DNA of 48,531 nucleotides, counting the filler, from Bipalium vagum (Eukaryota): assembly GCA_037834085.1 (NCBI GenBank). It is 3 parts of 3 records of this genome, joined end to end, with 100 filler letters (N's around TTAATTAATTAA, not from the genome) between each part and the next. Parts side by side here need not be neighbours in the genome. Positions count along the whole stretch, not along the records: positions 16,778 to 32,375 come from JBBMKC010157241.1; 2 more parts are not named here. The stretch is one strand, 5' to 3'. The translations under genes were made by a program, and so were the position numbers. Shown piece by piece: positions 1 through 48,531 of the stretch (positions are counted from its first letter, which is position 1; every line of letters starts with the position of its first letter). Under the pieces are notes generated by a model. That model was not told the DNA's origin, searched no databases, and saw nothing but the letters and a program-made list of their open reading frames with translations.

Positions 1-139
1 TCTTGAAATAAAAATGTTAAACAATCTCGAGTTTTTGAATACTGAAACTGTCGATAACGTGGCAGTAACTAACAACTAACATGTATCATAATTAATTTTT
101 AACTTTAGATTTATTATTGAGTAATTGAAATCTATTTAT

Positions 140-900
140 ATCAGATTGGTAAGAAATTAATTTCGCTTTTTAACGACAAATACGCAGTATTATTAAAAAT
201 CTCAGAAGACAAAAATGTGTTTTATTCAAAATATGATCCATGACAAGCAACACATTTCTACCCATTGGAAATAAATTTATATATTCCACTGATATATAAG
301 TCTGGTATTTTGGAATCAATAAACTCGAGGATTGCATGTTGTAAAGCACTGTTGTTGTGTAAGATTTTCTTTTGTAGGATGTGAGAAAAATGATTTTAAA
401 AATGACAGTCAGTAAGTCCTAATCCGATAAGGCAGATTTTCATATCCAAAATAATTCAGCTTCTGTAGGGATTGTTTTGTAACCTATGGCCTGGCCTTAT
501 AGAATATTTTTATTGAATAATTTTAATTGAATATAATAATAATAAAAGGGTACAATGATTGCAATTTCTGATTAATTTACTTTTTTAACAATATCTTTCT
601 AATGTGATAGTTTTTAGTATATTTAAGAAACTTTAGTGAATCAGACAGACCTAGAACCACCAAACCAAAAACTTGGTTTTTTTCTGTGCAATCTTTGATT
701 TGCGAACTGATCTTGAGTTTCGCCAATGTCCAGCCATTGTGATGGCCGCCGTCGGTTGTCGTAGACAATCCATTTTTCATCGAAGGTCACCCATTTAACG
801 AGCTTCAATTTTTTCCCAAGTTCGTGCAGAAAGTGTAAATTGTTGATTGATTAACTACTCTCTCTTTGGCAAGTTCCCGACCCGTTATGCGTAAATTGGT
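140..900 (-). mobile_element. Degenerate mariner transposon (Hsmar1/cecropia-like), pseudogenised
   Basis: Minus-strand translation gives WVTFDEKWIVYDNRRRPSQWLD (mariner first catalytic Asp motif, ~735-800) and the C-terminus ...KCVACHGSYFE* (~222-260). TIR-like end attggtaagaaattaatttcgcttttt at ~145. Frameshifts and stops present; left/right limits approximate. Confidence 0.75.
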
Positions 901-1264
901 TGGCTTTCAAAAAAATCTATTGTTAAGCTTGAATGTATATAAAACTCAATTATTTTCTTACCAATCTAATATTTTAAGAACTTTCTTACATGTTGAATTG
1001 TATTATAGATTATATTTTTCATCTAATTGCTCATTAAATAGAATTCACGAAATATAACCGAGATGTGTTTTTTAATTAATTAAATCAATAGACAAATAAC
1101 ATTTTTATTGAGTAATTAAATATTCTTTTAATGAATATAAGATATCGATTTTATTAGTAAATCAAACCTTTATTCAATTTGTAAATAGTTTTTCACCAGT
1201 AATAATTATTTCAATTTTTTCTAGTAAAACTTTATGGGTGTTATATATATTAATTTTCTTACAG

Positions 1265-4200
1265 ACTGAATGTCCCGAATGGCAATATAAACACCGCTGT
1301 CCGTGTCCATCGGAAGCTGACGTGAAATATAAATTATTAAGAGCATTGTTTGATGGATTTCACATTAATATTGTCGAAGATAGCACATGTTTAGCGTTAG
1401 AGGTCTGTGGGCCAGTACATGTAGTCAATTGTAATTTACACGGCCCTACCACAAAAGAAGGAATTTCAGCTATTTTACCCGAATTTTCAGTTAAGCAGTA
1501 TATTAAGCCATTAGGTTTTTTTTATAAATTACCTTTTCCCATTTGTATGTGAACTATATAGTTGAAGAGCCAGATTCTGACAACTGGCTGGAAGCAGGTT
1601 CCCTAACATTGGGTAATGTGGTTCTTAATGCTGGAATTGCTCTTCCAATGCTCGACTACAGATTGTGGCAAGATAACTTTTTAAGATATCATGACAAAAA
1701 GACTAAACGACTTTGGTTTCTTTGGAGCGATTTAGATGAAGAGGAACAAGATATGGCATCTGCTTGTGGCTGTGTTGGAGGCTGTGCATTTTTTGGAGAA
1801 AACTTCTTGAACAATAGATATTCGAGACCAACCACTCAAGCTCTAGAGAACGTTGAAAAAGCTGCTTGTTTTGTAAGTCGAGAAGTGTAAGTACTGTTTT
1901 AATTGTTTTATGATTAAAATTTTTTGAGTAATATTATAATTAATATTAGTAATAATTTATTATTATTAAATTCAAAAATCTTAGTCTTGGTTCCACGCAA
2001 CTACTACCAGCCTCTGGCTTATGAGACAATGTCATCGTCAATAGTATTCATCCAATATTCAACTTTCATCCTCAAAAGACCTCATTAGAAATTTAATTCA
2101 AATATATTAGTTGTAGAAGAGTAATATTAATATTTGTCGGGTTTAAAATCCAATTATATTGAGAAATTCGTATTAAAATGTCATTATTAATAAAATAATT
2201 CCACGTTTTTGGTTTGATATGAATTCCGTCATAGAAAGATTGATTTGTTTATAGGCAGTCCAATTACCTAATCATTTTTATATATCTCCATAATTCTTCT
2301 AGTTCTTTTTCGGTCACCTGAAACAAATGATAACCGGACACAAGAATGTTTGATGGGTGCATATTAAATTCTGGGGATATACCAATCACAGACGCGAATT
2401 CAATGCCTGGAAATTCATTCTTGTCGCTTTTGTTTGAATTCATTACTAAACTACATTATTTAATCTTCATAACGATTTCTCGTAACTGCTTCTTATGATT
2501 TCAATAATTCATTGAAAATTGAGCTTGATCAATGTTTAAGATTACCCCAAAGTCTCCAGTGACTAAAGGATGTACAAAAGTCTTTATTCTTTTTAATCAA
2601 AGTTTGCATTTTTTTTCTTGTCAATTATAAAATTCTTTTTCTTTCCTTCTGAATATTTTCCATATCCATTTTTTCAGTAACTTTTACTGAAGCACTCAAT
2701 TTTCTTTCTTTCGCATATTATATTCCAACAATAACGCTTGTATACTCATTGTCAATAAAAACACGGTGCTACGAAGTTGTCGAATGCCATTGCGACGATG
2801 TTGCAGACATTCCATGCATCCCATGTTCGTAAAATAGTGGAATAATTTCTTCCCAAACGTATGATGATTTCTCTGAAATTTATTAGTCCAGCTTAATAAC
2901 CCTACTATTCGACCTTTTACAAAGTCAAATAGTATTATTGCTAAATGTAATATGAATAATTCTTATAATTCAGGAATTATTTGCTTACATATTTATATGA
3001 TACGCATACAAAAATTTGGATATATAATTAAATTAGATTGGTTAAACAAGAAATATAATGATTTCAATGCATTAAAATAATCATTCATTAACATAATTTT
3101 AAAATCACTATAGTTCATCTTTATCATATTTTTTTTTTCGTGCTCGTATTCGGTTTTATATTTTATGAAGGATATTATTTCATTTAAGATGATTTTTCAC
3201 AAATTACTTTGAAATACAGACTAGGTACCACAAGATTGTTGACGTTTGGTGAGAGCTTATTTGAAAAAGGAAAGTGGATTTTTGAAAGACATAAAAGCGA
3301 AAATTGTTCTGAAATTTCTTCTGGGTGGATTCTTTTGAGAGAAAAAATTGAAAGAGAAGAAATATTAGCAAATATTCATGTTGGTTTTTATAATTTTACT
3401 GATTTTGAACTAAGAAATATTTCTCCAATAGAATTCTTCAGACTCTGTATCGGATTCAAGTGAAAGAATAACAATTGGTCTACTTGAAGATGAAGAACCA
3501 ATTCTAAACCACAGCCAAACACTAAGTGATGCACTATCAAACGATAACGATTCCCAGCTGCCAACCTATGAAAATGGTCTACCCAAAGTCAAAAGAAAGT
3601 TTTCTTTGAAGAGTCTTATTTCCTGTATTTCGAGTAAATCCACGGAAATGTCGATCCATACCCATTTAAGTACAACTAATTCTGATCACGAAAAAGGATT
3701 TCAAAACAAGTCATTTCAAAATGATGATGGTGAGGATGAGAGTTCGGGTGAAATAAGAGCAAAGTATGTGGGTGAGTACTTTGTTTTTTATGTTTATTAC
3801 TTTTACCATCTCGACTCATTTAGATCTCCGTGGACAACTTCACAAAACAATCACAGAAAGCAATTTACTTTATACGGCATATAAACGTCACCTTGCAACC
3901 TATAGTTGTAGTAAATGGGCTGTACCAGTTATCCTACGCAATTATTGGACAAAATGTCACTCAGAAAGATTGGCAGTCTTTCATTGTACTCAGGAAGGTT
4001 TTAATCCGAAATTAGTTGTCATGAGAGCACATCACAAACGTTCGACTAGGCCGATTCCTCTATCAGATATGAATTACGTCCTCGGATGTTGTAAAAAGTT
4101 TCCAGACCATGGTTTGCCTTTTTCTTACTTATTTTTCTATCTTTCCTGTATATACATGTCTATTACTTTTAACTCTTATTAAGTCTGCTAATATTTATAT

Positions 4201-4412
4201 TAACCAAATCCATTAAGGATCTGACCCCAACATGTTTTAGTTATGGTCGTCAATTATTCAATATTCCTTCAAATTTAACAAAATATAAGTCAAAAACCTG
4301 TATTTAATCGTATCACAATCTACACAAAAGTTATCATTAAATGTTTCATGGAAAACCAATAATATTAAGTAATAGATCAATAGATAAGTAGTAGTAGTAG
4401 TAGTAGTAGTAC

Positions 4413-4476
<64 letters not shown>

Positions 4477-7400
4477 CTTAATAATAAAAAACTTAATAAT
4501 AAATAACTTTTGCTTTTTACGAAACCTTTAAACCAAAAAAATTGCCAAATAACTTAGGCACCATTTTTTCTACAATTTCACTCAATTTAAAAATTAATTT
4601 CTTAATGCCATTTTTATACAAATATACTGACTTGAAATCGAAAATTCTTGGATGGCAGGTAATATTTACAGCTTCATAAGAAACAAACATTTCGCGACTA
4701 AAAAAATCTTGCATTGCCCGAAACAGATCTTCATTCGATATTTTGTCTGTCATTTCTGCATAATTATTACATATTCATCAAAATGCTCGAAAAATTTTTA
4801 GGCATTAAACTTCTTAAAATCGCCATAATACAATTGATTTTCAAATATGTAAGAAATTTCGTAATTGATTAAATGTGAATTATTAATAAAACAGTATTAC
4901 CTTATTGAATAATATCAAATCATCTCGGTGATACCCAAAATCACAGTCTTTCGAACCTTCAAAATAAACAATAATAACAAAAAGAGAAATCAAATAAAAT
5001 TAACAAAATTATTGAAAATTATTGAAAATCGAAAATTTTAATTAAAATTAAGAATTGCCTTGACCGACTTCGGTTCAGGCTTTCGGTAAGCTAACCGAGT
5101 TCTTCCGATCTCCCATTAGCTCGAAACCCAAGCACAATCATGAACATACTATATAACCATGACTATCAAGTAGTTTCCGTGTCGTTTTAATATTATCAAT
5201 TTGGTGTTCACTTCTATGTTTTAGGAGCTGATTTTATATAGGGAATTACGATCAATCAAGTGGTTTACTTCTAAACTGTTGAGGTAATCACAAACAAACA
5301 ACAAAGTCGGTTCCATTGATAAAATATAGTGCCATTCAGAGAAAATTTTTTGAATTATGTTTTGAAAGAGTTTTTTAATAAAAGTAATTTATCCTTTAAT
5401 AAACATTTTACACGAAAAAAGGTTTCTTAAAATTAAAAAGATTATGAAAAAAAATTAATATTTTGAATAATTAAATATTTCAAAGTTAAAGACCAAAAAT
5501 ATAACTGAAAATGCAGACAGAAACATAGTTATCGATGAAAATTGGATATATCGTGACTGTGTGCCACTCATTACTGAGCAATGATTCTTGGTAGATATTA
5601 ATGACAGACCTAAAGTTGTCAGAAAGAAATGATCATGTCAACAACCTATGAAAGATCGTTATACTTCTGAAGGAATAAGAATCTGTTAATGCAACAAGAA
5701 TTATGATATGAATTTGCAAGACCGCTGCGTATTTCGAAATTTTGAAAGGCTTAGACTACATATCAAGCAGAGATGACATATTACAAACTGTAGAGGACTA
5801 CATTACTCAATTCTATGAAGAAAATTTTAATAGAGCTCATCAAATTTCAGAATTATTTGGGGAAAATCATTAAATTTCAAGGAGAATATATAGTCTTTTT
5901 TGTGCATTTCGATAAATCACTTAAATTTATTATCTTCGCCAAAAATATTTTTTTCGAAAAATTAATAAATCGATACGTTTAAACATCTAAATTTTGGATA
6001 AAATTATTCTAATATCATCATTGGTTATCAGAAATTATTTAATTTCCCGAAAACAATAATAATGTTTACTATTATTTTTTGCACATAAAAGTAATTTATT
6101 TACTTATTTTTTATATTTTTTTTATATTACTGAATATTAAATTTTTAAACCCCCACTATAGAATCTTTGGACAGCAGCACTACAGATTTAACTGCTAAAA
6201 CAACGGTTTCAATCAAATTCAACAATTCCATCAATGTTCTGCTCACTCCTCTGTTTGTTGAATGTATAACGAGGTTCATCATTTTCTTTTCTTTCAAACT
6301 TGATGTTTATGTTTTAAAATCTCTTTTTCACAGATATGTAACAATCCTAACTCCGGAATTATCGCACTCATTCACCAGTACGGTTGTTAATAGACTCCAT
6401 TTTCAAAGTGTGCAGTTAACTCAAGATCGTTGTAAACCAATGAAAGGAACATCAATAGATCCGGATAGCATGCTTTCTACAAAGTGTGCTTCTCTGAAAC
6501 GAACTGAAATGGAGATCAATGGGAATAAAGAAACTGGTGTTGCCACAAATCCTACGGAAAATGTTTTTGAATCAGCTAGTCATTGGGTTCAGCGGAAAGT
6601 TACTTCTGTCCTTGTGCCTAATATATCAGGCTTGACTCCTCTGATGGAAGAAAGTTCATTGGTCGACCGTAAGATATCCTAAGACATTCTAATGAATTTC
6701 AGATCTTTACCAATAGAAAAGAAAGGTGATTATACAATAATTAATATGGAAGAAATGCCCACCACACCAACTGATGCAAAGGATTATCCTGATATAGCAA
6801 TTGACCAAAGCGCAGACTCTGTCGGCTTGACAAGTCCAGCAGCGGGAGAGATAAGTAGAGTGAAAAGAACACAATTCTCAGTCAGTATCGATCGTATTTA
6901 TGTTTGCGTAATGCAGTTATACGCGATTGAAGACATTGTAAATAGTGATACTTTGGTATCGGGTCTTCATGATCTCACTTGTGTCTCTCTCATGTCATTA
7001 TGTCTTGATACGGCATCTTTTCAGGTTTTCTCACTTTTACTTTTATATTTTTATATTTTTTATGATTTTAACGTTATTATTTCATTTTATTTGTCTTTTC
7101 TTAATTTTAATTTTTACAAGAAATTATATTTATATATTATTTATTATTTTGAAAACTTGTACATAATAACTAAAAAAATTATTATTATTACATCATATTT
7201 TTATAATAAAGCTTGTTCACAAGGATTGAGAGAAAACGCTACATAAAATCTTTATTTATAAAAGATTTTTCGAGGGATCAGCTACAAAAATCAATGATCT
7301 CAGACTGTTGGTTGATGATCTTCGTTTTTCTTTTTCGCCCCCTATACCTTTGTAGAGGCGTTCTTACCTTATCTTAATAACTTATTCACGAGTCAAGTCA

Positions 7401-10400
7401 TAATATTATTTCTAATACTATCTCTTTTATCCTTTTATTATTAATTTTTTTATGCATTATGGTACTCCTTTACATATATCTATATTTCACCTCAGTTATT
7501 GATAAATTCGCGAAGTGAAGTCAAACATGATTTGGATACTCTTATTCGGGCTTTAAGAGAATTGAAAAAGTCTAAGGCAAAACCACGCGTCCAAATCGAT
7601 GAAATCAATTTGGCTAATTTAAATACGGGAAAATTTGCAACTACCACGACGAAAAGTATATCATCGAACAACATGCAGGACATAGACAGATTTCGCAAAA
7701 CTGAAGAAATAATTGCAAATATCGAAGTAAAGAGGGTACACGGTCAATTAAGGCGACTGACCCGGGACAGTCAGTTCTCTCCGGATGTGCTTCTAACTGC
7801 AATACCTTTCAACACTTCCAAGGTGATTATATAGATATTATTATATATATATGTAATTTGTATATTATGTGTGCTAGAGAAATAGAAAAAAGTAGAGATG
7901 ATTTTCTACTTAATTCGGTTTTTTAGATTTATTATGCTTTGTAAAAATTTAATAATTTAAAAGCGAATCTTATAATATTTCGCTATTGAATAAAATAACT
8001 TAAAATAAAGTTAAAATTATTTTTAATTTACTTGGAAATTTGAATTCATTTGTTTTGCTTAAATAATTAAATAAAAAATCAATTAAAACTTTACTAAAAT
8101 ATAAATAATCAATATATTTATGTCGATTGAATATGAAAAGTTAATTATTTAATTTAATATTGATTGAATTTATTTTTTTATTATTATTTTAACTTTAACT
8201 ATTTGTATATTCTTATAATATTGGGTTGTCCGGAAAGTTCGTGCGTTTTTTTATTAGAAAAACAAAGACTGCTTTTTTACAGAAAAATATATTTTTATTA
8301 ACAAATATAAGCACCATTCTGTACAATAATTTGTTCCCATCTATCAGATAATGGCATAATTCCACTTTTGAAGAATTTTTTGACTTTTAGATCTAGGAAA
8401 TTCTCCAAGTGCAATTTGATGCTGGATTCTATGGTGAAGGTTTTATCGACCAATATTTTTTTAAAAATTTAATTCTTTTTAATTATAAAATAAGATAAAG
8501 ATCGATTGGAACAAGGGAAATTTAAGTTTTCCGTCGCATATAGAGCTTTCTTCTCCTTTGTTATATCCCTTTTTTATGAATATTGAGATTATTAGGTGTT
8601 TTTCACAATACGAGGGTTATGATTTTATTAAATAAATATGTTCTTATGACATTTTAATTTTTACTCCGAGAACTTTTGTTAAAACCCTTGTATCACATAT
8701 AGCGTCATGACTCTTTCTACTCGAATCTTCACGAAGTTCCCAAGTGCTTGAGAAGTTGTTTCATCGTTTATCCACAGTTCCTATAGTGGCAACTCTTACA
8801 TTTCATGTTTGTACATCCTTTGAAGTACCATTATCGTTTATCCAATACTTGACTATTGATAATTCGTTTGTTAATCCACGTATTTCCGGCGATACATAAG
8901 GCAGATATACCGGCTTTTTTAAGGTTAACCCATTTTTAAAACATCAATATTGCGATGTGAGTAGTATTTGTAACCCATTAGCGTATTGAGTGATAATCCG
9001 ATAAATTCTCTTAGATGCTATCGGATTGCAAAGTCCAGGCCATAGTGCTTTCCCTCAAAGACAGTTGTTTTCTCCAAACAGATGAGATAACTGATCGTCA
9101 TCTTGTATTTGCTTAACTTAGCTTTGATTGTACAAATGACTTAAAGCCCTGGTGGCTTGTCAGGGAGTTAGATGGCTTTAACGTATCTTCTCCATGAGTT
9201 TGAGGGTTCCTCGTCATTTTTTCCCATCAGTCAACACCATTCGTTGTATTTCATTTTCGATTTTTATTTCATATCTGTATTCCTTGCACGGAATATCAAG
9301 GACTGCACATTTTCTTTGGTTAACATACCACATGCTTAACCATCGTATTTTGCATCACATTGTATTTATTTGTAATTTTAGGTTCTGCGTACTGTATGTG
9401 ATAATGACTAGGTCGGCAGACATACGCTAAAATGTCAATAAAATTATTCCGGAATTCTTTTTCTAGCTCTTTTAATTATTAATTTCCAAATAAAGTTTGA
9501 AGAAATAATGTTTAGTGAAAGATAACCACTATTAATTATTCAAGAACAGTTTGAAAGGACGAACATTTTCAAAATATAAAACGAATGTTTCAGATAAAAA
9601 TAGCACCAATTCTACTACTATTTACTAATTTTACTACTATATACTAATGGCAAACGGCTTTAATCATTTGGCACAAAAAATATTATAATAAAAACTATGT
9701 TGGAAACTTTATTTTTATAAAATTAGGGGAATAATAAGAAATGTTTAACTCATTAAAGTATTCTAATTTCCAAGATTACAGAAGTAGTCAATAGATGACT
9801 TAAACATTGTGTATTTCATGCTTTCCTGTAAAAAAAATTAATAAAAATAAAAGAATGAAAATCTATAAATTTAAATAATGATAAATAAATCATTTTTAAC
9901 TGAACAGTTTTTTATTAATTTTCAAATAAGTTAATAAAATATAGACTATAACCAAATTTTTTAATTTTATTTCAACTCTAATTAATATTTTGTGTAAAAT
10001 AAAAATAATCAATTTGAATCAATTAAATAATACTTATCGAAATAATAATGCCCAATAAAGTGATTCTACAATAAGATAAAATAATTGATTTTTTATTTTA
10101 AGGCACCTTTTCTAGAAAAAATATTCTTCAAAAATATATTTAATTAGAGTTTTATAAAAGTAATTAAATTATTTAAGCATTAAAACTTTTTTGAAAATTA
10201 TTTATCAAACCTTTAATTTTTTCCATTATTATAATTTATAATTAAAGAAATTGAAATTTCATGTTTATCGATCTGAGCTTTTCTAAAGTTTAATTTAATA
10301 ATTTAACTTCTTTAATTTATAATTTTATTTTATTTCAATTAACTTTATTGACTTGAATGTGCTCCGTGGTAGATTATTTAATATTTATTAGTTAAAATTA

Positions 10401-13400
10401 ATTATAAAAAATAAAATAATGTTATTTTGCTAATTAAAGAATCTTGAAATTTAGTAGAGATATATTTTATTAATTTATCATTTAATTTACAATTTTTTCA
10501 TATTCCCTTGGCTTTAGTTTTTTTTTAAATTTTCTCTTAGCTTCTGGTTTTTAATGCTTGCAAATAAATTTGTGATTTTCAAATATCAACGAAAGTCTTA
10601 TTTTATCACGTGATCTCTTGATGTTCGACCTTTCAAATATTTCTTTTAAATTATCTTATACAGTCTTGCTTTACTTGAATATTTTGGTAGAAAATTAAGC
10701 TGAAAAATTGTTCATTCAATTTTATTAAATACAATTTTGATTGGTTAATTTCTAATTGAAAATTTATTTAATGAAATTTAAATCTTTAGTTTTAATTTCT
10801 TATAATATTAAATTTAAGAAGCTTAATTTTCTGCAGTATTTATAATAACCTTAAAATTATTTATTTCTATATTTGTCTAAATTTTATTATTATCCAAATA
10901 TTATTATCCAAATATTATTATCCAAATGAACCCAGATTTTCCTAACATTGTTTTACATTTATAACTTAAATATCTGAATATTTTAAGGTATTTTTCTCGT
11001 TTGAGTCAGATCCAGGAGGTCCTTTATCGCATTGTGTTAAATTGGATGAAAGAAGTGCTGGTTGGATTATGTTCGAATGTGGGTTGGAAAACTTGGTGTT
11101 AAAAGGAGTTCGAAAGAGAGGATTTCCTGACAGTGTGGATGACTATTCTAAAGTAAATCTTCTCCTTCTCCAAAAATCTATTTTATCACCTCTTCTTAGA
11201 AAGTGTCAGATGATGATAATTCAACGGATCATTCTTCAGAAAACGTCGATGACAATGACGATACTACTGACTTGGGAAAAACACATATTCCCTTGCGGTC
11301 GTCGAGAAATGCACTGATAACTCATCTTCAAGTTCGGACTTTGTGGCTTAATTTCCCAGCTCCGAAAAAATTACCAAACAAAAAGCGAATCAATATAACA
11401 AGAGATGATTGGAATTTATTGAGTACTGCTACACCAATGATTAAGGCTTGGATGGATCCTTTCTACCGATTGATTCGAAGTTGTGATAAATTAAAACAGT
11501 TGACGGAACGAAGGCAACTTGCCGTTTTGGCCTGCCTGATGACGCAAATCTCCCATGTTGAGATAAGTCATTTCAGTAACATCATGTTCGGGCATTGTGA
11601 TAAGGTAGAAATTTTTTTCTTCATAATATTTTCAAGATATCCTCTCACTCTGCTTCCGATCGAAAGTGAAATCACATTTTGAATGTTTTTATGGAATTTC
11701 ACTTTATTCTCATTGGTTTATTTATTTAAAAATTTAGAATAGTGACAGTTACTACATAAAGTCCGTCATACATTCTTTAAAGAGAATAACCAGAACTTGG
11801 GAATTTTTAATTTATTACTATTTTAATTTATTTATTATTTTAATTTATACATGTTTAATGTAGTGGATTTATTAATATTTTAAATAATTATTATTTTAAA
11901 TTTAATTATAAATACTGAATTCAGAATTCTCGATCATAATATATAATGAAAAATATATTAATTTTAAAATATTTTAATAATTATGTTAATAAATTATTAT
12001 ATTTAATCAGTTAATTACTTTAAATATGTAAAGCCAGACCTCGTTTAACTGACACTCAACTAAGCAAACACAGTAACGGCAAAAACCGATTTTCTAATTC
12101 ATTTATGTGGACCCCTCGTAATAGCTGAAAACTGAACGTGGTCCCTAAGCTGTCCGTTAAACGAGGTTTGATAGTTTATAGATTATATTGTCTTATTTTT
12201 ATTTATTCTACTATAGGATTTCGATGGTTTGTCTAACTTTGTTTGAATATTTCGGATTTTTGATAACATTAGTAAATTATTAAGAAACTTGCAATTATGA
12301 ATTACAAATCGATAGATGCTAATATATGCAATAATTGATTTTCACTTTTTTAAAATACAGAAAAAAATTTTTTTTTAATCAAAAACTTTATTTACGATTT
12401 TGGGAGTAAATTAAATTATCAAATTGGCAAAATATGATTTTTTTATTTTATGGAAAACATTTAATAATATTTAATTTTTTATTAGGCCTTGTTTGAGTTA
12501 AATGATGATGGAAAGCTTTGTATATAATTCGATTAGTATGGTTATAGAAGATTTACTCCCCTTTAGTATAGAAAGTATCAAAGAACATACAATATAAAAA
12601 ATGTCAATAAATATTATAACACTACTTAAAATCAAATCCTGCAAATTAACTGATATCAACTTTTTGTAATCTTGGATATGTGACTTAGAATTATGATAAT
12701 AGAAATTTTTACGGAAGAGTAACATAATATCATCTATTATTTATTTGATTCTGTAAAGTCTCTGGCTCGAAATAAGATCCCTTTGAAATCACCTGCTCCT
12801 TTTCGTTGAACAAACTCGACAAAGTGATATTTCAAGAATTTTGGAATGATTCCCTTTTACTAAATATTTTCTTCTTGTTCTTTTTTAGATTTTCATTACT
12901 CTCATCCTTTTACTTAATATTCTATTTCTCTAGTTCTTTATTTTCGACAAATTTGTCATATTTACAAATTTACTTAATTTTTTTCAATAATTGAACTTAA
13001 AATTCCAAAGCTGTCTGATATTTATCTTTTTCTAAGGAATTTGAAATAATTTTTTGATACATTTTATTATTAGTTGATAGTTTGCTCAATAGATCCATAC
13101 TGCTAGAGACGGATTTGATTTCCTCCAAAAATTACTGACAGTGAAATGTCATTAAGATGGTACCCGATATGGGATACAAGGTTGAGTTTGCTTAACAAAA
13201 ACAATTCAGAAATTATTAATTTGTTGCCCTGTGAAACTATTATTTTTATTCATATTTCAAACCACTCAAAACAATTTATAACTTCAGTTATATTAATTAA
13301 TTTCCGAATTTAAATAATTTTATGGAGATCCAGTCTTTAAATTTTCAGACATTCAATTTCTATAATAAATGGAGAACAAGTCTTGCTAGAGCTATACGCT

Positions 13401-13924
13401 ATGAACCAACTTGTCAAATCTTTACATTGATTCGTATGTACCTTCAATCAGATCCCAATCTAATCATGGAAATCGAACGTAGTCTCAAAGATGACACATT
13501 GCCCCAAACTGTCACATTACAAAGAGGTATATTGGCACTAACTCGTCATTGGCAGCATTTGGTGGAAGTCGATCCACAATTAAAAATTAATTTCTTTCAA
13601 AATCTGAATGATACTAGCAACTTCAATCACATGAATGTAAACAATATTCAACGAATGTGCAGTCCCGGTGGATTGATACATGTTCCCACGGCTACCACCC
13701 AACTGTTCCATTACAATATGGAAGATCCTTCTTTAAACAAATCTCCAGAATCAGATGAACCTCTTAGTACAGTGCATCAAGATGATGAAAATATTACAAT
13801 AGAAAACCCTATTATGGAACGATTTCTTCAAGATACAAACATCGCTTCAACTAGTAAATTCATGAAAGATCTCAATGAGAACAGTCCAAATGCGTTCGAA
13901 TTCCAATTGGATCCACAAGAAGAA
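1265..13924 (+). CDS. BLTP1: Bridge-like lipid transfer protein 1 (KIAA1109/tweek/lpd-3) homolog, internal portion (5' and 3' ends not in this contig)
   Basis: Phase-compatible GT-AG exons: 1265-1514, 1562-1886, 3220-3379, 3432-3771, 3824-4111, 6162-6273, 6334-6668, 6717-7024, 7496-7822, 10988-11152, 11200-11604, 13349-13924. Recognised KIAA1109 motifs: CPSEADVKY..VNCNLHG..EGISA, WLEAGS, HDKKTKRLWFLW..CGCVGGCAFFG, GWIMFECGLENL, DWNLLSTATP. The 3379/3432 boundary is less certain. Confidence 0.9.
2140..2900 (-). mobile_element. Highly degenerate mariner remnant in BLTP1 intron
   Basis: Minus-strand fragments HPSNILVSGYHLF (cf. HPPYSPDLAPSDYHLF) and FYDGIH..PKRW-like C-terminal segment; many disablements. 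Confidence 0.45.
4387..4474. repeat. Compound microsatellite (AGT)n-(AAT)n
   Basis: Direct reading: agtagtagt... followed by a long aataataat run. Confidence 0.95.
5500..5900 (+). mobile_element. Degenerate mariner fragment
   Basis: IVIDENWIY (cf. IVTGDEKWIY) at ~5525-5551; remainder decayed. Confidence 0.4.
8221..8460 (-). mobile_element. Mariner 3' end fragment with TIR
   Basis: TA followed by ttgggttgtccggaaagttcgtgcgttttt (mariner-type TIR). Minus strand encodes the transposase C-terminus LHLENFLDLKVKKFFKSGIMPLSDRWEQIIVQNGAY. Confidence 0.75.
10885..10927. repeat. Short tandem repeat, 3 x 14 nt (tattattatccaaa)
   Basis: Direct reading. Confidence 0.8.
12031..12175. mobile_element. MITE with pogo/Tigger-like terminal inverted repeats
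   Basis: cagacctcgtttaactgaca (12035) is the inverted repeat of tgtccgttaaacgaggtttg (12151-12170); no coding capacity. Confidence 0.65.
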
Positions 13925-16677
13925 GTGAGTAAAAAATCTTATTTTTTATTTATTTTTATTATTGAAACATATTTCGTTTATTATTTATTATTGTGTCGAT
14001 TTATTTTTTACATAATTTCATTAAAATATTTATTGATTTTTTGGAACACATTTTTCTCGTCATTGCCTCCATTCAATCAATTTCACATTAATTCTTTTTT
14101 TATTTTAAAATCATATTGAAAATCAAATCAATTTTTGAGTACCAAAAGAACGTCTTTATTTTATAAAATTACTCTTCTGATAAGTGTTTCTGAACAAATA
14201 TCATTACCCTTTACCGAATGCCAAATACCAATTATGTCTGCCAGATGTCTGAAAATGATAATGAATAATCTCAGCTCTATTTCACGAAAGTAACCTTAAT
14301 GTGTGAACAGTATTGATATAACTAAACATTTTATTCGATTTAATAAAGATATTCTGAAATATTTTAATGTACCAGTGTGTTCATCAAAATCCAAACTAAA
14401 AACTGAACTTTATCACCCATACGTATGCTAGTTATTTACAAAAATATAAATAATCTTTGGAGGAAGAAATCAAAAAACATTAGAATAGAGTGCTACGGCG
14501 AGTTTATTTATAAAAAGGTTTTAACATAGTATAGTGCTGAGTGAATTGATTATTTAGTATGGAAACGTATGGAAAACATCTCAAAAAAGTGAAATCCACT
14601 ATTAAAAATGCAATTTAAATATTAACTTTTGTAAATTTTTTGTGTGGAAAAAATATTTTCAAAAAAAAGATAAAAGCAAATTATACCATTTTTTATAAAT
14701 TTTAAGCAATGTCTGAAACTTTTGTTGCCAAATTGGTAAATTTTCGTCGTAAATCAAAATAAAAAATATTATAAGTAGGAAAAAACTAAAGTTCATAAGT
14801 ACATGTGATTTTGGAATATCTGTAAATTTGAGGACAACAATTTTACTCTGAAAAAAACTTTGAAATTTTTAAGGATTCAAAAATTATAAGCTTAATAAAT
14901 ATCCAAACAAAATTAATGTGGAAGAAAATCTGAACGTGTTAGGTTGGAGGATTAAGGTTAAAAATAAGAAACCTTGTTGTATAGTTTTTTTCTAACATTC
15001 TTAAAGTTAATTTCTGTCATATGGCACTTTCATGTTTAATAAGTGTATTTTTTATTAAATCTATCTCTAATAATTAGGTCCGGTCTAAGTTTTGTTGTAT
15101 TCTTAAGTCCAATTGGTTTTAAATCTATGTCTAGATCGAGTCCTATATCTCTTAAATAATTTCCACATACTTCTAACACATTATTATATTTTATATTTTT
15201 GCATTTACTACACATTAGAGGGAGTTTAGCCTTTATTCTTGGTTTATAATATAGTGGTAAATTAATTAGAAAGTGCCATTATCTATCGTTTAAGTCAGTG
15301 TTATTACTATTATTACTTAAACTAAACCCCTGAACTGAAAGACCTTGAACTGTTTTCACTTTCCAATTGTTAAGATATTTTAAAGAAATTGCGTCCCTAA
15401 GTATTTATGTGGTATGATACATTTCTTTTTCTCCTTAACATATCCTAAGATCTAATTCATATAGAAATAGATAAAATTCATATGGTTATGTTGCCGAATT
15501 TCTATTATATTCAAAAGAAAATATAAAGACTTTGATATTTAATCTATATAAAATATAAAATATTATTATGTCTTATATTTTAAAAAGTGTCTTATGTTTT
15601 ACCTTACCCGTTGGACAGTGAAAAATAAAATATAGAAACGGAAAATAAAAATCAAAAAGATTTATGTTGAGTCTCTACTTTGAAAGTTATTGATCCATTT
15701 CATGAATCTGCTCTATAGATCTATATTATTGCCAGACCTGGTTTCCCCACAAAATACTAATGAAATATCACCAAATGGCGTCTAATGTGCAATAAAAGAT
15801 ATATTAGACTTGTTACAATGCTCTGAACTCTGGTGTAAAGAAAAATATTGATTATATTCGAAAGAAAATTCCTAAAACTTTTTTAGGAAACCTACAATAA
15901 ATAATGGGCTGAATTAGAACTAATATAACAAAATTTGCATAAAGTTTTACAAAATCATTTGTCAGATAAGTATTTTGTACATTTGAAGTTCTTTCATAAT
16001 ATTTTGTTTTATTAAAGTAAATCGATTTCCTCTTGTATATTTGAATAAGTTATTTCGTACAAGTCGTTTTGTCACGCAAAATGCGAAAATGAAAGGAAAC
16101 AATGTAATCATCATTGGATTTTTACATTCATTCAAGAGTAATTTCTTTACTAAAATTAAAAACAAATAATTTATTATTTTTTGAAATGAATAATTATTTA
16201 TTTGATTTTTAGAACCTGACAATTAATTATATTAATTAATAACATTCTCACAAACACAAAAGGCAATTCTAAGATCTTTTTTATCAAAAAACCAATACCA
16301 GTAAATCGGTGATGGTTCATAAAAAAATTAATTATTTAAATAAAAAATATAAATTTACAACCACTTAAAACTGTTTTTAATATATAAATTGCTATTTTAA
16401 ATTGGTTCGGTCAGTACATGTAAAGGTATTCAAAAGTAGGAGGCAAAGTAATTTAATCGTCACACGTATTCGTCGTGGAAATATTTTAATTTTTCTTCTA
16501 ATAAATAAAATTATTAAATCAAAATGAAAAAATGAAGGGGCCCTTCAATGTTTAATATATCAAAGAGTATTTTCCCAATGTCCTTCTTGCTTAATAAAAA
16601 ATATAGGGTGTCTCAAAAATCACGCAAGATTTGAATTAAATAAAAAACCTTTTTATTTCTTAAAATTAATTAATTTT

Positions 16678-16777
16678 NNNNNNNNNNNNNNNNNNNNNNN
16701 NNNNNNNNNNNNNNNNNNNNNTTAATTAATTAANNNNNNNNNNNNNNNNNNNNNNNNNNNNNNNNNNNNNNNNNNNN
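16678..16777. other. Assembly linker: 44 N + TTAATTAATTAA + 44 N
   Basis: Exactly 100 nt with a six-frame stop cassette; identical to 32376-32475. Confidence 0.97.
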
Positions 16778-18749
16778 TATTGAGAACTGAAGACATGGTT
16801 TTGATTAAGAATGAATGTTATTTGAAATAAAAGTTCTCGTACATCTCCTGATTGTTATATTTGACTACTCTGTAGGGTATTTGTACTATTTTACTGATTT
16901 TACTTCTATAACCACAAGCTACTTCGTGAGACTGGTAAAATGCTTGAGAAAGTCCAAAATTGATCAACTTGTAAACATAACCGAACAATATGAAAGCATA
17001 AAATATCAGACCACAGTAACCTTAAGCTTTAAATTATGACAGAAAAGATTTTATTTAATTATAAAAAATTATTATTGGTTATTAGAATTCAGATTAAATC
17101 AATAAATGATTCGTTCAGGCATCATAATCTAAATTAAACGCTAATCTTTTTAGATGATGTAATAAATGAAACAGATCAACATATTATGGAAATGTATCTT
17201 AATGGGTAAGCATAGTGAATATTCTGCAGCAAATTGGTCAGTATCGTTTATTGATCAAACATTAAGAATAGTTTGGAAACAGTGCAGTCTCTTTCTGTAT
17301 TAGACATTGTTTAATTCACTCGCAAGGTTACTGTAAGACCTCACTATAATAAAAGATTAGCCGCATTTGATTATTACTAAAATGTAACACATAAAATGAA
17401 CACAAGCAATTTAGTCATCGAATAAAATAATTCCATATTTGTGTTCTCTAACTCCTCTGACCCGTTAAACATTAAAAAAAATATTGAAGAAAAATGAAAG
17501 TAAAAATGAAAATAACAAAAGTTTGATATCTTACACTTGTATTCTCAGACTTGGATGTCCTTGCATTTTGCCATCTTCACTTTTGCAATCGCATTCACTT
17601 AATTACAATCTTCAATATCTAACTACTTCTTAAAAATCTGTAAACCCTCTCTGCCGTTTTTGTTTCTTCTTCATTAGTCTCAATCCTTTGGGAATAATAG
17701 TTTCCGATCTCTAGTATTTGGCTTCCAGTAGCTTTCCTATTAGTGGATCCTAGTCTTTTGGGTACACAAAGATATTCTTAATTTCTTCTCTCATGCCATC
17801 TCCTTCATTCATTATATACAGGATGCGTCGTATAATCGCGGACTATTTTGAATCAGTCAACCTAATCAAACAGAAAAACAGCTCAGCCTATTTGTTGATA
17901 TTTTTGTGTTGATTGGAATTTGATATATAATTGATTAAAAATTTTTTTTATAGATTTCATATTTTAGATGAACATAAACGACAAAAGGCAAAAAAATCAT
18001 ACAAGCATTCATGCGACAATTGTCAATAAATGTTTACACTTCACAGCAAATAAATCTTCACACACTCAAATTAACTCTTTGTGCATCAAAGACATTTTCC
18101 AAAAAATCTTTAATTACCACTTCACCACAACAAAAATATCATAAAATCACTTTTTCTACAAAGAATTTTTCACAATACTCCTTTTCTCATTATAAACCCT
18201 CATTAAGTATATCTTCTCTTTTCTCCGCTTTCATATTGATTACTGGGAAAACTTGGAAAGTTAAACTTTGAATAGTTCTCTTTTTTGAATCTTTTATCAT
18301 TCAATTTTCCTCCGCCCCTTTCCCCATAATTTAATGGATCACTGTGAGCTCTAATTACCAGCTTAGCTCTCACCCCACAACTGGACTGAATAATTAATTT
18401 ATTCTCAACCATCCTATCAATCAGGTATTTTTCTCATTGTAAATTCTCAAACAGGTAACAAAATAAATATTATAAAATCAATAATTTTAATAATAAAAAG
18501 GTGTTTATGAAAAACACCTGTTTCGAGGAAAATGTCCATTTAGAACCGTCTTCTACGATGATTTCCTGTACTCTTCTTTTGGTTTTTGTATTTTTCTTTT
18601 TGGCCGTCTCCCCGCTCATCTTTTTTTCATATTCCGTGAAAGTTCATGAAATCAGAGAGGAAGCAGAGAAGTTGTGAGACGAAGAGTGAGAGAAAGAGTA
18701 AAGTGCAATGGAGAAAAATATAATTTGGATTACAAGCATAGTAAGCGCC

Positions 18750-19800
18750 GTTTCATTCTTTGGATTCCATGAGTCAAGATAACGAACAACGATTGTATCC
18801 AGTGACGTTTGATATCTAGTTGCTTTGTTTAAATGAAAGGCTAGGCAGTTTAGCCTTAGTTCTACGCGGGTTATAGTATAGTGATATGTTCTTTGCTCTT
18901 GCTTTCATTAAGAAGTGCCATTGTTTATCATTTAATTCTGTGTTTAGTTATTTTATTGGATTCTATACTTAATCGAAAAAGATTTGACTATCTGGAACCG
19001 TTTTTGATTTCCAACTATTGAAGTAATTAAACGAGATAGCATCTTTAAGTATTTTCGTGGCATCATACATTTCTTGCTCTCCAATAATATAACTTTTTGA
19101 ATCAAATTCTTTTAATTGGAATTTTTGACGGGTGCAGATCTGAGTCACATAAATTGAAATAATTAAGAATTTCATCAATTATTTTATCAATATTTTGTCG
19201 TGGTCGGCTAAATGGGACTCCTAGATATAAATAAGTACTATTAATATATTCGTCAACCTTTGGGATAATTTCATCATATACTTTTAAATGTAACATTTTT
19301 CTATTTGATTTGAGTAATATCCACACTTTGATAGGTCTGAATTTTAAATGAATTTTATCAGTTAGTTCGATGAGGTTATCTATAATTTGCTTAGAGCTGA
19401 CCCAAAAGACAAGTAGATAGTCAGTGTAGGCAATGATGCTGAATCCAGTGTTATTAACAGCCAGTGAGACTTCTTTAGAAGGAACTGTTCGAAGAAGTGG
19501 CTTTAATGTTACACAGAAAAGGGCAACAGAAAGAGAACACCCTTGTCGAACATCTCAAACGATATTTTGGAAAACCTTGCAAAAAAGAGAAAGAGAAAAG
19601 GACAACAGCAAAAATTTGAAGCGATAAGACACTGTACTGTTTCCAAACAATTCTTAATGTTTGATCAATAAATCAAGATTGCGTCTTTTAAAGTTTTTTT
19701 TGGTTCTGTTGATCTTTCTTTCTTCTCGGATTGGTATGGGTGAATATCTTCGTTATAACAGAAGGTTTCCCATCAATTATGAGTGCAAATATAATACTAG
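18750..19800 (-). mobile_element. Non-LTR retrotransposon (LINE) reverse transcriptase fragment, degenerate
   Basis: Minus strand gives DVRQGCSLSVALFCVTLKPLL (cf. GVRQGCPLSP.LF), IIAYTDY (decayed YADD) and YLYLGVPF (cf. KYLG). Confidence 0.8.
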
Positions 19801-19835
19801 AGTGTGCTTCTAAATCATTGGTTTAATTGATAATA

Positions 19836-21152
19836 TCTGTTGTGTCTAAAAGGTAATGAGATTAAATAAGCTCCGTTTGAATAAAAGAAGATTTATGAGG
19901 TTTTATTTAAACAACATAGTCTCCATTTGAACGAATCACATCTTTACAATATGCATACAACCGCTCTAATTCATGAACAAAGCATTCCCGCAGGATGGTA
20001 CGGAATAAACGCAACGACTCAGGGTGAAGTTCTTCGGATAATGATTTGATTCTATTCTTTTTCAGATCCTTCTTCAGATTAAGAAACAGTCATCAATCTG
20101 CCAAATTAAAGTCTGGACTATATGCTGATTGACGATTAAGAATAATTTGACGTGGTACAAAAAACTGTTTTGTTGTAACTACTGAATGAGGACGTGCATT
20201 GTCATTCTGCCACTAGAGTTGATTCAGTCGTGTTGGTGATGATTGAAGAGTTCTCCATTTCTCTCTAGCTCGATGAACAAAAGGGACTTATCCTTTTGCT
20301 GTCACTGTTTGACCAGGGCGGAAGGCTTCTATGTTGAACTTCTTATCAACTGTGAATGAAAGTCGAAACAATATCTTTTATTCGTCAACTGGGCAAAATT
20401 TCGCGTGACCGCGCTGCGTTTGGAGCCAGCTATGTTTTATTGTCCTGTTTGGTGTGGAATACATCAAAAAAGACCCAATCTTTGTCCTTATTATCCAGTA
20501 ATGTAGAAAATCATCCATTGACTTTTGATCCTGAATCTGAACAATTTCTGTGGCAAACTTCAGTCTATTCTTTTTATTGATGTCTGACAAGATGTGTGTA
20601 ATCTATACTGAACAAATGTCCTTCAACCCCCATATTTTGGTAACGATATTTCTTATTGTATCCTTATTGCAACCAACTAAATCGGCCAGCATTCTAAGAG
20701 ATTGTCTCGGGTTTTCAATCATAGAATGTTTGACAAATGTCACGTTCTTCTCTGTGGTTGCAGTTGAGGGTCCCCAAATTCTGTGTGAGGCACACAAGGA
20801 TGTTCGACTTCCATCAATGAAATCTTTCCACCAACGGAATATGGTTGCAAGTGAGAAAACGTTACTTAAATGTATATCCAACAGCTGCTGGTAAACATCA
20901 GTTGCAGGCCGTCCACGCTTCATCTCCAAATAGATATAAGAGCGATAGTGTTCTTTATTTAAATCCATTTCAATAAATCGTTGCATTAATTAATAAAATA
21001 GTATATGAATTCAAGTGTGTATCTGTGAAAGCTCTTCTTTAATTGATCAATTTTTTGATGAAATTGTGATTGGTCAAAAGCAATATCATTATTATGATTA
21101 TAGATTTCCAAGAAAGATATATTTAATCCCATTAATTTTTAGACACACCAAA
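19836..21152 (-). mobile_element. Full-length (~1.3 kb) but inactivated mariner transposon with both TIRs and TA target duplication
   Basis: Imperfect TIRs tgttgtgtctaaaaggtaatgagattaaata (19838) and tatttaatcccattaatttttagacacacca (to 21150); TA at 19834-35 and 21153-54. HTH region MDLNKEHYRSYIYLEMKRG..ATIFRWWKDF, then WQNDNARPHS and QSAYSPDFN motifs; internal stops and frameshifts. Confidence 0.9.
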
Positions 21153-21671
21153 TATTTGAATAGATAAGCCTCTTTTTTTAGTTTCAAAGGTTTGTTTGAG
21201 TAATATAACAGTCAGTATGAGAAACAGTAACAACGACAACACAACGTCGGACATGTCCATTATATGTAATTAAATTAAAGAATCTTAATGGTGACTTAAC
21301 GATCAGAAAGCGACAAAAAGTTTGCACAACCTAATATGAGGATCTTATTATATAATAATAAAAGTTCATGATTGGTTACATTGATATTTATAGAATCTTA
21401 TAAATGAGCCATCAATGACAGTTTTTTCGTTTATTTTGTATAAATTTTTCAAAAGATATTCTTTTAATTTTTCAGTGCATTTTTCCTATTTCTCCTATGG
21501 ATAATTAATATAATTTCATTGACTGACAAGGGAGTACCGTTTTACTACCGTAAAATCTAATGAATATTAATTATAGTGTAAAGATATAGGGGAAAGAAAT
21601 CGATTAAGTGTATTTATATTTTATTAAGTCAAAGTATTTCTAATAATCTTAAATTCGTTACAAAAGCTTAT

Positions 21672-21699
21672 AACATCTGTCCCTTCCCACAATCTCTAA
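21672..21699 (+). promoter_or_regulatory. Conserved upstream element: E-box CATCTG plus TTCCCAC (GTGGGAA, Su(H)/RBPJ-type)
   Basis: AACATCTGTCCCTTCCCACAATCTCTAA is identical at 31202-31229 in the paralog promoter, ~270-280 nt upstream of each ATG. Function is inferred. Confidence 0.45.
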
Positions 21700-21898
21700 A
21701 AGCTCTTTGAGTGTCGCAAGCGTTTCAGAGCGACAAAAACTTGACAGAACTTTGATGAGGGGTCTCTGAAATGCACTCATTTGAGGAAGTTTCTTACTTA
21801 CCTTTATACCTTTGAAATCTGGAGTCTCCGAGAATTCTTTTCACTATACTTTTATTTATTAATGGGTTTCAAGTTTCCCCATTTTTCTCCTAATTCTT

Positions 21899-21907
21899 TA
21901 TATAAAA
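21899..21907 (+). promoter_or_regulatory. Putative TATA box of Tyr-rich repeat gene 1
   Basis: TATATAAAA ~25 nt upstream of an Inr-like TCATTC (21924-21929) and ~40-45 nt upstream of the ATG|GTAAGA first exon. Confidence 0.55.
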
Positions 21908-21944
21908 GGAAGCTTCCATATTCTCATTCCAAACAACCACCTCA

Positions 21945-23920
21945 ATGGTAAGAGTTCATTTATTTAATCCCATTTTATTTTATTAATATTTTATTAAGAT
22001 ATGTATAAAAACCCTCTTTAGGAATGCAAGAGGTCCACCTTAATATATTTTATTAATATAATAATATTATAAACATAATATTTAACCATATTTAATATAA
22101 ATAAAGTTTGGAGTCTCAGTTTAAAGTGATCGAAATGTTTAAGAAATAAAATTATTTATTATTTTTTTATCTTGAGTAAAATCAGATTTCAGAAGTCTTC
22201 AACCTTTCAGTGTTACCATTTATCCTTTTATTCATAATCGGAGATGAACAATGTGAAGACCATGTTATTCTTTTCTTTAATTCTTACCTTCCATAAAATT
22301 GTTATTTACCTTTTATCTTCTTAAGTTAGAAAATCTTAGTTCCGCAGTTTAGGATTTCTTTATTTTTGTTTTTTCAGATATGTTCGATGATGTAACAAAG
22401 TAAGAATCATTTCACAGAACGGAATATTTTTGAAGAAATACATTTTATGTAATTTATATATTCAGATATTCTTATCCGGTTTAACAATATTGCTTACGCT
22501 ACTACTCAGTGGAGCACTGTCCCGTTATGTAGAACAATATTCGGGTAGTCCATTTTATAAAGGAGACACTTCAACATATTATAATTACGAAACACACGGT
22601 CCCCATGAAAGATATTTGAGTCGTGGACCCTTCTATTATAATTACGAAACCAACCGTCCTCACGAAAGATATTCAAGTCGTGGACCGTACTATTACAATT
22701 ACGAAACAAATCGTCCTCATGAAAGATATTCAAGTCGAGGGCCATACTACTACAATTACGAAACACATGGTCCTCATGAAAGATATTCAAGTCGTGGACC
22801 GTACTATTATAATTACGAAACAAATCGTCCTCACGAAAGATATTCAAGTCGTGGGTCGTACTACAATTACGAAACACATGGTCCTCATGAAAGGTATTTA
22901 AGTCGTGGACCGTATTACTACAATTACGAAACAAATCGTCCTCATGAAAGATATTCAAGTCGTGGACCGTACTACTACAATTATGAAACACACGGTCCTC
23001 ATGAAAGATATTCAAGTCGTGGACCGTACTACTACAATTACGAAACAAATCGTCCTCATGAAAGATATTTAAGTCGTAAACCGTACTATTATAATTACGA
23101 AACAAATCGTCCTCATGAAAGATATTCAAGTCGAGGGCCATACTACTACAATTACGAAACACATGGTCCTCATGAAAGATATTCAAGTCGTGGACCGTAC
23201 TACTACAATTACGAAACAAATCGTCCTCATGAAAGATATTTAAGTCGTAAACCGTACTATTATAATTACGAAACAAATCGTCCTCATGAAAGATATTCAA
23301 GTCGAGGGCCATACTACTACAATTACGAAACACACGGTCCTCATGAAAGATATTCAAGTCGTGGACCGTACTATTACAATTACGAAACCAATCGTCCTCA
23401 TGAAAGATATTCAAGTCGTGGACCGTACTATTATAATTACGAAACAAGCCATCCTCACGAAAAATATTCAAGTCGTGGACCGTACTACTACAATTACGAA
23501 ACAAATCGTCCTCACGAAAGATATTCAAGTCGTGGGTCGTACTACAATTACGAAACCAACCGTCCTCACGAAAGATATCCAAGTCGTGGACCGTACTATT
23601 ATAATTACGAAACAAGCCATCCTCACGAAAAATATTCAAGTCGTGGACCGTACTACTACAATTACGAAACAAATCGTCCTCACGAAAGATATTCAAGTCG
23701 TGGGTCGTACTACAATTACGAAACCAACCGTCCTCACGAAAGATATCCAAGTCGTGGACCGTACTATTATAATTACGAAACAAGCCATCCTCATGAAAGA
23801 TATTCAAGTCGTGGGTCGTACTATTACAATCACGAAACAAGCCGTCCTTATGGAGTTGATTCTGCCTATACCCCATTTCATGGCAATCGGTATGGATCAT
23901 TTAATACAAAACACTATTGA
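21945..23920 (+). CDS. Secreted Tyr/Arg/His-rich tandem-repeat protein 1 (~485 aa), function unknown
   Basis: Exon 1 = ATG (21945-21947) followed by GTAAGA; exon 2 = 22466-23920 after ttcag, in phase. Gives signal peptide MIFLSGLTILLTLLLSGALS, then 22 units of YYNYET(NR/HG/SH)PHERYSSRGPY and a unique tail. All indels preserve frame; aataaa at ~23964. Confidence 0.85.
22577..23821 (+). repeat. Coding minisatellite, 22 units (19 x 57 nt, 3 x 54 nt)
   Basis: Counted from the ORF translation: 49 + 415 + 32 = 496 aa. Confidence 0.95.
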
Positions 23921-24904
23921 GAACGTAAACAATATCAACATGTTTTCGATATATGTTTTTTGAAATAAAAACTGGCGTACATTTACTTATTATGATAATT
24001 ATAATGTCCTGTAATAATATTATTGTTGTGTAATATTTTAATAGTAAAGCAAGCTTCGAGCTAAAGTAATTAACATCCTGGCATGAGATCTACAATACAT
24101 ATATACAATGTTATTAACTCCAAATTATATGAATTATAATCATCCAATCATCTGTCCCAAAACACGTCATCGTCAACCAGAATTTCAATATATTAAAAAT
24201 TATTTTTATCGTTGTTTTTCTAAGGACGATATTATGAAATATTGATGGAATAAAAGAAAAAATTTTAATACCAAGAATTTCAGTCTTTCTGTCGAATAAC
24301 TCAGGTAAAACAAAAAGGAAATAATGATTTTAGATATTGTGGTAAATATGAAAAAATGAAGATGTTATGGAAATGTATTTTGGTTGAGGGAGACTTCATA
24401 TAGTTGATGATATAAAACCAGAAGAAGATGTAACTGTACAAAACAATTTCTTTCTGATAATCATTTTCAAATAAAATTTTAAAATGAGGTTCAAATTTTA
24501 GTGTAAAATTTTGGAACTTCAAATCCCATTAATAACTTAGTAGTGATTGATAAAAAATAATGATAGAGAGATATTTGACTGGTAACTAGAAAAAATAAAG
24601 ATAATTCAGATGATGTAGAACAAAAGATTTGAGCCAAGAAAACTATTTTAATTAACTAATACCTTGACCGGTAAAGTCAATGTTTGGATTACACACGCCA
24701 ACAACAAAAATTTAAAATTTCTTAATTGTATGTATTTATTAATTAATGTTAATTAAATGTAATTATGACTAAACGAAGTACTCTGATTTCGAAAATGTTA
24801 ACGAAAATGTTGCATGACACCAGGCTTTTAAAACTCCCGTCAATCAAATGCGCACCATAGAGTCAATCCCAACCACCTTGCTCCACACTCTTTACACTAA
24901 ATTA

Positions 24905-26024
24905 CTGTAAAATTCCGAGTATAAGCTGCAGCTAATACGTACATACAGGAAACATTTTTGAATTGCAGCTAATATGATGTGCAGCTTAAACAAACAAAAA
25001 AACAATTCAAATCGAAGATCAGATTATTTATTTCAATTTTAAACATCACACTCCTCAAAACCATCACACTTTTCATTGTCAATAAAAGTGAAAATTTCTA
25101 GTAATTCTACAATGTTTGGATCAGACTCGTTCACATTCATTTCATTTTCTCCAATTTCAAGAACATCGTCGTTGAAAGGTTAAAATCTTCCCAAGAGGAA
25201 ACAATACATTCGAAAATAGTATTCCAGTCAGCTGCTTTCATATTTCCGGACTTAGTGTGTTTGATGTTTTCATAATCTTTAATGATTCAATCATTCCACT
25301 TCTTGCGCATTTTGACTTGAACGAACGGTTAACAGTAAGAAATAATGGCTGCACCTTTGATGTCAATCCGGTAGGTATGAAAGCTACTTTGGATTCGAAC
25401 ACAAATATTCTTGCGTTTCATGAAATTATCAGTCCATTAAAAGCTCGCGACAAATTCTTCAATCTTCATCTCTTTGGCAATTACTTGTGCCTGTAAACGA
25501 ATTCGAACAACTGACACTTGAAATTCTCGTTCAGGTTGAATTAGGATCCATTCGTGTAATTTCGTTTCCAATTCCGGATATCTAGCGTTACCACCACGCA
25601 AAGATCTTCGATTTGGATTCATTGCTTTGATAACAGACTCTTTAACAGTTTCATTAATATCATATCGTCTTGCAACCTCCCGTATGTTTCCTAACTGACG
25701 AGTTAATTCAATAATTTCTTTTTCTTTGCTGAACTAAAAGATCTTCGTTGTTTCTTTTGTTTTTGTTCAGAATCGTTATCCATTTTAATCAAAGATGAAT
25801 TTTAATCAAATGAACAATGTAAACAATATAAACGATTAAAACAAAATGGTTATTGTCACGGTGAAATTTGTTTTTAATGATAGGTTGTTGATTTTAAAAT
25901 CACATGTTTTCAACGTAAATGGTGCAGCTAATACGTGATGCAGTTTATACGAATAAAAAATACATTTTTATAAAATGTCATCTGCAGCTAATACGCGCTG
26001 CAGCTTATACTCGGGATTTTACAG
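24905..26024 (-). mobile_element. Internally deleted pogo/Tigger-family DNA transposon
   Basis: TIRs ctgtaaaattccgagtataagctgcagc and gctgcagcttatactcgggattttacag, each flanked by TA. CENP-B-type HTH remnant RSLRGGNARYPELETKLHEWI..RIRLQAQVIAKEMKIEEFVAS; acidic tail remnant. Confidence 0.88.
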
Positions 26025-26029
26025 TATCT

Positions 26030-27450
26030 AAAAAAAGAGGATATATACCACTCTCAACCACATCTGTTAAAAATTTTCTATTAGGGGATCCATAAAACTT
26101 CACATGAACCAATCTTTCACTAAATACGCATTCGGAGATAATTGCAAAGGACTCAGAAGACAAAAGCTTATCGAGCAACACAAAGCCTTCCAAGAATTGA
26201 AAGAAACTCTTACAAAACCCAAATTTTGACGTTCCCGGATATTAAAAGATCATTTATTTTAGACACGGATGCCGTATTGTCTCAGAGAGACGATAACGGT
26301 AAAGAGAGAGTAATTTCATACGAATCACAAACAATAAAAAGCCAAGAAAAAGGATATTGCATTACGAGAAAGGAATTATTGGCAATCTATTATTTTTGCA
26401 ATCATTTTAAGCATTATCTGTACGGGTTTCTAGTGTTAGTGGATCATAAAGCAATCGAATTCATGTTTAAAACAAAAGAGACCCAATAACATCACAATCT
26501 CAGATGTGGATAAATCTATGCAGCCTGGATATGGAGCTTAAATACAAGAAAGAAATAGAGCATATGAATTACAGATATATAATCAAAATGAATTGTGATA
26601 CATGCTCCCAGTGTATGTTTATCCATGGAGAACCTAAGAATGAAAAAAGAAAGAGAAGAATCATAAATTCTGACCATGAATGGCAGTATAAATAGAGCTT
26701 TAATATGTGACCGACACGAAAAAGTTATCATTTGAGTTTCGCTGAGAGACCTGACGACGAAAATTATACATAGTGGCTATAGTGAATCATCACAGCAGTT
26801 AAATTTAATTAACGCTGATAATGAAACAGGATGAATTAACAAATAGAAAAGTAAGGCCGAAAAATGGATCTGTAAATATGGTGCACCGAAAGAAATTCAC
26901 GGAGATTGCGGATAGTTTTTTGAATCTAAAGTTTTTAAGACGTTGGCAGTACAAAGTAAAGCGAAACTTGTTGTTTATCGAACCCGTATCGAACGTGATA
27001 ATAGAACGACTATGAATTCTACTATGGGTGAGACAAAAACGAGAAATTGAGTAAACGCAATACTTCAACAGATGTTAGGATATAGTCCAGCTAAAGTCTT
27101 ATTTGAAAGGAAAACTTGCAACGATGCTTGGGTCAGTAACAAGCAATCAAGAGAACTAAAAAAACAAAACCTACAAGAAAGACCGGACCCAGTGATAACA
27201 AGAAGAATGTTCGAACATGGAGATAAAGTACTAGTAAAGGTCAAAGGAAGAACTTAGGATAAAAATAGCTACGAAGGACCATACACTATTAAGAGAAAAG
27301 TTCATGACAAAAGATATCTCAAAGATAAAGAAGGAAGAAAATTTGAAAGGAATGTGGAAAAAAATAAAAATTCTTGAAAAGGGGAATGTGAGCCTTTAAG
27401 TAAATTTTAAAATTTTAAAATTTTTACAAAGTGCCTAATATTATATTTAA
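26030..27450 (+). mobile_element. Ty3/Gypsy LTR retrotransposon pol remnant (RT-RNaseH, integrase) with PPT and start of 3' LTR
   Basis: LTFPDIKRSFILDTDA..VLSQ..ERVISYES..YCITRKELLAIYYFCNHFKHYLYG..DHKA. GPY motif (EGPYTI) at ~27273. Polypurine tract gaaaaggggaa followed by TGTGAG at 27387. Confidence 0.85.
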
Positions 27451-28329
27451 TGTTAAATTTAATTTTTATATAATAATAATAATAAAATAATCATAATTAT
27501 TATTATTATGAAATCTTTTTTTTTAAATTATGGTTTAAAATTGTACATGTTTATTAAATATTGAAAATTTATTTGAATATTATTATGTTTTAAAACATTA
27601 ATAAATTTGTAATGATGTCTGATTTTGTCGATATTGCCGCTAAACACAAATATTTGAAAATTCGAATAATTATAAAAGCCAACATTTTTAACTTTTTAGA
27701 ATCAAATATGTTATTTCTGTTATGTATTTGTATGTAGTGTGATATTTTTTCGAAAAACTGTCAAAAAAAATTAATTTCGTTTTCAGTAAAATTTAAATAA
27801 ACATGAAACCATAATTTTTTTTGTTAAATTCAATTAACAATCGTATCAGATAGTGCATCTTAAAATCATTTATAAAAAAACGATCAAAACTTATAATATC
27901 TTGAAATGTTCGTGTTCTTGATCATAACATGTAAAATATTGATCTGATCAAAATGGAATTAGTATCTTTGAAAAGAGCATAAAACATTGGTTATAGTTTT
28001 TCTTTTTATGTTATATCTAAAGGCCTTTTGTTTTCTTTTAAAGTTACGAAACCAATTTATACTCTATGTTAGAAAACCGGGTAGTAAGCTAAAATGTTTA
28101 ATATCTTTCAAATTAGATGCTATAACAGTAATATTTTCCAATCAAAATAATATAAATATTAAGGATTGTTTTATCATTATAAAAATAAATTAAAATATAA
28201 TTTTTACTAAATTGAACTATAATTAGAAAATTAAGAAAATTTTGCATTATAAATATATGATTATATTATGCTGGGTATATATACAAAAGTTTTTTTCTAT
28301 CAAAAACAAAGTATTTTTCAGAAACAACG

Positions 28330-29110
28330 GTAAAATAGTTTAAATCCAAAAGATATTCTCCATTATTTTCAATGACTCTAACAGATTTAACGCAAAGAAT
28401 AGATGCTATTAACATAAAAGTCTATAGATGCTGAGTGTAATTCAAAGAACTATGACTCTCATATTTTGACTTCCTAGATGCTTTTGAATGTTGTCTTGTC
28501 CAAAGAATGTTGAATAGATTGTAATCCGATGTGTCTACACTATAAGACAAATGTAGTCAAGGAGAAATTGTCTTTTGGAATTTTTATTGATTGACTATAT
28601 AAAGTTTGGCTCACTCAATTGACTTCTTCTGCATTTACCGTCTGATCCTTATCCAGTACCTCGAAATATATCAAACCTTTATTCTACAATGCACAAAGCA
28701 TGAGCTGGAATCCATGAATGTTTGGGTTTGGAGTGGGTTTTGTTTGTTCACCGACATCTAACCACTGCTATTTTTTTTATTATTTTATGATCCTTTTTTC
28801 ATTTGACTTTACAATTCACTCAAGAAATCAGTTGTCCTTTGCTTATTGAAGAAAAATTCGGAATTAGATTTTCGCGATATCTACTTAATCAACTTGATGG
28901 TTTTTTTTATACTAAGTTGTCCACAACATAAGGAGACGATGGTAGTTTTCATTTTAAAGACTTTCATCACCATCTTGAATACGCTGTGACCATCGCTGAT
29001 ATTGGCGTAATACTTGAACACTATCTCCGAATACTTCACACAAATTAAGATATGATTCATTTACCGTTTAACATTGTTCGAAACACACTATTTTTTTCAT
29101 CTAACATTTT
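28330..29110 (-). mobile_element. Degenerate mariner
   Basis: Minus strand gives EVFGDSVQVLRQYQRWSQRIQDGDESL (HTH) and PNPNIHG (cf. Mos1 KPNIHG-type linker). Confidence 0.6.
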
Positions 29111-30594
29111 ATAAAGATTTAATAATTCAAAATTAAATCAATTTTAGGTAAAAAACATATCAAATTACTTGATTTAAACAACTTTATCATATAAAAAAAT
29201 TTGTAAAAATTAAAACTTGACTTTACTATTTACAGTTTTTCTTTGATACTTGTTCTATTACAGGGTTATGCAGAAATTTATATAAAAATATTCAAAAAAT
29301 ATAGTGGAAATGTACACTAAATGAATTCTTGTTTCGCCAAGGCTGTTTATATGAACCGCTTCATGTTGCGAAAATAATCAATTAAATCGATATTATCATG
29401 CATTAATATTCGTATTTTAATTTGTAGTTTTATTTTGTGCATTCGTTGTTCTCGGTATTTTATCATTCGTATTTTTGTTTGTAGTTTTATCGTTGGTCGT
29501 AGTTGTTGGGTCCTTGCTTTTTCGAAGATATTGTTTCTTTGGTTGTTGTTGTTGTTCATGCCAATTTAATGATGAATTTATCTTCATTTTTATCTTTCAA
29601 ATCGTTATTGAGACTTTTTGTAACATTTAAATTTTCGAATTTTCAGAAAATTTTATTTTTAATTAATGAAAGTATTTTGTGAAATTGAAGGAAAATGTGA
29701 AAACAATGAATCTACGGTCCACCAGACAACGGAACATTGCTAACCATTCAGAATACATTTGAATACTGTGGAACTAGTTGTTCCTAAAGAAGATTGAAAC
29801 GTATTTCGCGGCTGCGTCTGATGACTGACCTTCTTTAATGTGTATATTTATATTCATTCACTTAACCAAGGTCCCTCGTCTAATCGAATCCGAATCACTT
29901 CCGTAACGTGCTGGCATTATCTATTTAAACGTACAGGTGTCTGACCATGGAATTATTACAATTTTCTTCAATTCCCGGAACATGATTCTCCTTGATATAT
30001 AACTTTAATGATAGAAAACTTAATAATCATATTTTAGTTCTTTCCTCCTGAACTCTAAATAAACTAAAACTGATTTTTGCTTTATTAAAGTTGTCAAGTG
30101 AAGTATTTCAGAAAAATCATTTCTCTCCAAAATGGAAACATGTCCAAAAGCGCTCCATATTCGCTGATAAATAAATGTCCGTCTTTGTTAGGCTTTCTTA
30201 ACTTTATCGCATATTCACCGTTGTATATATTGGTTAATGACCCACTTTGCAGATTGGTCTACAATTTGCAGTCTTACCTACATTCATGAATTACCTACAA
30301 ATTTCATACTACACAATCTGATAATATATATGCTTATGGAGTCAGATATATTAGGTTGTTAATATATCTTTAGCAACTTATTTTAGATGACAAGGAATTG
30401 CAATCGTCAGAAGATGGAAAATCGTCTGGAAAACTGCTTCAACCAACAGTCCATAGGACTATCTCAATAAGTAGAAATTTAAAAATATTAGGTTCAGGTC
30501 AAGGTAACGTCGCTTTTCTATATACAAACTTTTAAGCAAAAATATATTAAGATTTCGATAAATATTTGATTTATTGAAATATTGATTTATAATA

Positions 30595-32130
30595 TTAGAA
30601 CAGGTAAGCCTCTTTATGATATTTCCAAATGTTTGTTTGAGTAATTTAACACTCAGTATGACAGTATAACAGTAACAACGGCAACTAAATTTCGGACATG
30701 TCCATTATATGAAATTTAATTAAACAGTCTTAATGGCGATGACTTAAGGAATTTTGACTTGTGATATAAAAAAGCGACAACACTCGTCGTCAACCGATTG
30801 TGATTATTATCTTGTAAAATAATAAAGGTTCTTGATTGATTTTATACAAAATATTGATATTTTTGGAGCCAGGATGATTAGGCGCCTTATAAATGTTTCA
30901 TCATTTTCTGATTTTTCGCTTATTTTGTTTAAATTATCAGAAAGTTTTCAAAAGGGATATCATTAAAGAAAAACTTAACATTACTAAGCGTTGAAAATAA
31001 AGATATTCTTTCAAATTTTCTCTTTATATTTCTTATTTGTCTTATGAATAATTAATGCAATTTTGTTGACTGACAAGAGGGAACCGATTCACCTCCGTAC
31101 GACATAGTGAACATTGATTAGGTGTAAATAAAGGGGAAAAGAAATCGATTAAATGTCTTTTATAATTTTGTAATAATCTTCAACTCGCTGCAAAAACTTA
31201 AAACATCTGTCCCTTCCCACAATCTCTAAGACATTTATGGGTGTCGTTAGTTGTTTTAAAACCTTGAAATACGATTAAGAATTGACTGAACAATGAAGAA
31301 GGGTTTCTGAAATACACTTTTACAGTTTCTGACTTACCTTCAAATCTCTGAGATCTGGAGTCTTCGAGAATTCTTTTCACTATACTTTTGCTTATTAATG
31401 GATTTCAAGTTTCCCCCCGTTTTTCTCGTAATTATTTATTTAAGAAGAAGCTTCCCAATTCCCATTTCAAACAACCACCTCAATGGTAAGAGTTCATTTA
31501 TTTAATTCCGTTTTATATTATTTATATCTAAAACTTTCATTTTATTTATATTTTCATAAAGCGAAATATAAAAAACTTACGTACAAGGTTTACTTAAATA
31601 TATTATATATAATTATAATAATATATTAATATCACGAATATAATATTTAATACTATTTGATATAAATAAAATTTGCAGTCTCAGTTTAAAGCGGTCGAAA
31701 TATTGAAAGAATAAAATTATTTATTTTATTTATATTATTTATTTTATTCTTTTTTAAATCTTTACGGTTTTCAGAGCACCTCAATCTTTCAGAGTGCCCT
31801 TTTTATCCCTTTATTCATAATCGATGAACAACGTGTAGGGCATTTTATCTCATTCTTTAATGTTTATCTCAAATGAAATCTCTTTTCTTTGAACCGAAAC
31901 CCTTAACGTATAAGATTTCTTTTCTTCATTACGGAAACAATGAAAACATTATTTGATATCTTTCCGAAAGTTAAAATCAGATTTTTCTCATGAAGTAACA
32001 AAGTAAAAATGATTATAAAGAACGAAGTGTTTTTCAAAGAAATACCTTTTATATCCTGTTTTATCTTAGATATCACCACCGGGTTTAACCGTGTTGCTTA
32101 CGCTACTGTTCAGTGGAGCACTGTCCTTCG
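30595..32130 (+). repeat. Diverged tandem duplication of ~21155-22525 (promoter, exon 1, intron, signal-peptide exon)
   Basis: Colinear shared blocks: taagcctct, tttgtttgagtaat, cggacatgtccattatatg, ttgactgacaag, aacatctgtcccttcccacaatctctaa, gagaattcttttcactatacttt, caaacaaccacctcaatggtaagagttcatttatttaat, ttgcttacgctact..cagtggagcactgtcc. Confidence 0.92.
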
Positions 32131-32375
32131 GAACAGCCAGTCCTTATGGAGACTATTCGACAGACAGACCCAGCTATTACAATTATGGAACAGACAGACC
32201 CAACTATTACAATTATGAAACAGACAGACCCAACTATTACAATTATGGAACAGACAGACCCAACTATGACAATTATGAAACAGACAGGCCTAACTATTAC
32301 AATTATGGAACAGACAGACCCAACTATTACAATTATGGAACAGACAGACCCAACTATTACAATTATGGAACAGAC
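31483..32375 (+). CDS. Secreted Tyr/Asn-rich tandem-repeat protein 2 (paralog; 3' end lost in assembly gap)
   Basis: Exon 1 = ATG (31483-31485) then GTAAGA; exon 2 from 32070 after cttag. MISPPGLTVLLTLLFSGALS-FGTASPYGDY, then at least 7 units of (S/G/E)TDRP(S/N)Y(Y/D)NY (30 nt) from 32157 up to the gap. Confidence 0.82.
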
Positions 32376-32475
32376 NNNNNNNNNNNNNNNNNNNNNNNNN
32401 NNNNNNNNNNNNNNNNNNNTTAATTAATTAANNNNNNNNNNNNNNNNNNNNNNNNNNNNNNNNNNNNNNNNNNNN
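32376..32475. other. Assembly linker: 44 N + TTAATTAATTAA + 44 N
   Basis: Same as 16678-16777; the contig breaks inside the 30-nt coding repeat. Confidence 0.97.
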
Positions 32476-35158
32476 ACAAATTTTCCTTTATTAATTCATA
32501 CTGCAAAAATTAAGTTTCATAAACCGCCATTAATTTCTTTACAACCTAATATGATAATTGTGTAATAATTGATTTTTAAAAATTTGACTAAAATTTAAAA
32601 TTAGGAGTTTAAAAATGTAAATTCCAGTTTTAAGTAAAATTTTTGCATGATTAGGATTTGCATAAAGCTTAACAGAAGGAACTGCAACAGCAATTCAAAA
32701 TATTTTGAAAAAATAAAGTAGAATTAAAAATAGAAATTCTAAAATCAAAAGAAACAAATCAAGTATCCGGAAATTTTTTTGATTTTTATTTTGGAAGAGG
32801 ATAAAAAGATTCAATTTTAAATAGCTTACAGGATAAAGAATTAAATAAATCAATAATAAAAATTTTTAATTAAATAAATAGTTTGACTTTATTTAAATTT
32901 TTATGCAAATATGATATTTTATTTATTATAATTTGACAACTTGGTAAGAAATAAAAAAAATAAAACGAATTGATTATTTTATGAAATCCGGACTTTTTTA
33001 AGAGTATAGTTGGATTAGCCAACCCTTTGAATTAAAGGACCGCTAAAGATTCTGGAATAATATAATAATTACAAAAATATTAGTTAAATTATAATAAGAA
33101 TAAGAATATAATTAAATGGACTAAGATTAATAATTATAATAACAATAATGAAATTATATTTTTAGTCTTTGGCGGTCTAATCTTGACAATGTCGAATTGC
33201 CAAGATAAGATGAGGATCCGCAATTGGAGACCAAATTAGCAATATATGCCTATAAAGGTAATTGACATTTTCTATTAAGAATATTGGTCTACGACTGAGT
33301 TGTTGTCTGATCAATAAAGAAGGCATTGAGGTCCTCAATGGACTATCAAAAACTTAATTAGAGTTTTCTTTTGAAGTATCAATATATTGAAGAAGTCCTC
33401 TCAGAAGAATTTTTATCTTCAGAAAAAACATGTAGTATTTATTTCTTACTTAATATTTTTGCTTATGGTTATGCAACAAGAAGCAGCGACGGGTGTTTCA
33501 CTGTTAGGAAGTTTATATGCGTATCGGTTCGGGCTCATCTAACGACCCTGGGATCCATCTACATCTAAAGCGGTGAGAGTTTGGTATATTTACATCTTTC
33601 TTATTTTTTACTTTACGAATTTTTTAAAATATAAATTTAAATTTATTTATTGATTTTTATTGGATTTGATTTTATTATATTTGATCCGTTTTATATTTAT
33701 TGACTGTTGGTGACATTTTGCGAATTAAGATTAATTAGTTCATTGTTGCGGGTGAATATTTTCGGACATTCATTTGTGTATTTTTTAGTTGATGAAATAA
33801 AGTTTTATTGTGATCGTTTTGATTCAATTATTTTTTTAAACACATTATTGACATGAGTGAAAGAATCAATATAATACCAAGACAAATGTTAAGAAAGTTT
33901 TTATAGTAATATTAAACTTAACAGTATTAATAAACTCTTCAGTAAAATATCTTTATTGCCAGTGGAGATTTTTTTATTAACAGGAATTATCAATCACAGC
34001 TAGGTTCGTGATGTATCAAATGGAATCTCAGAGTCATTTCAGCCGCGTTCTGTCTATAAGTAAACATGATTTAAGGTGTACTTTGTTTTGATCAGGCTAT
34101 AACAAAGCGGTGATCAGCTCTGAAAAAAGTCCAGAACCTCACTTAAAAAAAGTTGCTCACTCACTATTGTTAATTTTGTAATATTATTCTGCTCTTTTAA
34201 TATGACTCAATTATTTTATCATAGTTAGGTTACCATAATTTTACGTGAGAAATAAAATAATGAAGGATAGCATTACATTTTATTAAACACCAAGATAAAA
34301 ATCGAAAGACACCCGTTAATACTTAACGCTTTATTGACATCCCAAGCAAAATTAATGTTCTCTTGCTTGATGGAAATAATCTCCTGAAATAGAAAAGAAA
34401 TTGATTGATAAATTGTTTTTCTTTCTTTTAAAAAAATATTATTTATTAATTAATATTGTACTATTAGTATTAAAATTAAAATATTACTATAGTTTTTAAT
34501 ATTAAAAATTATCATTATTATATAAATCCAACGATATCATCAAAAATCGATGTTGTGCCATAACATATCATATGACAGTAAATATAATTGCATGGGATTC
34601 AATATACGAAGGTTTAGGACTTGATGATTACATGATAATTCTGAAAATAGAAGTCCACAGAAATCATTATACTCCAAGCTAAGTAGAGATTTTATTTATT
34701 GTTTATAAGATATTTATAAGATAATTATTTTATGACTTGCTAAAATATATATTTAAAGATTTTTGTGAATTTTATATATAAATAAAATAAAGTTAAATGT
34801 GGTATTAAAAGTATAATCAAAACAATTTAAATGCATTCAAAATCTAATACTGAAAATCTAATCGAATTGTAAAATAATAAGGAACATTTTACTAAATACG
34901 ATCTGAAATATTAATAGGAAATTAGATTATTTAATGTGATTGAAGTTTAATAAATATGATATGATTGAATGGTAAAGGGTGAGAGAAAAATATATTTAGC
35001 AAATATTTACTGAATTTAGAGAAAGTTTGATTGTTTAAATATATTAAAATTTTGAAATAAAACAATAATTTATTAATAATAAATTAATATTGTTAAATTT
35101 AATTAAAGTTTAAGTACATTTTAATTTGACTAAATTATTAGAACAAATTTACTCAGAC

Positions 35159-37886
35159 ATGAACGGAATTAGTTTTCGAGATCTATTAAATTTGTTCTGT
35201 TGCCCACCAAGACCAGCTCAGATTGTTGCAAAATTAGCATTTTTACCTCCAAATCCTACATATAGTATCATTCATACTGAAACCAACAAGTGTTCAATTG
35301 AATTTAAGACTGATGCCTGTTGGCAAATGGGTGATTGCTATAAAAACAAAATCGAAGTGACTACATTTTAAAGTGTATAAATTTGATGTGCTTGCTATAT
35401 TTTTATAGGTTTTTCTAAAGGTAACAGCGCGACGTTCTACAATAGCTTGCTATTATATTCCGGTAGAGAATAAGAATGCTTATTCTGTTTTATTCAGTCA
35501 TGGAAATGCTGTAGATCTCGGACTTGTTATTAGATTGATATTTACGCTCAATGTTTTGAAATTTTCCCTAGATGGCCGGTTTCCTGCAAGCTCTGTCGAT
35601 TCGATTTAATGTTAATATTTTCTGTTATGACTATTCCGGTTATGGTGTTTCGACTGGTGATCCACTAGAGTGCAATATTTATGCTGACTCTGAGGCAGCG
35701 TTCGAAGAATTGACAAAGCAATACAATGTTCCTCTAAATCGCATTGTTCTTTATGGACAAAGTATCGGGACAGCGCCAACTGTACATTTGGCAACACGGC
35801 ACAAAGTAATCATTGTTGCTGTTCGAATTTAAATATACACAGTCAATCAGGTAGCCGGAGTTGTTCTACATTCTCCTTTGATGTCTGGATTACGAGTTGT
35901 TTGTCCTGGAACAAATAGATCTTTCTGTTTTGATCCTTTCACAAAGTAATTTTACCTTTATAGTGATTTTATCGATTAAACTAATAAAATTATATTATTA
36001 TTACTAGTAATAATTTTGGCGACTGGAATGAGAAAATAGATAAGAAATATCAATCAATAAAAAATAATGCTTTTCAACATATTCAGTATTCAAAAATCAC
36101 TTAGACAGTGTGAACTGGATAATCTTGTTCAACCATATTCACTAGATATCGTTCCTTTTGATTACCATTTGTTCCATCTTTGCAGAAGTGATTTATAAAT
36201 AAACTAGTTTTGAAATAAAGAAGGTGGTTAATTCAAAAGAAACCGATTTTTGTCCCAACCAGGAAGGTAGCGAGGAAAATTGAAACCTTCAATTGATCAT
36301 ATTTTGAATAAATTTCTTTTGGTGATTTTGAAAATTTTTACTGTTACAATAAAAGGAGCGCGCTTGTATTAGTAGTCGCAACAGAGAAAAGCACGAAATA
36401 ATTCAGTGATGACAAATAAAGTGCATTTGAACTGGTCATTGGTCTGGTAAAAGTTATTGATTGACAAATGACATTCTCTTCACATCAATAGAGACGTGGT
36501 TTTATCCAAAAATGTTGATTGATATAATTTTGTTAGGTTTTTGAGTTATATTTTAACATTGTTGGGTTTCCATGAGCAAATGTTATTTTTGCACCTAATA
36601 CAACAGCTTTTGAGTAACAAAACGAAAAACAAGAAGTAGTTATTGTGTTTCAGCTTTAAATGGACGCCTGGTGAAGTCTGTAAATTATAGTTGTCTTAAA
36701 CTTTTCCTGTTTCGCGATTTATAGAATGACAAGTTAATTAAAGAAAAATTAATTCTTTTAGTAAGAATCAATAATCGTATTAAAATCAATATAAAATGAT
36801 AGTACCAATACTACAGTTCGAGTCAGCTTTTATCAGTGACTTTGATGTGGTCGAAAAAGAATATTGAATATCTGAAAATATTGAAAAACACAAATAAATC
36901 GAAATCTGACAATATAATTTAACACTGTATTGTGTTTATGTAGAGTGCAGACCGATAAATCGAAGATGTGCAATTGATTTAATGTGTATTTGTGTCTGTG
37001 ACTTCATAAAAACACATTTTAATAATATTTTTGGTTCATGTTTAATTTGTGTCCAAATGGAAAGGTTTTGTGTAATAAAAAGATTTTCCAAAATAATTTG
37101 GGAATGAAAATTAATATTTAAATAAAAAATGTACTCTGATAAAATCAAGTATTTACAAAACATACTTACAACCATTTAAATATTTCAACGAAATAATTCA
37201 GTTTTATATTTGAAATCCATTTTGATTGGCTGAAAAATATTAAAATGTTTAATAAATTGATTTTCTCATGCATTTATCGAGAAATCATAAATAAAGAAAA
37301 TAGCGATCAATAATAAATTAGTTTGATTAACAAACTTTTATTGACAGATTTTTAAAAAAATGGTTATCTTTAATTGATGACTGATGGCCAATTTAATATA
37401 TTTTATTTTTCATTGCACTTTCTTACATTGATATGGGTTTTTTGAAATAAATTTGTATTTAATTCTTAAAATCACCGATTAAACTCTTTGCAAAAGAAGA
37501 TTCATCGAAGACAGATAACACTCCTGGAACTCTGAAAACTTTAATTCTATTTAATTTTTTTCGGCAGTATTGACAAAGTTTCCCGAATCAAAAGTCCCAC
37601 ACTCATCATTCACGGTACTGACGATGATATAATCGATATTAACCACGGTCGACAGCTTCATGACCGACTGAACTATCCCGTGGAACCGGCATGGATCGAT
37701 GGCGCCGGACACAATGATATCGAAATGTATACCGAATATGCAGACAGACTGAAGCAATTCTTTGAAAACGATCTACCGAGATTCGAAAGAGAAATGTCCA
37801 GCGATCAAATAATAACATCCGACATTGTCACAGCAACGACCCCGATCGGTAAGAATGGTGTCAAAGAAGAAATATTATTCACATAA
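35159..37886 (+). CDS. ABHD17: Alpha/beta hydrolase domain-containing protein 17 (protein depalmitoylase), 320 aa
   Basis: Exons 35159-35356, 35409-35525, 35572-35805, 35851-35945, 37568-37886 (963 nt, all GT-AG, phase-consistent). Motifs [44 protein letters not shown] (Ser), [10 protein letters not shown] (Asp), GAGHNDIE (His). Confidence 0.95.
36030..36310 (+). mobile_element. Mariner fragment in ABHD17 intron 4
   Basis: [15 protein letters not shown] (cf. HPPYSPDIAPSDYHLF) at ~36130-36175. Confidence 0.6.
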
Positions 37887-39767
37887 TTCTCTCGTGTGTC
37901 TTCTCGCTTGGAATTTTTATTTTTTGGTGGTATAATTCGAGTTCAAAGCTATTTTCGCATTAAATCGATTTTTTGTGTACGCACGAGTGCATACTTTTGA
38001 TTTTTATAAATCTTTTTTATCTCTTCTTTCAAACAAAGTTTTTTTGCGTAGATATGGTTTACCTATTTGGAATTTTGTAAATATTATTTATCTGTGTACA
38101 TTTTGCGTTTGTTCTCTTTCTATTTTGCATAGATTCATTTTATTTTTAGCATTATTTTAAATCGATTCCCTTAAATGAGAATGGAAAAGGTTTGTCGCCT
38201 TTTCGACGGTTGATTTTTCCGATTTGTTGAGTAAAACAAGATTAATTTTTTGTTTTATTGAAAGTGTGATAAAAGGAACTCCTCGGTGGTTTTTGGATTA
38301 TTTCTAATCTTGAAATCTTAAACTGGTGCATGAAAATTGTAGTGATAGAACTAAGACTGTACAAATGTTATAAATAAATAATCAATTGTTTTCAATTTAC
38401 TAATTTCTCTTCAAGGAAATTTTGTCTGTATTTATTAATCACCATTCGTTATTTTGTTATTATATGTACATTTGGAATAAAATATAAATATAAATTGGAA
38501 TATAAGGGGTTGTATCATCAAAAGAATTCTTAATATTAAAACTAAATAATGCAGAGTTTAATGAATTGTAGTCCAATTTTGTACGTATCCCGTGTGATCC
38601 ATTTCCTATTTATATTATTGAGAAGAATTATTAAGAAAAAACTAAAAATTCACAAGATCTTATTGTTGGTATTATTTTGATGCCAAAATTAGAAAACGAT
38701 AGGTAGTAATAAGTGATAAATTTAGAACAATATGCCAATTCGATTTCGAGAAATTCATGTTTTATTACCAACGTAAGAAAAATATTTAATGGTAAAATTA
38801 CCTCTACTTGAATGGAACTTATTAACAATTAGTGCCGATATTCGGTTACTAGGAGTGTGAAGAAATAGTGACAGAAACTTCAATTTTCCAGTTCTGACTG
38901 CGATAGGGAGTACAGTATTCTCAAGAGAAAACAGTTGATGTGGAGAATTACAATTGGAATATATATATATATTTTTATGCCTGCTGTCATTTCTTATATA
39001 ATATTTTTATTTACTCGCCTTGTATCACCATCTATTGAAAGTCACCTCAGTATTTTAATGAATGAATTAAAAATTACGTTTTATTGATTATATTTAGTAA
39101 GGTTTAGACTAAAGTTTGGAACTTTTCAAATGTCCTGATTGGATTTTAATTTTACTTTTCAGATTTAATATGGAACCCATCTTTTTTATTCTATATAGTC
39201 TTGCCATATGCATCAACTGAAATAGAAAAAAATGCAACATGTCATGGATACACATTTGTTTGAAATTTTTTAATGATTTCTTTTTCTTTATAAGGATTAA
39301 TAAAAAATAATTTTTAACGTATCCTCTAAAATTTAATTAAGAAACCCATTTTCGAGGTTTCCTTGAGAATCAAGATGTACTTACCAAACGCTTAATCTGT
39401 CAAACTTTCAACTTTAGTTTGTAACGCAAACTGTATGAACTCTGTCTCTTACTGAAAAAAAAATTACTAGGATATTTATAACAGGTTGATTGGTGGCTAA
39501 CCTTCCTATTCAACTCTGAAAATAAAAATCTGACTCTAAAAGCGTTATACGATTCACACACTACGATTCAGACTATAACTATGACGTTTAAAGAGATAAA
39601 TAACAATAATAAACCTTATACTTTTTAATTAAAGTAAATAAAAATTTCTCATTTCAGAGATATTGAAGAGTCTCTCTATTTATTACTTCTCATCCGACTA
39701 GTTCGATGATAATATAAATTTAATAAACCAAAAACACAGAAACAAGTAAAAAATTAATTCTTATGTA

Positions 39768-39993
39768 CAGGTTGTCCCATAAGGTACAACAAATTTTATA
39801 AAAGGAAGTAATTTAAAAATTTTGATATTTCCAAACTTTATTTACATGTCACAGCAATTATGGGACACAATTATTGTAGTCAACAAAAATTTTGAGTAAT
39901 TCATATATTTAAATCATTATACTAAAAATTATTATTTTTTAAAATATTATTACACTACTCGTTGAAAAAATTAGTAACTTATCAGACAGCCTG
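39768..39993. mobile_element. Tc1/mariner-type MITE (226 bp)
   Basis: TIRs caggttgtcccataaggtac and gtaacttatcagacagcctg, with TA on both sides. Confidence 0.75.
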
Positions 39994-40279
39994 TACTTGT
40001 TTAGTTTTCCTAAAAATTGTTGCAGATCACGGACTTCCAGTTACTGAGAAAGATCTGATACTTCTTTTCTGATTTTGACTTGGTATATCTACTTTTTATG
40101 GTCAGTATGATTCTATGTAATACTCGAACAAAAAAACCATTCCTGTTACCATACACCTCAGTCATGTCTGTTCGAGCTGAATCCTGACATGATCACCATA
40201 CAATTATAATTTATAAACTATATTGAACTTAATATAACATAATATTTTCCAAATTACTTATTTAATTTTATAAAGATCT

Positions 40280-40805
40280 TATAACGCCACAGCAAAAAAA
40301 CATCTTGTGGTAACATCGAAGCTTGCAACTTATACGACATCATCCAGATTTCTTTAATCGATTTATAACTTGGTTATATTATGCAAACCTGCTTGATAAA
40401 CTGTTCCAACATATTTGTGAGAAACGTCCAGATCTGTCGAGCAAAAAAAACTTTTTTATACCTCCTACTCACACATCTAAAGTTTCAATCGATAAATTAA
40501 AATGTTGCACTTTATATTTCTTCCACACCCACCTTATTCTCTAGATCTGGTCCCGTCAGATTTTTTTTCTCTTCAGAAACCTGAAGAAATTTCTCACTGA
40601 ACAAAGATTTTCGTGAAATAGTAAGGAGATGTGTCTAGGTATTTTGTCGACCTTGATAAATTGGCCTACAACAATGACACCAAAGATTTTTATAAACATT
40701 TAATAAAGTGTAAAGCTTGTAGGAGACTACATTGAAAAATAAATTGTTTTTATCTTTTGATTTTATTGTTTTCTTATTTATTCACCGAACTTTTGAACAC
40801 ACCAT
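40280..40805 (+). mobile_element. Degenerate mariner 3' part
   Basis: HPPYSLDLVPSDFFLFRNLKKFL at ~40525-40595; decayed C-terminus and TIR-like end near 40800. Confidence 0.7.
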
Positions 40806-40861
40806 TATATAGTAATTATTACACAATTTTGAATAATTAAACTCCATTGATTATTCGTTGA

Positions 40862-42274
40862 TGTTAATATTAATCGGTTTGTAATCAGAATTAGAAGTAA
40901 TTTTTAATAGATTTATTTTTTCAGACCTGGAAATTTCTTTTTTTATTAAATTATTTTAAAATTATTTTAAAAAAAATTATTTTAAAATTTAAAATTATTT
41001 TATTAATTTTCTCGAGTAAATTTTCGATTTCTAGTATACGGCTTCCATTAGCTCCCTTACAAGTGGAGCTTTATCTTTTGGGTACACTGATGCATTCTCA
41101 CATTCTTCTCTGATGCAATCTCCTTCCGATATCACATCAATATTTTCACTAACCACATTAATTCTTTTACTTCCATTCATCTCCTGATTACGTTCGTAAA
41201 AATTCCTGTTTCTTCTCTGACCTCTATTTAGATTTGAGTAGCACTCAGAAGCTTGGTGACCATTTCTTCCACACTTTTGAAAGTTATAAACTGTACAATT
41301 CCGCCGTATGTGTCCTGCTTTTCCATATCCAAAACATGTAGGAATTCTCTTCTCTGGACAGTCTTAGCTTATATGCCCGACTTTTTTACACGTCCAACAT
41401 TCTATTTTTCTTCTTGTTGGGCCATCGTTTGTCATTCTTGCAAAAGGTCTAGGAACACGTAAAGGTCTGGTCTGACTTGCTCTGCAACAGGTCGAATCTT
41501 ATAACCTGTTCCCTGTCTCCGTACATTTTTGTATCTACCGTTCCTGGCTACGTCTCTGTAGGTCCTGATGGTATTAATCTGATCAGACTATTTCTATCGA
41601 ATTCCATCCATTAATTTAATTAGATCTTCAATTTCTTCAATACTTCCTAACTTCCTCAATTCGATCTCCTTCTCGATTTTTGGATCATTTATGTATCTAA
41701 TTAGCGCTTTTTTCAAAAGGCTTTACTTTGTCATTACATGTGACAAGACATTTTCCACCATCTTATGGACGTTCTCCAGAAAATTGTCCACAGCATTGGC
41801 TCCTCTACGATAGTTGATTAACCTTTCCAAATTACCCATCATATTTTTTGATTTGGAAAAGGCCAATCGCAATCTTCTTTCAAATCCACAAACTATTCCG
41901 GCCGTGCTTTCATATTTTTCTACTCAATCTAAGTCTAATAGACAATAAACCAGGGTTTCCCTTATTTTCACTAGTGTTTCTTTCACGGTGAAATACCTTA
42001 TGCATTGCGCGATCAATTTTTCAACATCGTCATCCTTTCAGAACGTTTTTGGTTGGAGACGTTCAGTGACCGTGTCCGAGTCCGTCATGGCTTCCATGTT
42101 AATATCAATCAGTTTGTAATCAGAATTAAAAGTCATTTTTAAAAGATTTATTGAGTTTAAACAAATTTTCTCAGACCTAGAAATTCCTTTTTTTATAAAA
42201 TTTTAAAAATAAGTTTATTTTAAAAATTTCATTCATACTTTTTAAATATTTTTAAAAATTCTCCAGGTCTGACA
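40862..42274 (-). mobile_element. LTR retroelement remnant carrying only a decayed gag between two LTR copies
   Basis: 5' LTR 42274-42097 (TGTCAGA...TTAACA on minus strand) directly followed by TGG (PBS-like). gag starts MTDSDTVTERLQPKTF; two Zn-knuckle remnants CFGYGKAGHIRRNC and KCGRNGHQASEC. Second LTR copy ~41030-40862 ends TTAACA. Confidence 0.75.
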
Positions 42275-42719
42275 AGCCTCCTCATAGTTAACAAGCTGGA
42301 CACCTACAGCTGTTCATAATTGTTAGAAATCAGATTTATATGGCTCTTAAAACCCAGATACTCAAAATATTACTACAAAATCGCGCTAATTTTAGTATTA
42401 CAAGTTAAAATAAATAAAATTTTTCAATAATTCAAATTTTTATTGTCATGTGCAATTACTTTAACTTTAAAATTTTCAGATAAAAAGATCTATGATTATC
42501 TAAAAAATCATTTTATGTATAAAGCTTCACACCGACCAAATATTTTGTGGCATATTTCAAAAATATCAAAATTTCTAGAGATACAGCTTCTTCAATTTTG
42601 TTTTTATTCTCTTGTTTTCAAGATAATGTATTTGAAACACTTTTTATTAATTAGAAGCCACTATATTTTATTGAAAATCAACAAAAATTTAATGAATATT
42701 GCACATTTTTTTCTTTTAT

Positions 42720-43720
42720 ATGACTAAATGCTTCCTCCACATTGCTCATAGAATTAACCGAATTAACTAACAATGTTACCTTCTTTTCAACTTCATCTTT
42801 AAGCATGCAAAATTTGTTCTAATGTAAAGGAAATTTTTTTAAATACCATTTAATAAAGAGTTCTTGTGCTTGTTTAACCGTAATTGAATCTTCACTTGCA
42901 AATTCAAAATTTATTTCTTTTAAAATTGAAATGTTCTCAAAATAAACTACTGCGTCTAACCATGTACCTCATATAGTTATTATTTATTACGGTAGAAGTT
43001 TTAAAGTTGGAGCAAGCTATTTAAAATTTTCTAGGAAGATTTGGAAAATAGTTTCTTCATGCTGCTAATTAAGCGGTCTACATTCGGAAACAATTTCCTT
43101 ATCTGTTCGCATAGATTATACAAACCATGAACAAAACATGTTACGTGAATCAGATTTGTAAAAGGCGTGTTAAATTAGAGATGTTTTGCTTATATAGGGG
43201 TCCGCAAAAAAAATTTCGTTTTTACAAAATTATATTTTTATTATAAATTAATAAATAATTATATTTTGAGTTGTATGTTTTATGCTTTTGTAGTATAATA
43301 AATAATTTAGAAAAACCGAAGTTTTTTTGCGGACCCCTATACATGGTGCTAAATCATTTACAATCAAAAATACATTTTCTCTCGTTCTACAACATTAACC
43401 ATAACAATAGCATGGATGTATCAAATAAACTATAAGTTGATATATGATATATTTCTCGATAACTTCGGTTGTTATTAGAAATATATATTTTTCAAATGTT
43501 TCTGATAACATCCCAAGGACAAGATCAGAAACAAAACGTCTAGCAATATCAGTTATCTTATCGATTGATTTATTTTCCTGCATGCTTTTTTTTAAAAAGA
43601 GAAATTGTCTTATTATACCATTATTCAAAATTATTCCTTCGTACAGTTGATTCATTGTGAATTGTCTTTTTTGTGTAATTTGTTAAAAATTTCGAAATCT
43701 TACGCATCGTAACTAACATA
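42720..43720 (-). mobile_element. Degenerate hAT-like transposase remnant
   Basis: Minus strand gives SIDKITDIARRFVSDLVLG (cf. SIDETTD), VNDLAP/Y (cf. TDAAPY), HVTCFVHGL (CxxH) and I*GTWLDAVVY (cf. TRWGTW). Confidence 0.7.
43195..43339. mobile_element. MITE (145 bp) nested in the hAT-like remnant
   Basis: Near-perfect TIRs taggggtccgcaaaaaaa and tttttttgcggaccccta, flanked by TA. Confidence 0.85.
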
Positions 43721-45229
43721 AATAAGTACGAGATTATGAATCCCTTGGATTATATAAAGATTTTCTTTTTTTGCTCCTTCACTTCTCACATATATACCTT
43801 TTTTATATGTGATCGCTTAGGAGGATTGCAAGCCAATATTCTCTTACTAGAGAAAAAATGAGCAATAGAGATAGTGGATTCTTTTTCTTCATCTTTTTAC
43901 TACATTTGTTATCAATATAGAGCCATGTTTCCAAGTATAACATTTATTTAAATCAATTAATATTTAAAATTTTCACTTGTACTAAATATTTTTAATTGTG
44001 CATAAAAAATTATCTTTCATTGATACACTGTAAGAAAACTTTCTCAACATAAGTTCCTTCAATTTACAAACAGTACCCTAAGCGATCTCAAGGAACTTTA
44101 AATTGATTTATAATTTTTGTTACTGAAAATCTTTATATATATACTTTCTAATGTCATGGAAAAATATATTATTAAATATTATTAATTTCTATTGTATGAT
44201 ATTTTAATATGAAACCATTTTATAGAAAGATATTTTGACTTCGTATTGCATTGTTCCATACTTGACAAAATCAGCTTGAGTAAAAATAAACCCGGACATG
44301 AAAAATATTATAATATAAATAAGCATTTATTGTGAACTACTCAAATAGAATTTTCATAAAAAGGTAACTAGAAATACATTTCTTATGTAATTCGGTATTT
44401 GGAATAACAATAATTTTATTAGACAATTAATAACTTCAATGAGTGTCAAACACCACCGAATTAAAATTCATTCAGGCGTAAAACCATCTTGTTATAACTA
44501 AGCCCATGGTAAAGGGAATTTTTCTAAAATTAAATCAATAATGGAAGAGTGGAGCAAAACATTCTTTTGTTTCCTACAAACGTGGTTGATACTGACTGAT
44601 CTTAACAATTCTACAGGTATACAAATTATTATTATTTACAATTATCTCCATGGCTAACTAAAACAATGTCTTTACTATGAAATTGGTTCTTTTCTGCTTT
44701 CATTATTTTGAAAATTTCATATAGTAAGAACATATGCAACCAACAATTCTAATAATAACGTTTTTGAAATTATTTTATTTTTATTCTTGTCAAGACAGTT
44801 CAAATAAATCCTATTCAAAACCTTCAACGAACAACTATATGGTGAGCATTAATTATTAATTATTATTTGACAATATTTATTATCAAAAATTATGATTTTG
44901 AATGAATTATATTCTCAGGGTAATGAAACTAAGGCAATTAAAATTTAAGAATATCTTATATTTTTTAAAATTATTTATATCTTTAACAATTATTTTATCT
45001 TATTAATTCCTACACATTTAACTTTTAAATAACTTTATTAAAAGTTTAAAATTATATTTATATGTGGGCTCCTTGGAAAATTTATGGAATCGGGTACTTT
45101 AATCATATTCGCGTTTTATAATTGACTTAATCATAAAATTAAACATTGAATTACTAAGATCATTTGAATAAATCTATATTAATGAATTTTTTTTAAACAG
45201 GTAAACTTTTGAAATATGATTTTTAAATA

Positions 45230-45960
45230 AAAAAGAAAATTTCACGGAGAAATATTTGTTCGATGATTTACGTTGATTTTAAATCAGGTCTTACTCAGAA
45301 GAAATGTCTAGATTGATTTAACTTATACATTTGGAATAGAGAACCATTAAAAATAGTTCTCAGATTTCTAGCGTGGACACAAAATTCTAGAGAACGAATC
45401 TCCTGAGGGTCGTCAATAAACCTCCAATTTAATCACCAATATTAATGATAATGAAATTATGATTGTCATATCCACTTTTATTGGCATGAAAGCAAGAAGA
45501 TAGCAACAAAGCTTCGCAGTCGTTGGATTTTAGACTCTTTGACATCTGAAAAAGAATCCCGTATTAACTGGTGGCAAAAATTTCTCCATAAATTTAAAGA
45601 GTTCGTTCCAATTTAATTTTAAAAATCTTAAATTATGAAAGGTGGATTTATTTGTAATATTCTGAAAATAAGCAACATTCCACAGTTTGGAAGGTGAATG
45701 CTCCAAAAAAAAATTACCAATTTCTTCGGTTTAAAAGGATATGCAGCAACTTAAACTTTAGAGAATTAAAGACAATGGTGAATGACATAGAACAGTTTGT
45801 TGGTGACTTTCTAAATTAAAGAAAACAGTCGAAATCATCAAAATATTCTTCATGATGACAATGCCACCACTAAAAAGGCCCGGGAAAATCATCAATTTCG
45901 TAACCACTAAAAATGTAAAGATAATGCAACTCGTTTTCATGTATAAATTTGAATATTTCT
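45230..45960 (+). mobile_element. Degenerate mariner
   Basis: MIYVDFKSGLTQKKCLD (N-terminal HTH) and ILHDDNA (second catalytic Asp motif). Confidence 0.6.
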
Positions 45961-46229
45961 TTCCCCCTAGTTATATTTGATTTTTTTAAAGACATTCAAT
46001 TTTTTTTTGAGTACCAAGAGAAGACTGTAGCTGACTAACCATGATATTCAGTCATGTCTAATAAGAGATAAATCTGATGAATATACTGATCAAGCTATTA
46101 TTTTCACACCTGATTCTTATAAAACCTTTGCTGTTATACAAGCAGTATGTGATCTCATATTGCTTCCTTAAATACTACTGCTAGAGTTGTTTACATTAAT
46201 AAAATTAATAAAAATTAGATAAAGTCAAT

Positions 46230-46625
46230 TCGGTAATCAAAAAGACTTGGCCTTCATATGTAATCAGAAAAGTAATATTGTTCCAACAAGATAACGCCAA
46301 GCCACATACGTACGGTAGCCTGACAGACTTTGTTGAACACTTTTGAAACATGCCTCTTATTTTCTGAACAAAGCCCCTTCAGATTATTACCTATTTGGAT
46401 GTTTGCAGAATATGACACTAAATTCAAATCGAGTGATGAAACCATTTTAAAAGTTCAATCTTTTCTAAGTTAAGCGTTGGGAGCAGATTGTAAAGAACAA
46501 TGGTACATATATTTTAGACTAAATGGTTTCTGTCATATTAACTGTAATACATGTAATATTTTCAATAAAAAATTTAACTAACATTTAATTTTAATTTTTC
46601 CGAGAATGTTTTTGTTACCAAATAT
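46230..46625 (+). mobile_element. Mariner 3' fragment
   Basis: VILFQQDNAKPH and RWEQIVKNNGTYILD*. Confidence 0.7.
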
Positions 46626-46808
46626 ATTGACATCCACCAATCACCGGTCAAATCTACTTTTTGCTCCCTTTTCTTCGATTATGGGAGTGTTGGATTACTT
46701 TTCTTTGACCTTGATTTGAATTAACGAATGATTCCATCCCCGGGGTTGGGAGTCTTCATAAAATGTATGAATGTTTTCACTGTTTTGATAATTATTATAT
46801 CTTCCTAA

Positions 46809-46832
46809 TATATATATATATATATATATATA
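46809..46832. repeat. (TA)n microsatellite
   Basis: Direct reading. Confidence 0.9.
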
Positions 46833-47376
46833 CCTATATCTGGTATGAAAAAGTTAGATTTATTTTTCAGTTTTAGAATAATACTTTATTTTAACATGCT
46901 CATGATATTTTTGGTATTTCAGAGAAACGGTAGCATTGGGTTTGTTATTTGAATTCTATATTCAACAAAAATCTTAATAATAATTAGTTAGAAATAATTT
47001 TAAATCAAACTGCTCGATCGAGAAATCTTTTGAATGCAATATAGTCTGACAATGATCTGAGTGTTGGCCATAATAAAATTTTCAATACTTATACGATATC
47101 ATAGATACTTTGTATTACTTGGTTAAATGAAATAAATATCCATGCAAATATCGTAATTGCATTCAAGATTTTAATTTTTATTATATCCAATCACAAGTGA
47201 TTTTTTTCCATCGTAATATTTATTTTCAAATATTACCAATGAAATAGGAACACCCGAAAAGGTATAAAAATCGAGTTCATTTATCAAACATTTTCAACAG
47301 CCAACTTGTCGATTTTCATTAGAGGGCAAACTTACAATCCTGGTACTTCAATAGGATTATATAGGTATTATATATA

Positions 47377-48531
47377 CAGGGTGCGTCAGCTATTTGAGGA
47401 CAAAAATTAATATTAATGGTAAGTAATGCTTTTAATGAAAAGAATGTATATTTTTAATTAATATTAGAAACTTTATTTTTTTTAAGTACACAAGCTTTAT
47501 TTATTCAATAAAATCTCCTTCAGTGTCAATTACAGCTTCTGAAAAGCTTACAAGCCGCGATCAATTGGTTTTTGTATATGTTTATTATAGCAGAACATAT
47601 AGAAGCCCGTAATGAACCTTTGGTATTATGAGGATGTTTGTTCTTCTCTATGACGTCTCATACGAAATAGTCCAAAGGATTTAAATCGGATGAGCTAGGT
47701 GGCCATAAGTTGGAGTGACATGGTCGTTAAAATTAGCGATAGCCATTTTTGTGTTTTTAATGCTGTATGACAGGGAGCTAGGTCTTATTAGAACGCATAA
47801 GGCCTTCCGTGGGCAACTTTTTCAATCCAGGACTTCACATACGTATTCAGACTCTGGATGTAAAGAAATACATTAATTCTAAGTCCCTGTAGAAAGAAAT
47901 ACAGAGGTATAACATGACCTTCGTTGCTCACAACACCCAATATCATTAAAGAGGATGGAAACTTGCTGTGCATAACATTAGGGACTTCAGAAGGACTGGA
48001 GCACAACCATCAATCGTTCCTCCTATTAACCTTTTGATCTTGAGTAAAAAGTTTTTCATCAGAAAAGAACCATAGCATGTTTGGATGATCAGGATGCTTG
48101 ATTTTGTTCAAAAGAGACATCAAGCGGATTAAACGATTTTCTTTGTTTTTTGCCGATACAAAATGTTTTTCTCATGACGTAGGACTTGCATTTGAAATCA
48201 TTGTGTACTGTTCGTCTTACTGTTGACTCAGAAACCAATAATCGATGGGCAATTTCTCTTATTGATGTTCCGGGACTTTCATGAACAACATCCTGAATTT
48301 TATGAACAAAATTAACATTTCTGACAATTTGTGAACGTGAGGAATGTTTTTCTTTTAGATATAGAGGAAACATTTAGATCAGATGCCAATCTAATTTTAT
48401 TGACAACCGATCTGGTCACATTAAGAAATTTGGAAATTTCTAAGACAGTGTCCAGCGGCTAATGCAACAATAACTGCATGCCTTTTCATTTCTTGTGTTA
48501 ATTCAAAAGTTATCTCTTCCATTTCTAAATT
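47377..48531 (-). mobile_element. Tc1/mariner superfamily element, maT/DD37D-like, inactivated; 5' end beyond window
   Basis: TA-CAGGGTG TIR at 47377. Minus strand gives PGTSIREIAHRLLVSESTVRR (HTH), FSDEKLF, SLMILGVVSNEG, decayed QDxAPCH and PSSSDLNPLDY. Confidence 0.85.

Follow-up and report, generated by a model that had tools for sequence, protein, structure and literature searches.

On the AT-rich contig JBBMKC010157241.1, which occupies positions 16778–32375 of the window (the whole 48,531-nt stretch of DNA that was analysed), three or more related genes for predicted secreted repeat proteins lie in a tandem array. The genes appear to be lineage-restricted and fast-evolving, and their predicted products are secreted, Cys-free, Tyr/Arg-rich repeat proteins that probably make up part of an extracellular material, either hardened or sticky. 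More specifically, we put at roughly 0.55 the probability that the products, as members of a lineage-restricted tandem family, are precursors of a secreted material that coacervates or is cross-linked through tyrosine. If they are expressed, few secreted proteins described so far would match their Tyr density, at about 25% Tyr and four Tyr per five residues in each repeat.

Organisation of the array

Each member gene is compact and consists of two predicted exons behind a TATA-type promoter, with a very short leader of which the ATG forms the last three bases. A phase-0 intron of 0.5–0.6 kb is then followed by one large exon encoding the remainder of the signal peptide and a low-complexity body. 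The features of the array, in window coordinates, are as follows.

16778–16783, + strand: last codon TAT (Tyr) and TGA stop of gene 0, the third paralog; TATTGAGAAC aligns with the end of gene 1 (...CAC TAT TGA GAAC), and the body lies beyond the contig edge
16784–17300, + strand: 3' flank of gene 0, homologous to the gene 1 3' flank, with AATAAA at 16826–16831
21150–21925, + strand: gene 1 upstream region and promoter, homologous to 30590–31465
21901–21908, + strand: gene 1 TATA box, TATAAAAG, read directly in the sequence
21924–21929, + strand: gene 1 initiator-like site, TCATTC, the putative transcription start
21926–21947, + strand: putative gene 1 exon 1, a leader of about 19 nt and then the ATG (21945–21947), with GTAAGAG directly after the ATG
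21948–22465, + strand: gene 1 intron 1, 518 nt, GT...AG, phase 0, 23% GC, homologous to the gene 2 intron; predicted splice
22466–23920, + strand: gene 1 exon 2, from the ORF, TRF and the list of units, with the TGA stop at 23918–23920
22466–22522, + strand: gene 1 signal peptide within exon 2, (M)IFLSGLTILLTLLLSGALS, 20 aa including the Met from exon 1
22925–23270, + strand: duplicated 171-nt block (three units) in the gene 1 array; lag-171 identity 97–99%, against 0.69 for the whole array
23964–23969, + strand: gene 1 AATAAA polyadenylation signal, 44 nt past the stop and conserved in the gene 0 flank
30590–31482, + strand: gene 2 upstream region, promoter and leader, homologous to the gene 1 upstream region, with TATTTAAG at 31437–31444
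31483–31485, + strand: gene 2 start codon and end of exon 1
31486–32069, + strand: gene 2 intron 1, 584 nt, GT...AG
32070–32375, + strand: gene 2 exon 2, truncated where the contig ends; encodes the signal peptide (M)ISPPGLTVLLTLLFSGALS, followed by FGTASPYGDYS and at least seven units of TDRPNYYNYG/E

Gene 1 and gene 2 have the same layout, in which the ATG abuts GTAAGAG and is followed by the intron and the signal-peptide exon. The 25 nt spanning the ATG and splice donor are identical in the two genes (21930–21954 and 31468–31492; 0 matches expected by chance), and the gene 2 start codon, at 31483–31485, lies within this stretch. The TATA box, too, is conserved between the paralogs. When the upstream region, intron and signal exon are aligned, identity between the genes is 83%. 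Both the signal peptides and the promoters had been described as near-identical, which overstates the likeness: 15 of the 20 signal-peptide residues are the same, and the proximal promoters are similar only, at 86–88% identity near the start. The ORF of gene 1 exon 2 contains no in-frame ATG upstream of the signal peptide. Two other arrangements at the 5' end were considered and rejected. A conserved 22-nt segment of the intron flanked by AG...GT (22378–22399) resembles a micro-exon, and its inclusion would introduce a stop or frameshift in both genes. Exon 1 could also be imagined as a spliced-leader gene; since it sits about 0.5 kb upstream of each paralog, inside the duplicated unit, cis-splicing is preferred.

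The gene 0 and gene 1 flanks share a direct repeat (16815–16862 and 23953–24000, 77%), and their alignment shows conserved blocks to about 450 nt beyond the stop. Elsewhere, 116 contig pieces of a DNA run match 21100–22640 at a likeness of at least 80%, and in a loose end of that run the signal peptide continues into another repeat, FGSSTGRPN. These further diverged copies make the genes a family rather than a pair. The observation of tandem genes for Tyr-rich repeat proteins stands. The notion of a pair does not, because a third paralog ends at the contig edge and gene 1 and gene 2 are members of an array of at least three, with several more copies in the genome. The only neighbours of the array on the contig are mobile-element remnants, a mariner ORF included. 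The Atlas neighbours of this ORF are scattered among Chordata, Arthropoda, Nematoda and Rotifera, and an exact-protein lookup of it gave no match. Against the material proposed below, no tyrosinase or peroxidase gene is present on JBBMKC010157241.1. No Rfam family or tRNA was found, and a bacterial promoter scan, of no relevance here, gave no enrichment.

Repeat units and searches for relatives

Both Tyr-rich arrays are confirmed by TRF, which counts a 57-nt unit 22.4 times in gene 1 (22583–23852, score 1805) and a 30-nt unit 7.2 times in gene 2 (32160–32375, score 390). The gene 1 repeat, NYETNRPHERYSSRGPYYY, is 19 aa long and occurs about 22 times, with some units of 18 aa; in exon 2 it follows the signal peptide and a unique N-terminal stretch and precedes a unique C-terminus of 30 aa. 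The gene 2 repeat, TDRPNYYNYG/E, has 10 aa. The two repeats differ, as had been claimed, but they are not unrelated: a YYNYET(N/D)RP core is common to both, with 21 of 30 nt identical across it, and the 19-aa unit equals this decapeptide core plus a 9-aa extension of the HERYSSRGP type. The body of a member protein consists of Pro-delimited, Tyr/Arg/Asn-rich repeats centred on the core.

Neither repeat had been recognised as belonging to a named family, and the searches bear this out. No relative was found among 5.8 billion protein clusters. Word-index searches with gene 1 exon 2 (484 aa), with its first 119 aa and with the gene 2 fragment gave nothing; to the exon 2 query, exon 1 would contribute just the Met codon. 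Exhaustive phmmer comparison with 1.84 billion representatives gave 12 matches at E ≤ 1e-3, all of them unrelated periodic low-complexity sequences (SPERYKSRSPSFRN, GPRDFNRRDDRPREGG, MVTEGPELR and similar), none Tyr-rich and none with the core. Two scans of metagenomes yielded pattern matches, none of which was confirmed. Pfam, NCBIfam and PDB sequence searches found no relative; a match of gene 2 only to Extensin_1 (PF02095), scoring 14.3 bits where the cut-off is 105 (E 0.035), is noise. With hits accepted up to E 0.1, a Pfam-A scan of the two proteins did not match the TES domain, nor did Pfam match the arthropod GYR/YLP-motif and cuticular (R&R) families PF02756, PF02757 and PF00379. Look-alikes in the ESM Atlas (0.75–0.78, low recognition) fell under the meaningful level and were not used. 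Four repeat motif strings were sought in the literature and no paper was found, and the protein searches revealed no similarity to the mfp-1 decapeptide. The genes thus appear to be an orphan family, new in itself but of a kind already known, and to lie outside any named family.

Composition and the proposed material

Mature protein 1 (465 aa, pI 9.15) contains 24.7% Tyr, 12.5% Arg, 9.9% Glu, 7.3% His and 11% Ser. It has no Cys, and its Leu, Val and Ala number just four, two and one. The protein 2 fragment, comprising the first 83 mature residues (pI 4.36), has 26.5% Tyr, 15.7% Asn, 12% Asp, 3.6% Ser and likewise no Cys. Arg makes up 8–12% of the products, and N-x-S/T sequons are absent from protein 1 and from the protein 2 fragment. 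The composition given by the sequence-only reading is borne out. In both paralogs the N-terminus combines a hydrophobic core of 12 residues with the cleavage motif A-L-S, and a C-terminal hydrophobic tail is absent. We infer that the products are secreted via a cleavable signal peptide.

Lys is the commonest nucleophile of quinone tanning, and its near-absence here (1.3%) removes that nucleophile and leaves His and Tyr. It is from composition that we infer the function of the products. The exported, Cys-free protein, unglycosylated at Asn, would become part of an extracellular structure such as a capsule or shell around the egg, an adhesive or cement, or a sclerotised lining. Its periodic Tyr and Arg residues could act as cation–π and π–π stickers, leading to simple coacervation, either inside secretory granules or once released, and His protonation would adjust the condensation of protein 1. 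The dense clusters of the YY, YYY and Y-x-Y types would then be cross-linked by tyrosinase, through DOPA-quinone to His or Lys adducts, or alternatively by peroxidase, giving di- or isodityrosine.

Several known materials share parts of this design. Adhesives of the mussel foot protein 1 type have a signal peptide, dozens of tandem Pro/Tyr repeats of decapeptide scale and a basic pI, and unequal crossing-over changes their repeat number. The layout is alike here, but there is no sequence similarity; Arg and His replace Lys, and the present repeats are Asn-/Glu-rich. The glycine-rich protein of tick cement (GRP77) is likewise secreted and of low complexity, and its periodic Arg and aromatic residues drive simple coacervation, a liquid-to-gel transition and ageing (PMC11794139). 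It differs in that Gly is only 7% and Tyr 25% in the present proteins, which show no homology to it. Plant extensins are likewise repetitive, secreted and structural, with Y-x-Y motifs that are peroxidase cross-linking sites and yield isodityrosine (PMC11727788). YNY, a motif of this type, is present in each repeat unit of both proteins; by contrast with extensins, there are no SPPPP blocks and the genome context is animal. If expressed, proteins with Arg/His in place of Lys as the cationic partner would offer a clean natural test case for Tyr–Arg sticker condensation combined with oxidative curing, and the 10- and 19-aa units would provide peptide designs for biomimetic adhesives or coatings.

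As a sub-case of this reading, the products may be egg-capsule or eggshell precursors, kept in shell globules of yolk/vitelline (or follicle) cells, released round the egg and tanned by tyrosinase, a possibility that we hold only tentatively and consider unlikely in this specific form. Shell genes that are expressed on a massive scale typically form multi-copy tandem families driven by strong TATA promoters, and the present array is multi-copy, tandem and TATA-type. Trematode vitelline and eggshell precursors (vitelline protein B, TES, IPR012615/PF08034; schistosome p14/p48) are likewise secreted, Cys-free and Tyr-rich, form small multigene families, and are cross-linked via Tyr-derived DOPA/quinone or related chemistry (PMC11727788). 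With a signal peptide, no Cys, very high Tyr and some His, the present proteins fit this class by compositional resemblance only, and they also fit the Tyr-rich substrates of planarian capsule tanning. Against this sub-case, they have no TES domain or other Pfam match and no sequence similarity to the trematode proteins; Tyr is 25% here and 12–15% there (PMC11727788), the body is almost wholly perfect tandem repeats, and Lys is near-absent. In planarians, capsule tanning needs tyrosinase, which acts on Tyr-rich proteins still to be identified (PMC5544531). If the source is a free-living flatworm, the array products would be candidates for these Tyr-rich structural substrates.

The sequence-only reading had gone further and proposed a two-component system. 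Basic, His-titratable protein 1 and its acidic paralog protein 2 would be co-secreted from one gland as a charge-driven, pH-triggered complex coacervate and set by enzymatic cross-linking at the Tyr clusters; if true, this would be a self-contained, genetically linked two-component glue or shell system with relatives only within its own lineage. We regard it as improbable. The assignment of protein 1 as basic and protein 2 as acidic holds by pI, although the acidity of protein 2 is read from the first 83 mature residues only. Protein 1 would rise from a net charge of +19 at pH 7 to +57 at pH 5 through its 34 His, and the homologous promoters make co-regulation plausible. The precedent is sandcastle-worm cement, in which basic Tyr/His repeat proteins are joined by an acidic partner (Pc-1 to Pc-5); Pc-3, at about 73% (phospho)serine, is strongly acidic, and Pc-1/2 are Gly/Lys-rich (PMC12621633). 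In contrast to the polybasic Pc-1/2/4/5 and polyphosphoserine Pc-3, the two proteins described here are paralogs of each other and near-neutral. At pH 7 the net charge is +18.7 over the 465 aa of protein 1 and −5.2 over the 83 aa of the protein 2 fragment, so that the opposition amounts to only about +0.04 and −0.06 per residue, and their Ser contents do not suggest a phosphoserine polyanion facing a strong polycation. Both proteins are weakly charged, balanced polyampholytes, and the two-component idea is therefore unsupported. Moreover, since the array has at least three genes and there are further genomic copies, nothing marks gene 1 and gene 2 as partners.

It is also rather improbable that the repeats build an ordered fibre, in which the short strands YYYNY and ERY of each 19-aa unit, set off by Pro/Gly turns, would make up one rung of a β-solenoid or an amyloid-like Tyr ladder. 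In an AF2 model, strands of 3 and 5 residues do recur in nearly all units, with strict 19-residue periodicity and Pro/Gly at the predicted turns. However, pLDDT is 45.8 overall and only 50–57 in the repeats, and pTM is 0.33, in a single-sequence run in which four of the five models were worse; a model of such low confidence is an argument for neither order nor disorder. The 10-aa unit of protein 2, in addition, cannot form a rung of the 19-aa type.

Coding constraint and repeat turnover

Across the 19 full units of gene 1, third positions have a minor-allele fraction of 0.139, compared with 0.047 at first and 0.042 at second positions. Likewise, pN/pS among repeat units is 0.18 in the Tyr frame and ranges from 0.33 to 2.0 across the five other frames. 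The third-position variation together with the low pN/pS identifies the Tyr-rich frame as the coding frame. The core peptide is also kept between the genes despite a different Arg codon (CGT as opposed to AGA). While paralog introns and flanks have diverged to about 75–85%, the start codon, donor, acceptor, signal peptide, stop and AATAAA have been conserved. That the locus is non-functional, either a satellite-like minisatellite with accidental open frames or a set of decaying pseudogene copies, might be suggested by repeats that are open in several frames on both strands and by the litter of transposon remnants, but this is very improbable given constraint confined to the Tyr frame, the synonymous codon change in the core and the retention of gene signals amid diverged surroundings.

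Within this constraint the array appears to be changing rapidly. The locus illustrates the evolution of a family in which promoter, leader, intron and signal peptide are kept and unequal crossing-over reshapes and enlarges the repeat module. The recent duplication of the 171-nt block in gene 1 shows that this process is ongoing.

Gene structure and coding constraint

Within 16778-32375 (JBBMKC010157241.1; 31% GC), the contig to which the analysis was confined, two forward-strand open reading frames translate to Tyr-rich repeats: a long one at 22430-23920, belonging to gene 1 (19-residue units), and one from 32091, cut by the contig end and belonging to its paralogue gene 2 (10-residue units). 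TRF resolved the arrays as a 57-nt unit repeated 22.4 times (22583-23852; 86% matches, score 1805) and a 30-nt unit repeated 7.2 times (32160-32375, reaching the contig end; 94% matches, score 390). These arrays and reading frames bear out the tandem Tyr-rich repeats in secreted-type genes proposed in an earlier, sequence-only reading. In neither exon 2 reading frame does an in-frame ATG precede the signal peptide, and the initiator must therefore come from exon 1.

Predicted features of genes 1 and 2
21901-21908, + strand: gene 1 TATA-type box TATAAAAG, initiator-like TCATTC about 25 nt downstream
ATG at 21945-21947, + strand: end of the gene 1 leader (about 19 nt), GTAAGAG directly after the ATG
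21948-22465, + strand: gene 1 intron, 3' end ...TATATTCAG
22466-23920, + strand: gene 1 exon 2, in frame with the ATG, beginning IFLSGLTILLTLLLSGALS
23918-23920 and 23964-23969, + strand: gene 1 stop codon (TGA) and polyadenylation signal (AATAAA)
31437-31444, + strand: gene 2 box TATTTAAG, layout as in gene 1
31483-31485 and 31486-32069, + strand: gene 2 ATG and intron
From 32070, + strand: gene 2 exon 2, beginning ISPPGLTVLLTLLFSGALS

Around the ATG and donor, 25 nt are identical between the genes, where chance would give no match, and the signal-peptide exon holds a further 33-nt match with two positions left free. A conserved intron segment of about 22 nt (22378-22399 in gene 1, 31981-32002 in gene 2) is flanked by AG and GTAAGA/GTAAAA. 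As a coding exon it would bring a stop or frameshift and was rejected; it could be either a non-coding alternative exon or merely shared ancestry.

Several frames of the repeat are free of stops, on either strand, and we therefore tested for constraint. Among the 19 complete units of 57 nt, minor alleles in the Tyr frame had a mean fraction of 0.047 at first, 0.042 at second and 0.139 at third codon positions, and pairwise pN/pS between gene 1 units was 0.18; the other forward frames gave 2.0 and 0.74, and the reverse frames 1.4, 0.33 and 0.85. The gene 2 units, only seven in number, point in the same direction (pS 0.104, pN 0.043). Third-position variation and low pN/pS therefore mark the Tyr-rich frame as the selected one, and this constraint argues against a non-coding satellite. 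Overall, the genes are very probably real. A three-unit block (171 nt) of gene 1 is duplicated around 22925-23270 at 97-99% identity, the signature of recent unequal crossing-over.

Paralogy, family size and search for relatives

The two genes become alignable about 790 nt before the ATG (about 21150 vs about 30590), and their homology spans the leader, intron and signal exon at 75-88% identity, with indels. The predicted signal peptides, each with a hydrophobic core of 12 residues and with A-L-S occupying positions −3 to −1, agree at 15 of 20 residues. The proposed paralogy is thus upheld, but to call the signal peptides and promoters near-identical overstates their likeness. The two repeats had also been taken as different; when rotated, however, the units of both proteins read YYNYET(N/D)RP(H/N) and are related, and this core region is identical at 21 of 30 nt, its Arg codon differing between the genes (CGT vs AGA). 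Protein 1 units follow NYET(N/H/S)(R/G/H)PHE(R/K)Y(S/L/P)SR(G/K)(P/S)YYY (three are 18 aa long) and protein 2 units TDRP(N/S)Y(Y/D)NY(G/E). The 19-aa unit is the decapeptide core plus a 9-aa ERYSSRGPY-type extension. Every unit contains YNY, YY or YYY.

The contig start (TAT TGA GAAC, then an AATAAA region; noted as 16778-17300) aligns with the gene 1 stop codon and 3' flank over about 450 nt, and therefore a third paralogue lies just upstream, its repeat body lost at the contig edge. The contig opens precisely on this member's last codon and stop and closes inside the gene 2 repeats. Both ends being in or next to family arrays, the array very likely extends beyond each of them. Since both breaks coincide with repeat arrays, the assembly probably collapses or breaks at the Tyr-rich family, and the repeat number of gene 1 may be uncertain on this account.

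Of the words sampled from the locus, 75% occur in a public sequencing run (X1); we take X1 to be a DNA run because its contigs run through the intron and upstream sequence with no differences. On 21100-22640 it holds 116 contig pieces at ≥80% likeness, 62 of which are <90% alike, with a summed word depth of about 100-240 vs 15-28 for exact contigs. One loose end leaves the signal peptide at its last codon and goes on into another body, translating FGSSTGRPN.... The diverged pieces, depth and loose end therefore indicate several more family members that share the 5' module and carry other repeats. In a second run (X2), from another organism, only a single 87-nt low-depth contig matches the gene 1 57-nt repeat (22577-22633).

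Searches of protein 1 used exon 2 (484 of 485 codons). Pfam-A holds no family for it, and the Extensin_1 match of protein 2 is at noise level (14.3 bits vs a 105-bit cut-off); neither protein matched NCBIfam profiles or PDB sequences, in agreement with the earlier remark that neither repeat was recognised from a named family. Word-index searches of 5.8 billion protein clusters gave no match for either gene, gene 2 yielding no candidate with even three shared 5-residue words. Exhaustive phmmer against 1.84 billion representatives returned 12 matches at E≤1e-3 (best 9e-12), all rejected as unrelated periodic low-complexity proteins without Tyr-rich motifs. Metagenome scans gave no confirmed locus, and the repeat motif strings were not found in a literature search. 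These results show that the family is absent from annotated or widely sampled proteomes; protein 1 itself is missing from the protein collections, so that close relatives in sister genomes without annotation would go unseen as well. A search for family size and taxonomic range, as proposed earlier, has thus yielded further genomic copies in X1 and no relative in protein collections. We rate the sequence family as new and orphan, and its kind as well known, that of lineage-specific, secreted, Tyr-rich repeat structural or adhesive proteins.

Composition and possible extracellular role

Mature protein 1 (465 aa, 58.5 kDa) comprises Tyr 24.7% (115 residues), Arg 12.5% (58), Ser 11.0%, Glu 9.9%, Pro 9.7%, Asn 8.2%, His 7.3% (34), Gly 6.7%, Thr 5.8% and Lys 1.3%, with no Cys, Met, Trp or Ile; its pI is 9.15 and its net charge +18.7 at pH 7 and +57 at pH 5. 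The first 83 mature residues of protein 2 contain Tyr 26.5%, Asn 15.7%, Asp 12%, Thr 10.8%, Pro 9.6% and Arg 8.4% (fragment pI 4.36, net charge −5). N-x-S/T sequons are absent from protein 1 and from this fragment, and the description of the repeats as free of Cys and sequons holds.

The contig thus carries compact, duplicated, constrained genes for Cys-free proteins of about 25% Tyr. From composition and analogy, the best reading, to which we give a probability of about 0.55, is that these exported proteins would be precursors of Tyr-cross-linked or condensed extracellular material. Simple coacervation of the tick cement GRP, and its ageing from liquid to gel, are driven mainly by periodically placed Arg and aromatic residues (PMC11794139); protein 1 is likewise rich in both, which by analogy would drive condensation. 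Its His residues triple the net charge from pH 7 to pH 5, which makes pH- or salt-dependent condensation plausible. In trematode eggshells, DOPA/quinone tanning acts on the dense Tyr of secreted proteins that lack Cys, and in extensins peroxidase cross-links at Y-x-Y motifs (PMC11727788). Proteins 1 and 2 resemble the former in composition and the latter in having YNY among their unit motifs, and their Tyr clusters could, by analogy, be cross-linked by either chemistry. Planarian capsule tanning needs yolk-cell tyrosinase, which acts on unidentified Tyr-rich proteins (PMC5544531), a parallel relevant only if the source is a flatworm.

Single-sequence AF2 modelling of protein 1 (mean pLDDT 45.8, pTM 0.33) gave a helical signal peptide and placed two strands in each unit, of 3 and 5 residues, that recur strictly every 19 residues (pLDDT 50-57). 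On a minority reading each unit would fold as a strand pair, forming an ordered beta rung at that periodicity, but the model is too weak to use or search with. The two-component version of the sequence-only reading, with proteins 1 and 2 as charged partners of one glue, is weak because both are balanced polyampholytes (about +0.04 and −0.06 charge per residue), the genes are two members of a larger family and protein 2 is known only in part. In sandcastle-worm cement, by contrast, the partners are polybasic and polyphosphoserine (PMC12621633).

Surroundings on the contig

No tyrosinase, peroxidase or other partner gene was found on the contig, and tRNA and Rfam scans of it gave no matches. The intergenic DNA holds transposon debris only.

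Transposon-related features
17247-17293 and 19626-19672: inverted-repeat pair, 47 nt, 94% complementary, 2332 nt between arms
20381-20986, − strand: mariner/Mos1-type transposase remnant, with an intact 127-aa ORF (20603-20986) carrying HTH_48 (E 1.3e-7); catalytic part missing or decayed
25241-25622, − strand: Tc5/pogo-type transposase remnant, HTH_Tnp_Tc5 (E 3.9e-5) and a weak DDE_1 fragment
26142-27257, + strand: Ty3/gypsy retroelement remnant, with an RNase H fragment (26142-26489; RT_RNaseH, E 2.3e-19), then integrase-like ORF fragments

The inverted-repeat pair looks like the TIRs of a DNA transposon of about 2.4 kb; ORFs between the arms have no Pfam match. The mariner remnant assigns its source to animals as a whole, not to any one phylum. 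Past the retroelement remnant, and before the gene 2 upstream region, comes a very AT-rich kilobase (27278-28277; 19-21% GC) with no notable ORF or repeat. The region of the Ty3/gypsy remnant is itself strongly A-rich on the + strand, with an AT skew of up to 0.29.
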